The notes: generated by a model not told the origin, from the letters alone. Positions 1 to 64,000 are shown, counted from the stretch's first letter. The stretch: DNA of 64,000 nucleotides from an uncultured Acidimicrobiales bacterium (GCA_963700995.1 CAVOZP010000004.1:170321-234320), one strand, 5' to 3'. Made by a program: numbers and translations.

Positions 1-40
1 CGCATAGCCATGCTTGGAGCCGTCGCCGCGCCGCTGGTGT

Positions 41-671
41 TCAGCTGAGGTCGTCTTCCATCACGGCCTCGAGCGTGCGTCTCGCAACCGCGGCGTAACG
101 AGCGTTGTCGGCGGAGAATGATCCGACGGCAATGGCCCAAGCCATGGCCCAGCCCCGACCTCGGCGGATGTCGGCTCGACCCACATCGGCGTGTTCGAAG
201 ACGACGGCTCGGGCCGAAGCGTCGAGCATCATCGAGGCCACTCCCAGGTCGCAGGCCGGGTCACCCCCACAGAGATCACCGAAGTCGACGACCGCGCTCA
301 GCCGGCCGCGGTCCACGATGAGATTCCCGGGGTGCAGGTCGCCGAGTACCCACTGCGGCGGGCCGTCCCAGACCGGCGCCGCCAACGCGTCGGACGCACA
401 CTCGCCGGAGGCGAGCGTCGAGTCGGTCGAAGCCACCGAGGCGATCGGTCCGGTCGGCCAACGGTATGCCTCGGTACGGGTTGGTGGGGGCGTCGGCGGG
501 GAAGTTGCACGACGAGCTCTTCGCCGAGACGGAACAACGCGTTGTCCCAACCCGAGGTCAACGGGGGTGAGGTCCAGGCGACGCCAAGTCGGCGTGCTGT
601 GGCGCGAGCAGCCCTCGGACGACAGTGGCGTCGATGTCGACTTCGGCCGCCGGCGCGTTCTGTGTGGCCAC
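41..671 (-). pseudogene. Decayed APH-family (aminoglycoside/choline-kinase-like) phosphotransferase remnant
   Basis: Family blocks occur in three different minus-strand frames. 'EVDIDATVVRGLLAPQHADLA' starts from GTG at 671. 'LTSGWDNALFRLGEELVVQLPRR' lies at about 588-493. 'VWDGPPQWVLGDLHPGNLIVDRGRLSAVVDFGDLCGGDPACDL' is in ORF 41..550. Only about 55 codons separate the LPRR block from the HGDLHPGN loop, which implies an internal deletion. Confidence 0.6.
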
Positions 672-673
672 CG

Positions 674-2137
674 TCAGCTCGTGGCGGCGTCGGGTTCGAG
701 ACGCTCGGCACGAAGGGCGCCGCGGCGGACCTTCCCGGCATCGTCGCGTAGGGGCACCGTGACGAACTCGTAGGTGCGAGGGAGCTTGTAGCGCACCAGT
801 TGTCCGGCGAGGAACCCTGCGAGGTCGTCCTCGATGTCGGCGTCGGCCTCGACGATGGCGTGAATGCGGTTGCCCTTGTCGGCATCGGGCAGACCGATCA
901 CCGCGGCCGACCTCACGGCGGGGTGCTCGTTCAGCGCCGCCTCGACCTCGGCCGGGTAGACGTTGGAGCCGCCGACCAGGATCATGTCGGTGCGTCGGTC
1001 GGCGAGGTACACGAAGCCGTCCTCATCCATCGATCCCATGTCACCGAGACTCTCCCATCCGTCGAGCGACCGGACCTCGGCGCCGACGTACCGGTATGTC
1101 GGGGTGTCACGACCGACCGACCGCATGAAGATCTCACCCACCTCACCGGCAGCAAGGTCGCTGCCGTCGTGGTCACAGATGCGGATCTCCCCGCTGATGA
1201 GTCGGCCGACCGAGCCCGGATGGGCCAGCCAGTCGTGGCCGTCGAGCACCGTGATGGCCTGCCCCTCGGTGCCTGCATAGAGCTCCCAGATCACGTCGGG
1301 GCCGAGCCAGTCGATCCACGCCTGCTTCAACCACCGCGGACAGGGTTCGGCCAGATGGAACGCCACCTTCATCGACGACACGTCGTAGCCGAGACGAACG
1401 GATTCGGGCAGTTTCCAGATGCGCTGCATCATGGTGGGCACGAGGTAGATCGCCTCACCACGGTGGTCCTGGATGGCCCGCAGGGTGGCGTCGGGGTCGA
1501 ATCGCGGGAGCAGTACGACATGGCTGCCGGCCAGCAGGCTGTAGAACGTCCAGACAAACGGGCCGTTGTGGTACAGCGGCCCGGGCATGATCATCGTGTT
1601 GTTGTCACGGGCACCCAGGATGGTCGCCATGGCGGCCATGGGCTCGGTCCATTCCGCAGGGTCTCCCGACACGATGAGCTTCGGCCGGCCCGTCGACCCA
1701 CCCGAGGTTGGTGCCTTCCACGCCGAAGCGATCCGGTCATCGAGGGGAACTGTGCCGGGGGACGTTCGTGGGGGGCGGAAGGCACGGGGCAGGAAGGGAC
1801 GATCGTCGACCTCGACGCCGACGACAAGCGCCGGATCGGCCAGTTCGATCACGGCATCGAGCTCGTGACGTGGCAGTCGTGACGACACGGGTTGCGGAAT
1901 GGCGCCCATCTGCCACACCGCCATGCAGGTGACGACGAACTCGATGGAGTTCGGCTCGGCCACGGTCACGAAGTCGTCGAGGCCGACTCCGAGGTCGTCG
2001 AGGTGGTGGGCGAGGGTCGTGGCCCGTTCCCGCAGCTCGTCGAAGCTCAGCGTGGTGTCACCGAGCGTGAGGGCGGGCCGGTCGCCGTGAGCACTGGCGA
2101 GCTCGGCGAACCGCGCGGGAAACGATGGTTCCTTCAC
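674..2137 (-). CDS. AMP-dependent acyl-CoA synthetase/ligase (FadD-like)
   Basis: 487-aa ORF with the AMP-binding signature 'TSGGSTGRPKLIV', then 'YAGTEG', and a C-terminal '...YKLPRTYEFV...DAGKVRR' typical of adenylate-forming enzymes. Confidence 0.9.
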   Translation of the reverse strand: MKEPSFPARFAELASAHGDRPALTLGDTTLSFDELRERATTLAHHLDDLGVGLDDFVTVAEPNSIEFVVTCMAVWQMGAIPQPVSSRLPRHELDAVIELADPALVVGVEVDDRPFLPRAFRPPRTSPGTVPLDDRIASAWKAPTSGGSTGRPKLIVSGDPAEWTEPMAAMATILGARDNNTMIMPGPLYHNGPFVWTFYSLLAGSHVVLLPRFDPDATLRAIQDHRGEAIYLVPTMMQRIWKLPESVRLGYDVSSMKVAFHLAEPCPRWLKQAWIDWLGPDVIWELYAGTEGQAITVLDGHDWLAHPGSVGRLISGEIRICDHDGSDLAAGEVGEIFMRSVGRDTPTYRYVGAEVRSLDGWESLGDMGSMDEDGFVYLADRRTDMILVGGSNVYPAEVEAALNEHPAVRSAAVIGLPDADKGNRIHAIVEADADIEDDLAGFLAGQLVRYKLPRTYEFVTVPLRDDAGKVRRGALRAERLEPDAATS

Positions 2138-2161
2138 GCGGTCGACGTTAACGGAGACGGG

Positions 2162-2503
2162 TCAGCAGCCGAGGATCTGCCCCAGCGCATCGAGTTGGGG
2201 CTGAGCGATGCGGAACCACGCCCACTTGCCCCGCGGTTCGCGCACGAGGATGCCGGCCTTGACCAGCTGGGTCAGATGATGGCTCACAGTGGGCTGGGAC
2301 CGGTCGAGGGCGGCAGGAAGGTCGCAGGCGCAGATCTCGCGGTCGGGCGCGCTGGCTACGAGCGAGACGATGCGAAGTCGGACGGGGTCGGCGAGCGCCT
2401 TCAACACCACGGCCAGCTCGTTGGCCTGGGCTTCGTCGAGGGGAGCATCGGCGAGCGGGGCACAGCAGCCGGCGATTGTGGGTGATTCGATCACGGTGAA
2501 CAT
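2162..2503 (-). CDS. ArsR/SmtB-family metalloregulator
   Basis: wHTH block 'LKALADPVRLRIVSLVA...EICACDLPAALDRSQPTVSHHLTQLVKAGILV' with a CxC metal/arsenite-type site. Start chosen at ATG 2503 ('MFTVIES'), preceded by GAAGGA. The ORF-track start at 2560 would run into the operator. Confidence 0.85.
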   Translation of the reverse strand: MFTVIESPTIAGCCAPLADAPLDEAQANELAVVLKALADPVRLRIVSLVASAPDREICACDLPAALDRSQPTVSHHLTQLVKAGILVREPRGKWAWFRIAQPQLDALGQILGC

Positions 2504-2544
2504 ATTGACATCCTTCGAAGTGACTGTACACTCATCTACAACCA

Positions 2545-2568
2545 TCACATCGATATGCATCGATGTGA
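2545..2568. promoter_or_regulatory. Perfect 10-4-10 inverted repeat, candidate ArsR operator in the divergent arsR / arsI-cadI promoter region
   Basis: TCACATCGAT-atgc-ATCGATGTGA read directly from the sequence. It lies 28 bp upstream of the 2596 start and 42 bp upstream of the 2503 start. Confidence 0.5.
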
Positions 2569-2595
2569 CAACTGTCCACTTGTCAGGGAGCTCCC

Positions 2596-3012
2596 ATGCG
2601 CGTCCAACTCGCCCTCAACGTGGCCGACCTCGAGCAAGCGGTCGACTTCTACTCGAAGATGTTCGGTGCCGAGCCCGCTCGCGAGCGCCCCGGATACGCC
2701 AACTTTGCCATTGCCGATCCACCGTTGAAGCTCGTTCTCTTCGAGCGGCCCGATCTCCCCGCCGGGTCGCTGAACCACCTCGGTGTCGAGACCGAGACGG
2801 CCGATGAAGTGGCCGACGCCGAAGCCCGGCTGTCCGGTGAGGGCCTGTCGACCACCGGTGTCGACGACACAGCGTGCTGTTACGCCACCAAGACCGAGAC
2901 CTGGGTCGACGGCCCCGAGGGTCACCGGTGGGAATGGTACGTACGCACCGGCGACAGTGAGCACCTCGCCAATGTCGTCCTCGCCGGTGGCGCGGAAACC
3001 TGCTGCGGCTGA
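2596..3012 (+). CDS. ArsI/CadI-family VOC (glyoxalase-fold) metalloenzyme
   Basis: 138 aa. 'MRVQLALNVADLEQAVDFYSKMFG' VOC N-terminus, 'LNHLGVE' metal ligand region, and the vicinal-cysteine motif 'DDTACCYATKTETWV' characteristic of ArsI/CadI. Divergent from the ArsR gene. Confidence 0.85.
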   Translation: MRVQLALNVADLEQAVDFYSKMFGAEPARERPGYANFAIADPPLKLVLFERPDLPAGSLNHLGVETETADEVADAEARLSGEGLSTTGVDDTACCYATKTETWVDGPEGHRWEWYVRTGDSEHLANVVLAGGAETCCG

Positions 3013-3052
3013 GCGTCGGCACGACCCCAGGCCGCCCTAGTCTTGGCGGCTC

Positions 3053-3811
3053 GTGGACTTCACCGCCGATCCGTCGACCCTCCTGCTGCTGTTCGGTGCC
3101 GCAACTCTCGCCGGCTTCGTCGACGCCATCGCCGGGGGAGGAGGCCTCATCACCCTCCCCGCCCTGCTCGTGGCCGGCGTCACGCCCCTCAGTGCACTGG
3201 GCACCAACAAGGCGCAATCGGTGTTCGGCTCGGCTACGGCCTCGACCACGCTCATTCGCAAGAAGGTCGTCTCGATACGAGAAGTGGCACCACCCTTCGT
3301 CCGAGCCGCGGTCGGCTCGGCCATCGGGGCGATGGTTGTGCGTCAGTTCGACACCGACGCGCTCGACATCGTCATCCCGGTCGTCCTGGTGCTCATCGGC
3401 GGATACTTCCTGTTCGTGCCGTCGGCGGGGGAGTTCGAGAGCACCCCGCGGCTGTCGGTGCCCGTGTACCGCAACACCGTGGTGCCGGCCATCGGTGCCT
3501 ACGACGGGTTGCTCGGGCCGGGCACGGGCTCGTTCTTCGCCCTGTCGGGGGTGGCGCTCCGGGGCCTGCAGTTGGTGAAGGCAACGGCCGTGGCCAAGAC
3601 CCTGAACTTCGCTTCGAATGCGGCGGCGCTCGCCGTCTTCATCGTGGGTGGTGAGGTGGTGTGGAAGGCGGCGCTGGCCATGATGGGCGGTCAGGCCATG
3701 GGCGCCTTCGCCGGGGCTCACACCATGGTGCGAGGCGGAACTCGTCTGATCCGTCCGATGGTGGTTGTCATGTCGGTTGCCATGCTGGTGCGCTACTTCG
3801 CCTCGTCGTGA
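3053..3811 (+). CDS. TSUP-family (TauE/SafE) sulfite/anion exporter membrane protein
   Basis: 252-aa polytopic protein. 'GFVDAIAGGGGLITLPALLVAGVTPLSALGTNK' is the typical TSUP N-terminal motif. Confidence 0.85.
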   Translation: MDFTADPSTLLLLFGAATLAGFVDAIAGGGGLITLPALLVAGVTPLSALGTNKAQSVFGSATASTTLIRKKVVSIREVAPPFVRAAVGSAIGAMVVRQFDTDALDIVIPVVLVLIGGYFLFVPSAGEFESTPRLSVPVYRNTVVPAIGAYDGLLGPGTGSFFALSGVALRGLQLVKATAVAKTLNFASNAAALAVFIVGGEVVWKAALAMMGGQAMGAFAGAHTMVRGGTRLIRPMVVVMSVAMLVRYFASS

Positions 3812-3849
3812 CCCCGAAGGGAACGGACGCGAAATCGGCGATACGGGGC

Positions 3850-5604
3850 TCAGGTGCGGAGCTCGTCGGGATAGGGGAACCACCGGAGGTGCTCGAAGTC
3901 GGCGTTGGTGTCGGGCGGGCCGATCGGTTCGGGCAGTGCCTCGCCGGCTCGGGCGCACAGGTCGCGCGCAACCCCGATGAGGCCGTCGAAGTCGACCGAG
4001 CGCTCACGGTGTCGGCGATTCTCGAAGCGCATCTCGCCCGAGCTGTAGCTGATGTCGAAGAGGCTCATCGGCGGCTCGGCCTGGCCGTTGCGGTGATGCC
4101 ACAGGCCCGAGTCGGGCTCGAACCGGTAGTAGGGCATGAGCGCCGCACCCTGATCGGCGATCAGGTGCACCGCCGCCAGGAGGTACTGGAACGTCGAGTC
4201 GTCGATGAAGTAGTTGAAGCTCAGCCGCACCCATCCCGGCTTGATGCCCTCGCAGCCGCGATTGATCTCGCGCTCGAACTCATGGGACCGTTCGAGATCG
4301 ATGCCGAGCAAACGGTGCCCGTAGGGCCCTGCACACGAACACCCGCCACGCGACTGGATGCCGAAGAGATCGTTGAGCAACGCCACCACGTAGTTGTGGT
4401 GCAGCATTCCCGCACCGTGGCGGACGATGAACGAGACGATAGACAGGCGTTCGGCTTCGTGGCTGCCGAGAATGTGGAGGTTCGGGTTGGCCGACCACGA
4501 CGTGATCGCCCGGTGCACGAAGTCGTCCTCCCGTCGGCGGATCTCGTCGACCCCGACGGCCTCTTTGAGCTGGAAGATGAGCCCGGCTCGGATGGCGCCG
4601 ACGATGTCGGGGGTACCGCCTTCTTCACGATGCTGCACATCGGGCAGGTAGTCATGGTGGGTGGGGTTCACATAGGCCACCGTTCCACCCCCCGGCACAC
4701 TGGGCACCCGGTTGGCGAACAGCTCTTTGCGGGCCACGAGCACTCCCGGCGTGCCCGGACCGCCGATGAGCTTGTGGGGGGAGATGAAGACGGCGTCCTT
4801 GTAGGCCAGATCGGGCTGTCCGGTGTCGTCGACCTCGTCGGCTGAAAGCATCTCGATCGATACGTACGGCGCAGCGGCCGCGAAATCCCAGAACGACAGT
4901 GCCCCGTGGTCGTGCAGCAGGCGCGAGACGGCGGCGGTGTCGGTGAGGATTCCCGTGACGTTCGATGCGGCCGAGAACGAACCGATCTTCAGCGGGCGAT
5001 CGGCGTGGCGCTCGAGCTCGGAGCGGAGGTGAACGAGGCTGATGTGACCGTCGGCATCCTCGTCGATGGTCACGACATCAGCGATCGACTCCCGCCACGG
5101 CAACTCGTTGGAATGGTGCTCGAAGGGACCGATGAACACGACCGGGCGTTCCACCGGAGGAATCGTGGCCACGAATCCGTAACGATCGTCGAGGACCGAG
5201 GGCACGCGCAGGCCCATCACCCCGATCAGCTTGTCGATGGCATGGGTGGCGCCACTGCCGCAGAACACCACCACGTGTTCGTCGCCGGCGCCGGTGCAGC
5301 GCCGGATCATCTCCCTGGCCTCTTCCCGGAACCGGGTGGTCTGGAGGCCGGTACCCGACGACTCGGTGTGAGTGTTCGCGTACAGCGGTAGCACGACGTC
5401 GCGGAGATAGTCCTCGATGAACGACAGTGAGCGACCGGATGCGGTGTAGTCGGCGTACACCACGGGTCGGGATCCGAAGGGGGTGACCACCGTGTCGTCG
5501 CGTCCGATGACCGCGCCGCGGACGGTGTCGATCAGTTCGGCAGCAGACATGTCTCCATTGTGCCCGACCTTGCCGGTCTGGGACGCGGCCCCGTCGCCGT
5601 TCAT
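3850..5604 (-). CDS. Class-V aminotransferase-fold PLP enzyme (cysteine desulfurase / C-S lyase-like) with a long C-terminal extension
   Basis: 'YADYTASGRSL..IEDY...LYANTHTESSGTG' and the PLP-lysine region 'ISPHKLIGGPGTPGVLVARKELF'. Start taken at ATG 5604, which overlaps the upstream ORF stop (gcATGAac). Confidence 0.85.
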   Translation of the reverse strand: MNGDGAASQTGKVGHNGDMSAAELIDTVRGAVIGRDDTVVTPFGSRPVVYADYTASGRSLSFIEDYLRDVVLPLYANTHTESSGTGLQTTRFREEAREMIRRCTGAGDEHVVVFCGSGATHAIDKLIGVMGLRVPSVLDDRYGFVATIPPVERPVVFIGPFEHHSNELPWRESIADVVTIDEDADGHISLVHLRSELERHADRPLKIGSFSAASNVTGILTDTAAVSRLLHDHGALSFWDFAAAAPYVSIEMLSADEVDDTGQPDLAYKDAVFISPHKLIGGPGTPGVLVARKELFANRVPSVPGGGTVAYVNPTHHDYLPDVQHREEGGTPDIVGAIRAGLIFQLKEAVGVDEIRRREDDFVHRAITSWSANPNLHILGSHEAERLSIVSFIVRHGAGMLHHNYVVALLNDLFGIQSRGGCSCAGPYGHRLLGIDLERSHEFEREINRGCEGIKPGWVRLSFNYFIDDSTFQYLLAAVHLIADQGAALMPYYRFEPDSGLWHHRNGQAEPPMSLFDISYSSGEMRFENRRHRERSVDFDGLIGVARDLCARAGEALPEPIGPPDTNADFEHLRWFPYPDELRT

Positions 5605-5843
5605 GCGAAGTCCATGACGGCCACGTCGGGTGCCGGCGTGCGGGAGCACTCCCCGAGATGACGGGGACCGCGGGAGCGGAAGGCACGCTCGACGAGGTCT
5701 CCGTAGGAACGGCGGACCGCGGCGCGTTGTTCGTCTCGGGCGCGTGCATTGCGGGGCTTCACCACCCGACCGATCGTGGAGGCCATCGACACCGGCGACA
5801 CGAGGGAGCCGTAGCCGAAGACCCAGAGCGAGTCAGTTGCCAC
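5601..5843 (-). CDS. Small 80-aa ORF with a gamma-glutamylcyclotransferase/ChaC-like N-terminal motif
   Basis: GTG at 5843 overlaps the M20 stop (GTGGCAACTGA). Its stop overlaps the next ATG (ATGA). GC-rich third positions. N-terminus 'ATDSLWVFGYGSLVSP' resembles the 'FGYGSL' GGCT/ChaC signature. The rest is Arg-rich and much shorter than known family members. Confidence 0.45.
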   Translation of the reverse strand: MATDSLWVFGYGSLVSPVSMASTIGRVVKPRNARARDEQRAAVRRSYGDLVERAFRSRGPRHLGECSRTPAPDVAVMDFA

Positions 5844-7059
5844 CGGGGCCCGGGCTCGCGAAGAACTCGTGGACCGAGGCGACCACCGTACGGACGCCGA
5901 CGGCGATGGCCCGTTCATCGACGTCGAAGCGGCCGGCGTGGAGGTCGAGCCGGGGTCCGCCGGCCTCGACGTTGTGTACGCCGAGTCGGATGTAGGTACC
6001 GGGCACCTCGCGAGTGAACCACGCGAAGTCATCACCGCCCCAGCTCTGCACCGCCGGCGTGACCGCATCGGTCCCGAACTCGGCCGTGGCGGCTCGACGA
6101 ACGATGTCGGTGACCACCTCGGCATTCACGAGCGGGGGCACACCGTGGGTGTAGTCGAGCTCCCAGCCGGCGTCGGTGCCGGCCAACAGCTTCTCGAGCT
6201 CGTCACGCACCACGTCGGACATGCGCTCCCAGACGTGGACCGAGGGTGTGCGCACCGACGCACGGAGCTCGCAGTTCGTCGGGATGACATTGGCTGCGTC
6301 CCCGGCATGGATCGCGCCGAAGACCAACTTGACGTTGTCGGGGCCGCCGAGCGCAGACGCAACGTTGTGAGGCAGCTCGGACACGATCCTCGCGGCCAGC
6401 GTGACCATGTCGACGGTTTCTTCGGGCCGGGCAGTGTGACCCCCGGGTCCGGTCAGAAGGATTCGAGCGATATCGGCGGCGCTGGTGATGGGTCCGGCCT
6501 TGAGGCCGATGCGTCCGACATCGACCTTGGGGTCGCAGTGGACGCCGATGATGCCGTCGACGCCGTGGAGGGCGTCGTCGGCAATCGCGTCGAGGGCGCC
6601 GCCAGGCACGCGCTCCTCGGCGGGTTGGAAGATCATCCGCAACCGCCCGGGCAGCTCGTCGGCATGGTGGGCGAAGTACAGCGCCGCGCCGAGCATCACC
6701 GTGGTGTGGACGTCGTGACCGCAGGCATGGGAGACACCGGGGACCTGGCTCCGGTAGGGGACGTCCTTCTCGTCGTGCATACCGAGCGCGTCGAGATCGG
6801 CCCGTAGGGCCAGGATGCGCCCAGCCACCTGACCGGCATCGAGCTCACACAGCAGTCCGGTGCCACTCGACAGACGTCGGGGTGAGAGGCCAGCCAGCTC
6901 GAGTCGTTCGAGGACGATGTCGGTGGTTGCGTGTTCCTGGCCGCTCAGCTCGGGGTGGGCGTGCAGGTTGCGCCGGAGCGCGATCAGGCCTTCACCGTGC
7001 TCGGTCAGCCAGGCATCGATCGATCGTTCGACGGCATGGGCCGTGGGCGCGGCGGTCAT
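5833..7059 (-). CDS. M20D-family amidohydrolase (N-acyl-amino-acid / hippurate hydrolase-like)
   Basis: 408 aa. 'LRRNLHAHPELSGQEHATT', 'ALRADLDALGM', 'HACGHDVHTTVMLGAA', 'RMIFQPAEE' are typical M20D blocks. Confidence 0.9.
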   Translation of the reverse strand: MTAAPTAHAVERSIDAWLTEHGEGLIALRRNLHAHPELSGQEHATTDIVLERLELAGLSPRRLSSGTGLLCELDAGQVAGRILALRADLDALGMHDEKDVPYRSQVPGVSHACGHDVHTTVMLGAALYFAHHADELPGRLRMIFQPAEERVPGGALDAIADDALHGVDGIIGVHCDPKVDVGRIGLKAGPITSAADIARILLTGPGGHTARPEETVDMVTLAARIVSELPHNVASALGGPDNVKLVFGAIHAGDAANVIPTNCELRASVRTPSVHVWERMSDVVRDELEKLLAGTDAGWELDYTHGVPPLVNAEVVTDIVRRAATAEFGTDAVTPAVQSWGGDDFAWFTREVPGTYIRLGVHNVEAGGPRLDLHAGRFDVDERAIAVGVRTVVASVHEFFASPGPGGN

Positions 7060-8207
7060 GCCCGGGGACGGTCGTCAGCGAGTTCCTTGGCGAGGTGATG
7101 CACCACGTCGACGAGACTACCGCCGCCAGCGATCACGCGACGTTGCCGCGCGGTGCCGGAACCACCGTCCAGGATCGTGAGCACGTCGCCGAGCTCGGCG
7201 ACGGAACCCAGTTCCTCGGCGATCGGCCTGAGCTCCTCGACGAGCTCGACCACCAGGTCGCGAACCGGACGCCGGTGCACGGTGCCGAGCTCGAGATCTT
7301 CGACGATGAGTGATGCCTCGATGCCGTAGCGCCCGGCGAGCCAGCGATTCTCACGGACGGTCCAGTCACGGGGTGGCGCCGGCAGGTCGTCGTCGTCGAT
7401 GCGGCGGTTGCACCACACCACCAGCGCCTGGGCCAGCGCGGTCAGAGCCGTGGCCTCGGTGAGGGTCGGTGTGGCATCGCACATGCGGAACTCGATGGTT
7501 CCGAAGTCGGGGTGCGGTCGGATGTCCCACCACACCTCTCGGATCGACGAGATGCATCCCGAGTCGAGCAAGGTCGACATGAATGCCTCGAAGTCCACCC
7601 AACCGGAGATGTGGGGCGGGAGACCGGCGGTCGGAAGCGCCTCGAACACCTTCGACCTCGCCGAGGCGAGACCGGAGTCCTCCCCCTCGAAGAACGGGCT
7701 CGATGCCGAGAGCGCGAGGAAGAGCGGAAGGTGGCGGGTCAGCTCATTGATCACGGCGATGGCCCGTTCGCCGTCGACGACCCCGACGTGTACGTGCATC
7801 CCACAGATCAGCAGCCGTCGCGCCGGCCACTGCATCGCTTCGATGAGCTCGTGATAGCGGGGGGAGGGGCTGATGAGCTGCGCACTGGCCATGCCGAACG
7901 GGTGCGTTCCCGAGCTGATGGGCATCATCCCGCGACGGTCGAGCGCCTCGGTGAGCTCGTCGAGGGTCGCTCGGAGATCGCGGTGCGCCTCGGCCGGGCT
8001 CCGACAGACATCGGTGATGAGCTCCACCGTGCTCTGGAAGAGCTCGTGCTTGGCGCGGGGGTGCTCACCACCCGGATGGGTCAGCCCCATCTCCTCGAGC
8101 ACCTCGGTGGCCGCCGAGACGAGTTCGCCGGTCTCGCGATCGACGAGATGGAACTCGACCTCGACACCCACGGTGGGGAAGTCGTTGCGAGTGAATTCGA
8201 TCGTCAT
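7056..8207 (-). CDS. Carboxylate-amine ligase, glutamate-cysteine ligase family 2 (YbdK/GCS2)
   Basis: 'FTVGVEVEFHLVD', 'HPFG', 'CGMHVHVGV' GCS2 blocks. Start at ATG 8207 ('MTIEF'). Its stop overlaps the M20 start by 4 bp. Confidence 0.9.
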   Translation of the reverse strand: MTIEFTRNDFPTVGVEVEFHLVDRETGELVSAATEVLEEMGLTHPGGEHPRAKHELFQSTVELITDVCRSPAEAHRDLRATLDELTEALDRRGMMPISSGTHPFGMASAQLISPSPRYHELIEAMQWPARRLLICGMHVHVGVVDGERAIAVINELTRHLPLFLALSASSPFFEGEDSGLASARSKVFEALPTAGLPPHISGWVDFEAFMSTLLDSGCISSIREVWWDIRPHPDFGTIEFRMCDATPTLTEATALTALAQALVVWCNRRIDDDDLPAPPRDWTVRENRWLAGRYGIEASLIVEDLELGTVHRRPVRDLVVELVEELRPIAEELGSVAELGDVLTILDGGSGTARQRRVIAGGGSLVDVVHHLAKELADDRPRA

Positions 8208-8381
8208 GATGCGCGGTCTCGGCCCCTCGTTTCGCCAGGCCGACAATGGTACGCGAGCCGAGCCCGGGGCGGCTCGTGAGCCGTCTGGTCGCGGCTGAGT
8301 TTATCGCGCAATCCGAACACGTTCTGACTCAATGTGGGGGTGAAACCCCACTCAGCGTGGTAAACGGCTACGGTCACCGTC

Positions 8382-9545
8382 ATGAAGGTTCGTCACGCAA
8401 TCGTAATCGTTCTGTCATTTGCCCTCGCCGCCTCGACATTCGGGGTGATGGCGGCCGCTCCTGCGTCGGCTGCGAACGTGAGTCGCTGGTACTTCACCAA
8501 CCGTCTCGTCGGCGGCGTGGCCGAGCACGAAGGCGACTTCGGGTCATCAGCCGACGGCGACTTCTACGTCGGCGACTGGAACGGCGACGGCTTCGACGAC
8601 CTCGCTCGTCGAAATGGCAGTGAATTCAAACTTCTCGATCTGGTCGACGCCAGCGAACGTACGGTTGCGTTCGGCCGAGCCGACGACGAGATCTTCGTCG
8701 GCGACTTCGACGGCGATGGCATCGACACCTTGGCGCTGCGACGCGGCAATCGCTTCACCGTCCGCAACGACCTCGGCTCGAGTGGTCGTGACAGCGAGAT
8801 CGCGTTCGGCCGAGCCGCCGACGAGATATTTGTTGGTGACTTCGACGGAAACGGAACCGACACATTTGCTGTCCGGCGAGGCAACGTCTTCTACGTCCGC
8901 AACTCGGTGTCGACCGGCGCGGCGGACATCGTGTTCGGCTACGGACGGGCCGGCGACCAGATTCTGATCGGCGACTGGAACGGCACCAGGGTCGACACCT
9001 TCGCCGTGCGCCGAGCCAACCAGATCTTCGTGCGCAACGACTTTCGCACGGCGCCCGCCCACTTCAGCTTCGGATTCGGGTCGAGCACCGATGCGCTGTT
9101 CCCCGGCGACTGGAACGGTGACGGGGTCGACACCTTCGCCGTGCGCCGGGCCCTCACCGGTGTCAACGCGCTGCCGGCGCCCACGCCGTCGGCCGGCGAG
9201 ACGCAATCGGCGGAGGCGCACAGTCACGCACTACTCAATCAGTTACGCGGAGCCGCCGGCCTGAGCGGCCTCACCGTCGATCCGACCCTGACGCAATTCG
9301 CGTGGAACTGGTCGGCAACCATGGCGGCGACCGGGTTCAGCCACAGCGGTGGCCCGTACGGGGAGAACATCGCCTACATCGGATCACCCAACTCCGGTGT
9401 CCAGGAGGCGGCCGCGACCTTCCACCAGATGTGGGCGGACAGCGCAGGTCACTACGCCAATATGGTCAATGCCGGCTACACACGCGTCGGGATCGGCTTC
9501 TTCCGAAACGGCTCGGGTTGGTGGGCGACACACGTGTTCACCTGA
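8382..9545 (+). CDS. Secreted protein: five FG-GAP/VCBS-like repeats fused to a C-terminal CAP/SCP (PR-1-like) domain
   Basis: Signal peptide 'MKVRHAIVIVLSFALAASTFGVMAAAPASA'. About 43-aa repeats '(A)FGRAxDEIFVGDFDGDGxDTFAVRRGN.F.VRN'. C-terminus 'FSHSGGPYGENIAYIG...HYANMVNAGYTRVGIGF' is CAP-domain-like. Confidence 0.8.
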   Translation: MKVRHAIVIVLSFALAASTFGVMAAAPASAANVSRWYFTNRLVGGVAEHEGDFGSSADGDFYVGDWNGDGFDDLARRNGSEFKLLDLVDASERTVAFGRADDEIFVGDFDGDGIDTLALRRGNRFTVRNDLGSSGRDSEIAFGRAADEIFVGDFDGNGTDTFAVRRGNVFYVRNSVSTGAADIVFGYGRAGDQILIGDWNGTRVDTFAVRRANQIFVRNDFRTAPAHFSFGFGSSTDALFPGDWNGDGVDTFAVRRALTGVNALPAPTPSAGETQSAEAHSHALLNQLRGAAGLSGLTVDPTLTQFAWNWSATMAATGFSHSGGPYGENIAYIGSPNSGVQEAAATFHQMWADSAGHYANMVNAGYTRVGIGFFRNGSGWWATHVFT

Positions 9546-9621
9546 TCGCACTGGCCATCGAGAGCCCGCGCCGGCGAACGACGGGTCGGCAACAGGATGG
9601 GCTGCCGACTAGGTTCCGACG

Positions 9622-10005
9622 ATGATCGATCCCAAGGTTCGCGAGCTCTGCCAGGCGAAGAATTTCGCCACGCTCACCACCCTCTTCGCCGATGGCACGC
9701 CGCAGACCAACGTGATGTGGGTCGACTGCGACGACGACCACATCCTGATCAACACCGAGGTGCATCGCGCCAAGGCGAAGAACATTGCGGCTGACCCGCG
9801 AGTGACCGTCATGGTCTGGGACCTCGCCAATCCGTACTCCTACGCCGAGGTGCGGGGCCGAGTGGTCGAGGCGGTCACCGGCGACGTTGCCCGCGCCCAC
9901 ATCGACGCGCTGGCCCAGAAGTACATGGGACTCGACTACCCGAACCCGGTCGAGTCCGAGCGCGTCATTTTCCGCATCGCCCCCGATCGACAAATCCACC
10001 GCTGA
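9622..10005 (+). CDS. PPOX-class (pyridoxamine 5'-phosphate oxidase-like) probable F420-dependent enzyme
   Basis: 127 aa. 'FATLTTLFADGTPQTNVMWVDCDDDHILINTEVHRAKAKNIAADPRVTV' is the typical split-barrel PPOX pattern. Confidence 0.8.
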   Translation: MIDPKVRELCQAKNFATLTTLFADGTPQTNVMWVDCDDDHILINTEVHRAKAKNIAADPRVTVMVWDLANPYSYAEVRGRVVEAVTGDVARAHIDALAQKYMGLDYPNPVESERVIFRIAPDRQIHR

Positions 10006-10106
10006 GCCACCGGCGACCCCTGGCCGCTGAGCCCGCCGCACTGGGTCGCACGGCCCATTCAGGTGGTTTTGCTCAGGCGGCGGCCCGCCGACGTCGAAGG
10101 GCGGAT

Positions 10107-12182
10107 GTGGCTCAGGAGCAGATAGATCGCGAAGTTCCAGACATCGACGTCGAGGACCCACCAGCCAGAGTCGACACCAACAAGCGCCGGCTTCTCGGTC
10201 TCGCCGGCGGCGTGGCATCGTTGGCCAGCGTGTGCGGCCTCATCAAGACGGCCAACGATCCCGAAGCTGCGATCGACGACGTCGACGGAGCCGAAGCAGG
10301 TGGCGCCGACGTCGAGTCGAACGGCCAGACCGCCCCGGAGGTCAGCGAGCCTTCGGCCGCGCCATCACGATCCGGCGAGGTTCCGGCCGGAGACGACGGC
10401 TGGAGTGGTTCGGATCTGCCCGGCACGGGTCGGCCGACCGAGTTCGGCCTGCCGTCGGACTGGAGCCCCTTCGGTGGCGGCAAACCGTCGGAGCTCGGGT
10501 TCGTCGTCGACCCCGACGCCCCGTCGGCCAGCCCCGTCGTACCGGTGGGAACGCAACTGCTGAAGACACCCGCGCCGACTCCGACGGTCGGGCCGGCGCC
10601 CACGCCCGTCCCGACGACCGCGCCGGCTCCGACACCTACCGCAGCGCCGACGGTCGCGCCGACGCCGACGCCGACGCCGACGCCGCCCCCTCCGGCACCG
10701 ATTGCGTCGGCCACGATCGTCGCCAATCGTGCGACATTCGGTGCGACCCCCGGCGCGATCGCCCAGATCGAGCAGATGGGAGTAGCCGCGTGGGTCGACG
10801 CCCAGCTCGCCCCGGGCGCCATCGATGATTCACCGGTCGACGCACTGCTCGCCGGCTACTCGACCCTCACCAACTCGAATGCCGCCAACTGGGCGGTGCT
10901 CCAGGGGGAAGAAGTCGACGGCCTCGGTTCTCGTCGTATCTTCGGCGAGCTCTCCCACGCCACGTTCTTGCGGGCCCTGTACTCGCAGCGTCAGCTGTTC
11001 GAGGTCATGTGCGACTTCTGGACGAACCATTTCACCGTCTACCTCGCCGACCGGTACGCGTTCCGTCACCTCACAACCGAGGCCGACCGCATCGTCACCC
11101 GGGCGCACGCCCTGGGCCGCTTCGACGAGATGCTCCTGGCCAGTGCCAAGAGCCCGGCCATGCTGACCTACCTGCACAACTATCGGTCGAACGCGAACTC
11201 GAACAGCGATGTCAACGAGAACTACGGCCGAGAGCTCCTCGAGCTCCACACGCTCGGCATCATCGACGGTCTCCAGATCTACACGGAAGCCGATGTCCGG
11301 GCCGCCGCCCAGGTGCTCTCGGGGTGGAGCATCGACGAGAACGGCGACGCCGACACCTTCCTCTTCCGGGAGAACTACCACTTCGACGGCCCAGTCTCGC
11401 TACTGGGTGGCGAGTGGTCACGCCCCGATCGCTCGGGAGCCTCCGCCGCCCAGAAGCTGGCCGACGGCGAAAACTTGATTGCCTTCTTGGCTCACCATCC
11501 CCGAACCGCCGAGTACCTCAGCTGGAAGCTCTGTCGTCGGCTGTTCGCCGATGATCCGCCGGCCGCGCTGGTCTCCCGCCTGGCCGGGGTGTACCTGGCC
11601 AACGACACGGCCATCGGACCATGGGTCAAGGAACTGCTCGTCAGCCCAGAGATGGCGGCCGCCGACGGCACCAAGCTTCGCCGCGGCTTCGAGTTGCTCA
11701 CCGCCTACATGCGCACCCTCGGCGCGGCCGTCGACAACGATCCCTTCGGCGAGACCTCCGAACGGTTGCACAGCCTGTCGTACTATGCCGGCACCCTCGA
11801 GCAGCTTCGCCAGCAGCTCTTCGGCCACGTCTCACCCGACGGCTACCCCGAAGACGCCGACGACTGGATCAGCGCCGACTCGATGCTCCGCCGCTGGGAG
11901 ATCGCCGGACTGCTCACCCACAACGCTCTCGACGACGGCATCGTGATCAACCTGAGTGCCCTGGTGCCGTCTCCCCTCCCGGCGACGTGGGGCGGACTCG
12001 TCGACGCCCTGATCACCCGCCTGACGTCGCGTGCACCGGAGCCCAGCGCCCAGACCGCGTTGCTCGGCCGCGCCGGTCACGCCGCAGCCGACGCCCTCGC
12101 TCCTGCCGACCTGACCGATGGTGACCTCGTTGCCGACCTCATTGGATTGACGCTATGCCTTCCGCTCTTCCATCATCGCTGA
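10107..12182 (+). CDS. DUF1800 domain protein with N-terminal membrane anchor and Pro/Thr/Ala linker
   Basis: 'LYSQRQLFEVMCDFWTNHFTV', 'NENYGRELLELHTLG' are DUF1800 blocks. Linker 'PAPTPTVGPAPTPVPTTAPAPTPTAAPTVAPTPTPTPTPPPPAP'. Confidence 0.85.
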   Translation: MAQEQIDREVPDIDVEDPPARVDTNKRRLLGLAGGVASLASVCGLIKTANDPEAAIDDVDGAEAGGADVESNGQTAPEVSEPSAAPSRSGEVPAGDDGWSGSDLPGTGRPTEFGLPSDWSPFGGGKPSELGFVVDPDAPSASPVVPVGTQLLKTPAPTPTVGPAPTPVPTTAPAPTPTAAPTVAPTPTPTPTPPPPAPIASATIVANRATFGATPGAIAQIEQMGVAAWVDAQLAPGAIDDSPVDALLAGYSTLTNSNAANWAVLQGEEVDGLGSRRIFGELSHATFLRALYSQRQLFEVMCDFWTNHFTVYLADRYAFRHLTTEADRIVTRAHALGRFDEMLLASAKSPAMLTYLHNYRSNANSNSDVNENYGRELLELHTLGIIDGLQIYTEADVRAAAQVLSGWSIDENGDADTFLFRENYHFDGPVSLLGGEWSRPDRSGASAAQKLADGENLIAFLAHHPRTAEYLSWKLCRRLFADDPPAALVSRLAGVYLANDTAIGPWVKELLVSPEMAAADGTKLRRGFELLTAYMRTLGAAVDNDPFGETSERLHSLSYYAGTLEQLRQQLFGHVSPDGYPEDADDWISADSMLRRWEIAGLLTHNALDDGIVINLSALVPSPLPATWGGLVDALITRLTSRAPEPSAQTALLGRAGHAAADALAPADLTDGDLVADLIGLTLCLPLFHHR

Positions 12183-13465
12183 GCCGACCGACCCGGCGGC
12201 AGTTCATCGCTGCTGCCGGCGCCACGGCGGCCGCCACCGGTTTCACCACCGGCGTGTTGCCCGGCGGAACTCGGCTGGCCTTCGGTGAGCCCAACAACGC
12301 CGCGCGCGGCGATGTGCTCGTCCAGGTATTCCTCGATGGCGGAGCCGATGGGCTGAGCCTCGTGCCACCGGTTTTCGACTCGAATCTGAACGCCGACTAT
12401 CAGGCCCTCCGCAACGACGGCGTGTTCAACATTGCCATCGACCCCGCCGATGCCATCCAGCTCTACGGCTCACCGCTCGGGCTGCACCCCGCCATGGCTC
12501 CCCTCACGCAGGCGGTGACCGACGCGAACCTCGCCGTCGTTCATGCCGTGGGGTCTCCCGCGTCGCTCACCGCGACTCGGAGCCACTTCGAGGCCCAGGA
12601 GGTCTGGCAGCGTTGTGGTCTGCCTGCCGCGGTCCCCACCGGCTGGATGGGGCGTCATCTCCAGACGTCGGGTGACTCGGGCGGAGCGCTCCCCGGCGTC
12701 TCCTCCTCGTCGGCGCTTCATGTGGCCATGCGAGGCAGCACCTCGGCCGTGGCCATCAACTCCATCAACGGATTCGACGTGTTCGGATACTCCGACACCA
12801 GTGCGGCCGAGAGCTCGCTCATGACCATGTACAACTCGGCGAGTGGGAACTTCGCGGCGACCGGTAGCCGTGCCCTCAACGCGGTGAGTGTGGTGAGCGC
12901 GATCGATACGAACGATCCGGCTCTCCAACCGCAGAACGGTGCCGTGTATCCCAGCGGCGGCTTCGCCAACGACCTGCGCGAGGTTGCCCAGCTCATTCGG
13001 GCCAACCTCGGGCTGCAGGCCGTGACCGCCCGCACCGGCGGCTGGGACACCCACGACGATCATGGCATCGCAACCTCGGGCAACCGGATCTATGACCGAA
13101 TCTTCGGGCTCGCTGCGGCGCTCGGTGCCTTCTACCAGGACCTGGGCTCCGACATCGGCGAGGTGACCATCGTCGTGCTCTCGGAGTTCGGTCGCACCAT
13201 CGGGGTCAACGGCAACGGTGGCACCGACCACGGCCGGGGCTCGGTGATGTTCGCCATCGGCGGCGGAATCAACGGTGGCGTCTACGGCGATCTGCCGACC
13301 GAGATCGTCGACGGACCCGAGGGCGACCTGATCGTGCTCAACGACTTCCGCCAGGTTCTCTCCGAGATCGTCATGCAACGGCTGGGCAACGCGGCGAACA
13401 TGGGGGCGATCTTCCCGAACTTCACCCCGCTCGCGACCCCGCTCGGGATCGCCGCTCCGAGCTGA
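12155..13465 (+). CDS. DUF1501 domain protein (sulfatase-fold-like) with Tat signal
   Basis: 'RRQFIAAAGATAAATGF' twin-arginine signal. 'GGWDTHDDH', 'SEFGRT...NGNGGTDHG' are DUF1501 blocks. Overlaps the DUF1800 gene by 28 bp. Confidence 0.85.
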   Translation: MPSALPSSLSRPTRRQFIAAAGATAAATGFTTGVLPGGTRLAFGEPNNAARGDVLVQVFLDGGADGLSLVPPVFDSNLNADYQALRNDGVFNIAIDPADAIQLYGSPLGLHPAMAPLTQAVTDANLAVVHAVGSPASLTATRSHFEAQEVWQRCGLPAAVPTGWMGRHLQTSGDSGGALPGVSSSSALHVAMRGSTSAVAINSINGFDVFGYSDTSAAESSLMTMYNSASGNFAATGSRALNAVSVVSAIDTNDPALQPQNGAVYPSGGFANDLREVAQLIRANLGLQAVTARTGGWDTHDDHGIATSGNRIYDRIFGLAAALGAFYQDLGSDIGEVTIVVLSEFGRTIGVNGNGGTDHGRGSVMFAIGGGINGGVYGDLPTEIVDGPEGDLIVLNDFRQVLSEIVMQRLGNAANMGAIFPNFTPLATPLGIAAPS

Positions 13466-13552
13466 TCCCTCGCCGACCGAAAATCGGTGACGCGGGTGTA
13501 AGCCATGGCGCCGTCGTCGGTCTCCATCGACACCAACGATGTCGAGGAGACC

Positions 13553-14233
13553 ATGATGACCACCTTCACCACAGCCGTTCGAACCGCTGCCCTCACGGGC
13601 GCACTGGCCGTCCTGGGCACCGCAGCACCGGTCTCGGCCGGATTCGCGCCCAACCCGGCACCGTCGGTGTGCCTCGGCCAGCGGGTGACGATCACGGGCA
13701 CTCCGGGCAACGACGTGATCGTGGGCACGCCTGGCGACGACGTGATCGTCGCCCTGGCCGGAGACGACCTCGTCGTCGGTATGGGCGGCAACGACACGAT
13801 CTGTGCGGGATACGGAGACGACACGGTCTACGGCGACTACCAGGAGTTCTCGGGCATTCGGGGCGGCGACGACCGCATCGACGGCAGCAACGGCGCCGAT
13901 GAGCTCCATGGCGGTGCCGGGCGCGACGAGATGTCGGGTGGCCGCCACGCCGACGTGATGTTCGGTGGACGCGGAAACGACCGGATGGGCGGCGGCTCGG
14001 GAGACGACCAAATGCTCGGCATGCAGGGCAGCGACTCGGTGAGTGGCGGCTCCGGCGACGACGTCATCGACGTCCACGCCTACGACGATGACGGCGCCGA
14101 CCGGGCCCACGGCGGCTCCGGCGACGACGAGATCTGGTCGGCCGACGGTGTGGGCAACGACGACGTCGACGGCGGAAGCGACGCCGATCAGTGCACCACC
14201 GATCCGGGCGACGCCGTCAGCGCCTGCGAGTAG
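13553..14233 (+). CDS. Secreted calcium-binding protein with RTX/hemolysin-type GGxGxD repeats
   Basis: Signal peptide 'MMTTFTTAVRTAALTGALAVLGTAAPVSA' after a GAGGAGA RBS. Repeats 'GTPGNDVIVGTPGDDVIV', 'GGAGRDEMSGGRHADVMFGGRGNDRMGGGSGDDQMLG'. Confidence 0.8.
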   Translation: MMTTFTTAVRTAALTGALAVLGTAAPVSAGFAPNPAPSVCLGQRVTITGTPGNDVIVGTPGDDVIVALAGDDLVVGMGGNDTICAGYGDDTVYGDYQEFSGIRGGDDRIDGSNGADELHGGAGRDEMSGGRHADVMFGGRGNDRMGGGSGDDQMLGMQGSDSVSGGSGDDVIDVHAYDDDGADRAHGGSGDDEIWSADGVGNDDVDGGSDADQCTTDPGDAVSACE

Positions 14234-14247
14234 TCGGAAACGAGTGC

Positions 14248-15942
14248 TCAGCCGGTGAACTCGGGCTGCAGGATGGGGCTCGGAGCGGGAAGCACCGAAC
14301 ACCCGATCAGGCCGATGGCCAAGGTGCCACGATCGACCACGACGAGGCCGTCGAGGTCCATGACGGCGACGGCCTCCATCACCGGCTGCCCCCCGAAGCC
14401 GCCGATGGTGTCGATGACGCCGAGGAGCATTCCGTCGGTGGCCGAGAAGGCCACGAAACCGTTGGTGGAGTCGGCCACCCAGATGCGGCCGTCAGCTGCG
14501 GTGAGGTCGTGCACCGTCGGCCCAGACGGGTAGCTGGCCGCCGACACCACGGTCGTCTCTGCCCCGCCGTTGGTCGACTGCGACGTCACGCTTCCGTCAG
14601 GGTAGAGCCGATAGGCGAGGCCGATCCCGTCGTCGACGTATGCCGCCACGATCGGTATCCCGGATCCGGGGAGCACGGCGAGCGCAGGAGGGTAGACCGA
14701 GCGGAGATTGCCCGCCAGATCGACGGTGCGGATCGTCCCCGTGGCGTCGGCCAGCCCCACTGCATCGGCCGACACGGGTTCGATGGACCCGCTCGGGACG
14801 AAGGCGACACCACGCTGCCCGGTGGTCGAGTCGACGAGCGCGTGGACCGCGCCGCCTGCCCCGGCAACCGCCCGTATGACGCTGGCGCCGAATTCGTTGG
14901 CCTGGAATCCGACCACCTTGTTCCCGGCGACCGAGACGATGGCGCCGCTCTGCGTGTCGATCCTCGAGACGATCCACCGACCGTCCGCTTCGGATCCTCG
15001 CCCCAGGGCATGTCCCGGCGCATCGGTGACGAATCCTGGTCGAGACAAGGGCGTCGTGACGACGGCCGGATCGGCCAGGGACGGCGCGGCATAGAAGGTC
15101 TCGCCGTTGGTGGCAAGGAGCCTGCCGTCGGCGAGAATCGCCGGTTCGGCTGCGTTGACGCCATCGGGGAAGCCGAACGGGTACGACTCGGCGATCGTGC
15201 CGTCGTCCGCGTACACCGTTGTCGACTCGCCCACCTGCACCAGCCGGTCGGTGGCCGGGTCGATGGTGAAGCCGGCCAGTCCGCCAACCCCGGTGAACTC
15301 GAGCTCGACGGAGCCGTCGCGGTTCACCCGCTGGAGGGTGCGCTCCAGCGTGGCCGGAACGGGCACATCGAGGTAGAGCCGTCCGGCGCGGTCGCTCGCA
15401 ATCGGTGTCGCAAAGGTGGGCAACGGTCGTAGTACGCGGGTGACGGAGCCGTCGGTGATCGACGCCAGAGAGATTCCCGTGCTCACGTTGTACGTGAACA
15501 ACGACGTGGCGTCGGCCCAGAAGGACGACGTGGGCCGGAACGGCTTCTCGATCGGCACCATCACGGCCGACTCGGCGACGGGGTCGACGATCCAGGTTGC
15601 GGCCTCACTCGTACTGGACACGGCGAGACGCCCGTCGTCTCCGACGTCGATCTGTGTCAGGAGGTGGTTCTGGAGGAAGCTCGACTGCCACGCTCCACCG
15701 GCATCGAACAAGTGAACACCGCTCGGGCCGACGGTGGCGAGGCCACCGGAGGCAAGCGCGGCGACGCGCAAGGGAGCGAATGTGTTCACCGATGCGGTCG
15801 CGTCGCAACCCTGCACCGCGGCCTGGTCGACGGCCAGGTCGTCCTGGCTGTGGGCTGCTCCCGGTAGTGCGGCGACGATCGCGAGGGCGCACGCAACGAC
15901 GGCCCATCCGACGATCGAGCCATGGTGCTGTCGCTTTCGCAT
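14248..15942 (-). CDS. Secreted hypothetical protein, probably repeat/beta-propeller-like
   Basis: Start at ATG 15942 gives signal peptide 'MRKRQHHGSIVGWAVVACALAIVAALPGAAHS'. Long Gly/Asp/Val-rich ORF with GC3 bias. No family recognised with confidence. Confidence 0.6.
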   Translation of the reverse strand: MRKRQHHGSIVGWAVVACALAIVAALPGAAHSQDDLAVDQAAVQGCDATASVNTFAPLRVAALASGGLATVGPSGVHLFDAGGAWQSSFLQNHLLTQIDVGDDGRLAVSSTSEAATWIVDPVAESAVMVPIEKPFRPTSSFWADATSLFTYNVSTGISLASITDGSVTRVLRPLPTFATPIASDRAGRLYLDVPVPATLERTLQRVNRDGSVELEFTGVGGLAGFTIDPATDRLVQVGESTTVYADDGTIAESYPFGFPDGVNAAEPAILADGRLLATNGETFYAAPSLADPAVVTTPLSRPGFVTDAPGHALGRGSEADGRWIVSRIDTQSGAIVSVAGNKVVGFQANEFGASVIRAVAGAGGAVHALVDSTTGQRGVAFVPSGSIEPVSADAVGLADATGTIRTVDLAGNLRSVYPPALAVLPGSGIPIVAAYVDDGIGLAYRLYPDGSVTSQSTNGGAETTVVSAASYPSGPTVHDLTAADGRIWVADSTNGFVAFSATDGMLLGVIDTIGGFGGQPVMEAVAVMDLDGLVVVDRGTLAIGLIGCSVLPAPSPILQPEFTG

Positions 15943-16066
15943 GTCAGGGTCCCCGTTCAGGCCTCCATCGATCCCGACCATCACCTTCGCACAGCACGAC
16001 GGATACGTGTCGGGCATCGTCTCGGCTCATGGGCGGCGCGGTTTCGGATGGCTTACGATCGCAGCC

Positions 16067-17023
16067 GTGACTCGTACCGCCCTGCAGCTCGGTGCCCATG
16101 TCGGCCAGCAGAACATGACCATGGACGAGATGCGATCATTGTGGCGCACGCTCGATGCCAACGGCATGGAGTGGATCTCCGCATGGGATCACCTCTACGA
16201 GGCCCCACCTGCCGGCGGGACGGTTCCCCACTTCGAGGCGATCGCTACGTTGGGCGCCATGGCCGCCGACACCCACAACGCCCGGCTCGGCTGCCTGGTC
16301 TTCTATGTCGGCTACCGCAATCCCGGGCTGTTGGCCAAGGCCGCGGTGGCCATCGATCACATATCGGGGGGTCGCTTCGAGATCGGCCTCGGCGCCGGCT
16401 GGCACGAGTGGGAGGCCGAGGCGTTCGGCTATGACTTTCCCTCGCTCGGCACGCGATTCGACATGCTCGACGACGCCACCGTGCTCATCAAGAGCCTGTT
16501 CACCGAGGAGCGCACCACCCATCATGGACCGCATTTCCGGGCCGAGAACGCGTCGATGGTGCCCGGCCCCGTTCGCGGCCACATCCCGCTCTGGATCGGC
16601 GGTATCGGCGAGAAGCGCACCTTGGGATTGGTGGCCCGCGAGGCCGACGGTTGGAACTCCGCCTACCTCTCGGTCGACGAGTTCACCCGGCTGCAGGGCG
16701 TGCTCGAACAGCGCTGCGACGAGGTCGGCCGCGACCCTGCCACCATCGAGAAGTCGGTGAACCTCATGTTCAACCTCGGTGTCGACGAGGCCTCGGCCGG
16801 TCGAGCGGCCGCGCAACTGGTGGCCGACTGGGGCCCGCTGGCCGACCGCATCCGGGACGGCGCCCTGCTTGGCACTCCCGATCAGGCCATCGAGTCGATC
16901 CTCGCCTACCGCGAGGCTGGTGCCGATCTCGTCAACATCGCCATACGCATGCCAGTCGACCCCGAGGTGCTCGACGCCTATCTCACCCATACCGTCCCTG
17001 CTGTGCGCGCCGCCGCCGGCTGA
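16067..17023 (+). CDS. LLM-class (luciferase-like) F420-dependent oxidoreductase
   Basis: Start at in-frame GTG 16067 ('VTRTALQLGAHVGQQNMTMDEM..'). 'ISAWDHLY', 'ISGGRFEIGLGAGWHEWE', 'IPLWIGGIGEKRTL' are LLM blocks. Confidence 0.8.
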   Translation: MTRTALQLGAHVGQQNMTMDEMRSLWRTLDANGMEWISAWDHLYEAPPAGGTVPHFEAIATLGAMAADTHNARLGCLVFYVGYRNPGLLAKAAVAIDHISGGRFEIGLGAGWHEWEAEAFGYDFPSLGTRFDMLDDATVLIKSLFTEERTTHHGPHFRAENASMVPGPVRGHIPLWIGGIGEKRTLGLVAREADGWNSAYLSVDEFTRLQGVLEQRCDEVGRDPATIEKSVNLMFNLGVDEASAGRAAAQLVADWGPLADRIRDGALLGTPDQAIESILAYREAGADLVNIAIRMPVDPEVLDAYLTHTVPAVRAAAG

Positions 17024-17040
17024 AACAAGGAGCTCGATTC

Positions 17041-17955
17041 ATGCCCGCCGACGATTTCGAGGTTCTCGATCCGCGATTCGAACACCTGGTGAAACAGAGC
17101 GCTCACGTCGACCACCTCTGGACCGGCGCGCGCTGGACCGAGGGGCCGGCATGGGTCCCGGCCGGCCGCAGCCTGTTCTTCAGCGACATCCCCAACGACC
17201 GTCTCCTCCGGTTCGACGAGTCGAACGGCCGGGTCGGCGTGTTCCGAGAAGGCCAGCAGCGGTACTGCAACGGCAACACGATCGATCGACAGGGCCGGTT
17301 GGTGTCGTGTGAACACGGTGGCCGCCGGGTGACCCGCATCGAACACGATGGTTCGGTCACGGTCGTGGCCGACCGCTTCGACGGCAAACGGCTCAACTCG
17401 CCCAACGACGTCGTGGTGCGTTCCGACGAGTCGATCTGGTTCACCGACCCGAGCTACGGCATCGACTCCGACTACGAGGGGTTCGCCGCCGAGAGCGAGA
17501 TCGGCGGCGACAACGTCTACCGCGTCGACCCCGTAGACGGTTCCGTGACAATGGTGACCGATCGCCTCGTGCGTCCCAACGGCCTGGCCTTCTCACCCGA
17601 CGAGCGTTTCCTGTACGTCGTCGACTCGTCGGGTCCGAAACTGGGCGGCGAGCGCAACATGCGGCGCTTCGACGTGCACGACGACGGCACCCTCGGCGGC
17701 GGCGACGTGTTCGCCGAACCGTCGGTCGGGACCTTCGACGGCTTCCGGGTCGACACGGCCGGCCGTATCTGGACCAGCGATGGCGACGGCGTCAGCTGCA
17801 TCGACGTCGACGGCACCCTGCTCGGCCGGGTGAACGTGCCCGAAGGAGTGTCGAACGTGACCTTCGGCGGCGCCAAGCTCAACCGGCTGTTCATCACCGC
17901 GACGACCTCGATCTACGCAGTGCTGCTGCCCGTCAACGGCATGGCTCTGCTGTAG
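17041..17955 (+). CDS. SMP-30/gluconolactonase/LRE-family hydrolase
   Basis: 'WTEGPAWVPAGRSLFFSDIPNDRLLRFD', 'NGNTIDRQGRLVSCEHGGRRVTR', 'LNSPNDVVV..D.SIWFTDPSYG', 'PNGLAFSPDE' are six-bladed lactonase motifs. Confidence 0.85.
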   Translation: MPADDFEVLDPRFEHLVKQSAHVDHLWTGARWTEGPAWVPAGRSLFFSDIPNDRLLRFDESNGRVGVFREGQQRYCNGNTIDRQGRLVSCEHGGRRVTRIEHDGSVTVVADRFDGKRLNSPNDVVVRSDESIWFTDPSYGIDSDYEGFAAESEIGGDNVYRVDPVDGSVTMVTDRLVRPNGLAFSPDERFLYVVDSSGPKLGGERNMRRFDVHDDGTLGGGDVFAEPSVGTFDGFRVDTAGRIWTSDGDGVSCIDVDGTLLGRVNVPEGVSNVTFGGAKLNRLFITATTSIYAVLLPVNGMALL

Positions 17956-17973
17956 GCCGACCGGCGCCCGAGC

Positions 17974-18789
17974 TCACCACACGAGCGGCACGAAGGTCTG
18001 CTCGGCCATGGGTGGGCGGATGTAGGGACGCTCCTTCATCTCGGGCAGCTCGACGGGTTCGGGAACCTCGTTGGTGTAGGGGATCATCGAGAGGATGTGT
18101 GACATGCAGTTGAGCCTGGCCGTCCGCTTGCGGTCGGAGGGAACCACGAACCATGGCGCCTGTTTGATGTCGGTGTACTGGAACGTGGTGTCCTTGGCCT
18201 CGGAGTAGTCGATGTAGAGGCGATGCTCGGCCAGGTCGATGTCGCTCAGTTTCCAGCGCTTCACCGGCTCTTCGTTGCGTGCGGTGAACCGATTGTGCTG
18301 TTCCTCGAAGCTCACGCTGAACCAGTACTTCAGGACGATGATGCCCGAGCGCACCAGCATGCGTTCGAAGTCGGGACACGAGCGCAGGAACTCCCGGTGT
18401 TCCTCCTCGGTGCAGAATCCCATGACCCGCTCGACGTTCGAGCGGTTGTACCACGATCGATCGAACAGGACGATCTCGCCAGCGGCCGGGAGGTGTTCGG
18501 CGTAGCGCTGGAAATACCACTGGGTCTGCTCGCGCTCGGTGGGCTTGGGCAGCGCAACCACCCGGACGATACGGGGACTGGCGCGTTCGGTGATGCGCTT
18601 GATCACCCCGCCCTTGCCGGCTGAACCTCGACCCTCGAAGATCACCAGCACCTTCAGGCCTTGTTTGGCCACGTAGTGCTGGAGGTTCACGAACTCCTCC
18701 TGCAGGCGGGCCAGCTCGGCCTCGTACACCGAACGCTTGACCCGCCCCGTCTTCGTGTAGTTGTCCGGGTTCTTCTTGTTTTTCGACAT
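17974..18789 (-). CDS. ppk2: Polyphosphate kinase 2
   Basis: Start 'MSKNKKNPDNY' after AGGAACCACC. 'VLVIFEGRGSAGKGGVIKRITE' Walker A and 'FDRSWYNR' PPK2 motifs. Confidence 0.9.
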   Translation of the reverse strand: MSKNKKNPDNYTKTGRVKRSVYEAELARLQEEFVNLQHYVAKQGLKVLVIFEGRGSAGKGGVIKRITERASPRIVRVVALPKPTEREQTQWYFQRYAEHLPAAGEIVLFDRSWYNRSNVERVMGFCTEEEHREFLRSCPDFERMLVRSGIIVLKYWFSVSFEEQHNRFTARNEEPVKRWKLSDIDLAEHRLYIDYSEAKDTTFQYTDIKQAPWFVVPSDRKRTARLNCMSHILSMIPYTNEVPEPVELPEMKERPYIRPPMAEQTFVPLVW

Positions 18790-19013
18790 TGGTGGTTCCT
18801 TGGCTTCTGCCGGCGCGAGCTCCCGCGACCTTAGGGCCTCGAAGCCGGTTCGTTCACGTTCGAGCTGCGCTCCGGGGTTGGCTTGTCGCAGTGACCTGCC
18901 ATCCTTGGTCGGGTGGGAGACCCCGAGACTGCTGTCGAATCGCTGCGGGCCCTCCCCTCGGCCGACCAGCACGAGGTGAGCCAACGCGAAGTGGCGATCA
19001 CCGGCGTGCACTG

Positions 19014-19577
19014 ATGGCCGGGTCGCGACGCAGCCGGCTCACGATCGCAGGTGTGGTCGCGGTGGTGGCCCTCGCTGCGGTGAGCACGGCGACCTGGCGG
19101 GTCACCTCGGCGCCGTCGGCCGTATCGGTCGGCGAGGTGCCGTCGAGCGATGCGATCGTGGTGTTCGTCGGTGGGAAGGGCGAACGTCTCGAGGTGGTGC
19201 ACCAACTGCTCGATGCCGGTGTCGCCCCGAACGTGGTGATACCCAACGGGCTGGGACCCGGGTGGTACGAGGGAAACCAGTTGTGCCTCGAGGAGACCCG
19301 CGCCGAGGTGTTCTGTCCTGCGCTCCCCGACGGTGACACCCGATCGGAGGCCCGACTGATCGGGCGGATCGCGACCGAGCACAGCTGGCAGCGCCTCGTG
19401 GTCGTCACCTCCGACTACCACCTCGAGCGGGCCCGCCTTCGTCTCAGTCGATGCTTCGACGGCGAGGTGGAAGCGGTGGCCGCCGATTCCGATCTCGGCG
19501 GGGGAGAGCGGATGGGCAAGCTCATCCACGAGCTGTTCGGCCACGTCGAGGCCCGAGTGGTCGAGCGCGGCTGCTGA
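19014..19577 (+). CDS. DUF218/YdcF (ElyC/SanA-like) membrane-anchored protein
   Basis: 'MAGSRRSRLTIAGVVAVVALAAV' anchor. 'DAIVVFVGGKGERL', 'VVVTSDYHLERARL' are DUF218 motifs. Confidence 0.75.
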   Translation: MAGSRRSRLTIAGVVAVVALAAVSTATWRVTSAPSAVSVGEVPSSDAIVVFVGGKGERLEVVHQLLDAGVAPNVVIPNGLGPGWYEGNQLCLEETRAEVFCPALPDGDTRSEARLIGRIATEHSWQRLVVVTSDYHLERARLRLSRCFDGEVEAVAADSDLGGGERMGKLIHELFGHVEARVVERGC

Positions 19578-19654
19578 GCGCTGAACCCGCACCACGTGAG
19601 GACACGCTTCCCGACGAGTGGACAAACCCGACCAGATCGACAAGAAAGGGTCCC

Positions 19655-21610
19655 GTGCAACCCGAGAGCGAAACCCCCGTCACCTTCCACAAGATCCTCG
19701 ATCACGACGACTTGCCCGAGGGACGGGTGGCCACCGTGAATGTGGGCAAGCATTCACTGGCGGTCACCCATCACCAAGGTCGCTACGGCTGCCTCGACAA
19801 CTCGTGCCCCCACCAGGGCGGGCCCCTCGGCGAGGGATCGATCGAGAAGGGTCTGCTGCGGTGCCCGTGGCACGGCTACGACTACGACCCCCTGACCGGG
19901 TCACCGCCCCCGCCGTTCGACGATGCGCCGGCCTGCTTCGAAGTGGAGGTCCGCGACGACGGCGTCTATGCCGCGCTTCCCGACGAGCCGCCGGAGCCGC
20001 GCACCGTGAGCGACGTGATGGTCGAGACCATGGTGAACTGGGGAGTCGAGTCGGTGTTCGGCATGGTTGGCCACTCGAATCTCGGCTTCGCCGACGCGCT
20101 GCGCAGGGCCGAGGGGCGAGGCGACCTGCGTTACTTCGGAATTCGCCACGAGGGCGCGGCGGCGTTCGCGGCAACCGCCTACGGCAAGCTCACGGGCGGG
20201 CTGGCCGCCTGCTTCGCCATCGCCGGGCCCGGCTCGACGAACCTGCTCACCGGCCTGTACGACGCCAAGGTCGACCGGGCGCCCGTACTGGCCATCTCGG
20301 GTCAGGTGCCGTCGAAGGTCATGGGCCGCGGCGCCTTCCAGGACCTCGACTTGACCGCGGCCTTCGCCGACGTGGCCCGCTACGGCCAGACCGTGCAGGC
20401 CGGGTCGAATCACGCCGAGCTCATGGCGCTCGCGTGCAAGACGGCCCTGGTCGAACGCGACGTGGCGCACCTGGTTCTGCCCGACGAAGTACAGATCGCA
20501 CCGAGTGACGCCGACGCGGGAGCGCCTCTCGGGCGTGTCGGATCGCGTGAGATCGCGCCGCCGGCCGAAGTGCTCGACGCCGCGCTTGCCCGAATTGCCG
20601 CCGCCGAACGCCCGTTGGTGATCGTGGGCGCGGGCGCCCGCCACGACATGGCCGCCATCGTGGCCTTCGCGGACGTGATCGGCGCACCGGTGGCCACGAC
20701 GTTCAAGGCCAAGGGTCAGATCAGCGACACCCACCCGCTGGGATGTGGTGTGCTCGGCCGCAGCGGTACACCCATCGCCAGCTGGTTCATGAACGAGAGC
20801 GACCTGATCGTGGTCTTCGGGGCGTCGTTCTCCAACCACACCGGGATAAGCGACTACAAGCCCATCGTGCAGGTCGACTTCGACCCCATGGCACTCGGGC
20901 GGTTCCATCCGGTCGAGATCCCGGTGCTCGGCCACGTCGGTGTGACCGCCGAGACTCTCGGTCGGCGGCTCGCCGCGCTCGACATCGAGTGCACCGACCG
21001 CCGACCAGAAGTCGCCGAGCGATGGGCAATCTGGCGGACCGAGAAGCAGTCGCGGGCGATCGACGACCAAGGTCGTGGCCTCAATGCGGCCGCCGTGTTC
21101 GACTCGATGAGCCGCCTGATCGACGCCGACGCCGTCGTGAGCGTCGACGTCGGCAACAACACGTATTCCTTCGGGCGCTACTTCGAGGTGCAGCAGCAGT
21201 CGGTGCTGATGTCGGGGTATCTGGGCTCGATCGGCTTCGGTTTCCCGGCGGCGATGGGGGCGTGGGCGGCGGTCGGCGACCAGCGTCAGATCGTGAGCGT
21301 GAGCGGCGACGGCGGCTTCGGTCAGTACGCCATGGACTTCACCACTGCGGTCAAGTACGACATGAACATCACCCACGTGCTGTTGGACAACCGCGAGCTC
21401 GGCAAGATCTCCAAGGAACAACGGGCTGCCGACTTCGACGTCTGGCAGACCTCGTTGGTGAATCCCGATTTCGCGGCGTTTGCCGAGCTCTGTGGTGGCA
21501 AGGGCGTTCGGGTGAGCGAGCTCGAAGCGCTCGACGATGCCCTGGCCAACGCGCTTGCCCATCCGGGGCCGGCCCTGGTCGATGTTGTATCCGATGTCTC
21601 CCTGATCTGA
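19655..21610 (+). CDS. Fusion protein: N-terminal Rieske [2Fe-2S] (NirD-like) domain plus thiamine-diphosphate enzyme (pyruvate oxidase/acetolactate synthase-like)
   Basis: GTG 19655 after GAAAGGG. Rieske ligands 'CPHQGGPL...CPWHGYDY'. Then 'VETMVNWGVESVFGMVGHSN', 'RHEGAAAFAATAYGKLTG', 'GPGSTNLLTGLYDA', and the TPP motif 'GDGGFGQYAMDF...LDNRELG'. Confidence 0.85.
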   Translation: MQPESETPVTFHKILDHDDLPEGRVATVNVGKHSLAVTHHQGRYGCLDNSCPHQGGPLGEGSIEKGLLRCPWHGYDYDPLTGSPPPPFDDAPACFEVEVRDDGVYAALPDEPPEPRTVSDVMVETMVNWGVESVFGMVGHSNLGFADALRRAEGRGDLRYFGIRHEGAAAFAATAYGKLTGGLAACFAIAGPGSTNLLTGLYDAKVDRAPVLAISGQVPSKVMGRGAFQDLDLTAAFADVARYGQTVQAGSNHAELMALACKTALVERDVAHLVLPDEVQIAPSDADAGAPLGRVGSREIAPPAEVLDAALARIAAAERPLVIVGAGARHDMAAIVAFADVIGAPVATTFKAKGQISDTHPLGCGVLGRSGTPIASWFMNESDLIVVFGASFSNHTGISDYKPIVQVDFDPMALGRFHPVEIPVLGHVGVTAETLGRRLAALDIECTDRRPEVAERWAIWRTEKQSRAIDDQGRGLNAAAVFDSMSRLIDADAVVSVDVGNNTYSFGRYFEVQQQSVLMSGYLGSIGFGFPAAMGAWAAVGDQRQIVSVSGDGGFGQYAMDFTTAVKYDMNITHVLLDNRELGKISKEQRAADFDVWQTSLVNPDFAAFAELCGGKGVRVSELEALDDALANALAHPGPALVDVVSDVSLI

Positions 21611-21625
21611 GATGAGAGGTCCTCG

Positions 21626-22339
21626 ATGACCATCACACCTGCCCCCGACGGTTTCGCGGCTACTCGTGACTCGCTGCACCGCCTGGCCCGCTATGTGATC
21701 ACCCCCCGACGCCAACAGATCGACGGGCGAGAGCGGCTGATACAGCTGCCGGGCGGCTTCGGCACGCCCGTGTTGTCGACCGACCTCCAGATGCGGATCG
21801 AGGGCGTCGACCTCGTAGTGGCCCAGAGCGGCTCGGTCGTACGCGAGCCGATCACCACCCTGCGTCGAGCGGGGGAGCTGGTGAACGTCGAGCCGAGCGA
21901 TCACACCGCCAAGCCCGACATCCCGCCGATGGGTGACATCGACGAGACGTTGACCGTCGACGGCGATGCGGCCGTCTATCTGGCCCGATGGTTCGGCTTC
22001 TCGTCGGCGGTGCTGACCGCGCTCCTCGAGGACGAAGCCAGCACCGACGCCACCGACATCGTGATCTGGTCGCATCACTTCGACCCGTCGATCGAGCTGC
22101 TCGCCGACAACCACACGGCCAGCTACGGTGGCTCGCCCGGCGACGGCAACATCGCCGAGCCGTACTTCTACGTGGCCCCGTGGTCGCCCGACGATGTTGC
22201 TCCCGATCCGTATTGGAACGCCGAGGGCTACGTCGGCTCGGCGCTTCGGGCCAGCAAGCTGAGCACCAGCGACCACGCGCTCGCTGCCGCCATCGACTTC
22301 CTCCGACACGGGCGCGATCTGCTCGCCGCCATCGGCTGA
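21626..22339 (+). CDS. Hypothetical protein, probably co-transcribed with the Rieske-TPP gene
   Basis: 237-aa ORF starting 15 bp after the upstream stop. Strong GC3 bias. No motif recognised. Confidence 0.6.
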   Translation: MTITPAPDGFAATRDSLHRLARYVITPRRQQIDGRERLIQLPGGFGTPVLSTDLQMRIEGVDLVVAQSGSVVREPITTLRRAGELVNVEPSDHTAKPDIPPMGDIDETLTVDGDAAVYLARWFGFSSAVLTALLEDEASTDATDIVIWSHHFDPSIELLADNHTASYGGSPGDGNIAEPYFYVAPWSPDDVAPDPYWNAEGYVGSALRASKLSTSDHALAAAIDFLRHGRDLLAAIG

Positions 22340-22438
22340 CCTCGCTCGGTTTCGATGCGAAATCGGCCGATGTGGCTCGCAGGTGTTCCTGATGGGCGGT
22401 GGTATCGGCTGTCAGGTCCAACCCGACGTGATCGTCGT

Positions 22439-22933
22439 TCACTGAGCAGGGAATGGTCTCGATTGCCAGAACGGCTCGGCCTGTTCGGCAAGGAGGCGTA
22501 TCACCTCGGCGGCGATTGCCTCGTAGTGCGCAGGCGAATGCACGACACCGGAGTCGGGTTCCCAGTTCGGCAGGCCGAAGGCGAACCAGTGGTCGCCCCG
22601 CAGCGGGAATTCCGTGCTGCCGAGACGGGGGCGGGGCATGGGCACGTCCCACGCTCGCAACCGCGGCGGTTCGATGTGTTCTCCCCAATGTGTGGTGTAC
22701 CCGGTGGGCGGGCAGCCGGCGACTTCCACGACGAAGCTTCCGCCCGACGAGAAGAACTGGAAGGAGATCAGGTCGACACGTTCGTCGCTGCGTCGGCGCA
22801 TATGAGGGAGCGCCCCGGTGAAACCCGCAGGACGCAGGTGCTCGTCGATGGCCCGACGCAGCGCCACCTCCATCGCCTTGCGTGGCGTCGTCATGTCCCC
22901 AGTATTACCGGTCTGATTCATCGGCGGACTCAA
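22439..22933 (-). CDS. Hypothetical protein (possibly DUF4304-like)
   Basis: 164-aa ORF with coding-like GC3. 'LRPAGFTGALPHMRRRSDERVDLISFQFFSSGGSFVVEV' resembles DUF4304 as I recall it. The start may instead be the internal ATG 22894. Confidence 0.5.
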   Translation of the reverse strand: MSPPMNQTGNTGDMTTPRKAMEVALRRAIDEHLRPAGFTGALPHMRRRSDERVDLISFQFFSSGGSFVVEVAGCPPTGYTTHWGEHIEPPRLRAWDVPMPRPRLGSTEFPLRGDHWFAFGLPNWEPDSGVVHSPAHYEAIAAEVIRLLAEQAEPFWQSRPFPAQ

Positions 22934-23066
22934 CGCCGGGGCCTCGTCATCGGCCTCGTCGCGCCGCGACAGCAGAGACGGCTCTCACCCCAGCGGAATG
23001 ATGACCGGCGGGGTGAGATTCGTTCGGTTCTCCCGGCTGGGCCGGCACGAGACCGCTCCTACCGCC

Positions 23067-23705
23067 TCAGAGCCCGCCCGGTTGGGTCGTGAGGATCTCG
23101 GGGCTCACGTGGGGGTCGATGGTGGTCAGCGATGGTGCGACCAACGCGACCGGTTGGGTCGTGAGGATCTCGGGGCTCTCATGGGGGTCGATGGTGGTCA
23201 GCGATGGTGCGACCAACGCGACCGGTTGGGTCGTGAGGATCTCGGGGTTCACGTACGGGTCGATGTCGCTCAGTCGGGGGGCGACGAGGACGACCGGCTG
23301 TGTCGTGAGGATCTCGGGGTTCACGTACGGGTCGATGTCGCTCAGTCGGGGGGCGACGAGGACGACCGGCTGTGTCGTGAGGATCTCGGGGCTCTCATGG
23401 GGGTCGATGGTGGTCAGCGAGGGTGCGACCAACACGACCGGCTGTGTCGTGAGGATCTCGGGGCTCACATGGGGGTCGATTTCGCTCAGCACCGGTGTGT
23501 CGGTGCCTCCATCGTTGTTAGCCACGATCACCGCCATCACGGCGGCAAATCCGGCCACCAGGAACACTGCTGCCATCCATGACAGCCACCGGGTCACCCG
23601 CCGCGGCTGTTGCCGTGGTGGCGTCGGCGGCCGATCCTCTTCGACGAACGGTTCCCGTTCGGGAGACAGCACCTGAGTCGTTTCTCGTTCTTTGAGGAGT
23701 GTCAT
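23067..23705 (-). CDS. Single-pass membrane protein with six tandem 24-aa repeats (IDPHxSPEILTTQPVVLVAPxLxx)
   Basis: ATG 23705 preceded by GAAAGGAGG. TM helix 'WLSWMAAVFLVAGFAAVMAVIVA'. The remainder is 5.7 copies of a 24-aa unit running to the stop. GC3-biased in this frame only. Confidence 0.7.
   Translation of the reverse strand: MTLLKERETTQVLSPEREPFVEEDRPPTPPRQQPRRVTRWLSWMAAVFLVAGFAAVMAVIVANNDGGTDTPVLSEIDPHVSPEILTTQPVVLVAPSLTTIDPHESPEILTTQPVVLVAPRLSDIDPYVNPEILTTQPVVLVAPRLSDIDPYVNPEILTTQPVALVAPSLTTIDPHESPEILTTQPVALVAPSLTTIDPHVSPEILTTQPGGL
23080..23489. repeat. 72-bp tandem repeat, about 5.7 copies, with mosaic variants
   Basis: Units start at 23080, 23152, 23224, 23296, 23368 and 23440. 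U3 and U4 differ at 2 positions. U1 and U2 differ at 2 positions. Confidence 0.95.
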
Positions 23706-23914
23706 GACGCCTCCTTTCTGGCTCGTATCTTCTCTCCCCTTCATTGTGCGCCCAGCCGCCTGCACGCCCCGAGAGAGCCGCATGCGACGGCCAGCGCATC
23801 TGGCATGCAAGCTGTCTGCAACCGACATGCAGAGTGCCGAACGACTCTGTTCGGGCAACTGCTGACCAGGCCACGATGAGCTCGGAAGGCATCGACACTC
23901 GTGTCGGGAGCATC

Positions 23915-24719
23915 ATGGGCACTCTTCAGATCGACGTCCTCGGTCCCCTCGAAGTCCACGTCGGCGAGCGCTCTGTTCCGCTCGGCGGTCGGCGGGCGCG
24001 CACCGTCTTCGCTGCACTCGTCGTCGGCCTCAACCACGCTGTGTCCATCGACAATCTGGTGGCGTCGGTTTGGGGTGATGATCCTCCCGAACACGCCGTC
24101 GACACTCTCCAGTCGATCGTGTCCCGCCTCAGGGGGACGCTCGGTCACGACGTGATCGAGCTGATCGACCACTCGTATTGCCTCGTGGCCGATCCTGCGA
24201 GTGTCGATGCGATCAGGTTCGAACGCCTGCTGGAGAGCGCGTCGAGAACGGTGGTCGACGACGCGTCGAGTGCCGCCACCATGATGATCGAGGCACTGGC
24301 GCTCTGGCGCGGAGTGCCCTTCGGTGACCTCAGCGACGTGGTGTTCCTCGAGCCCGAGGTCAGGCGGCTCGAGGCGCTGCGGTTGAGTGCCATCGAAGTC
24401 CGGCTGGAAGCCGACGTGGAGCGCGGGATGCTCACGTCGGCGATTGCGAGCCTCGAGGCGGAGACCCTCGAGAACCCCTACCGCGAGCGGCTCTGGTATC
24501 TGCTGGTGCTGGCCTTGGCCCGTGATGGGCGCCGTGTCGAGGCGCTCCGCGTGTGCCGAGCAGCTCCGCGCTGTGCTCGGCGAGGTCGGGCTCGAGCCGA
24601 GCACCGATCTCTCCGAGCTCGAGGCGATGGTGATCGAGGAGGCGCCGATGGTCCGATCGCACCTGGCTCGGTGCACGAGATCCGGAGCCTCAGAGCCGAC
24701 TCAGAAGCCCGACGACTGA
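23915..24719 (+). pseudogene. SARP-family (AfsR/DnrI/RedD-type wHTH + BTAD) regulator, frameshifted as sequenced
   Basis: 'MGTLQIDVLGPLEVHVGERSVPLGGRRARTVFAALVV...SIDNLVASVWGDDPP..AVDTLQSIVSRLR' and BTAD 'RFERLL...ALALWRGVPFGDL...RLEALRLSAIE...NPYRERLWYLLVLALARDGRRVEALRV'. The expected end 'EQLRAVLGEVGLEPSTDLSELEAMVIEE' is in the +1 frame from about 24552. Confidence 0.8.
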
Positions 24720-24788
24720 GTCGTCGGCCATCTCCACTCCGCAGTGTCGCTGCCGCCGCCATCGCCTGGCGAGTGGTTCGTCACTCGG

Positions 24789-25578
24789 CTAGGCCTCTTT
24801 GCGCACCCGACGCAGGTACTCGTTGCCGAGCCGGCGTGATTCGGAGTCGTGCAGAGCCGTCACGAGGCTATCGGCGTCGGACCACGAGGCAGAGGCAGGC
24901 GCCATGGCCTCGAGCGCGGCATTCACACCCGTCTTGCTGACGTGCAGGGCGAGGGCCGATTTCTGGGCCAGATCGGCGGCGAGTTGTTCGGCCTCGCCCA
25001 TCACCGACTCGGCGGCCACCACCCGGTTCAGGAACCCCAGGGCCCTCGCCTCGTCGGCGCTGAAGGGCCGACAGGTCATCACGAGCTCGCGGGTGATCGC
25101 CGGGCCCAGCTCACGAACCAGGCGGGGGATGCCGCCCCAAGCCAACGGAATGCCCAGATCGACCTCAGGTATGGAGAAGTACGTGTCGGTTGCTGCAATG
25201 CGAAGATCGCAGACGGCAGCCAGCACGAGCCCCCCACCCACGCAGGGTCCCCAGATGGCGGCGATCGTGACCGCCCGCATCTGCTCGAAGGCCCGGGCCA
25301 TGAGCCAACCGGTCTCGGCCGAGTCGCGCGAGCTGAGGCCGTCGTTCGACGTGTCCTCGCCGAAGCTCGAGATGTCGGCTCCCGCCGAGAAGGCCCGGCC
25401 GGCACCCGAGACCACGACGACGCGAACGTCACGCTGGGCGTCGAACCAGCGCGCGCGCTTCGGCCAGTTCGCGCAGCGTGTGCGTCGACAGCGGATTCAG
25501 CTTGTCGGGTCGGTTGAGAGTCAACCGCCCGATTCGCTCGTCGACCTCGACCAGCAGCGTGTCGAATGTCGGGGTCAT
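24789..25578 (-). pseudogene. Enoyl-CoA hydratase/isomerase (crotonase) family, frameshifted as sequenced
   Basis: N-terminus 'MTPTFDTLLVEVDERIGRLTLNRPDKLNPLSTHTLRELAEARA' (ATG 25578, ATGA overlap with the upstream stop) ends in a stop after a (GC)5 run at 25449-25458. The rest, 'WFDAQRDVRVVVVSGAGRAFSAGADIS...GGGLVLAAVCDLRIA', continues in another frame. Confidence 0.85.
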
Positions 25579-26492
25579 GGTTCTTCGGGCTGCCAGCCGG
25601 GTCTGTTCCAGAGGTGTCCCAGCTTGTTGCGCCGGCCCTTGGCCCTGTGTACGTCGCGGGCGATGGCGGCGAACTCGCCGTAGCCGATCTTCAGCGGGTT
25701 GAACGTGTCGATGTTCTTGGTGAGCCCGTACTTGACGCGGCGCACCTCGGGCTCGAAGCTGCCGAAGAGCTTGTCCCAAATGATGAGAATGCCGCCGTAG
25801 TTCTTGTCGAGATACTGCGGGTTGGCTCCGTGGTGCACGCGATGGTGCGACGGTGTGTTCAGGACATCCTCGGCGGTCGGGGAGAGCCGGTCGATGACTT
25901 CGGTGTGGATCCAGTACTGGTAGAGCAGGTTGAGTTGGCCGGCCTTGGCGATCTGGGCCGGCGAGAACCCGAGCAGAGGCATCGGGAAGTACACCCACGA
26001 CAACAAGAACCCCGACCATGGTTGGCGCAGCGCGGTCGACAGGTTGTAGTGCTCGCTCGAATGGTGGGTGACGTGGTTGGCCCAGAAGATCCGTTTCTCG
26101 TGTTGCCAGCGGTGGTTCCAGTAGTACAGGAAATCCCAGGTCACCATGGCGGCGAGGAAGCTGCCGCGTCGGCCGGTCACGGTGACGACTCGTCGGCCGA
26201 ACAACCGGTTCGCCAGCTTGCCGAGGGAGTTGGCGATGGCCAGGTTCACGGCAATGTTGCCGGCGAGCATCGTGAGGCTGGCGACGGTGTCGTTGCGTTC
26301 GTAGCCCACCGGAATCAGCTCGTCGGCGGGCCGCGACGGATCGGAGAGCTGGTCGGCCGTCCAGTCGTCGAGATCGCCCATCTCGCGGAGCACCCGCCGG
26401 CCACGCAGTGCCCGCGCTTCGGCCAGCATCGTCGCCGCGAACAAGGGCACCGACACCATGTCGACCTTGTCGATTGGAAGCGAACGCTTCAC
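25575..26492 (-). CDS. Fatty-acid hydroxylase / sterol desaturase-family membrane di-iron enzyme
   Basis: Histidine boxes 'WNHRWQHE', 'HVTHHSSEHYN' and 'HHRVHHG' in a hydrophobic 305-aa ORF. Confidence 0.85.
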   Translation of the reverse strand: MKRSLPIDKVDMVSVPLFAATMLAEARALRGRRVLREMGDLDDWTADQLSDPSRPADELIPVGYERNDTVASLTMLAGNIAVNLAIANSLGKLANRLFGRRVVTVTGRRGSFLAAMVTWDFLYYWNHRWQHEKRIFWANHVTHHSSEHYNLSTALRQPWSGFLLSWVYFPMPLLGFSPAQIAKAGQLNLLYQYWIHTEVIDRLSPTAEDVLNTPSHHRVHHGANPQYLDKNYGGILIIWDKLFGSFEPEVRRVKYGLTKNIDTFNPLKIGYGEFAAIARDVHRAKGRRNKLGHLWNRPGWQPEEP

Positions 26493-26644
26493 GGCAACTC
26501 TCCTTGTTCGGTCACGGCGACCCTACTGGCGCGCCGGCGCCGGGAAGAGTCACAGCTCGACCGTGTCGGTTGCGCTCACGGCGACTTGGCCTCGGACCCC
26601 GATCGTGTCGATGGTGCGAGACTGGGGCCAGACGAGAGGATGCG

Positions 26645-27022
26645 ATGGGCTACCAACTTGTGTTCTGGCAGCGAGATGCGGGCGCAGGCGACGCTCGCAG
26701 CGTGTACGAGGCGCTGATCGACGAGCGACAGGTCGAGGGGCTCCGCCCACTTCCGATCGGCCCGATCCTGTCGAAGATCCTCTCTGAGTTCCCTGATGCC
26801 GTACGAGAGCCCAACGGTCCCTCGTCGGAGTGGATCGACTGGGTCAGCGGAGATGGAACATCCTCGTTCCAGGTTCAGTGGTCGGACGAGCACGTACTGG
26901 TGGAGTGTCGTGGCGTCTCGAACGACATCGGCAACCGCATCGTCGATGCTCTCGATGGCTTCGATTGTCCGTTCTACGATCCTCAGACGAACGAGCGATT
27001 CGACGCAGGTCCGGAGCGTTGA
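26645..27022 (+). CDS. Hypothetical protein (125 aa)
   Basis: ATG 26645 preceded by GAGAGGA. Coding-like GC3. No family recognised. Confidence 0.55.
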   Translation: MGYQLVFWQRDAGAGDARSVYEALIDERQVEGLRPLPIGPILSKILSEFPDAVREPNGPSSEWIDWVSGDGTSSFQVQWSDEHVLVECRGVSNDIGNRIVDALDGFDCPFYDPQTNERFDAGPER

Positions 27023-27036
27023 CCTGGCCGCCGGAC

Positions 27037-27465
27037 TCAGTGGGCGAGCGACGCGTCGACGAACTGGCGGATGCCCTCGATCGGCATGGCACCGACCTGT
27101 CGGCCGACCTCGACGCCACCGGCGAACAGCAGCATCGTCGGAATGCCCTGCACCGCGAATCGGGCCGACACCGTGGGGGCCTCGTCGACATTCACCTTCG
27201 CAATACGCAACGACCCAGCCCGTTCCACCGCAAGCTGTTCGAGCGCCGGAGCAACCATACGGCACGGGCCACACCACGGGGCCCAGAGATCGACCAACAC
27301 AGGGAGCTTGGACTGTTCGATGACCGCGGAGAACTCGCCGGCGCCGAGATCGACCAACCAGGGGAGGTCGGCCCGGCATTCGCCGCAACGCGGTCGGCCA
27401 CGAGACACGAGGGGAACCCGGTTGCGGGTTCCACAGCTCGGGCAGGCGATCACACGGTCGGCCAT
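27037..27465 (-). CDS. trxC: Thioredoxin 2 (zinc-finger N-terminal extension)
   Basis: 'CPSCGTRNRV...PRCGEC' CxxC-x-CxxC zinc finger followed by the 'VDLWAPWCGPCRMVAP' active site and 'GIPTMLLF'. Confidence 0.9.
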   Translation of the reverse strand: MADRVIACPSCGTRNRVPLVSRGRPRCGECRADLPWLVDLGAGEFSAVIEQSKLPVLVDLWAPWCGPCRMVAPALEQLAVERAGSLRIAKVNVDEAPTVSARFAVQGIPTMLLFAGGVEVGRQVGAMPIEGIRQFVDASLAH

Positions 27466-27582
27466 CGTTGCATTCTCGGTCGGTTCCGGAGCCTCGCCCA
27501 GAGCCGAACGTCCTGTCGTTGCTGCTGCGGTGGCGGTCACGTGGCGACGCTGGAGCGCGGCCCGGCGCAACCGGCTGACGGC

Positions 27583-28128
27583 TCACCATTCGAGGTTTCG
27601 GGGAACGACGAAGCCGATCAGCTCGGCGCCACCCCAGTCGAGCTCGTCCCACGGCACGGGAACGAAGAACGTGGCCAGGGCTCCGGTGGGGAACTTCGTC
27701 TCGAGGCGGGTCTGCAGCAGCGGATCTCCCGAACCCACCAGCCCCGAGCACAAATCCTCGATCCCGGGATTGTGACCGATGAGCAACACGGACCCGACCG
27801 ACTCGGGCACGAGGCAGAGCCGACCGAGGAGGTGGTCGTCGCTGGCGCCGTACAGCTCGTCTTCGACCACGACTGCGGTCGCCGGCGGAAAAGCCTCGGC
27901 AACTCCCTTCCAGGTCTCGACCGCTCGCACCGCGCTCGAGCACAGGACCAGGTCGGGAACGATCTCGAGGTCGGTGAAGTGGCCACGCATGGCCGCCGCG
28001 GCGCGAAGCCCCCGTGGGGCCAGGGGTCGATCATGATCGGCCAGGCCGGGCGTGTTCCAGCTCGACTTGGCATGGCGCAACACCAGAAGCAGATGGTGGT
28101 CGGTCTGGACAGCCTCCGCAGCGGTCAT
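27583..28128 (-). CDS. Histidine-phosphatase superfamily protein, SixA-like
   Basis: 'LLLVLRHAKSSWNTPGLADHDRPLAPRG' and 'LLIGHNPG'. Start chosen at ATG 28128. Confidence 0.8.
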   Translation of the reverse strand: MTAAEAVQTDHHLLLVLRHAKSSWNTPGLADHDRPLAPRGLRAAAAMRGHFTDLEIVPDLVLCSSAVRAVETWKGVAEAFPPATAVVVEDELYGASDDHLLGRLCLVPESVGSVLLIGHNPGIEDLCSGLVGSGDPLLQTRLETKFPTGALATFFVPVPWDELDWGGAELIGFVVPRNLEW

Positions 28129-28219
28129 GTGGCCAGTGTGCACCCTGACATCTTCGGCGTGAAGGCACTTCCGGAAAATGGGCACGACTCCGGCTCCGCT
28201 GCAGGCCACACTCGTGGCC

Positions 28220-28753
28220 ATGGCTCTGCGCTCCGATCATCTCGTGTTGCGGCCACCGACTCCCGACGACGCCCCCGTGGTGACGGCGGCCGTGCATGCC
28301 TCCCGGGCCGACCTGTTGCCGTTCATGCCGTGGGCCAATGGCACCTACACCGAGGCCGATGCCCTGCGCTGGATCAACGGCGAGCTCGGTGACGCCCAAC
28401 GGTTCGTGATGATCGACGACGACGGCACCTTCGTCGGGAGTTGTGGACTCAACCGGATCAACGAGGTGAACAACACTGCCAACCTGGGCTACTGGGTGCA
28501 TTCGGACCACACGGGACGTGGCCATGCCACGGCGGCGACCCGCCTGTTGGCGCACCACGGGCTGGTCGAGATGGGCTATCAGCGCATCGAAGTGTTCATG
28601 TCGACCCGGAACCACGCCAGCCGCCGGGTGGCGGAGAAGGCCGGCGCGCACTACGAGGGCGTTGCCCGCGCCCGGCTGCTTCTCCACGGTGAGCCCCACG
28701 ACGCCGACGTGTTCAGCTTCACCGCCGTAAATGTGGGGTCTGATGGCCGCTGA
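28220..28753 (+). CDS. GNAT N-acetyltransferase (RimJ/RimL-like)
   Basis: 'LVLRPPTPDDAP', 'NLGYWVHSDHTGRGHATAA', 'YQRIEVFMSTRNHASRRVAEKAGAHYEGV' are the typical RimJ/L pattern. Start 28178 is also possible. Confidence 0.8.
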   Translation: MALRSDHLVLRPPTPDDAPVVTAAVHASRADLLPFMPWANGTYTEADALRWINGELGDAQRFVMIDDDGTFVGSCGLNRINEVNNTANLGYWVHSDHTGRGHATAATRLLAHHGLVEMGYQRIEVFMSTRNHASRRVAEKAGAHYEGVARARLLLHGEPHDADVFSFTAVNVGSDGR

Positions 28754-30272
28754 GGGGTCACCGGACTCGACGGAAGCGGTGGGGGCTCAGCCGCGGGTGC
28801 GTGCCGGCGAGCCTCTGCCCAACGGGCTGGCCATTGCGCTGGTCACCGGTACCTCGGCCGCCGTGTTGGTGCTGGAGATCCTCGCCGGTCGCCTTCTCGC
28901 CCCGTACGTGGGCGTGAGCCTGGAGACTTTCACCGGCATCATCGGCACGATCCTTGCCGGCATCGCCGTGGGAGCCTGGGCCGGCGGCTACCTGGCCGAT
29001 CGGTTCGATCCCCGGCGGGTGGTGCCGCTGTTGCTCATGACCGGAGGGGTTCTCGCCATCGCCAGCATTCCCGTCGTGCGCCTGCTCGGTCCCGAGCTCG
29101 CTTCCGCCGGCGGGGTCAACATCATCGCTCTGGCCGCCTTCGGCTTCCTGCCTGCGGCCACGGTCCTCAGTGCGGTACCCCCTGCGGTGGTGAAACTCCA
29201 GCTGCGTGACCTCTCCACCACCGGTGTCACGGTCGGTCGGCTGTCGGCCTACAGCACCGCCGGTGCGATCGTCGGTACGTTCCTCACCGGGTTCGTGCTC
29301 GTCGCCTGGGCCGCAGTCACGACCCTCGTCGTCACGGTTGGCCTCCTGCTCATCGCATCGGGTGTCGCACTGTGGGCCGCTGCCGCTCTCCACTCGACCG
29401 GCCGACTGTTCAGTCTCACGGCGCTGGTCGCCGTGTTGATCACCGGCGTCGTCGTCGTCGACAGCCCCTGCCAGATCCAGACGGCGTACTACTGCGTGTC
29501 GGTCGAGGTCGATGCCGGCAACCCGTCGGGGCGCGTGCTGCGCCTCGACGATCTGCGTCACAGCTACGTCGATCTCGACGAACCCACCCACCTCGAGTTC
29601 TGGTACATCCGCCGTCTCGTCGACGCCATCGAGATCCTCGGGCCCGAGGGTCTCATCGATGTCATCGAGCTGGGTGGGGGCGGGTTCACCATTCCCCGCT
29701 ATCTCCAGGCCACTCGTCCGGGCAGCAACCAGACGGTGATGGAGATCGACGAGGACCTGGTTGGCATCGTGGTCACCGACCTCGGGTTCGACCGAGCCGC
29801 CGAGACCGAGATCGTCGTGGGCGACGCCCGCCTGAGCATGACCGACCGGCCATCCGACAGCGCCGACATCGTGATCGGTGATGCGTTCGGAAGCCGGGCC
29901 GTGCCGTTCCACCTCGCGACCCGGGAGTTCCTCACCGACCTCGACCGAGTATTGCGACCCGGCGGCGTGTACGCCGCCAACGTGATCGACTCGTCGGCCC
30001 TCGACTTCCTGCGGGCCGAGGCGGCAACGATCGCCGATGTGTTCCCTCACGTCGTCGTCATCCTCGGAGCTGGAGCAGCGGCGGGCTTCGGTGGCAACTC
30101 GGTGATCGTGGCGTCGGATCAACCGATCGACCGGGCCGCGCTCGCCGCATCGATCGAGCGGTCCGGCGACGCCGGGCACGTCGTCGAAGACATCACGGCT
30201 TTTCTCGACGGTGCCCTGCTGCTCACCGACGACTTCGCTCCGGTCGATCAGCTCATCTCCGGCGCTCGCTGA
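28731..30272 (+). CDS. Fused polytopic membrane / spermidine synthase-like methyltransferase-fold protein
   Basis: N-terminal half has about 7 TM segments. C-terminal half has 'VIELGGGGFTIPRYL', 'IVIGDAF', 'HLATREFLTDLDRVLRPGGVYAANV' (spermidine synthase-like). Confidence 0.8.
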   Translation: MWGLMAAEGSPDSTEAVGAQPRVRAGEPLPNGLAIALVTGTSAAVLVLEILAGRLLAPYVGVSLETFTGIIGTILAGIAVGAWAGGYLADRFDPRRVVPLLLMTGGVLAIASIPVVRLLGPELASAGGVNIIALAAFGFLPAATVLSAVPPAVVKLQLRDLSTTGVTVGRLSAYSTAGAIVGTFLTGFVLVAWAAVTTLVVTVGLLLIASGVALWAAAALHSTGRLFSLTALVAVLITGVVVVDSPCQIQTAYYCVSVEVDAGNPSGRVLRLDDLRHSYVDLDEPTHLEFWYIRRLVDAIEILGPEGLIDVIELGGGGFTIPRYLQATRPGSNQTVMEIDEDLVGIVVTDLGFDRAAETEIVVGDARLSMTDRPSDSADIVIGDAFGSRAVPFHLATREFLTDLDRVLRPGGVYAANVIDSSALDFLRAEAATIADVFPHVVVILGAGAAAGFGGNSVIVASDQPIDRAALAASIERSGDAGHVVEDITAFLDGALLLTDDFAPVDQLISGAR

Positions 30273-30348
30273 CGCCTCCACCATCGAAATTGGTTTGCTC
30301 GGGCCCACGTGTGGGGCCCGGCAAACCAATTTCGGCAGGCGGTGGTCC

Positions 30349-31647
30349 TCAGCGCTCGTCGATCACCCGGTGCATCTTGCCGGCCGACCTCTCCACCTCG
30401 CCGGGCTCGACCACCTCGACGGCGACGGTGACGCCGATGTTGCTCTTCACGTGGTCGGCGAGCTCGACTCCGGCCGCGGCCGCCTCGTCGACGGTGGCAT
30501 CGGTACGGCGCTCGACCTTGACCGTGAGCGAGTCCATGGCACCCTCTTTGCGCAGGATGCACTGGAAGTGCGCCGAGAGCTCCGGTGTTCGCAGCGTGAG
30601 CTCTTCGATCTGGGTGGGGAACAGGTTCACACCGCGGAGGATGATCATGTCGTCGGTGCGGCCGGTGATCTTCTCGATGCGCCGCATCGGCCGGGCGGTG
30701 CCAGGCAACAAGCGGGTGAGATCGCGGGTGCGATAGCGCACGACCGGCATCGCCTCCTTGGTGAGGGTGGTGAACACCAGCTCGCCGTACTCGCCGTCGG
30801 GCAGCACCGCGCCGGACTCGGGGTCGATGATCTCGGGATAGAAGTGGTCTTCCCAGACGTGCAGGCCGTCCTTGGTCTCGACGCATTCGTTGGCGACTCC
30901 GGGGCCCATGACCTCCGAGAGGCCGTAGATGTCGACCGCATGCATGTCGAGGCGTCGTTCCATCTCGGTCCGCATGTCGTTGGTCCACGGTTCGGCGCCG
31001 AAGATGCCCACCTGCAGTGACGTGTCGGCCGGATCGAGATCGTGACGTTCCATCTCGTCGATCAGCGCCAGCATGTAGCTGGGGGTGACCATGATCACCT
31101 CGGGCCGGAAGTCGTTGATGAGGCGAACCTGACGCTCGGTCATGCCCCCCGAGACAGGGATCACCGTGCACCCCAGTCGCTCGGCGCCATAGTGCGCTCC
31201 GAGACCGCCGGTGAACAGGCCATAGCCGTAGGCGATGTGAACCTTGTGCCCCGGCCGTCCGCCCGATGCCCGGATGGAACGCGCACACATGTCGGCCCAG
31301 ATGTCGATGTCGTTCCTCGTGTATCCCACCACCGTGGGTTGACCGGTGGTGCCCGACGACGCATGAACACGCGAGACCTCGGCCTGTGGCACTGCGAACA
31401 TGCCAAAGGGGTAGTGACTGCGCAGGTCCTCTTTGGTGGTGAAGGGAAAACGGGCGAGGTCGTCGAGGCTCCGGCAGTCGTCGGGGTGGACGCCCGCGGT
31501 CTCGAAGGCGCTCCGGTAGTCCGCGACGTTCTCATACGCGTGATGCAGCGACCATTGGAGGCGGGGGAGCTGCACCGATCGGATCTCGTCGATCGACGCC
31601 CGCTCGATCGGGTCGAGCGACTCCGGCGGTGGTGTGAGGTCGATCAT
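30349..31647 (-). CDS. paaK: Phenylacetate-CoA ligase
   Basis: 'MIDLTPPPESLDPIERASIDEIRSVQL..L', 'FPFTTKEDLR', 'VHASSGTTGQPTVVGYT', 'EKITGRTDDMIILRGVNLFPTQIE' are PaaK blocks. 432 aa from ATG 31647. Confidence 0.9.
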   Translation of the reverse strand: MIDLTPPPESLDPIERASIDEIRSVQLPRLQWSLHHAYENVADYRSAFETAGVHPDDCRSLDDLARFPFTTKEDLRSHYPFGMFAVPQAEVSRVHASSGTTGQPTVVGYTRNDIDIWADMCARSIRASGGRPGHKVHIAYGYGLFTGGLGAHYGAERLGCTVIPVSGGMTERQVRLINDFRPEVIMVTPSYMLALIDEMERHDLDPADTSLQVGIFGAEPWTNDMRTEMERRLDMHAVDIYGLSEVMGPGVANECVETKDGLHVWEDHFYPEIIDPESGAVLPDGEYGELVFTTLTKEAMPVVRYRTRDLTRLLPGTARPMRRIEKITGRTDDMIILRGVNLFPTQIEELTLRTPELSAHFQCILRKEGAMDSLTVKVERRTDATVDEAAAAGVELADHVKSNIGVTVAVEVVEPGEVERSAGKMHRVIDER

Positions 31648-31715
31648 GGACCCAGTTTCGCCGCGCCGTGGCGGCGACGCACATTCGCCTCGAACCTGGG
31701 CTGTCCCGAGCCTTC

Positions 31716-32918
31716 TCAGCCCAGCGCGGTGGAGGCGCGCTCGATGCGCCCGAAGCGATCGACCGGCATCCAGAACAGCAGCAGCGAACCCACGCCGCCG
31801 GACACCGCCGCGAACAGGATCGCCCAGCGGTAGCTGTCGGTCTGATCGATGAGCCACCCGGCGAAGGGCGGGCCGAGCAGGCCGCCGAGGCCGGCACCGG
31901 TGTAGAACACGCCGAGCATCTTTCCGAGTCCCACGACACCCAACAGATCGCTCAAGACGATCGGGCTCAAGGCCACGAAACCGCCGTAGCCCACGCCCAG
32001 GACGATGACGAAGACCACGAGGGCGGTGAACGACGATCCGGCCATCAACCACACGAGGAAGCTGAGCGAATGGCTCACGAAGCACACGCGGTAGAGCCGG
32101 AACGATCCGAAGCGCCGCACCAGCGAACCGAACCCCACGCGGGCAAGAACGCTCGATCCTCCCAACACGCCCACCAGGATCGACGCTTGTACAGCACCGA
32201 CACCTCGATCCTTTGCGTACTGACCGACGAAGACGAAGGGTACGAACAGGCCGAGCGCAAGACACAACGCCGAGGTGATCAGCCGCCGGAACACGGGCGA
32301 CCCGAAGGCATCGAGATACGGCCGGTTCGCCGCCTGGGCGTGCACGGGTGGACGATCCATGAGCGGGACACAGGCCAGAAGCACTGCGGCACCACCGATG
32401 GCGAAGATGCGGTACGTGTCCCGCCAGCCGTAGGCATCGATGAGTGCGGCAGCGAGCGGCGACAGCACCAGCGTCCCCACGCCGATCCCGGCGACGGCCA
32501 CACCGACGGCGACGGCTCGTGACCGTTCGAACCAGGCGCCGACCACCGCCACCATCGGCACGTACCCGCAGGCCGCAGCGACGCCGACCCCTGCGCCGTA
32601 GGTGAGATACCCGGCGGTGAGCGACTGCACCTCGGCGGTGGCGAGGAGTCCGACGAGAAGGCTGGCGGCGCCCAACGCGAGGACCGGTCGGGGACCGAAG
32701 CGATCGACCATGCGACCGGTGCCGATGCCCAACCAGAAGAAGCTGAAGGTGGTGATGCCGAATATCACCGCAGTGGCGCCGCGGGCGGCGTCGAACTCCT
32801 CGGCCATCGACTCGAAGAAGGCGCCGAAGCTGTAGGCGGTGCCCAAGGTGATGCCCGACGAGAAGAACGCGCCCACCACCGTGAGCCAGGCCCGGCGGGA
32901 ATCGAGACCGCCTGTCAC
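31716..32918 (-). CDS. MFS transporter (OFA/monocarboxylate-like)
   Basis: 400 aa, 12 predicted hydrophobic segments. 'GRMVDRFGPRPV' loop 2-3 motif. Confidence 0.85.
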   Translation of the reverse strand: MTGGLDSRRAWLTVVGAFFSSGITLGTAYSFGAFFESMAEEFDAARGATAVIFGITTFSFFWLGIGTGRMVDRFGPRPVLALGAASLLVGLLATAEVQSLTAGYLTYGAGVGVAAACGYVPMVAVVGAWFERSRAVAVGVAVAGIGVGTLVLSPLAAALIDAYGWRDTYRIFAIGGAAVLLACVPLMDRPPVHAQAANRPYLDAFGSPVFRRLITSALCLALGLFVPFVFVGQYAKDRGVGAVQASILVGVLGGSSVLARVGFGSLVRRFGSFRLYRVCFVSHSLSFLVWLMAGSSFTALVVFVIVLGVGYGGFVALSPIVLSDLLGVVGLGKMLGVFYTGAGLGGLLGPPFAGWLIDQTDSYRWAILFAAVSGGVGSLLLFWMPVDRFGRIERASTALG

Positions 32919-32928
32919 TCGGGCTCGA

Positions 32929-35900
32929 TCAATCGAGCGTCAGCGCGCGGTCGAGCAGGCTGGCCTGCTCCTGCGCGTGGATCTTCGCACTGCCCGTGGC
33001 CGGGCTGCCCGACTCGTAGCGGCTCATCCTTCGGATGATGTGGGTCTCCTCGTGGGCCTCGTAGAAGCGCCCCTTCACGAAGTTCCACGCGCCCATGTTC
33101 TCGGGTTCCTCCTGGAGCCACACGATCTCGCCTGCGTGCGGGTACCGGTTGAGTGCGGCGGCGACCTGCTTGGCCGGCCACGGGTAGAGCTGCTCGACCC
33201 GGACGATGGCAACCGGGACCGACCGTTCGTCGCGCAGCGCCTGGAGCTCGGGGCCGACCTTGCCCGACGTGAAGACCACTCGCCGTACCTGTTCGGGATC
33301 GACGAGCGTGTCGTCGAGGACCTCGTGGAAGGTGCCGCCCGTGAGCTCGCTCACCGGGGACTGTGTTCCCCGGGCCCGGAGCAGCGACTTGGGGGTGAAC
33401 AACATGAGCGGCTTGGGCGTGGCGCGGTGGATCTGGCGGCGCAGCACGTGGAACAGCTGTGCCGCGGTCGTGCAGTTGACGACCTGGATGTTGTCCTCGG
33501 CGGCAAGCAGGAGGAAGCGTTCGATGCGCCCCGAGGAGTGCTCGGGGCCCTGACCCTCGTAGCCGTGGGGGAGGAGCATCACGAGCCCGCTCTTTTGCTT
33601 CCACTTGTCTTCGGCGCCCACGATGAACTGGTCGATGATGATCTGGGCCCCGTTCATGAAGTCGCCGAACTGGGCTTCCCAGATCACCAGTGCGTCGGTG
33701 TTGGTCACCGAGTAGCCGTACTCGAAGCCGAGGGCGGCGTACTCGGAGAGCAGCGAGTCGTAGACCCAGAGCTCGGCGCCGTCCTCGCAAAGGGTGCGCA
33801 GAGGGACGTGTTCGGCGGCCGTCTCGAAACAGACCAGCGTGGAGTGCCGGTGCGAGAACGTGCCGCGTCGTGAGTCCTGCCCGGCCAGACGGATCGAGGT
33901 TCCCTCCGACAGCAGTGTGCCGAAGGCCAACGCCTCGGCGAGCGCCCAGTCGACCATGTGGTCGTTGCGGTACATGGCCTCGCGGGTGGCGAACTGCCTG
34001 GCCAGCTTCGGATGGATCATGAAGTCGTCGTTGGGTGCCTTGAACAGCGGCTCGAAGGCATGGTCGAGCAGCTCCTTCGACACGGCGGTGGCCACCGGAG
34101 CCAACACGCCTACGGGAGCGGGCGGTGGCTTGGCCATCAACCCCGGCGGAGGCGCGTGGTCACGGGTCAGGTCGAGGGCCATCTGGAGCGCGTCGTGGAA
34201 CGCAGCCTGGGCTGCCTCGGCGTCTTCGGGGGTGAGCTCGTTCGCCTTCACCAGGGCAGCCACGTACCGCTCGCGGGTGCTCGGATGTTCCTGGATGCGC
34301 CGGTACATCAGGGGCTGGGTGTAGCTGGGGTCATCGCCTTCGTTGTGGCCGTGGCGCCGGTAACACCACATGTCGATCACGACGTCCTTGTTGAACCGTT
34401 GCCGGTACTCGAAGGCCAGATGAGCTACCCGGGCACAGGCTTCGGGGTCGTCGCCGTTCACGTGGAAGATGGGAGCCTGAACGGTGCGGGCCACATCGGT
34501 GGCGTAGGTGCTCGACCGTGACGACTCGGGGGTGGTGGTGAATCCGAGCTGGTTGTTGATCACGAGGTGGATGGTGCCGCCGACCTTGTAGCCGCGGATC
34601 TGGCTCATGGCCAGGGTCTCGGCCACGACGCCCTGGCCGGCGAATGCGGCGTCGCCATGAATCGTGAGGGGCAGCACGGGATAGCGCGGGTTGTCGTCGT
34701 TGTGCTGGTTGATGAGGTCCATGCGGGCTCGCACCATGCCGGCGACGACAGGATCGACCGCCTCGAGGTGCGACGGATTCGCTGCCAGCTCGATCGGAAT
34801 GGTGCTGCCGTTGCGGCTGGTGAACACGCCCGTCTGGCCGAGGTGGTACTTCACATCGCCGCCACCCTGGATCGAGTCGGTGTCGATGGGGGCCTCGAAC
34901 TCGCCGAAGAGCTTCTCGAACTCCTTGCCGACGATGTTCACCAAGACGTTCAGCCGGCCTCGATGGGCCATACCCATGACCACCGATTCGAGACCTGAGT
35001 CGGCGGCGTCGCCGATGAGGGTGTCGAGAATCGGGATGGCCGATTCGGCCCCTTCGATGCCGAACCGCTTCTGGCCGACGTATTTGGTCCCGAGGAACTT
35101 CTCGAGGGCTTCGGCCGCCGAGAGTCGGTCGAGGATGTGTAGCTTCTCGTCCTGGCCGATGTTGGTGCCGTGACCTTCGAGGGAGTGCTGGATCCAGCGC
35201 TTCTCGTCGAGATCCTCGACGTGCATGTACTCGACGCCGATGGTGCGGCAGTACGCATCTCGCAGCAGGTGCAGGATGTCGGAGAGCTTCATCTTCGCGC
35301 CGCCGTTCACTGCCTCGGCGCCGGTGAGGCCGGTGGTGAGGAATTCCCGCTCGAGGTCCCAGATGGTGAGCCCATAGGTCGCCGGGTCGAGCTCGGAGTG
35401 CATCTGCAGTTCCTTGAGCCCGAGCGGGTCGACGTCAGCGATGAGGTGGCCGCGCACCCGGTACATGTGGATCAGCGCATCGACCTGCGACTGCTTCTCC
35501 AACATCGACGTCTCGCGGTCGACGGTCATGACGTCGCGCCGCCACTTGACCGCCTCGTAGGGCACGCCCATGGCAGCCATGGCGTCGACGTAGAAGTCGT
35601 CCTCGCCGAGCAGGAGCTCGTGCACCTTCTTCAGGAACAGGCCCGACTCGGCGCCCTGGATGATGCGGTGGTCATAGGTCGACGAGAGCGTGATGATCTT
35701 CGACACCCCGAGCTCGGCGAGCAACTGGGGATTCGCGGCCTGGAACTCGGTGGGATAGGCGATCGAACCGACGCCGACGATGAGCCCCTGGCCGGCCATG
35801 AGCCGTGGCACCGACTGGATGGTGCCGATGGTGCCCGGGTTGGTGAGGCTCACGGTGGTGCCGGCGAAGTCGTCGGGTGAGAGTTTGTTGTCGCGGACCT

Positions 35901-36629
35901 TGGTGATGAGGGCCTCGTAGGCGTCGACGAAGGCGCGGAAGTCGAGCGTGTCGGCGTCTTTCACGCACGGGACCATGAGCGTGCGCGAGCCATCGGCCTT
36001 CTCGACATCGACCGCCACACCGAGACCCACGTGTTCATGGCGAATGACCTTGGGCGGTTCACTGCCGTCGGCCGGGATGAACCCGGCGTTCATGGTCGGC
36101 ATGTGGTCGGCGATGGCCCGCACGACGGCGTAGCCGATGAGGTGGGTGAACGACACTCTGCCACCGCGGGTGCGTCCCAGGTAGCCGTTGATGATCTGGC
36201 GGTTCACCTCGAGCAGCCGGGCCGGTACCTCCCGGAAGCTCGTGGCGGTCGGAACGCCCAGGCTGGCCTCCATGTTCGCCACGATGCGGGCGGCGGCCCC
36301 CCGAAGGGGCTGGGCATCGGGACCCACATGTTCGGTGGGAGCCGACACCTTCTCGACCGGTGGGGCACTCGATGCGACCGCCGGCGCGGGTTGGGGCGCG
36401 GGTTCGGGCGCTGGTGCCGGGGCGCGATCGCCGACTCAGCGACCGTGTCGGACGGTTGCGGCATCGGCTCGGTGGGTGCCGGCGCGTCCTCGTGGGGCGA
36501 GATGTCGCGTCCCTCGAACATGTCGCGCCACGACTGCGGGACCGATTCGGGGTCGGTCAGATACTTCTCGCGCATCTCGTCGACGAGCCACGAGTTCTGG
36601 CCGGGAGAAATCGCCGATTGATCGGTCAT
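32929..36629 (-). pseudogene. kgd: Multifunctional 2-oxoglutarate dehydrogenase/decarboxylase E1 (Kgd/SucA, actinobacterial type), one frameshift as sequenced
   Basis: ORF 32929..36348 carries the E2-like acyltransferase segment plus E1 ('HRGRLNVL', 'GDAAFAGQGVV', 'FHVNGDDPEA', 'RRHGHNEGDDPS', 'LPHGYEGQGPEHSS'). The canonical N-terminus 'MTDQSAISPGQNSWLVDEMREKYLTDPESVPQSWRDMF' (ATG 36629) is in another frame. The frames meet at a G4/C4 run (36419-36422) inside a Pro/Ala linker. Combined length is about 1233 aa. Confidence 0.9.
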
Positions 36630-36701
36630 CGCGGCCGAGTCTACGACAGAGCGGCGTGCGCCACCGGCGGCGTCGACAAACTCACCCGATACTCTCGCGT
36701 C

Positions 36702-37475
36702 GTGCGTGTCGTGAGCTGGAACGTGAACTCTCTCAACGCCCGTCTGGCCCGCGTCGAGGAATGGCTGTCGTTGGCCCAGCCCGACGTGTTGTGCATGCAG
36801 GAGACCAAACTTGCCAACGATGCGTTCCCCGCGCTGACCTTCGAAGCGCTCGGCTACGAGTCTTTTCACCACGGCCAGGGCCAGTGGAACGGCGTGGCCA
36901 TCCTCTCGAGGGTCGGCCTCGACGATCCGGCCGTCGACTTCGCCGACGGTGGGGCCCCCGACACCGATGCCCGTCTGTGCTGGGCAACCTGCGGTGGTGT
37001 CCGTATTGCGAGCGGCTACATCCCCAATGGTCGCGCCATCGACGACCCGCACTACACGTACAAGCTCGAATGGCTCGACCGGCTCCGGAGCCACCTGGTC
37101 CAACAGCACACACCCGATGACCCGGTGCTCGTCGTCGGCGACTTCAACATCGCTCCTGAGGATCGCGACGTTTGGGACCGGCAGGCGTTCGAGGGCTCCA
37201 CCCATGTGACCGAGCCCGAACGAGCGGCTCTCGCTGCGCTGAACGACTGGGGGCTGATCGATCTGTTCCGTCGGCAGTATCCCGAGCCCGATGGCCTGTA
37301 CACCTACTGGGACTACCAGGCCGGACGCTTCCACAAGCGTCAGGGAATGCGCATCGACCTGCTGATGGGCACCCAGTCGATCGCCGACCGCACCGAGTGG
37401 GTGCTGGTCGATCGCAACGCGCGCAAGGGCGACAAGCCGTCCGATCACGCGCCCGTGTTGGTCGACCTCGGGTGA
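36702..37475 (+). CDS. xthA: Exodeoxyribonuclease III (AP endonuclease)
   Basis: GTG 36702 'VRVVSWNVNSLNARL..V..WL....PDVLCMQETK', 'DFNIAPEDRDVWD', 'SDHAPVLVDL'. Confidence 0.9.
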   Translation: MRVVSWNVNSLNARLARVEEWLSLAQPDVLCMQETKLANDAFPALTFEALGYESFHHGQGQWNGVAILSRVGLDDPAVDFADGGAPDTDARLCWATCGGVRIASGYIPNGRAIDDPHYTYKLEWLDRLRSHLVQQHTPDDPVLVVGDFNIAPEDRDVWDRQAFEGSTHVTEPERAALAALNDWGLIDLFRRQYPEPDGLYTYWDYQAGRFHKRQGMRIDLLMGTQSIADRTEWVLVDRNARKGDKPSDHAPVLVDLG

Positions 37476-37482
37476 GTCACCC

Positions 37483-39621
37483 GTGCTGATTCCCATCGAA
37501 GAACACGAACTGCTGGTCTTCTGGGTCCAGCTGTTCACGCTGCTCCTGTTTGCCCGTGCCCTCGGCTATGTCGCCCGCAAAGTGGGCCTGCCATCGGTCA
37601 TCGGCGAGCTCATCGCCGGCCTGGTGCTGGGTCCCTCGGTGTTCGGCGAGCTGTGGCCCGACGGTTTTCACTGGTTCCTCCCCGAGAGCGAGACCCAGTC
37701 GGCGGCCCTTCTCGGCATCAGCTGGATCGGCCTGTTCCTGTTGCTGATCGTCACCGGTTTCGAAACCGACCTCGCGCTGATCCGCAAGCTCGGTCGCCCC
37801 GTGACCCTCGTGGCCACCGGCAGCCTGCTGGTTCCCTTCGCGGGCGGCCTGGTGGTCGGGTTGCTCCTGCCGACCGAGACGTTCCTCGGCCAAGACGTCG
37901 ATCGGGTCACCTTCGCCCTCTTCGTGGCCACGGCGTTGAGCGTCTCGGCGCTGGCGGTGGTGGCCAAGATCCTGTCGGAAATGGGCATGATGCGGCGCGA
38001 TTTCGGCCAGATCACGGTGGCCGTCGGGATGGCCAACGACCTCGTGGGATGGATGCTGCTCGGCGTGTTCGCCGGTGTTGCCGGCTCGGGCTCCGTCTCC
38101 CTCGGCGGCCTTGCGACCACCGTCGGTGGCATGATCCTGTTCCTCGTGGGCATGCTCACCGTGGGCCAGCGGCTGGTCGACTTCAGCCTGCGCCGCGTTC
38201 GCCGTCGCGGCGAGAACCTCCGCGGTGCCCTCACCGTCAGCATTCTGGTCGCCCTCGGCGCAGGGGTGATCACGCAGCGACTCGGTGTCGAAGCCGTGCT
38301 CGGTGCCTTCGTCGCCGGCGTCGTCCTGGCTCGTTCGCGCTTCCAGCATCACGACACGCGCCATCACCTCGAGTCGATCACCTTCACCGTGTTCGCCCCG
38401 CTGTTCTTCGCAACTGCGGGCTTGCGCATCGATCTCGAGACGCTGCGGTCGGCAACCGCGCTGCGCTGGACGGCCGTCGTGGTGCTCGTCGCGATCGTGG
38501 CCAAGTTCATCGGCGCCTACGCCGGTGCTCGGGTCGTGGGCCGAACCCATCGCGCCGGTCTGGCCCTCGGCGCCGGCCTGAACGCACGTGGCGCGCTCGA
38601 GGTCGTCATCGCGACGGTGGGGCTCGAGCTCGGTGTGTTCTCCAGCACCGCGTTCACCGTCATCGTCCTGGTGCCGGTCATCACCTCGATCTTCGCCTCG
38701 GTGTCACTGCGAGCGGTCGTTCGCAACTACCAGGGCACGCCCGACGAGATCGAGCGTCTCGGTCGGGAAGCAGCTCTCAGTCGCAACCTGGTCGTCCGCA
38801 ATCAGCGCATGCTCGTGCCCAGTCGTGGCCACCCGACGTCGATCGCGGCTGCCCAGCTCCTGCACCTGGCCTGGCCGCCCGAGTCGGGCGTCACCGTCTT
38901 GACTGTCGGCAACGGAGAAGGCGAACCCGACATCGAGCCGCTGCGCAACGTGCTGCACGGCCGCGAGGTCGAGCACCGCAGGATCAAGAACGGAAGCCCG
39001 CTCGAGGCCATTCGCCGCGAAACCGAGCTGGGCTTCGGTGTCATCGGTCTGGGTGCCCACGACGTAGTCGACGGCCAGCTCATCTCGCCCTTTGTCGACG
39101 ACGTGTTGTCCGAAGCGCCCATTCCGGTCGTGGTCGTTCGCCGCGCCCGCAATCTCGACCGACCGCTCCCGGGGGCCTTCAGCCGGGCGCTGGTCCCGGT
39201 CGCGGCCACGGCGGGATCACGTGCGGCCCAGGAGGTCGCGTTCAACCTCGGTCGCCAGCTCGGCACCGAGCTCATCGTGGCCCACGTCGAGGCTCCCGAC
39301 GCGAGCGAGGGTGTGCTGCCCCGGATGTTCCATCGACGAGCGGTGCCCACCGCCGACGCCACGGTCGGCCAGAGGCTGGTCGAGCAGTCGCGCGAGCTGG
39401 CCGGTGAGATCGGCGTGGAAGCCGAGGCCGTGGTCCGTCAGGCGGCCCATCCGGGCGAGGAGCTGGTGAAGATCGCCCGGCAGCGGGAGGTCGATCTGGT
39501 CGTGGTGGGTACGAGCCTCCGCCGGGTGGCGGGCAAGCCGTTCCTCGGCCGCAACGTCGAGTACATCCTCGCCAACTGCGAGGCCACCGTCGCCGTGGTC
39601 TTCGTGCCCATCGACCTGTAG
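37483..39621 (+). CDS. CPA2-type cation:proton antiporter fused to two C-terminal universal stress protein (USP) domains
   Basis: 'LPSVIGELIAGLVLGPSVFG' and about 12 TM segments. The C-terminal ~290 aa has two USP-like units ('RMLVPSRGHPTS...VVVVR' and 'ALVPVAATAGSRAA...DLVVVGTS....GKPFLG.NVEYILANCEATVAVV'). Confidence 0.85.
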   Translation: MLIPIEEHELLVFWVQLFTLLLFARALGYVARKVGLPSVIGELIAGLVLGPSVFGELWPDGFHWFLPESETQSAALLGISWIGLFLLLIVTGFETDLALIRKLGRPVTLVATGSLLVPFAGGLVVGLLLPTETFLGQDVDRVTFALFVATALSVSALAVVAKILSEMGMMRRDFGQITVAVGMANDLVGWMLLGVFAGVAGSGSVSLGGLATTVGGMILFLVGMLTVGQRLVDFSLRRVRRRGENLRGALTVSILVALGAGVITQRLGVEAVLGAFVAGVVLARSRFQHHDTRHHLESITFTVFAPLFFATAGLRIDLETLRSATALRWTAVVVLVAIVAKFIGAYAGARVVGRTHRAGLALGAGLNARGALEVVIATVGLELGVFSSTAFTVIVLVPVITSIFASVSLRAVVRNYQGTPDEIERLGREAALSRNLVVRNQRMLVPSRGHPTSIAAAQLLHLAWPPESGVTVLTVGNGEGEPDIEPLRNVLHGREVEHRRIKNGSPLEAIRRETELGFGVIGLGAHDVVDGQLISPFVDDVLSEAPIPVVVVRRARNLDRPLPGAFSRALVPVAATAGSRAAQEVAFNLGRQLGTELIVAHVEAPDASEGVLPRMFHRRAVPTADATVGQRLVEQSRELAGEIGVEAEAVVRQAAHPGEELVKIARQREVDLVVVGTSLRRVAGKPFLGRNVEYILANCEATVAVVFVPIDL

Positions 39622-39623
39622 CG

Positions 39624-41591
39624 CTACTCCAGGCCGGCGGCGGTGACCACTTCGAGCAGTCTCTCCCCGTACCGGGCGCGCCGGATGGCGCTGAAGCCGT
39701 CGATGGCGGCGAGGTCGGTCTCGGTCACGGGTCTCGTATCGGCGATCACGGCGAGGACCTGGTCGCTCACCACTGCGGCCGGATCGACACCCGTCGCCCG
39801 GGCTGCCGAATCCCGCCAAGCGAGCAGGCTCGCGTGCAACGCATCGCGGGCCATCACGAATGGCGGGGTGGAGTCGAGCTCCTGACGGCGCGTTCGAAGT
39901 GACTCACGGACACCCGGATCGGGTGCGGTCGGAAGGTCGGTCATGAGCCGGTGCTCGTCGAGGACCCGCAAGAAGCCCGATCGAGCGCGGTCCGACGTGT
40001 GATCACCGAAGGTGCGCCGGCGAGCCCAGTGCAGGCTCAGGTGCGTGCGGGCCCGGGTCATGGCCACGTGGAGGAGCCGCCGCTCCTCGGCCACCGCCTC
40101 GGGTGACGTTGCCTGCCAAATGGGGACGTAACCCTCTTCGAGCCCGGCCAGATGCACGACCGACCATTCGAGGCCCTTGGCGGCGTGAAAGGTGGCGATG
40201 TCGATGGCGTCGCCCGACGGCCCGATGACCTCGCCTGCCACCGTGGTGCCCAACAGCTCGGCGAAGGCACGCGCCGTGCAGTCGCGATCGAGCCGCAGAT
40301 GGTCATAGGCCAGGCGCACCACGACGTCGAGGTGCTCAACGGCATCGTTGACCTTCAGCTCGGTCAAGTCGATATCACGCAGATCGCCGAGCGCATCGCC
40401 GAGACGACCGGGATGGCCACGAAGGAGTTGAAGGGCAAGGACGACCGCAGGGTGCTCGACGAAGCTGCGCCCTCCGCGGACCCGATAGGGGATGCCGGCG
40501 GCGGCGAGCGCCTCCTGGATGAGCACGGTCTGGGCGTTGGTGCGAACGAGCACCGCCTGCGTCGACCAGGGGGTGCCCGGTGGGTGCGCGTCGCGTGCGG
40601 CCCGGGCAATACCGGCCGCCTCGAGGCGGTCATCGTCGTGGCCGACGATCACAGGAGGACCAGCGGTCGGTTGGTGCACCGTGGGAGTCGACCGGTCGGC
40701 GGCCAGGACGAGGTGAGCGATTCGCACCACTTCGGGCGACGACCGGAAGTTGTCGGTCAGCTCGATGGTCCGGCCGCCGAGGCGCGTGTCGAAGTCGACG
40801 AGGTGACTGGCATCGGCACCGTTCCACCCGTAGATCGCCTGATCGGGGTCGCCCACCACACACAGGTCGGGCCGATCGGCTCTCCACGCCTCGAGCAGGG
40901 CGAATTGCAGCGGGTTGACGTCCTGGAACTCGTCGACGAACAGATGCCGGAACCGCCACGCCATGGCGGCGGCGTAGTCGGCGTCGGCGCGAAGGTCGCG
41001 TAGGGCCAGGGCGAGCAGGTCGTCGAAGTCGACCAGGCGACGTTTGCGCTTCAGGGCGGCAAAGGCGCGGAACGCCTCGACGAGCTCTGAAGGGTTGCCC
41101 ACCGGTCGCCGCCGTGCCGCAGCGGCCGCCGCCTCGTAGCCCTCGGGCTCGATCATGCGTGCCCTCGTCCAGTCGTGCTCGGCGAGCCCGGCTCGAGCCG
41201 CGTCGATACTGACGCCTCCCATGGCCTCGCCGAAGAGCTTGGTCCGCCGATCGATGAGCTTGGGTGCCGAGATGTCGCGGTCGTTCCAGCGCGCACGCAG
41301 CTGTGCGTAGGCCAGGGAGTGGAACGTTCCCGCCGCGACATCGCCGCGGAGACCAAGCTGGTCCAGGCGGTCGCCCAGCTCCGACGCGGCCTTGCGGGTG
41401 AAGGTGAGCACCAGCGTGTGCGCCGGGTCGAGCGACTCGGTGGCCGCCCGCCAGGCGACCCGACGAGTGAGCACGCGGGTCTTGCCCGAGCCGGCACCGG
41501 CGACGATGCACAGGAGGGGGTCGTCGGCGGTGACCGCCTCTCGCTGGGCGTCGCTCAGCCCGATGAGCAGCGAATCGCGGTCGGCCTCCAC
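39624..41591 (-). CDS. UvrD/PcrA-family ATP-dependent DNA helicase with C-terminal HRDC-like domain (UvrD2-like)
   Basis: 'IVAGAGSGKTRVLTRR' Walker A, 'LFVDEFQDVNPLQ', 'VVGDPDQAIYGWNGA', 'TFHAAKGLEWSVVHL', 'RRLLHVAMTRA'. C-terminus 'VVSDQVLAVIADTRPVTETDLAAIDGF' is HRDC-like. Confidence 0.85.
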   Translation of the reverse strand: MEADRDSLLIGLSDAQREAVTADDPLLCIVAGAGSGKTRVLTRRVAWRAATESLDPAHTLVLTFTRKAASELGDRLDQLGLRGDVAAGTFHSLAYAQLRARWNDRDISAPKLIDRRTKLFGEAMGGVSIDAARAGLAEHDWTRARMIEPEGYEAAAAAARRRPVGNPSELVEAFRAFAALKRKRRLVDFDDLLALALRDLRADADYAAAMAWRFRHLFVDEFQDVNPLQFALLEAWRADRPDLCVVGDPDQAIYGWNGADASHLVDFDTRLGGRTIELTDNFRSSPEVVRIAHLVLAADRSTPTVHQPTAGPPVIVGHDDDRLEAAGIARAARDAHPPGTPWSTQAVLVRTNAQTVLIQEALAAAGIPYRVRGGRSFVEHPAVVLALQLLRGHPGRLGDALGDLRDIDLTELKVNDAVEHLDVVVRLAYDHLRLDRDCTARAFAELLGTTVAGEVIGPSGDAIDIATFHAAKGLEWSVVHLAGLEEGYVPIWQATSPEAVAEERRLLHVAMTRARTHLSLHWARRRTFGDHTSDRARSGFLRVLDEHRLMTDLPTAPDPGVRESLRTRRQELDSTPPFVMARDALHASLLAWRDSAARATGVDPAAVVSDQVLAVIADTRPVTETDLAAIDGFSAIRRARYGERLLEVVTAAGLE

Positions 41592-41652
41592 GGGCCGACC
41601 CTACGCAGAGGCGATGGCACCGCGGCGGACCGCACTGCCTAGGGTTCTTCCG

Positions 41653-41997
41653 ATGATCCGCATGAGCAACCGTCGATTCGAGGCGTTGGTCGAGGCCGCA
41701 CTCGAAGCAATCCCGACGGAGCTGGCGGGGCTGATCGAGAACGTGGCCGTCATCGTCGAGCGCGACGGGGGAGATCCCGACCTCCTCGGGCTATACGACG
41801 GAGTTCCGCTGACCGAGCGCGACGACTATGGCGGCATGGTCATGCCCGATCGGGTGTACATCTACCAGGATCCGATCTGCGCGGTATGCGCAACCGACGA
41901 CGAGGTGCGCGACGAGGTGCTCGTCACTGTGGTGCACGAGATCGCCCACCACTTCGGCATCGACGACGATCGTCTCCACGAGCTCGGTTGGGGCTGA
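41653..41997 (+). CDS. Small zinc metallopeptidase-like protein (DUF1025 family)
   Basis: 114 aa. 'ENVAVIVE', 'LLGLYDGVPLTER', 'VVHEIAHHFGIDDDRLHELG' HExxH motif. Confidence 0.8.
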   Translation: MIRMSNRRFEALVEAALEAIPTELAGLIENVAVIVERDGGDPDLLGLYDGVPLTERDDYGGMVMPDRVYIYQDPICAVCATDDEVRDEVLVTVVHEIAHHFGIDDDRLHELGWG

Positions 41998-42030
41998 CCG
42001 CTTCGGGATGGAAGGACTACAGTCATCGAC

Positions 42031-42669
42031 GTGGCGTTTCCGCCTGATCTGCTCAACGACAACGAAGAGATCGTCCTCGATCTGCGACCGCACTGGTGGT
42101 ACGTCGCCCCGGTTGGCGCGTTGCTCGCCTTTGCGGTCATTCTCGGCATCGCCATCCTTGTTGCGATCGACAATTCTCCGATGAAGATCCTGGCCGGGAT
42201 CATCCTTCTCGGCGCGTTGGGCAACTTCGTCGTTCGCTACGTGCGGTGGGCCGGCATCAACTTCGTGGTCACGAGCGAACGGGTGATCTCGCGCACGGGG
42301 GTGATCGCCAAGAAGGGCATCGAGATCCCCCTCGATCGCATCAACACGGTGTTCTTCAACCAGACGCTCTTCGAACGTCTCATCGGAGCTGGAGATCTCG
42401 GAATCGAATCGGCGGGGGAAGGTGGCCGCCAGACATTCAACGACATTCGCAAGCCCCGCAACGTGCAACAGGCCATCTATCGGGCCATGGAGGCCGACGA
42501 GACTCGCCGGTTCGAGCACATGGGTCGTGCTGCGAGCAGCGCCCGAGCCGAGGCCTCTTTCGACTCCATCCCGGATCAGATCAAGAAGCTCGACGAGCTC
42601 CGCCGCAGCGGTGTGCTCACCGACGCCGAGTTCGACGCCAAGAAGCGCGACCTGCTCGACCGGTTGTAG
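42031..42669 (+). CDS. Membrane bPH_2 (YdbT/DUF304-like PH) domain protein with C-terminal SHOCT domain
   Basis: 'NEEIVLDLRPHWW', two TM helices, 'VVTSERVISRTGVIAKKGIEIPLDRINTV.F.Q.LFERL.G.GDL'. C-terminus 'IKKLDELRRSGVLTDAEFDAKKRDLLDRL' is SHOCT. Confidence 0.8.
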   Translation: MAFPPDLLNDNEEIVLDLRPHWWYVAPVGALLAFAVILGIAILVAIDNSPMKILAGIILLGALGNFVVRYVRWAGINFVVTSERVISRTGVIAKKGIEIPLDRINTVFFNQTLFERLIGAGDLGIESAGEGGRQTFNDIRKPRNVQQAIYRAMEADETRRFEHMGRAASSARAEASFDSIPDQIKKLDELRRSGVLTDAEFDAKKRDLLDRL

Positions 42670-42671
42670 CG

Positions 42672-43553
42672 GTGAGTCACCTGTCGGTGGGCGAGCTCGA
42701 TCTCTATCACGAGACCTTTGGCGACGCCGGCGACGAGCCGGTGCTGCTCATCGCTGGGATCGGTGCGCAGTGTCTGTCGTGGCCGGTCGGCTTCTGTGAA
42801 GCGTTGGCCGATCGGTTCCTGTACGTCATCCGGTTCGACAACCGTGACATCGGCTTGTCGACCAAGCTCGATCACCTCCCGTTTGAATTCGACGACGCGA
42901 TGGCGGCCACTCTCGCCGGCGAGAGTTTCGATCCGCCGTACCTCCTCGACGACATGGCGGCCGACGCCGTCGGCGTGATCGACGCTCTCGGGCTGGATGC
43001 CGCCCACGTGGTCGGCATGTCGCTCGGGGGAATGATCGCCCAGCTGGTGGCGGTCAACCACCCCGACCGCGTTCGCAGCCTCACCTGCATCATGTCGAAC
43101 ACGGGCAATTCCGACTACGGCCAGGGTTCGGACGAGGCGATCGAGGCCCTTCTCTGGCCCGCCCCGACCACCCGCGAGGAGTCGATCGAGCGATCGATCG
43201 CCCAGCGTCGCGTTTGGGGCACCGCCGATCTGCTCGACGAGGTGGCGCTCGCCGAGCAGTTCGGCGAGATGTGGGAGCGCGATCACCATCCCGACGCGGC
43301 ACAGCGTCAGTACGGCGCGGCCATGGCATCGGGCGATCGCGAGCCCGCACTGCGAAGTCTCGATGTGCCCACGCTGGTGGTGCACGGCGGCCAGGACACC
43401 CTCATCGCGCCCAGCGGTGGTGAACGCACGGCCGAGCTGATTCCCGGCGCTCACCTGTTGATGATCGACGAGATGGGCCACGACCTGCTCGACGCGTTCT
43501 GGTCGCCCATCATCGAGGCGATTCTGCAACTGATCGTCGGCAGCCGGGTCTGA
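42672..43553 (+). CDS. Alpha/beta-fold hydrolase
   Basis: GTG 42672. 'PVLLIAGIGAQ', nucleophile elbow 'VVGMSLGGMIAQ', 'PTLVVHGGQDTLI', 'IDEMGHD'. Confidence 0.8.
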   Translation: MSHLSVGELDLYHETFGDAGDEPVLLIAGIGAQCLSWPVGFCEALADRFLYVIRFDNRDIGLSTKLDHLPFEFDDAMAATLAGESFDPPYLLDDMAADAVGVIDALGLDAAHVVGMSLGGMIAQLVAVNHPDRVRSLTCIMSNTGNSDYGQGSDEAIEALLWPAPTTREESIERSIAQRRVWGTADLLDEVALAEQFGEMWERDHHPDAAQRQYGAAMASGDREPALRSLDVPTLVVHGGQDTLIAPSGGERTAELIPGAHLLMIDEMGHDLLDAFWSPIIEAILQLIVGSRV

Positions 43554-44701
43554 TGGGGCCCCTCGCCGGCACCACGATCATCGAACTCGCCGGACTCGGG
43601 CCCGCGCCCTTCGGCGCCATGGTGCTGGCCGATCTCGGTGCTTCGGTCATCCGGGTCGAACGGGCCCGAGCAGTCCGGCCCGACCCCACGGGCTCGACCT
43701 CGGGCGACCTGTTGAACCGCGGCAAGCGGTCCATCGGCGTCGATCTCAAACATCCCGCCGGGCTCGAGACCGTTCTCCGTCTGGTCGAGACGGCCGATGC
43801 TCTGGTCGAGGGGTTCCGGCCCGGAGTGGTCGAGCGCCTCGGTGTCGGCCCCGACGATTGTCTGCGGCGGAATCCGGCACTGGTGTACGGGCGGATGACC
43901 GGGTGGGGCCAGGACGGCCCGTATGCGTCGGCGGCCGGCCACGACATCAACTACGTGGCGCTGTCGGGAACCCTGCACGCGATCGGTCGGGCGGGTCAGG
44001 CGCCGGTGCCGCCCATGAACCTCGTCGGCGACTTCGGCGGCGGCGGCATGCTGCTGGCCGTGGGCGTGCTCGCGGCACTCGTCGAAGCGGGCCGCAGTGG
44101 GCAAGGGCAGGTGATCGATGCCGCCATGGTCGACGGTTCGGCCCTGTTGGCGATGATGACCCACTCGATGCTTCAGGGTGGGCTGTGGCGCGACGAACGA
44201 GGAGTGAACCTGCTCGACACGGGCGCCCACTTCTACGACGTCTATGAGACCGCCGACGCCAAGTACGTGTCGATCGGTTCGATCGAGCCTCAGTTCTACC
44301 GCGAGCTCCTGCGTTTGACCGGGCTCGACTCAGACGCCGACTTCGTCGAGCGCCAAATGGATCACTTGGCCTGGCCCGAGCTGAAGACCCGCCTGGCCGA
44401 GGTGTTCCGCACGAGGACCCGCGACGAATGGTGTGCGCTGATGGAGCACACCGACGTGTGCTTCGCTCCCGTGCTGTCGTTGCGCGAGGCGCCCCATCAT
44501 CGGCACAACGTCGCCCGTGACACCTTCATCGACGTCGCCGGAGCGGTGCAGCCGGCTCCCGCTCCCCGTTTCGATCGAACGCCCCCCGCGGTTCCTTCGC
44601 CACCCCCGGTTGCCGGAGCCGACACCGACGTCGTTCTCGCCGCGGCCGGCTTCGATCCCGACGAGATCACCGAGCTGCGGTCCGAGGGTGCCGTTGCCTG
44701 A
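43553..44701 (+). CDS. mcr: Family III CoA-transferase, alpha-methylacyl-CoA racemase-like
   Basis: 'IIELAGLGPAPFGAMVLADLGASVIRVER', 'EGFRPGVVERLGVGP', 'YGRMTGWGQDGPYASAAGHDINYVALSG.LHAIGR...PVPPMNLVGDFGGGGM' closely parallels mycobacterial Mcr as I recall it. Confidence 0.85.
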   Translation: MGPLAGTTIIELAGLGPAPFGAMVLADLGASVIRVERARAVRPDPTGSTSGDLLNRGKRSIGVDLKHPAGLETVLRLVETADALVEGFRPGVVERLGVGPDDCLRRNPALVYGRMTGWGQDGPYASAAGHDINYVALSGTLHAIGRAGQAPVPPMNLVGDFGGGGMLLAVGVLAALVEAGRSGQGQVIDAAMVDGSALLAMMTHSMLQGGLWRDERGVNLLDTGAHFYDVYETADAKYVSIGSIEPQFYRELLRLTGLDSDADFVERQMDHLAWPELKTRLAEVFRTRTRDEWCALMEHTDVCFAPVLSLREAPHHRHNVARDTFIDVAGAVQPAPAPRFDRTPPAVPSPPPVAGADTDVVLAAAGFDPDEITELRSEGAVA

Positions 44702-44777
44702 GCGCTTCCATTGCGACGATCGGATGAGTAGCCGCGCGATCGCCCACGCCGATATCGGTCGGGTAGGATCCTGCGCC

Positions 44778-45248
44778 ATGTCACCGGATGGCGATCCCGC
44801 GCGCGAATCATTCCGGCTCGATCGGCGACGAGTGATTCAGCGATTCGTGGGCGCCACCGGTGCGCTCTGGATTGCCCCCGAGGTCTTGCTCACCGCCCCG
44901 GCTCACGCCGCAGGCACCCTCGCCGGGACCTATCGGGCCAGGTTCGAAGGCAATCTCACGCGCACCGACGCGAACGGTGGGGGCTGTGTGGCAACCAACA
45001 TCTGGAACGCGACGGCCAACTTCCCGGCAACGGTCACCGCAACGAATCTGCCCGGATCCGTACGGTTCGACCTGGCCACGTCCGGATGCCGGTTCGACGG
45101 GCCGATGGCGACCTTCGCGTCACGGGCGAGGTGCACTGCGCCGAACAACAGCTGTCTTGCCGGGGCCCTGTCGAACGCAAACCAGACCATCACATTCACG
45201 AAGACCTGCACCTTCAACTTCTACCAACTGGCCATTGTCTGTGGCTGA
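44778..45248 (+). CDS. Small secreted Cys-rich hypothetical protein (Tat-like signal)
   Basis: 'LDRRRVIQRFVGATGALWIAPEVLLTAPAHAAG' followed by about 115 aa with 6 Cys. Start uncertain (ATG 44724 also in frame). Confidence 0.5.
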   Translation: MSPDGDPARESFRLDRRRVIQRFVGATGALWIAPEVLLTAPAHAAGTLAGTYRARFEGNLTRTDANGGGCVATNIWNATANFPATVTATNLPGSVRFDLATSGCRFDGPMATFASRARCTAPNNSCLAGALSNANQTITFTKTCTFNFYQLAIVCG

Positions 45249-45254
45249 GGCGTC

Positions 45255-45584
45255 CTAGGGCTCGACAACGATCCAGCCGCGACGCTGCATTTCCGCCGCG
45301 AGGCGTTCGGTGGGGATGGCACGGAGGGCCTGGTCGGCAGCAGTGAGCCGCTCAGCGGGCTCGGCCGCAACCGGAGCGACTCCGCTGTGCTCGGCCTCTT
45401 CGAGCTGCTCGATGAACGCAACTGCCTCGTCTCTGGTGAACTTGCCGCCGGCCTGGCGCTGCGTGAAGCCCATCGGACCCCGTGCGTCACGGAAGTCGGT
45501 GTGACCGGCATTCTCGAGGAGCGTCAGCAACTCCCGTACCTGCCGAGTCGATGCCGGGGGACCCGATGGTTGACCGAATGCCAT
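45255..45584 (-). CDS. Hypothetical protein (109 aa)
   Basis: Start 'MAFGQPSGPPASTRQVRELLTLLENAGHTDFRDARGPMGFTQRQAGGKFTRDEA'. GC3-biased. No family recognised. Confidence 0.55.
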   Translation of the reverse strand: MAFGQPSGPPASTRQVRELLTLLENAGHTDFRDARGPMGFTQRQAGGKFTRDEAVAFIEQLEEAEHSGVAPVAAEPAERLTAADQALRAIPTERLAAEMQRRGWIVVEP

Positions 45585-45706
45585 CCGGACAGTCTGGCCG
45601 ACGCGGCCGACGAAGACGACGCTTCTCCGTGATCTGCTTCTCGGCCGGCTCGCTCGGCGCACCCACTCGGTGCGCGCTCGGCTGCCGGGCGGGCACACTT
45701 GCAGCC

Positions 45707-46489
45707 ATGGCCACACTCCTCTGCCTCCATGCCCACCCCGACGACGAGGCCATCGCCACCGCCGGGCTCATCATGCGAGCCTCTGCTGCCGGACATCGCG
45801 TCGTGCTGGTCGTCGCGACCACCGGTGAGCTCGGACTCGACCCCCTCGAGGGTCTAGCCGAAGGCGAGTCGTTGGCGGATCGTCGCCGGGCCGAGATGCT
45901 GCGGTCCGCCGAGATCCTCGGGGTGCACCGGACCGAATTCCTCGGCTACCGCGACTCGGGGATGAACGGCGACCACACCAACCACGATCCTGCCAGTTTC
46001 TGGCAGGCCGAGATCGACCATGCAGCGAGGCGGCTCGTCACGCTGGTCGCCGAAGAGACCATCGACGTGCTCACGATCTACGACGACCACGGGGGCTATG
46101 ACCACCCCGATCACATCCAAGTACACCGGGTGGGCACCCGCTTCGCCGAGCAGGCCGGCATCGACGAGGTGTACTGGGCCACCATGAACCGAGACGAGAT
46201 CGCTCGCCAGCTCGCGACGGCCGCCGAGCTGTACGACCAAGAGCCGCCCGAGGTCGACACGGAGACCTTCGGCATGGCCGAGGGCGAGCTCACCCATGCC
46301 GTCGACGTCGGCTCCTTCATCGAGCGCAAGCGGGCGGCGATGCGAGCCCACGCAAGCCAGATCCGTGAGGACTCGTTCTTCCTCTCGATGCCCGACGAGG
46401 TGTTCGCCCTGGCCTTCGGCACCGAGTGGTTCCATCGACCGGGAGCACAACCGGGCAACGAGACGATCCCGATCGCCGTTCCGTCATGA
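45707..46489 (+). CDS. PIG-L/LmbE-family deacetylase
   Basis: 'LLCLHAHPDDEAIATAG', 'VVLVVATTGELG', 'DHPDHIQVH' zinc-site motifs. Confidence 0.85.
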   Translation: MATLLCLHAHPDDEAIATAGLIMRASAAGHRVVLVVATTGELGLDPLEGLAEGESLADRRRAEMLRSAEILGVHRTEFLGYRDSGMNGDHTNHDPASFWQAEIDHAARRLVTLVAEETIDVLTIYDDHGGYDHPDHIQVHRVGTRFAEQAGIDEVYWATMNRDEIARQLATAAELYDQEPPEVDTETFGMAEGELTHAVDVGSFIERKRAAMRAHASQIREDSFFLSMPDEVFALAFGTEWFHRPGAQPGNETIPIAVPS

Positions 46490-47034
46490 CCCGGCTCGTG
46501 GTGGTGCGCCACGGCGAGGCGGCGGCCGGGTTCGCCGAGGCCGCCGACCCGGGGCTGAGCACCCGCGGAGTGGCCCAGGCCGAGGCGCTCGCCGATCGCC
46601 TCGGCACCGAGAAGCGACGACCCGTGTTCTCCTCACCGCTGAAGCGGGCCCGCCAGACCGCCGAACCCCTGGCCGAGCGCTACGGGGTGTCGGTCGCGGT
46701 GGCGCCGGTGCTGCGTGAGCTCCCTTCACCTACCTCCGACCTGACCGCGCGGAACGAATGGTTGCGCGGTGCACTGGCCGGGACGTGGGCCGTTCTCCCC
46801 GACGAGGTCAACACCTGGCGCGACGACATCCTCGAGGCGGCAGCCGGCGTACAGTTCCCTCAGGTGTGGGTGAGCCACTTCGTAGTCATGAATGCCCTGG
46901 TGTCGTCGGTTCTCGGGCGCGACGAGGTCACGGTCTTTCGGCCCGACCACTGCGCCGTCGTCGAGCTCGACGTGGTCGACGGCATCCTCTCCATCGACGC
47001 CCTGCCCGGTGACACCGATTCGGTGGTCCGATGA
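46486..47034 (+). CDS. Histidine-phosphatase (phosphoglycerate mutase-like) family protein
   Basis: 'MTRLVVVRHGEA' RHG motif. ATG overlaps the upstream TGA (ATGA). 'VWVSHFVVMNAL'. Confidence 0.8.
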   Translation: MTRLVVVRHGEAAAGFAEAADPGLSTRGVAQAEALADRLGTEKRRPVFSSPLKRARQTAEPLAERYGVSVAVAPVLRELPSPTSDLTARNEWLRGALAGTWAVLPDEVNTWRDDILEAAAGVQFPQVWVSHFVVMNALVSSVLGRDEVTVFRPDHCAVVELDVVDGILSIDALPGDTDSVVR

Positions 47035-47044
47035 GGGGCCGTCG

Positions 47045-47443
47045 GTGACGGCGACGCTGCCGCTCGTGCTGGCGTCGACCTTGAGCGAGCTCCACGAGGC
47101 GTCGGCGTGGGTGATGGTGATCGCCAACGGCCTGGCGGGAGCATGGGCCCTGGCCGCCAACTGGGTCGAAGGTCTCCGCAGTCGCGCCCTGTGGTGGTTC
47201 ACCGGTTTCGCCGAGGTGTGGATCTTCGTGCAGGTCAGCCTTGGCGTGGCCCTGGTCGCCGGACAAGACATCGAGCCCCCACAGTTCCACCTGTTCTACG
47301 GGTTCGTCGCCATCATCGCGGTCGGCATCATCTACAGCTACCGGGCCCAGATGGCCCACGTGCGCTATCTGCTGTACGGCGGCGGCGGCTTGTTCCTCAT
47401 GGGTCTGGGCATCCGGGCGATGCTGGTCGGCGCCACGTCGTAG
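47045..47443 (+). CDS. Small integral membrane protein (hypothetical)
   Basis: In-frame GTG 47045. Four hydrophobic segments (e.g. 'ALWWFTGFAEVWIFVQVSLGVALVAG', 'FYGFVAIIAVGIIYSY'). Confidence 0.55.
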   Translation: MTATLPLVLASTLSELHEASAWVMVIANGLAGAWALAANWVEGLRSRALWWFTGFAEVWIFVQVSLGVALVAGQDIEPPQFHLFYGFVAIIAVGIIYSYRAQMAHVRYLLYGGGGLFLMGLGIRAMLVGATS

Positions 47444-47461
47444 GGCGATCCGACGCCTCGG

Positions 47462-47695
47462 TCAGAGATTGACGACGGGGCAGGTGAGGGTGCGGGTGAT
47501 CCCGGGCACCATCTCGATCTGGCCGACCACCATGCGTCCGAGATCGTCCATCGTGTCGGCCGACGCCTTGGCGATGATGTCGTAGGGCCCGGTGGCGATG
47601 TCGGCGCTGACGACGCCACCAATGGCGCGTATGGCGCTGGCGACGTCGGACGCCTTGCCCATGTCGACCTGGATCAACACGTAGGAACTGACCAT
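47462..47695 (-). CDS. Stand-alone Lrp/AsnC-type ligand-binding (RAM) domain protein
   Basis: 77 aa. 'YVLIQVDMGKASDVASAIRAIGGVVSADIATGPYDIIAKASADTMDDLGRMVVGQIEMVPGITRTLT' fits the AsnC_trans_reg pattern. Confidence 0.7.
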   Translation of the reverse strand: MVSSYVLIQVDMGKASDVASAIRAIGGVVSADIATGPYDIIAKASADTMDDLGRMVVGQIEMVPGITRTLTCPVVNL

Positions 47696-47764
47696 GAACG
47701 ATGACCTCCTCGAGTCATTTGCGACCCTAGTCGGTCGGCACCGTTCGGCGAACGGGTTGTCGCA

Positions 47765-47800
47765 CCGTGGTGCGGGTGAGGCAGGTCACCCGCACCACGG
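47765..47800 (-). terminator. Perfect 15-bp stem / 6-nt loop hairpin downstream of hsp20
   Basis: CCGTGGTGCGGGTGA-ggcagg-TCACCCGCACCACGG read directly. It lies 59 bp after the hsp20 stop and upstream of the RAM-domain gene. There is no U-tract. Confidence 0.5.
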
Positions 47801-47858
47801 CGTCTCCGACGGACTCGACGGCGGGGGAACCGGAGTCCGTTTCGGCGGAGGGGTTCGG

Positions 47859-48263
47859 TCAGCTGGCGCCGTTGCCGGCACCGATGGCCACCCGACGGGG
47901 CTTGGCCGTCTCGGCCACGGGAATCACGACGGTGAGCACGCCCTGGTCGTACCGGGCATCGAGACCCTGGGGGTCGAGGCCCTCACCCAGGAACAGCCGC
48001 TGGGAGACCGGGCCGAGCCGACGGCGACGGGCGACGACCTCGGCGCCCTCGGGCAGATCCTCGGTGCGCTCGAAGGAGAGCAACAGCTCCCGGCGGTCGA
48101 CGGTCAGCTCGATCGTGTCGGGATCGACTCCCGGAACGTCGAAGCGCAGCTCGTAGCGATCGTCGAACTTGAGCGTGTCGTAGGCCACAGTCGGGGTGGC
48201 GGGTGAGGTGCGGGGGGCAAGGCGGTCGAACTCATGGAAAGGATCGAAGGTCCTGAACATCAT
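47859..48263 (-). CDS. Hsp20/alpha-crystallin small heat-shock protein
   Basis: 'YELRFDVPGVDPDTIELTVDRRELLLSFER', 'LDARYDQGVLTVVIPVAE'. AAGGAG RBS 7 nt before the ATG. Confidence 0.9.
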   Translation of the reverse strand: MMFRTFDPFHEFDRLAPRTSPATPTVAYDTLKFDDRYELRFDVPGVDPDTIELTVDRRELLLSFERTEDLPEGAEVVARRRRLGPVSQRLFLGEGLDPQGLDARYDQGVLTVVIPVAETAKPRRVAIGAGNGAS

Positions 48264-48309
48264 TACGGTGCTCCTTACAGAACAGGTACTGGAGTGAAAG
48301 GTAGGGATA

Positions 48310-48330
48310 GTTGAGTGTTTTGCACTCAGG
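48310..48330. promoter_or_regulatory. HAIR-like inverted repeat (candidate HspR operator) upstream of hsp20
   Basis: gTTGAGT-gttttgc-ACTCAgg matches the HAIR consensus CTTGAGT-N7-ACTCAAG at 12 of 14 positions. Located 47-67 bp upstream of the hsp20 ATG. Confidence 0.6.
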
Positions 48331-48414
48331 TTTCCTCAACGCTCGGCGTGGGGGTCTATTCCGTGCCGTCGGGGCTTTTCTCCGAAAGTGGGTACGGCGT
48401 GGTTGGATGGGGCC

Positions 48415-49449
48415 ATGCCAACCACCATGGTCACGGGCGGCGCGGGCTACATCGGCAGCCACGTCGTCGTTGCGCTCCTCGAGGCCGGCCACGAGGTGGT
48501 CGTCGTCGACAACCTGGTCAACGGCTCCGAGGTGGCCGTCGAGCGGGCGGGGGAGCTCGGAGGGGGATCACCGATCTTCGAGCAGGCCGATCTCACCGAC
48601 CGCTCGGCCCTCCGGTCGGTGTTCGCCGATCACGCCATCGATGCCGTCGTGCATCTGGCCGGCCTCAAGGCGGTGGGCGAGTCGGTCGCCCAGCCGCTCC
48701 GCTACTACCGGGCCAACGTGATCGGGGGCATCAATCTGGTCGAGGCCATGGCCGACTTCGGGGTCTGGCGTCTGGTGTTGTCCTCGTCGGCCACCGTGTA
48801 CGGCGATCCCCAGTTCCTGCCGATCACCGAGGACCATCCCGTGGGGGCGGTGAATCCCTACGGCCGGACCAAGCTCATGCAAGAAGAGGTCTTCGCCGAT
48901 GTCGCGGCCTCCGACGAGCGATGGCGCGTCGCCCTGTTGCGGTACTTCAACCCCGTCGGTGCCCACGCATCCGGTCGCCTCGGCGAAGACCCATCGGGAA
49001 TTCCCAACAACCTGATGCCCTTCGTCATGCAGGTGGCCGTCGGCCGACGCGACCAGCTGGTGGTTTTCGGCGACGACTACGACACTCCCGACGGGACCTG
49101 CATTCGCGACTACGTGCACGTCGTCGATCTGGCCGACGGCCATGTCTCGGCCATCGATGCACTCGAGCGGTTCCCCGGATGGCGGGCGTGGAACCTCGGC
49201 ACTGGCGCGGGGCATTCGGTGCTGGAGGTCCTGGACCAGGCCGAGGCGGCAAGTGGGCAGGAGATCCCGCGCTCGGTCGGCCCGCGACGTCCGGGCGACG
49301 CAGTGGCCAGCGTCGCTTCGGTCGAGCGGGCACGCGTCGAGCTGCACTGGGAGGCCAGCCGCGATCTGGCGACGATGTGCGCCGACCACTGGCGCTGGCA
49401 GACGCAGAACCCCGACGGTTACCCGTCGCCGGGCCCGTCCGGGGCGTGA
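48415..49449 (+). CDS. galE: UDP-glucose 4-epimerase
   Basis: 'MVTGGAGYIGSHVV', 'VVVVDNL.NGS', 'SSSATVYG', 'PYGRTKLM.E', 'LRYFNPVGAH.SG..GEDP.GIPNNLMP', 'DYDTPDGTCIRDY.HV.DLA'. Confidence 0.92.
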   Translation: MPTTMVTGGAGYIGSHVVVALLEAGHEVVVVDNLVNGSEVAVERAGELGGGSPIFEQADLTDRSALRSVFADHAIDAVVHLAGLKAVGESVAQPLRYYRANVIGGINLVEAMADFGVWRLVLSSSATVYGDPQFLPITEDHPVGAVNPYGRTKLMQEEVFADVAASDERWRVALLRYFNPVGAHASGRLGEDPSGIPNNLMPFVMQVAVGRRDQLVVFGDDYDTPDGTCIRDYVHVVDLADGHVSAIDALERFPGWRAWNLGTGAGHSVLEVLDQAEAASGQEIPRSVGPRRPGDAVASVASVERARVELHWEASRDLATMCADHWRWQTQNPDGYPSPGPSGA

Positions 49450-49465
49450 GCCGGCCAAGCCGTGG

Positions 49466-51130
49466 TCACATCACGTTGACGATGCCGAGCTCGGCGAATC
49501 CCTTCGCTTCGTAGTTCGCGTGGAACATGTCGCGCAGTTCGGTGGCGTGCCGGTCGTAGTCGTCGGGGTCGTCCCATGTCTGGCGCGGGTCGAGGATCTC
49601 GTCGGGCACGCCTGCGCACACGGTCGGCATCCGCATCCCCAGTGTCGGCTGCACGACCACCGGTGCGTCGTCGAACCCGCCGTTGAGGGCAGCATCGAGC
49701 AGCGTGCGGGTGTGGGCCAATGACATGCGTTCACCCTTGCCGTAGGGGCCGCCGGTCCATCCGGTGTTCAACAGGATGCAGCGGGTCTTGTGCTCGGCCA
49801 TCCGTGCGGCCAACAACTCGGCGTACACCGAGGGCTTCTGAGCCATGAACGGACCACCGAAACACGCCGAGAACGTCGCTTCGGGCTCGGTGACCCCCAC
49901 CTCGGTGCCGGCCAGCTTCGCCGTGAACCCGGTGACGAAGTGATACATCACCTCGTCGGGTTCGAGGATCGAAACCGGCGGCAGCACACCGAACGCGTCG
50001 GCGGTCAGCAACACGATGGTGTCGGGGTGGGGGCCGAGGGCGCCCTCGGCGACGCCAGGGTTGCACGTGAGCGGATAGGCGAATCGGGTGTTCTCGGTGA
50101 TCGAGCCGTCGGTGAGGTCGAAGTCCTGCGGGTCGGTGTCGGCGATGGCCTGGCCCGGCAGGGCGGGGACGTTCTCGATCATGGTGCCCTTCATCGACAG
50201 GGCTGCTGCGATGACCGGCTCGGCTTTCTTGTTCAGGTCGATGAGCTTCGCGTAGCACCCGTCCTCGAGGTTGGCGATGCCATGGTCGGTCCACACGTGC
50301 TCGTCGTCGCCGATGAGCAAGCGGTTCGGATCGGCCGACAACGTGGTCTTGCCGGTACCGGAGAGGCCGAACAGGATCGCCGAGCGACCATCGTCGCCCA
50401 CGTTGGCCGAGCAGTGCATCGACAGCTGGCCGATCGCCGGCATGAGGTAGTTCATGGCCGTGAACATCGTCTTCTTGTTCACGCCGCAGTAGTCGGCGCG
50501 GCCCAGCACCAACGCCAGACGGTTGGCGATGTCGACGATCACCGCTCGCCCGCTGCGGGTGCCGTCGCGTTCGGGCACGCAGGTGAACGACGGCACGTTG
50601 ATGATCGTCCATCCGGTCTCGGCTCGGTCGGCGTCGTCGCGGACGTCGTTGGGGAACATGATGTTGCAGAAGTAGGCGTGGCTGGCGTACTCACCGACGA
50701 ATCGGTAGGGCTCGGCGAAGTCGGGGTCGTGGCCGCAGAACACGTCGGTCACGAACAACGTGGGGTCGGTCTCGTTGAGGTGATCGATGACCCGGGGGAG
50801 GAGGGCATCGAAGGCGTCGGGCTCGAAGCGGGAGAAGCTCGGCTTCCACCACACGGTGTCGTCGACCTCGGGACGGCCGACGGCGAAGGTGTCGTCCACC
50901 GGTCGGCCGGTGCACGACGGGTCGCTGTAGAACATGAGGGGACCGTCGAGGCCCAATGCGGTGGCGTAGGCCTTCGGCTCGTCGTCGGGCCCGTCGGGGC
51001 GGATGCGTCCCCGGTCGTGCTCCAGCGCAGCAACGAACAGCTCGTCTTGCGTCAGCCCGAATCGGATATCGCGGCAGCGGAGTCCGTACGCAGCGAGGAG
51101 ATCCTCGGCGGGGTCGGCGAACAGGGTCAT
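49466..51130 (-). CDS. pckA: Phosphoenolpyruvate carboxykinase (ATP)
   Basis: 'FGLSGTGKTTLSADPNRLLIGDDEHVW' kinase-1a, 'IENV', 'LTADAFGVLPPVS', 'YHFVTGFTAK.AGTE' blocks. Start at ATG 51130. Confidence 0.92.
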   Translation of the reverse strand: MTLFADPAEDLLAAYGLRCRDIRFGLTQDELFVAALEHDRGRIRPDGPDDEPKAYATALGLDGPLMFYSDPSCTGRPVDDTFAVGRPEVDDTVWWKPSFSRFEPDAFDALLPRVIDHLNETDPTLFVTDVFCGHDPDFAEPYRFVGEYASHAYFCNIMFPNDVRDDADRAETGWTIINVPSFTCVPERDGTRSGRAVIVDIANRLALVLGRADYCGVNKKTMFTAMNYLMPAIGQLSMHCSANVGDDGRSAILFGLSGTGKTTLSADPNRLLIGDDEHVWTDHGIANLEDGCYAKLIDLNKKAEPVIAAALSMKGTMIENVPALPGQAIADTDPQDFDLTDGSITENTRFAYPLTCNPGVAEGALGPHPDTIVLLTADAFGVLPPVSILEPDEVMYHFVTGFTAKLAGTEVGVTEPEATFSACFGGPFMAQKPSVYAELLAARMAEHKTRCILLNTGWTGGPYGKGERMSLAHTRTLLDAALNGGFDDAPVVVQPTLGMRMPTVCAGVPDEILDPRQTWDDPDDYDRHATELRDMFHANYEAKGFAELGIVNVM

Positions 51131-51187
51131 GGGGGTTTTCCTCCGACGTCGTTGTCGTGTGGTTGCCACCCCGGAAACCGGGGAGGA

Positions 51188-51415
51188 CTACTGGAGGAAG
51201 TCGGGGGTTCCCATGTCGATCTCGGAGCCCAACCGAAGCTGTGTGGCCCGTCCCTCGTCGTTGAGGTCGAACAGCACCCGTTGGCCTTGCCGAAGCATGC
51301 GAAACACCGAGCCCTCCAAGGCGTTCTCGGCCAGATCGTGTTCGGAGAAGTCGGTGTCGGTCATGATGACGCCATCGCCCGTTGTCGGGTCGTACGATTT
51401 GATCACCCCTTGCAC
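51188..51415 (-). CDS. Small conserved-looking hypothetical protein (75 aa), upstream of pckA
   Basis: GTG 51415 preceded by GGGAGG at 9 nt. 'VQGVIKSYDPTTGDGVIMTDTDFSEHDLAENALEGSVFRMLRQGQRVLFDL'. GC3-biased. Confidence 0.55.
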   Translation of the reverse strand: MQGVIKSYDPTTGDGVIMTDTDFSEHDLAENALEGSVFRMLRQGQRVLFDLNDEGRATQLRLGSEIDMGTPDFLQ

Positions 51416-51530
51416 TGACTCCCGCCTCCCATTTGCTGGTCGTGAACGCTGCCACGGTAGCGGCATTCGACAGCTGCCGTCGAGACCCCACCTGGCCCGG
51501 GCGCGGGTGCAGTCGGTACCATCACTGGCG

Positions 51531-53213
51531 ATGTCTGCCGACCCCGTTGTGTCCACCGCGGGTGCTCCTCTCGCTTTCACCGACGCCGGGGCCCTTCGTT
51601 CGATCGTTGCCGTCTTTCGTGACGGGCTGATCGCGCACCGTGAGGTGCTCAATGCTCTGAACGTCTACCCGGTGCCCGACGGCGACACGGGGACCAACAT
51701 GTCGCTCACGCTCACGTCGGTGGTCGAAACCGTGCACGACGCCGACGCCGACCTCGAGGCAACCTGCAAAGCCATCGCCCACGGCTCGCTGATGGGTGCG
51801 CGGGGGAACTCGGGTGTGATCCTGTCGCAGATCCTGCGTGGCGTGGCGGGTGGTCTCTCCCACCATCCCGATGCCGATGCCGCCGCATGGAGCTCGGCGC
51901 TCACCGAAGCGGCCGTCGCGGCCTATGGCGCGGTGATGCGCCCTGTCGAAGGGACCATCCTCACGGTGGTGCGCGAGTCGGCCGACGCGGCCACCCACGC
52001 GGTCGCCGACGGCGCCGACCTGCTCACGATGTTCGAGACGGCCCGCACGGTCGGGGGCGAGTCGCTCGAGCGAACCCCCACGCTGCTACCGGCATTGGCC
52101 GAGGCAGGCGTGGTCGATGCCGGGGGCGCCGGCTTCCTGTTGTTCGTCGACGCGGCGCTCAACGTCATCGACGGGCGTCCGATGCCGGTGCCCGAGACCC
52201 CCGCTACACCGTTCGTCGGTGCGTCGGCCCGATCCTCCGACGAGTCGACGGAGAAGTCGATCGCCGATCTCCGGTACGAGGTCATGTACTTCCTCGATGC
52301 ACCCGACGGCGCAGTCGACGGATTCAAGGCCGCCTGGATGGACATCGGCGACTCGATCGTGGTCGTCGGCGGCGACGGCCTCTGGAATTGCCACATCCAT
52401 TGCGACGACATCGGCGCCGCCATCGAGGCCGGGATCGCCGTGGGTCGGCCCCACAAGATCCGGGTGACCGATCTGCTCGAGGAGCTCGATCACATCGAGG
52501 ACTTCCATGTGGTCGCCGGCGACGAGCCTGCGGTGTCGCTCGTGGCGTCGGCTCCGGCCACCACTGCGGTGGTCGCGGTGGCGGTTGGCGATGGCGTTCG
52601 AAGGATCTTCGAATCGCTCGGCGTCCAGGCGGTGGTCACCGGCGGACAGTCCATGAACCCGTCCACCGAGCAGCTGCTCCAGGCGGTCGACCAGGTCTCG
52701 GCCGACCAGGTCGTGATCCTGCCCAACAACAAGAACATCATCGCCGTGGCCGAGCGGGTGAACGAGGCCACCGAGCGGTCGGTGGGCGTCGTTCCCACCC
52801 GCAGCATCGCCGAGGGCTTTGCCGCGCTGCTGGCCTATGACCCCGAGGCTTCCCTGGTCTCCAACGTGGCGGCGATGTCCGATGCCGGCGGGGCAGTCGA
52901 GGCCGGCGAGGTGTGCCAGGCCGTGCGGCCGTCCAAGAGCGAGGCCGGTGACATCGCCGAGGGCGACTGGCTCGGCCTCACCCGCCGAGGCATCACCACC
53001 GTGAAGCCCACGCTCGTCGAAGCGACGTCCGCGATGCTCGACGAGCTCGTCGGCAGCGATCACGAGATCGTCACGCTCATTCGCGGGGCCCAGGCCGACG
53101 ACGAAACCGTCGCCGAGGTCGAGGCCTGGCTGGCCGACCATCGACCCCACGTCGAGGTCGAAGTGCATCACGGTGGCCAACCGCTCTACCCCTTCTACGT
53201 CGGGGTCGAGTAG
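51531..53213 (+). CDS. DAK2/DhaL-domain fusion protein (YloV family)
   Basis: 'LNVYPVPDGDTGTNMSLT', 'GARGNSGVILSQ', 'PVEGTILTV'. Immediately followed by recG, the usual synteny. Confidence 0.85.
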   Translation: MSADPVVSTAGAPLAFTDAGALRSIVAVFRDGLIAHREVLNALNVYPVPDGDTGTNMSLTLTSVVETVHDADADLEATCKAIAHGSLMGARGNSGVILSQILRGVAGGLSHHPDADAAAWSSALTEAAVAAYGAVMRPVEGTILTVVRESADAATHAVADGADLLTMFETARTVGGESLERTPTLLPALAEAGVVDAGGAGFLLFVDAALNVIDGRPMPVPETPATPFVGASARSSDESTEKSIADLRYEVMYFLDAPDGAVDGFKAAWMDIGDSIVVVGGDGLWNCHIHCDDIGAAIEAGIAVGRPHKIRVTDLLEELDHIEDFHVVAGDEPAVSLVASAPATTAVVAVAVGDGVRRIFESLGVQAVVTGGQSMNPSTEQLLQAVDQVSADQVVILPNNKNIIAVAERVNEATERSVGVVPTRSIAEGFAALLAYDPEASLVSNVAAMSDAGGAVEAGEVCQAVRPSKSEAGDIAEGDWLGLTRRGITTVKPTLVEATSAMLDELVGSDHEIVTLIRGAQADDETVAEVEAWLADHRPHVEVEVHHGGQPLYPFYVGVE

Positions 53214-53216
53214 CCG

Positions 53217-55358
53217 GTGGCGCCTGGCGCCGGGCCGCTGACCCTCGGCGACTTCGCCGCAATGAGCGTCGACAGCCTGGTCGGCGTGGGGCCCAAGAAG
53301 CTCGAGGCATTGCGTACCACCGAGATCGAGACCTTGCTCGACCTGTTGATGCACTACCCCCTGCGGTACATCGATCGCACCCGGCAAGCCGCCATCGACG
53401 AGCTCGTGCCCGGTGACGAGGCGATGGTGCTGGGCGAGGTGCTGTCGGCGCAGGCCCGCCGGACCCGCAACGGCCGCACGCTGGTGACCGTGACGATCAG
53501 CGACGGTTCGGGCCGCCTGTCGCTCACGTTCTTCAACCAGCCGTGGCGAGCCAGGCAGCTGTCCGAGGGCACCCAGGTGGTGGTGTTCGGCAAGATCGAC
53601 GTGTACCGAGGCAGCCGACAGATGGCGAACCCGGTGGTCGATCTGGTCGGCGACAAGACCGGTCGCATCGTGCCCGTGTACCCGCAGTCGGAGAAGGCGG
53701 GCCTGCACACTTGGGACCTTGCCGACTGGGTGGCCCAGGTCCTCCGACGCAGCACCCAACGGGGCATCGCCGATCCGGTGCCGGCCGAGGTGTTGGCGCG
53801 GTGGGATCTGGTGAGTCGTCAGACGGCGTTGCACGGGATCCATGGGCCCGAGTCGATGCCCGAGGCGAGCAATGCCCGCCGCCGGCTGGTCTTCGACGAG
53901 CTGCTGCGGGTGCAGCTCGAGCTGGTACGGCGCAAGCGCATGCTCGAGGCCATGGAGTCGGGCATCGAACATCGGGTCGAGGGCCCGATGCTCTCGGCGT
54001 TTCGCGATCGACTGCCCTTCACGCTCACGGGTGCCCAGGAACGGGTGATCGGCGAGATTGCCGCCGATCTCGCGGCGCCGTCGCCCATGCACCGGTTGCT
54101 CCAGGGCGATGTCGGCTCGGGCAAGACCCTCGTGGCGGTCGCGGCGCTGCTGATGGCGGTGGAGGGCGGACATCAGGGAGCGTTCATGGCCCCGACCGAG
54201 GTCCTGGCTGAACAGCATTTCGCCGGGGTCAGCGAGATCCTCGAAGGGTTCGTCGTCGAAGACCGGTCCGACTCGCTGTTCCCCGAGCGGGAACTGCGGG
54301 TGGCGCTGTTGTCGAGCAGGGTCGGATCGGCCCAGCGCAAGCGCATCCTGGCCGAGCTGGCGTCGGGTGAGATCGACATCGCGGTCGGCACCCATGCCCT
54401 CATCCAGGAGGCGGTGGAGTTCGCGTCCCTCGGCGTGGTGGTCGTCGACGAGCAACACCGCTTCGGTGTCGAGCAGCGGGCGGCTCTGCGCACCAAGAGC
54501 GCGCGGGGCGCGACACCCGACGTCCTGGTCATGACGGCCACGCCCATTCCCCGAACCGCGGCCATGACCGTGTACGGCGATCTCGACGTGTCGGTGCTCG
54601 ACGAGCTGCCGCCGGGACGGACGCCGATCGCCACGTACTGGGCCCGCACCGACCTCGACGAGGTCGGGGTGTGGGCGTCGGTCCGCGAGGCCGTCGCCGT
54701 CGGGAATCAGGCCTACGTGGTGTGTCCGCTGATCGAGGAGTCGTCGAAGCTCGACGTTCGTTCCGTCGAGGAGACCTACGAGCGACTCGAAGCCGACGAG
54801 CTGGCCGGGCTGCGGCTCGGGTTGTTGCACGGGCGCCTCTCACCCGCCGAGAAGGACCAGGTCATGGACCTGTTCCGTTCCGGCCGCCTCGACGTGCTCG
54901 TGGCCACGACGGTCATCGAGGTCGGCGTCGACGTACCCAACGCGACGGTGATGGCGATCGTCGATGCCGACCGTTTCGGGATCGCCCAGCTCCACCAGCT
55001 TCGCGGCCGCGTCGGACGAGGGAGCGCGGCCTCGGCCTGCCATCTCATCGCGAAGGCGTTGACCCCTGACGCCGAGGAACGACTGGCCGCGCTGGTGCGC
55101 ACAACCGACGGCTTCGAGCTGGCCGAGGTCGATCTCGAGCTTCGTGGTGAGGGGACGATCATGGGCGAGCGTCAGAAGGGCCGCAACGACCTGCGACTCG
55201 CCTCGCTGCGACGCGACCGGGAGTGGGTCGAGCGGGCACGAGAGGTGGCCCTCGAGCTCACCGATGGCGACCCGGAGCTGGCGAAGCTGCCCGAGCTCGC
55301 CGCCGAGATCTCGGTCGTGCTGGGCGAGGCCGAGGGCGAGTTCTTGTTGAAGGGTTGA
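53217..55358 (+). CDS. recG: ATP-dependent DNA helicase RecG
   Basis: Wedge/OB N-terminus, 'LPFTLTGAQERVI.EI', 'MHRLLQGDVGSGKT', 'VVVDEQHRFGV', 'VMTATPIPRT', 'LHGRLSPAEKD.VM..F', 'VATTVIEVGVDVPNAT', 'QLHQLRGRVGRG'. Confidence 0.92.
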   Translation: MAPGAGPLTLGDFAAMSVDSLVGVGPKKLEALRTTEIETLLDLLMHYPLRYIDRTRQAAIDELVPGDEAMVLGEVLSAQARRTRNGRTLVTVTISDGSGRLSLTFFNQPWRARQLSEGTQVVVFGKIDVYRGSRQMANPVVDLVGDKTGRIVPVYPQSEKAGLHTWDLADWVAQVLRRSTQRGIADPVPAEVLARWDLVSRQTALHGIHGPESMPEASNARRRLVFDELLRVQLELVRRKRMLEAMESGIEHRVEGPMLSAFRDRLPFTLTGAQERVIGEIAADLAAPSPMHRLLQGDVGSGKTLVAVAALLMAVEGGHQGAFMAPTEVLAEQHFAGVSEILEGFVVEDRSDSLFPERELRVALLSSRVGSAQRKRILAELASGEIDIAVGTHALIQEAVEFASLGVVVVDEQHRFGVEQRAALRTKSARGATPDVLVMTATPIPRTAAMTVYGDLDVSVLDELPPGRTPIATYWARTDLDEVGVWASVREAVAVGNQAYVVCPLIEESSKLDVRSVEETYERLEADELAGLRLGLLHGRLSPAEKDQVMDLFRSGRLDVLVATTVIEVGVDVPNATVMAIVDADRFGIAQLHQLRGRVGRGSAASACHLIAKALTPDAEERLAALVRTTDGFELAEVDLELRGEGTIMGERQKGRNDLRLASLRRDREWVERAREVALELTDGDPELAKLPELAAEISVVLGEAEGEFLLKG

Positions 55359-55359
55359 T

Positions 55360-55839
55360 CTAGCCCTGGAGCTTGGGCACCAGCACGCGGGCCACCTCGA
55401 TGAGCTGACTTTCGGGTACCCGGTCGATGGTCGAGATCGTCGTGAAGATGCCGTTGGTGAGGAACTGGACGCGGCCGTTGCACACGACCGATTCGTCGCC
55501 GACACCGGCGGAGGGACAGGCATCTTCGCCGGGGGCGAGGATCAGCGAGTCGGACTCGGCGATCTGCACGATGAGAAAGCCGGTGCCCCAGCTGCAGCCG
55601 GTGAAGGGTCCCGCCGGCTCGGTCGATCGAAACGATGGCGCCTGGCCGACCGTGCTGGTGAGCTCGTCGGGGGTCAGCAGCGAGCAGACGTCGATGTCGC
55701 TCGTGCTCGACGAGGTACTGCTCGAGGAACCGGGGTCGGTGGCGGCGCTGAAGCTGCCGTCGTCGCCGCTGCAGGCCGCAGCGACCAGGGTGATGGCCAC
55801 CAGCATCGTGCGAAGGGATCGCATGAGCATCGTCTCCAA
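55360..55839 (-). CDS. Lipoprotein, DUF3558-like
   Basis: Lipobox 'LVAITLVAAAC'. Ser-rich linker. 'CSLLTPDEL...PFTGCSWG' pattern. The start may be ATG 55824. Confidence 0.7.
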   Translation of the reverse strand: METMLMRSLRTMLVAITLVAAACSGDDGSFSAATDPGSSSSTSSSTSDIDVCSLLTPDELTSTVGQAPSFRSTEPAGPFTGCSWGTGFLIVQIAESDSLILAPGEDACPSAGVGDESVVCNGRVQFLTNGIFTTISTIDRVPESQLIEVARVLVPKLQG

Positions 55840-55867
55840 CCGGTCCGACGAGATCTCCGATCGTAGA

Positions 55868-56905
55868 TCAGATCGTCACTGGCGGGCGCTGGGCCCATTC
55901 CTGGAGGAGTCGACGTTCCCGTTCGGGGTCGAGGCCCACCGGCGGTCGGTCGAGACCGGTGTTCGTCGAAGGTGCCTGCACGGGCCCTCGATCGCCGAGC
56001 CAATGCACGGTTCGGGCCACGGTCTCGGCGAGCGGTCGCGTCCGCAGCCCGGCGGCTTCGGCGCGGGCGGAGCTTCGGCTCTGGAAGCCGACGTGGGTGG
56101 GAAGGGCGCCGGGCGGGAGCCACATCGGCAGATCGGTCCAGGGCTCGACCTCGTGGTCGACGAGGAAGTCCTCGGCCACCCAGGTGAGGCGACCCCCTCC
56201 GTCGACGACGCGTTCGATCTGGTCGAGCATGGTCGCCATCGTGTGCGCGCGCGGACCGGTTGCGTTGAGGGTGCCGGTGACGCGGTTGTCGGCAGCGGTG
56301 AGGATCCAGGCCGCGAGGTCACCCACGTCGATGAACTGCACCGGCTGATCCTGCGGCTCGGGCGCAAGGATCTCCCCTCCCCGGCCGAGGCGTTCGACCC
56401 AGTAGGTGAACCGGCCCGTGGGGTCGTGTGGCCCCACGATGAGCCCGGCCCGCACGTGGTGGCAACGCCCGGGGAGAGCCGCGTCGAGCGCGGCCTCGCT
56501 CATCGCCTTGAACCCGCCGTAGTTGTCGGGTGAGTCGAGACTCTCGACCGAGGGATCCTCGACGGTCAGGAGCTCGTTTTCCTCGTCGGCGCCGACGATG
56601 CTGTGGTCGGCGTAGACCGAGCACGACGACACGAAGGTGTAGTGATCGATGTGGTCCAGTGCGTCGACCACCGCAGTGACCTGCCGTGGGAAGTAGGCCG
56701 ACGGGTCGATCACGGCGTCGAAGCTGCGGCCTTCGAGCGCAGCGAGGTCGGTATCGCGGTCACCGATCAGGTGTTCGGCCTCCGGGAACAGACCGGGGTT
56801 GGTGCGCCCTCGGTTGAACAGCGTGACTTCGTGTCCAGCCGCGATCACGTGCTCGGCGACCGCCCGGCCGAGAAAGAGCGTGCCCCCGACGACCAGGACC
56901 TTCAG
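55868..56905 (-). CDS. NAD-dependent epimerase/dehydratase (SDR) family protein, apparently with a non-canonical start
   Basis: 'LKVLVVGGTLFLGRAVAEHVIAAGHEVTLFNRG' Rossmann N-terminus. There is no in-frame ATG/GTG/TTG before the GxxGxxG. A CTG at 56905 is preceded by GGGAG with 6-nt spacing. Confidence 0.75.
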   Translation of the reverse strand: MKVLVVGGTLFLGRAVAEHVIAAGHEVTLFNRGRTNPGLFPEAEHLIGDRDTDLAALEGRSFDAVIDPSAYFPRQVTAVVDALDHIDHYTFVSSCSVYADHSIVGADEENELLTVEDPSVESLDSPDNYGGFKAMSEAALDAALPGRCHHVRAGLIVGPHDPTGRFTYWVERLGRGGEILAPEPQDQPVQFIDVGDLAAWILTAADNRVTGTLNATGPRAHTMATMLDQIERVVDGGGRLTWVAEDFLVDHEVEPWTDLPMWLPPGALPTHVGFQSRSSARAEAAGLRTRPLAETVARTVHWLGDRGPVQAPSTNTGLDRPPVGLDPERERRLLQEWAQRPPVTI

Positions 56906-57013
56906 CGTCGGCTCCCGCTGCTTCCCATTCGGCGAACTTACCCCATGCCGGTGCCGCCGGACCGGGGCCGGAGACGTCCGCCCATGTCCGACGGTCCGGG
57001 AGACTCTCTGGTC

Positions 57014-57466
57014 ATGGCTTCCCCTGCATTCGTCCTCCGCCCCATCGAGCCCGACATCGCCAACCGGCTCCGTGACCTCGCAATCGAAGCGGTCGTCGCC
57101 GACGCCGCGCCCGGCTATCCGTGCCGCCAGTGCCTGCGCGATGCCCAGGTCGGCGACGAGTTGGTCCTGGTGTCGCACGACCCGTTCTCGGCCGCATCGC
57201 CGTACCGCTCGGCCAGCCCGATCTTTCTGCACGGAGAACCGTGCTCCCCGCCGACCGACGGCGGAGTCCTGCCCGATCAGCTGACCACGCGACAGCTCTC
57301 GGTGCGCTCGTTCGACGGTTGCGAGATGATGCTCGACGCCGCAGTGATCGACGGCACGTCGCTGGCGACCACGATCGAGGGACTGTTCGCCGACGAACGG
57401 GCTGCGAGGATCCACGTGCACAACGCGTCGCGTGGATGCTGGGCGGTGGCCGTCGACCGGGCCTGA
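57014..57466 (+). CDS. DUF1203 domain protein
   Basis: 'GYPCRQCLRDAQVGDELVLVSHDPF...SPYRSASPIFLH', 'IHVHNASRGCWAVAVDR' fit DUF1203 as I recall it. ATG 56984 is also possible. Confidence 0.7.
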   Translation: MASPAFVLRPIEPDIANRLRDLAIEAVVADAAPGYPCRQCLRDAQVGDELVLVSHDPFSAASPYRSASPIFLHGEPCSPPTDGGVLPDQLTTRQLSVRSFDGCEMMLDAAVIDGTSLATTIEGLFADERAARIHVHNASRGCWAVAVDRA

Positions 57467-57505
57467 GCCGGCCCGTTCGGCCGCGCCCTCAGACGTACTG
57501 CGCCC

Positions 57506-57979
57506 TCAGAGGTACTGGGGAAGTGTCTCGGCGACCTGTTCGGGCGTGATCTGGGGCGGGAAGCGCGCGACGACCTTGCCGCTGCCATCGACGAGGAACT
57601 TCTCGAAGTTCCAGGTGATGTCGGGCGCGTCGGCCTCGCCGGGCTGTTCGGCCTTGAGCCACTTGTACAGCTCGGCGGCGCCGTCGCCATTCACCTCGAT
57701 CTTGGAGAACATCGGGAAGTTCACGTCGAACTTCGAGGTGACGAACTCGAGGATCTCCTCGTCGCTGCCCGGTTCCTGGGCGCCGAACTGGTTGCACGGA
57801 AATCCCAGAACCTGGAAGCCGTCGATCTCGTTGTGAATCGCACGCAGACCTGCGTACTGAGGGGTGAGACCTCAGGCGCTGGCGACGTTGACGACGAGGC
57901 ACACCTGGTCACGGAACCGGTCGAACGCGATCTGCTCACCGGTGATGGAGGTCATCTCGAGATCATGGAAGTTGGTCAT
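57506..57979 (-). CDS. gpx: Glutathione peroxidase with in-frame TGA (probable selenocysteine, U36) at the catalytic position
   Basis: A continuous minus-strand frame from ATG 57979 gives MTNFHDLEMTSITGEQIAFDRFRDQVCLVVNVASA[TGA]GLTPQYAGLRAIHNEIDGFQVLGFPCNQFGAQEPGSDEEILEFVTSKFDVNFPMFSKIEVNG...WNFEKFLVDGSGKVVARF...*. The TGA (57872-57874) aligns with the Cys of the 'NVASKCGLTPQY' motif (E. coli BtuE, from memory). All other GPx blocks are intact on both sides. Confidence 0.85.
57840..57875 (-). promoter_or_regulatory. SECIS-like recoding structure: two adjacent hairpins starting at the UGA
   Basis: The RNA is CUGAGG-UCUCACC-CCUCAG-UACGCA-GGUC-UGCGUGC. Hairpin 1 pairs CUGAGG, which contains the UGA, with CCUCAG. 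Hairpin 2 pairs GUACGCA with UGCGUGC (7 bp, one G-U) around a GGUC loop. The loop starts 21 nt after the UGA. Confidence 0.6.
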
Positions 57980-58012
57980 CGCGCCATGTTGGCATGGATG
58001 GCACCACCAGGC

Positions 58013-61009
58013 TCACTCGCCGGCGACGATCGCCAACACGGCATCGCCGTACTGTTCGAGCTTGGCCGGGCCGACGCCTTTCACCCGCGCCAGTTCGACG
58101 AGCGACTCGGGTCGCGCCGAGGCGATCGCCACCAGGGTCTTGTCGTCGAACACGGTGTAGGCGGGCTTGGTGCCCCGTACGTCGTTGCGGAACGCCCGCA
58201 TCTCGTCGAACACTCGAACGGCGTGCTCGTCGACGTCGCCGTGGCGGCCGGCGAGCGCACCTCGCTGACGGCCCAGCGTCTCGACCGCGTCGCCGAGCCC
58301 GAACCGGCGGGTCGCCGCGCCGTTGGTGGCCAGCGCGGCCGCGGGCTCGATGTCGGTGATGGTCCACTCGGTGCCCTGGTCGACCAGGACGAGGCCCGGC
58401 ACGGCCATGACCACGGTGCGATCGAGCAAGGGGTGGTCGGCGGCGGCCGACTTTCGCACGACAGTGGTCGTCCTCGAGGAGCGAGTCACCTCTTCGGGAA
58501 GGTGCTCGGGGGGCTCGGTGGTGAGCTCGGCAACGAACGGGCTCGGATGGGTTCCGGTGACGATGGCCGCGTGATCGGACGCCCGAGTGATGGCGACATG
58601 GAAGAGGCGTCGTTCTTCCTCGGTGTCGTCGGCCAGGCGGTGGGGAAACTGGTCGGTGTCGGCGAGGTGAACCACGACGAGGGGCCATTCGAGACCTTTG
58701 ACTCGGTGCACCGTGGACAGCTGAACGCCAGCGGGATCGCGTTTGGTCACGAGCTGGGATCGCAGCCATGCCTCGAAGGTGGCGGCGTCGGTGTGGAGTG
58801 ACGCCAGCTGCAGAATGGCCTGGAGGTCGTCGCTCTGGGCTGATCGGTTCATGCCGTGGCGGCTGTTGTCGAGCGTGGCGACCGAACCGGCCAGATCCAT
58901 CTGGTCGACGAGGGTCGAGACGATGCGAAACGTCGACGCGCCCTTGGCGGCCATCGTTCGGAGCCGGTCGATGTCGGCCGCGAAGCTGTGGACGCGGTCG
59001 GTGTCGCGGTCGTTGTTGAGTCGCTCGGCCAGCTTGTGGAGGTCTTCGACGGTGTTCTGTTCGGCCACCCAGTCGGTGATGCGAGGGTGGAGAGGTCGCG
59101 ACGGCCGGCGCAGGGCCTCGACGACGTCGTTGTCGATGAAGCGTCGGGCCGAGGCGAGCCGCAGCCAGGCGAGAACGGCCCGGATGGCGGTGCGGTCGGC
59201 AAATTCCGCGCCCACTCCGCCCGTGATCGGCACACTTCGGCCGGTGAGGGCGACCTGTACCGGTGCAATGGTGGCATTCACTCGGGTCAACACGGCGATG
59301 TGCGCTGGGGGAGTGCCGTCGGCGATGGCCTGCTCGACCAGCTCGACCGACGCAGCGACGGGATCGTCCGATGAGGTGACGGTGTAGCCGTCAGTCCTAT
59401 CGGATGAGGCTCGGATGGTCTTGGCCACCCGGCGGCGATTGTGGCGCACCAGCATGTCCGCGGCGGCGACGACGCCGCCGGGGCAGCGGTAGTTCACCTC
59501 GAGGGGGTGGTCGCCGGCGCCGGGGAAGAGTGTGGCGAAGTCGATGAGTGAGCCGGGATCGGCGCCGTTGTAGCCGTAGATCGTCTGGTCGTCGTCGCCG
59601 ACGCCGAACACCGCGCCACCGGGTGCGCCGAGCAGCCGGACCAGGAGGAGGTGGGCCGGGGTGAGGTCCTGGAACTCGTCGACCAGGAGCACCCGGCACG
59701 CCCGCTGCGCCGCCGCCCGGGCGGCCGGTTGGGTGAGCAACACATCGATCGCCCGGTAGATCTGATCGTCGAAGTCGAGCGCGGCTTCGCGGTCGAGCGC
59801 CTTGCGGTACTGCGGCCACACGTCGACGAGCCCGTCGACGTCGCCGTTGTACCGAGCCTCGACCTCGGTAGGGCTCACGAGACCGAGACGCAGCAGCGAC
59901 AGGGCGTCGATCCACGGGGCGATGGGGTCGACGTTGCGCCGCTTGGGCACCGTGACCAGCTTGGCGATGATGCGGCGCACATCGGGTTCGTCGAGCGTTC
60001 GCAGGCGGCGGGACTGGGGTGCGAACGGTGCCCGGCCGTTCACGATGGCGAGCGCCAACGCATTGAACGTCTGGATCTGGAGGCCACGCAGATCGCAGGT
60101 TCGCTCGCTCATCTCGACCTGTGCACGCTTGTTGAACGCCACGAGGGTGACGGCGCTCGGCGGCAGGTTCCAGGCCGTGAGCAGGTGGCGGGCGCGCTCG
60201 GTGAGCACGCGGGTCTTGCCCGAGCCCGCGGGGGCGATGATGCGCGCTGCGCCACCGACATGCGTGACGGCGGCGAGCTGGTCCGGTGCCAGCTCCGCAG
60301 GCGACACGTTGGCCGCCGGTGCCGCGAGCGACCCGTGTTCGACGGCCACGGCGTGCACCACGGGGATGCCGAGCAGCGGATCGTGGTGCCGCACCGGCCC
60401 ACCGTCGAGCCACCGCAGTACGCCGTCGGGGCCTACCACATCGCCCGTGGTGCCGTCGGAGACCGATGCACCGAGCGCGACCGCCCGATCGACGAGCTCC
60501 CAACGGGGTTCGCCACGGGCGTCGATGGCGTTCGACCAGACGAGATGGTGCACCTCGTCGAGCGGGAAGAAGAACCGGGGCCCGAGCTCGTAGGCCGCCT
60601 CGTTGGTCGACAATGCCGGACAGTCGGCGAAGTCGACGTTCAGCTCGATGACGAGTGCCGCGGCACCGGTCGCCGCCACGCGCAACCGGGCCAGCAACGG
60701 TTCGGGTGTTGCCAGCTCGTTCGCCCCGACGACGATGCGCTCACAACCGGCCCACTCGTCGGGTGCAGGCTGGTCGGCACCGACGATCACGTTGCGGCCG
60801 AGTGAGTCGGGGCCTCGCAGCAGTGCCGCTCGTACCCTGGTTACCGGTGCGCTCGGCCGAGGATCGGCGGCAGATTCTGCTGCGGCGAACGGCGCGGGAT
60901 CGGTTCTGTTGGCGCCAGCGACTTCGGCCCCACGAGCGCGCTGCCAACACTCCTTCACTTCGTCGGGTCGGTCGTGGGTCAGGCCGCAGTACACGCAGGA
61001 GATCGGCAC
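58013..61009 (-). CDS. Large UvrD-family helicase (998 aa) with a ~250-aa N-terminal extension and a C-terminal HRDC domain
   Basis: 'IIAPAGSGKTRVLTERA', 'LLVDEFQDLTPAH', 'GVGDDDQTIYGYNGA', 'STVHRVKGLEWPLVVV', 'RRLFHVAITRA'. C-terminus 'YTVFDDKTLVAIASARPESLVELARVKGVGPAKLEQYG' is HRDC. The N-terminus 'MPISCVYCGLTHDRPDEVKECW' is unassigned. Confidence 0.85.
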   Translation of the reverse strand: MPISCVYCGLTHDRPDEVKECWQRARGAEVAGANRTDPAPFAAAESAADPRPSAPVTRVRAALLRGPDSLGRNVIVGADQPAPDEWAGCERIVVGANELATPEPLLARLRVAATGAAALVIELNVDFADCPALSTNEAAYELGPRFFFPLDEVHHLVWSNAIDARGEPRWELVDRAVALGASVSDGTTGDVVGPDGVLRWLDGGPVRHHDPLLGIPVVHAVAVEHGSLAAPAANVSPAELAPDQLAAVTHVGGAARIIAPAGSGKTRVLTERARHLLTAWNLPPSAVTLVAFNKRAQVEMSERTCDLRGLQIQTFNALALAIVNGRAPFAPQSRRLRTLDEPDVRRIIAKLVTVPKRRNVDPIAPWIDALSLLRLGLVSPTEVEARYNGDVDGLVDVWPQYRKALDREAALDFDDQIYRAIDVLLTQPAARAAAQRACRVLLVDEFQDLTPAHLLLVRLLGAPGGAVFGVGDDDQTIYGYNGADPGSLIDFATLFPGAGDHPLEVNYRCPGGVVAAADMLVRHNRRRVAKTIRASSDRTDGYTVTSSDDPVAASVELVEQAIADGTPPAHIAVLTRVNATIAPVQVALTGRSVPITGGVGAEFADRTAIRAVLAWLRLASARRFIDNDVVEALRRPSRPLHPRITDWVAEQNTVEDLHKLAERLNNDRDTDRVHSFAADIDRLRTMAAKGASTFRIVSTLVDQMDLAGSVATLDNSRHGMNRSAQSDDLQAILQLASLHTDAATFEAWLRSQLVTKRDPAGVQLSTVHRVKGLEWPLVVVHLADTDQFPHRLADDTEEERRLFHVAITRASDHAAIVTGTHPSPFVAELTTEPPEHLPEEVTRSSRTTTVVRKSAAADHPLLDRTVVMAVPGLVLVDQGTEWTITDIEPAAALATNGAATRRFGLGDAVETLGRQRGALAGRHGDVDEHAVRVFDEMRAFRNDVRGTKPAYTVFDDKTLVAIASARPESLVELARVKGVGPAKLEQYGDAVLAIVAGE

Positions 61010-61151
61010 GGGCCGACCCTATCCAGCGGGTGTGTCGGCCCCGGCGACGCCCGGGCGAAGCAGGTCGTTGCCGAGAGAATTCTGCCCCGACCCGTCGAAT
61101 CCACGACGAACGCGACGTCTTGTCCCTGAACCCCTACAAGGAGAAGTTCAG

Positions 61152-61664
61152 ATGCACCGATCCCTACGAATTGTCGCGGCGACGTTGGTTGCCCTGCTGG
61201 TCATTCCCACGTTCGCCGGTGCCGTCGGCGCCCAGACCGACGGCGTTCGGCCCGATCTCGCCGAGCCCGACCGCATCGCACCGGAGTCCGACGTTTCCGT
61301 TCGCGAAGCGCCTGCGACCGATGTCGCTGTCCCTGACGTACCGGTGCGGGATGCCCCGGTTCGTGACGTGGCCGAGCGGGATGCCCCGGTTCGTGACGTG
61401 GCCGAGCGGGATGTCCCGGTTCGTGTCGAGCTCGTACCTGATGCCCGGGTTCGTGACGTCGCGGAGCGGGACGAACCTGTCCGGGACGTGCCGGTGCGAG
61501 ACCGGCTGCACTGCAATGATTCGGTGAATGATCGATCGGTCGACGACTGCGCCGGGATCGACCTCGACGACCCCGAGGTCGTGCGCAAGCTCATTCATCG
61601 GCTCATCGCCGCCGGGCAGTGGAAGACACTCGTCCGGCTCCTGCACGCGATCGGCGTGCTCTGA
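61152..61664 (+). CDS. Secreted repeat protein (D/E-x-PVRD-VAER decapeptide-like repeats) with a Cys-containing helical C-terminus
   Basis: AAGGAG RBS. Signal peptide 'MHRSLRIVAATLVALLVIPTFAGAVGA'. Repeats 'DVPVRDAPVRDVAERDAPVRDVAERDVPVRVELVPDARVRDVAERDEPVRDVPVRD'. 36 bp upstream of the ECF sigma gene. Confidence 0.6.
   Translation: MHRSLRIVAATLVALLVIPTFAGAVGAQTDGVRPDLAEPDRIAPESDVSVREAPATDVAVPDVPVRDAPVRDVAERDAPVRDVAERDVPVRVELVPDARVRDVAERDEPVRDVPVRDRLHCNDSVNDRSVDDCAGIDLDDPEVVRKLIHRLIAAGQWKTLVRLLHAIGVL
61348..61424. repeat. 30-bp tandem repeat (two identical copies plus a diverged third) inside the secreted repeat gene
   Basis: GGGATGCCCCGGTTCGTGACGTGGCCGAGC occurs at 61348-61377 and again at 61378-61407. 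A partial copy follows from 61408. Confidence 0.85.
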
Positions 61665-61699
61665 GCGTTGCCCCCTCTCGTGTTGAGGAGAGGGTTCGG

Positions 61700-62245
61700 T
61701 TGAGCGCTCGCAACCGCGACCTCGACCAGTGGGTCGACGGGATCCGAGCCCGATCCAACGCGGCGTTCCGCGCGGTGTACCGGTCGATGGCGAACGACCT
61801 CGTGTCGTTCGCCATCGGCATGCTCGGCGACCGCCGCGCCGCCGAAGACACTGTGCAGCAGGCCTTCGTCGAGCTCGTCAACGCCGCGCCGGGCCTGCGG
61901 GGCAACGGTCGATCCCTCCAAGCCTGGCTGTACCGCAGCGTGCGGTACGGCTGTCTCGACGAGATCCGGCGCCGACAGCGCCGGCTGGAGGCGCCATCGG
62001 CGCATCTGCCCGAGCGGGCGGGCGTCGTCGAACCCGACCACGATCTCGACCCCGACCTGGCGTCAGCCCTGGCCCAGCTCAGCGATCGCCAGCGTGAGCT
62101 GGTGGTCCTCCGCCACGTCGTGGGCCTCGACGGTAACGAGATCGCCGCCGCCACTCGATCCAATCGGGCGGCGGTCTACGCCGCCCTCGGCCGAGCCGAA
62201 CGTCGGCTCCGTGGCCTGCTGGACGCAAAGGAGTCCACCCCATGA
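61700..62245 (+). CDS. ECF-type RNA polymerase sigma-70 factor
   Basis: TTG 61700 after GAGGAGAGGG. Region 2 'FRAVYRSMANDLVSFAIGMLGDRRAAEDTVQQAFVEL'. Region 4 'LSDRQRELVVLRHVVGLDGNEIAAATRSNRAAVYAALGRAERRLR'. Confidence 0.85.
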   Translation: MSARNRDLDQWVDGIRARSNAAFRAVYRSMANDLVSFAIGMLGDRRAAEDTVQQAFVELVNAAPGLRGNGRSLQAWLYRSVRYGCLDEIRRRQRRLEAPSAHLPERAGVVEPDHDLDPDLASALAQLSDRQRELVVLRHVVGLDGNEIAAATRSNRAAVYAALGRAERRLRGLLDAKESTP

Positions 62246-63018
62246 GCCCTGTCGCGTTTCCCGAGCTCGAAGCGATTCGAACGGAGATGTCCGAGGAGAC
62301 GGTCGTGGCTCACTTCGGCGCGATTGCCGACGCCATCGGTTCGGCTGTGGCCGTGCCTGGCCCCTCGCGTTGGCTGTCTTGGCGGAGGTGGTTGGCCGGT
62401 CTGCTGATCGGCGCAGGGGTGCTCGTGCCCACTGCGGCGATTGCGTCCGACTCGGCGGTACCTGGCGACGCGCTGTACTCCGTGAAGAAGCTGCTCGAGC
62501 CCCTCGTCTCGATTCTCGACGACGACGTGGTGGCCGAGCACCGCATCGAGGAAGCCGAGGTACTGGCGGAACGCGGGGGTGATCGACAGATCATCTTGGA
62601 GCTGATCGATGAGGCAACCGACGCGCTGGCCGGCCATGACTCGCCCGGTCTGCGCATGCGACTCGATGCCCTGACCGACCGGATGAGCGATCGCCCGACT
62701 TCACGTGACGTGTCACCCGAGCCGACCCCGACGGCCCGGCCCGAGCGCGAGCCGACACCGGAACCCGATGGCGAGCCGCCGCGATCCGACGTCGCGCCGC
62801 TCCGCCCCGAACCGACCTTGCCTCCGGCCCCGACGCCCACGCCGGAGCCCGCACTCGAGCGCAGTCCGGCTCCCGATGTTCGGCCGACACCCACGCCCGA
62901 GGCCACCGCCGATCGGACCCCGACGCCGGTCGCCGCCGATGCCGCATCGCGGCCACCGCCCGACCGTCTGCAGCCCACAGTGGAAGACTCGGGCAGTGAG
63001 CGAGATCGACGAGGTTGA
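62242..63018 (+). CDS. Membrane protein, DUF5667-like, candidate anti-sigma partner with a Pro-rich tail
   Basis: ATGA overlap with the sigma gene stop. TM 'WLAGLLIGAGVLVPTAAIA'. 'VPGDALYSVKKLLEPL' DUF5667-type motif. C-terminal 'PEPTPTARPEREPTPEPDGEPP...PPAPTPTPEP'. Confidence 0.6.
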   Translation: MSPVAFPELEAIRTEMSEETVVAHFGAIADAIGSAVAVPGPSRWLSWRRWLAGLLIGAGVLVPTAAIASDSAVPGDALYSVKKLLEPLVSILDDDVVAEHRIEEAEVLAERGGDRQIILELIDEATDALAGHDSPGLRMRLDALTDRMSDRPTSRDVSPEPTPTARPEREPTPEPDGEPPRSDVAPLRPEPTLPPAPTPTPEPALERSPAPDVRPTPTPEATADRTPTPVAADAASRPPPDRLQPTVEDSGSERDRRG

Positions 63019-63601
63019 CGTCGCGACCGTCACCCGCTGGCAGGTGGCCGCCGTGGTGGCAACGCTGGCCGAAGCGTTCGTAGCCGATCCGTTCTTCGTC
63101 TGGATGTTTCCCGATCACCGGTGCCGCGCCGGCCAGGTCAACCGGTGGTGGGACCGGATGGTCCGACAGCGGCCTGCGGGTTCCAAGACCTGGCAGGCCG
63201 CCGAGGTCACTGCGGCTGCGTTGTGGCACCCGCCGGTCGAGGCGGTGGCCGGGGGCGACGGGAGCTTCGCTCCGTGGTTCGTCGATCTCGTCGACGACTC
63301 AGCGCTGGTGGCCGAACGCTTCGAGGTGTTCGGCCGGATCGTCGACGCCCACCCGTCCGAGCCGCACTGGTACCTCGCCGGTGTGGGCACTCGGCCCGCC
63401 CATCAGGGCCGTGGTCTCGGTCGAGCAGTGCTCGAACCGATGATGCACCGGTGCGACGATGACCAGCGCGCCGCGTATCTCGAGTCGAGCAACCCGCTCA
63501 ATGTGCCGTTCTACGAGAGGTTCGGGTTCACGGTGGTCGGCGCGGTGCCGCTGCCCGGCGATTCGGGCTCGGTCACCCTGATGGCGCGGTCGCCGAGGTG
63601 A
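62996..63601 (+). CDS. GNAT-family acetyltransferase
   Basis: GTG 62996. 'HWYLAGVGTRPAHQGRGLGRAVLEPMM', 'AYLESSNPLNVPFYERFGF' are the acetyl-CoA binding motif A/B pattern. Confidence 0.75.
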   Translation: MSEIDEVDVATVTRWQVAAVVATLAEAFVADPFFVWMFPDHRCRAGQVNRWWDRMVRQRPAGSKTWQAAEVTAAALWHPPVEAVAGGDGSFAPWFVDLVDDSALVAERFEVFGRIVDAHPSEPHWYLAGVGTRPAHQGRGLGRAVLEPMMHRCDDDQRAAYLESSNPLNVPFYERFGFTVVGAVPLPGDSGSVTLMARSPR

Positions 63602-63610
63602 GGGCCCGGT

Positions 63611-64000
63611 TCAGCGGTGGACGAGGACCTCGGCTTCGATGCCGGCGGCGTCGAGACCGAGCGCGGCCAGGATGACATCGGGTTTCCCGTGGGGGATGTA
63701 CTCGGTGGGCACCCCCATCACCCGAACCGACGGCTGCTCGGCCGTGTCGGCCAGACGGTCGGCGATCATCGAACCCACCCCGCCGTGACGGAGACCGTCT
63801 TCGACGGTGACCACCAGGCGATGGCGGGCCGCGTCGGCCAGCATGGCTTCGTCGAGGGGTACGACGCGGACATCCCACACGGTGACGTTCGTGCCGGCGG
63901 CCTCCAGTCGGTCGGCGGCTTCTCGGGCCGCGGCGAGCATCTTGCCGACCGACAGGATGCACACGTCGTCGCCCGAACGGACGAGGCGGGCGTCGAGGCC
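63611..64000 (-). CDS. dxs: 1-deoxy-D-xylulose-5-phosphate synthase, C-terminal part (gene continues beyond the window)
   Basis: 'ILSVGKMLAAAREAADRLEAAGTNVTVWDVRVVPLDEAML..AARH.LVVTVEDG.RHGGVGS...L' is the typical DXS/transketolase C-terminal domain. The frame stays open to the window edge. Confidence 0.85.
   Translation of the reverse strand, partial: GLDARLVRSGDDVCILSVGKMLAAAREAADRLEAAGTNVTVWDVRVVPLDEAMLADAARHRLVVTVEDGLRHGGVGSMIADRLADTAEQPSVRVMGVPTEYIPHGKPDVILAALGLDAAGIEAEVLVHR

Follow-up and report, generated by a model that had tools for sequence, protein, structure and literature searches.

Does an in-frame UGA at the catalytic codon of a glutathione peroxidase (GPx) gene mark a damaged gene, or is it decoded as selenocysteine (Sec)? 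The question is raised by a minus-strand locus in the 64-kb stretch of DNA analysed here (referred to below as the window). A first, sequence-only reading of this DNA had proposed that a complete GPx gene is hidden there by ORF finding, and that a hairpin directly 3′ of its single internal UGA directs the insertion of Sec. We followed up this proposal by analysing the frame and its product, the RNA element downstream of the UGA, and the same codon and element in related loci.

The glutathione peroxidase gene and its catalytic codon

Re-translation of the minus strand revealed a frame that is open from the ATG at 57979-57977 to the TGA stop at 57508-57506, the sole interruption being a TGA at 57872-57874. 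The complete coding sequence (57506-57979, minus strand) consists of 157 codons plus the stop, with the interrupting TGA as codon 36, while ORF listing yields only two fragments of it, of 35 aa (57872-57979) and 72 aa (57506-57724). The translation includes VVNVASA*GLTPQY, LGFPCNQFGAQEP and WNFEKFLV, and, with Cys set at codon 36, it matched the Pfam GSHPx family (PF00255) with E=5.8e-40 and 135.7 bits (cut-off 27), residues 4-109 of the window protein covering profile positions 1-108 of 108. The continuous frame, the complete GPx with all three signature blocks and the truncation expected from gene callers, all put forward in the sequence-only reading, are thus borne out. The catalytic tetrad of GPx enzymes consists of Sec or Cys, Gln, Trp and Asn. 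In the window translation these residues can be read off as U36, Q68 (in FGAQEP) and W123-N124 (in WNFEKF), and all of them are kept in the alignment with E. coli BtuE. The closest solved structures are yeast Gpx3/Hyr1, which is the best PDB match, and monomeric GPx of the GPx4 type.

We compared the window gene with eight relatives to estimate selection on either side of the UGA (Nei-Gojobori). The dN/dS ratio was 0.18-0.36 over the 35 codons upstream and 0.19-0.41 over the 110 codons downstream. Purifying selection acts on both halves of the gene, indicating that both are maintained as protein in one frame; with values of about 0.2-0.4 on either side, the flanks are as undecayed as had been supposed.

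The scan for promoters and terminators around the GPx gene found nothing, and the neighbouring genes (helicase, epimerase and RecG) were not conserved in synteny in the related loci. The helicase is UvrD/PcrA-like with a RecQ-type C-terminal (HRDC-like) match; it occupies 58013-61018 (minus strand), in the same frame as the GPx gene, and 33 nt separate its end from the GPx start. A second UvrD/PcrA-like helicase with a RecQ-type C-terminal (HRDC-like) match is found at 39624-41600 (minus strand). Elsewhere in the window there are four thiol-metabolism genes, coding for a SufS-like cysteine desulfurase (3850-5832, minus strand), a YbdK/GshA-type glutamate-cysteine ligase (7056-8300, minus strand), an MshB/Mca-like deacetylase (45467-46489, plus strand) and a thioredoxin (27037-27582, minus strand). 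The SufS-like desulfurase is 660 aa long and weakly matches the selenocysteine lyase SclA (E=5e-10, far under the cut-off of that model).

To see what relatives carry at codon 36, we scanned for homologues with one genome per species and kept the 80 closest related loci. TGA was present at the aligned codon in 59 of the 80, in Ilumatobacteraceae and other Acidimicrobiia, in Pseudomonadales/OM182 and other Gammaproteobacteria, and in Myxococcota, while 22 homologous genes of the same set had TGC or TGT. Carriers of the TGA form include Salinilacustrithrix flava (complete genome NZ_CP133888.1, locus L005), the complete genomes OM182 CP121333.1 and OZ244560.1, and the cultured Ilumatobacter nonamiensis YM16-303 (L020). 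The window GPx is closest to those of Ilumatobacteraceae metagenome-assembled genomes (MAGs), with 72-76% amino-acid identity; this similarity, together with the G+C content of 67%, places the window in Acidimicrobiia. The UGA at 57872-57874 (minus strand), which we read as Sec (U36, the peroxidatic residue), is matched in the alignment by the Cys of BtuE and of the 22 Cys-type homologues. E. coli btuE indeed encodes LLIVNVASKCGLTPQY, the motif that the sequence-only reading had quoted, and its catalytic Cys, in NVASKCGLTPQY, falls on the window TGA at 52% identity between the two proteins. A search of the window for other in-frame TGA codons with coding signal on both sides returned five sites, all of them ordinary gene boundaries or antisense frames.

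We noted a preference for U at the third position of the codon preceding the UGA in the alignment of Sec genes. Where this codon is for Ala, it is GCU in 15 sequences and GCC in 2, although the share of GCT among the window's Ala codons is no more than about 6%; the window itself has GCC at this position. The third-position U may reflect a context effect on decoding.

The hairpin downstream of the UGA

Over the 40 nt that start with the UGA, the RNA folds into a pair of neighbouring hairpins, UGAGG/CCUCA and GUACGCA-GGUC-UGCGUGC, with stems of 5 and 7 bp in the minimum free energy (MFE) structure of -15.1 kcal/mol. The apical hairpin (57840-57857, minus strand) consists of the 7-bp stem GUACGCA/UGCGUGC closed by a GGUC tetraloop at 57850-57847, and has an energy of -8.5 kcal/mol. 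Its loop begins 21 nt after the UGA, and in this the hairpin is as originally described. The lower mini-hairpin (57858-57874, minus strand), UGAGG ... CCUCA, holds the UGA itself; it is weaker and partly conserved. The sequence-only reading had drawn the two stems as CUGAGG/CCUCAG and GUACGCA/UGCGUGC. Both stems exist, but as drawn they share G57857 and are not both complete, the first being limited to at most 5 bp.

We compared the element with the consensus of bacterial SECIS (bSECIS) elements by Zhang and Gladyshev, coded from PMC13188914 (Fig. 2) as a loop of 3-9 nt, a stem of 4-16 bp, a spacer of 16-37 nt and an MFE of -7.5 kcal/mol or lower, with G at loop position 1 or 2, usually followed by G or U. 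The window element, with its 4-nt GGUC loop, 7-bp stem, 21-nt spacer and -8.5 kcal/mol, lies within all of these limits, as expected from the original proposal. The limits are loose, as 179 of the 1,441 TGA triplets in the window (12.4%) also pass them by chance, and the fold taken alone departs only modestly from the ordinary (z=-2.4 over 40 nt and z=-1.0 over 61 nt). The significance of the element, therefore, rests on comparison with orthologues and not on the single sequence. The SECIS families of Rfam gave no match, either at the gathering threshold over the window or at E up to 10 over 57700-58000. Rfam models have been reported to fail on bacterial SECIS elements (bioRxiv 10.64898/2026.04.03.716425), and since Rfam represents these elements poorly we treat this result as uninformative.

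The 58 Sec-type sequences (57 orthologues and the window) could be aligned over the element without gaps. The hairpin GUACGCA-GGUC-UGCGU(A/G)C is present in 58 of 58, with 98.8% of the cells of the apical helix paired, and the string CAGUACGCAGGUCUGCGU(A/G)C is nearly invariant. In the loop, G34 and G35 are invariant and U36 (alignment columns) is conserved in at least 90%. One apical pair is U-A in 37 sequences and U-G in 21. At another level of change, four sequences, representing at most two independent events, show a compensatory replacement of G-C by A-U at one apical pair, which turns the peptide AGLR into TGLC; the stem is kept at the price of two amino-acid replacements. Covariation is thin, with this one compensated pair only, because the element is almost invariant. 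In the lower helix, which contains the UGA, 83% of cells are paired and there is no compensatory change; RNAalifold recovers the apical helix only. CCU, the Pro codon that pairs with the A of the UGA in this lower helix, occurs in 30 of 43 Sec genes but in 4 of 19 Cys genes (Fisher p=7e-4).

A covariance model built from the 57 orthologues, with the window left out, found a single significant match on both strands of the 64 kb, at 57834-57874 (minus strand), with 62.7 bits and E=3.7e-21; the next-best match in the window scored 7 bits. This match delimits the full recoding element of 41 nt. Two further checks proposed with the sequence-only reading, on conservation of the hairpin and on its fit to a covariance model, thus came out in its favour, as had the one on the codon in orthologues, the former with synonymous change suppressed and one pair compensated, the latter with a model derived from orthologues alone.

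The bSECIS limits separate the two forms of the gene: 53 of the 57 Sec orthologues are within them and none of 21 Cys homologues (Fisher p=2e-15). The four exceptions fall short on the energy cut-off alone; three of them (L016, L033 and L043) have the weaker A-U variant of the stem, and the fourth (L038) keeps the pair through G-U wobbles only.

It could be argued that the hairpin is not a SECIS element at all, and that it merely accompanies the conserved peptide QYAGLR or acts as a regulatory RNA or as a motif in the DNA, with the UGA decoded by an unrelated route. QYAGL is indeed common in Cys homologues too, the near-invariance of the element limits the support from covariation, and Rfam has no match. 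However, Cys homologues with the same QYAGL use varied codons and form no hairpin. Codon entropy at positions +5 to +10 (Q-Y-A-G-L-R) is 0-0.45 bit in the Sec genes and 0.9-1.9 bit for the same residues in the Cys genes, while the flanking codons of the Sec genes have 1.4-2.3 bit; the collapse of synonymous variation at +5 to +10 is confined to the TGA genes. Moreover, the Sec genes share one set of codons that are rare locally: in the window CCT accounts for 7% of Pro, GCA for 9% of Ala, GGT for 18% of Gly and CGT for 12% of Arg codons. This use of rare codons is the one feature of the hairpin that is striking in the window sequence by itself. The change of G-C to A-U, which alters the peptide and preserves the stem, also argues against a by-product of the protein sequence, and the spacing, loop and apex fit both the bSECIS consensus and the SECIS of E. 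coli fdhF. We consider a role other than that of a SECIS element very unlikely.

A second variant of the SECIS, GUACGC-CGGGUU-GCGUAC, was observed at codons +7 to +9 after the TGA in five gammaproteobacterial Sec-GPx genes (L044, L053, L054, L056 and L058). Here the stem is of 6 bp and the loop of 6 nt, in place of 7 bp and GGUC.

Reading of the UGA

Natural variants of the codon show what happens to the hairpin in genes that have Cys instead of Sec. One of them, L029, encodes a Cys form but falls within the Sec forms in the protein tree. Its sequence is ...ACAGGCCTGCGT..., in which the stem is broken and the loop is GGCC (L029:3097-3141). Another Cys form, P0071/L081 (L081:1501-1680), has TGT and CAATACGCAGGTCTTTGT, with CTT and CAA substitutions in the hairpin; its near-identical Sec counterpart is L038, where the stem is kept by wobble pairs. 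As judged from these sequences, both Cys forms look like recent reversions from Sec to Cys with subsequent loss of the SECIS. Two further loci are worth recording. An Ilumatobacteraceae MAG (L045:3001-3940) carries a tandem pair of GPx genes, the first with TGC (L045:3106) and the second with TGA and the SECIS (L045:3573). A metagenomic contig (L087, 606-608) has CGA (Arg) at the Sec codon and an intact hairpin; an inactive variant, a mutation of very recent date and an error of assembly are all conceivable.

The UGA is conserved and corresponds to Cys in homologues, the hairpin is conserved, covaries and is constrained at synonymous sites, and selection is purifying on either side of the UGA. 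Taken together, these observations support the reading that the UGA at codon 36 is very probably decoded as Sec, giving a GPx4-like glutathione peroxidase of the monomer type.

It is also conceivable that the UGA is read through or reassigned without selenium, either as Trp or Gly (genetic codes 4 and 25) or by near-cognate Cys or Trp. Three public protein records of the closest relatives (P0001, P0004 and P0013) have Trp at the catalytic position, and the Sec pathway is able to insert Cys when selenium is scarce. The DNA underlying these records, however, is TGA (L088:107-109), so their sources translated TGA as a sense codon, which is not valid under table 11; the GPx family is mis-annotated in databases. 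TGA is the stop codon of 26 of the 34 confident ORFs in the window, the GPx gene among them, which indicates that the code of this organism does not have TGA as a sense codon. In addition, the codon specifies the peroxidatic residue, at which an enzyme needs Cys or Sec to be active, and a SelB-type hairpin would have no role in such decoding. Insertion of an ordinary amino acid at the UGA, thus, appears highly improbable to us.

A pseudogene or a sequencing error, with the TGA arising in an ordinary Cys-GPx gene by nonsense mutation or through a wrong base call, would accord with the splitting of the frame by gene callers, with the single base that separates TGA from TGC or TGT and with the lack of visible Sec machinery in the 64-kb window, but we give it next to no credence, as it is effectively refuted by conservation: the same TGA recurs in 59 independent genomes of three phyla, purifying selection acts on the gene both before and after the UGA, and the hairpin is linked to the TGA and missing from Cys forms. 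The same three observations bear out the view of the sequence-only reading that Sec decoding is likelier than a nonsense mutation.

Decoding of the UGA as Sec would proceed as follows. Translation would start at the ATG at 57979, and with the ribosome at codon 36, the UGA, SelB carrying GTP and Sec-tRNA(Sec) would be recruited by the hairpin that lies 18-35 nt further downstream, its stem GUACGCA/UGCGUGC presenting the G and U of the GGUC tetraloop. Sec would then be inserted in competition with RF2, and translation would run on to the true stop at 57506. It is possible that the weaker stem enclosing the UGA helps to position or shield the codon. Both the binding of SelB and the insertion of selenium at the UGA are inferred.

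Searches for tRNA-Sec over the 64-kb window and 60 related loci gave no match. SelA, SelB and SelD were absent from the approximately 50 ORFs of the window in NCBIfam and Pfam scans, and tblastn searches with the E. coli SelA, SelB and SelD proteins gave no matches in the window or in any of the related loci. We assume, from the pattern of conservation, that the machinery is present in the host genome. It is consistent with this assumption that all four genes, selA, selB, selC and selD, have been reported from a different order of the Acidimicrobiia, the Actinomarinales (bioRxiv 10.64898/2026.04.03.716425).

Relation to known systems and to the Sec-GPx family

The apex of the hairpin is identical to that of the experimentally characterised SECIS of E. 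coli fdhF, the gene for formate dehydrogenase H. The fdhF sequence given in the sequence-only reading, TGACACGGCCCATCGGTTGCAGGTCTGCACC..., agrees fully (100%) with the fdhF gene of over 5,400 E. coli genomes, and the 10-mer GCAGGTCTGC is, as had been suggested, common to fdhF and the window. This identical apex, GCAGGUCUGC, includes three closing pairs (A-U, C-G and G-C) and the GGUC loop; in both genes it is found just 3′ of the UGA and is translated in one and the same frame, as Ala-Gly-Leu. The two elements differ in the spacer, which is 21 nt in the window and 18 nt in fdhF, and in the lower part, which in the window is a separate mini-hairpin containing the UGA, whereas in fdhF there is one long helix. 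They also differ in the upper stem: the window has a perfect 7-bp helix, while fdhF has a bulged U (U17). The bulged U in the upper stem of the SECIS is required by E. coli SelB; no bulged U occurs in the hairpin stem in any of the 58 Sec sequences, a point that counts against the reading as Sec.

At the protein level, the window GPx shares the three signature blocks and the catalytic Gln, Trp and Asn with BtuE and yeast Gpx3/Hyr1, which are Cys-type, thioredoxin-dependent 2-Cys enzymes. In contrast to these, it has Sec in place of the peroxidatic Cys and Val80 in place of the resolving Cys, and the insertion specific to BtuE is missing. With mammalian GPx4 it shares the active-site Sec, the lack of a resolving Cys, a short monomer-type architecture and strong sequence matches in the PDB. 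Another feature in common with GPx4 is a Cys nine residues before the Sec (VCLVVNVASAU in the window), the GPx4 counterpart of this stretch being VCIVTNVASQU. GPx4, however, uses a eukaryotic SECIS in the 3′ UTR with SBP2 and eEFSec, whereas the window gene has an in-frame bacterial hairpin and, presumably, SelB.

We analysed the resolving Cys across the family. Its canonical position in 2-Cys thioredoxin-dependent GPx was defined by the F-C-x block, about 8 residues ahead of FP(M/I)F, and corresponds in the window to codon 80 (57740-57742, minus strand), which encodes Val and not Cys. Of the 21 Cys-type homologues, 19 have Cys in this column, as against none of the 58 Sec-type sequences; Sec forms have Ala or Val there, and BtuE has Cys (YCTT). 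Other cysteines are present in Sec forms, at residue 27 in 35 of the 58, including the window, and at residue 102 in 36 of the 58, the window not among them. The lack of a resolving Cys in Sec forms suggests a GPx4-like mechanism that operates without one. The direct reductant of the selenenic acid would probably be a low-molecular-weight thiol or thioredoxin, on the pattern of GPx4-type enzymes, in contrast to the internal-disulfide route of enzymes of the BtuE/Gpx3 type.

To our knowledge, no bacterial Sec-GPx has been verified biochemically, and the family is a computationally predicted one. The window gene belongs to this family of bacterial selenoproteins, predicted since 2004-2005. It has in common with the other bacterial GPX-like selenoproteins the PF00255 domain, the UGA at the peroxidatic position in a U-G-x-T motif, a SECIS within the coding sequence directly downstream and the existence of many Cys homologues; it differs from the published set by its host, a MAG of Acidimicrobiia (Ilumatobacteraceae-like). 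A GPx-like selenoprotein was first predicted by Kryukov and Gladyshev in Treponema denticola, and five bacterial Sec-GPx sequences with a bacterial SECIS were then found in Sargasso Sea data and 40 in GOS data (PMC1088965, PMC2398784, PMC1794560, PMC13188914). Reviews of 2022 and 2026 list 'GPX-like protein, PF00255, UxxT' among the families 'predicted with high confidence' (PMC13188914). The literature agrees with the earlier statement that Sec-GPx is known in bacteria but rare (PMC1088965, PMC2398784, PMC13188914). NCBIfam contains no Sec-specific GPx model. A non-exhaustive literature search found no published statement placing Sec-GPx in Acidimicrobiia or Ilumatobacter, and limited searches found no prior explicit statement of the breadth of the family in Acidimicrobiia, of a near-frozen SECIS common to three phyla, or of the anticorrelation between Sec and the resolving Cys.

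These observations lead us to a broader proposal, which we advance tentatively and would rate at a little under an even chance. Sec-GPx may form a distinct, horizontally mobile lineage spread over Acidimicrobiia, marine and freshwater Gammaproteobacteria, and Myxococcota, with a near-frozen 18-nt SECIS whose apex, identical to that of fdhF, could be read by many SelB proteins. The gain of Sec would be coupled mechanistically to the loss of the resolving Cys, converting a 2-Cys thioredoxin peroxidase into a GPx4-like 1-Sec enzyme, and reversion to Cys would be followed by decay of the SECIS.

The window gene leaves the current understanding of Sec decoding unchanged. The gene is short and its SECIS has an fdhF-like apex, making it a convenient biochemical test case for bacterial Sec-GPx. 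The set of orthologues is a clean natural experiment on SECIS evolution, with invariant synonymous sites, a costly compensatory pair and decay of the hairpin after reversion from Sec to Cys, and the strict anticorrelation of Sec with the resolving Cys is relevant to the question of why Sec has been kept. The family is also an annotation trap, as standard ORF finding gives two fragments and some public records show Trp or Arg at the codon; because of such mis-annotation, reports on these abundant aquatic Acidimicrobiia and Gammaproteobacteria understate both their antioxidant repertoire and their dependence on selenium. If Sec-GPx does form a mobile lineage of the kind proposed above, its range, and hence the use of Sec in antioxidant defence, would extend to aerobic Acidimicrobiia.
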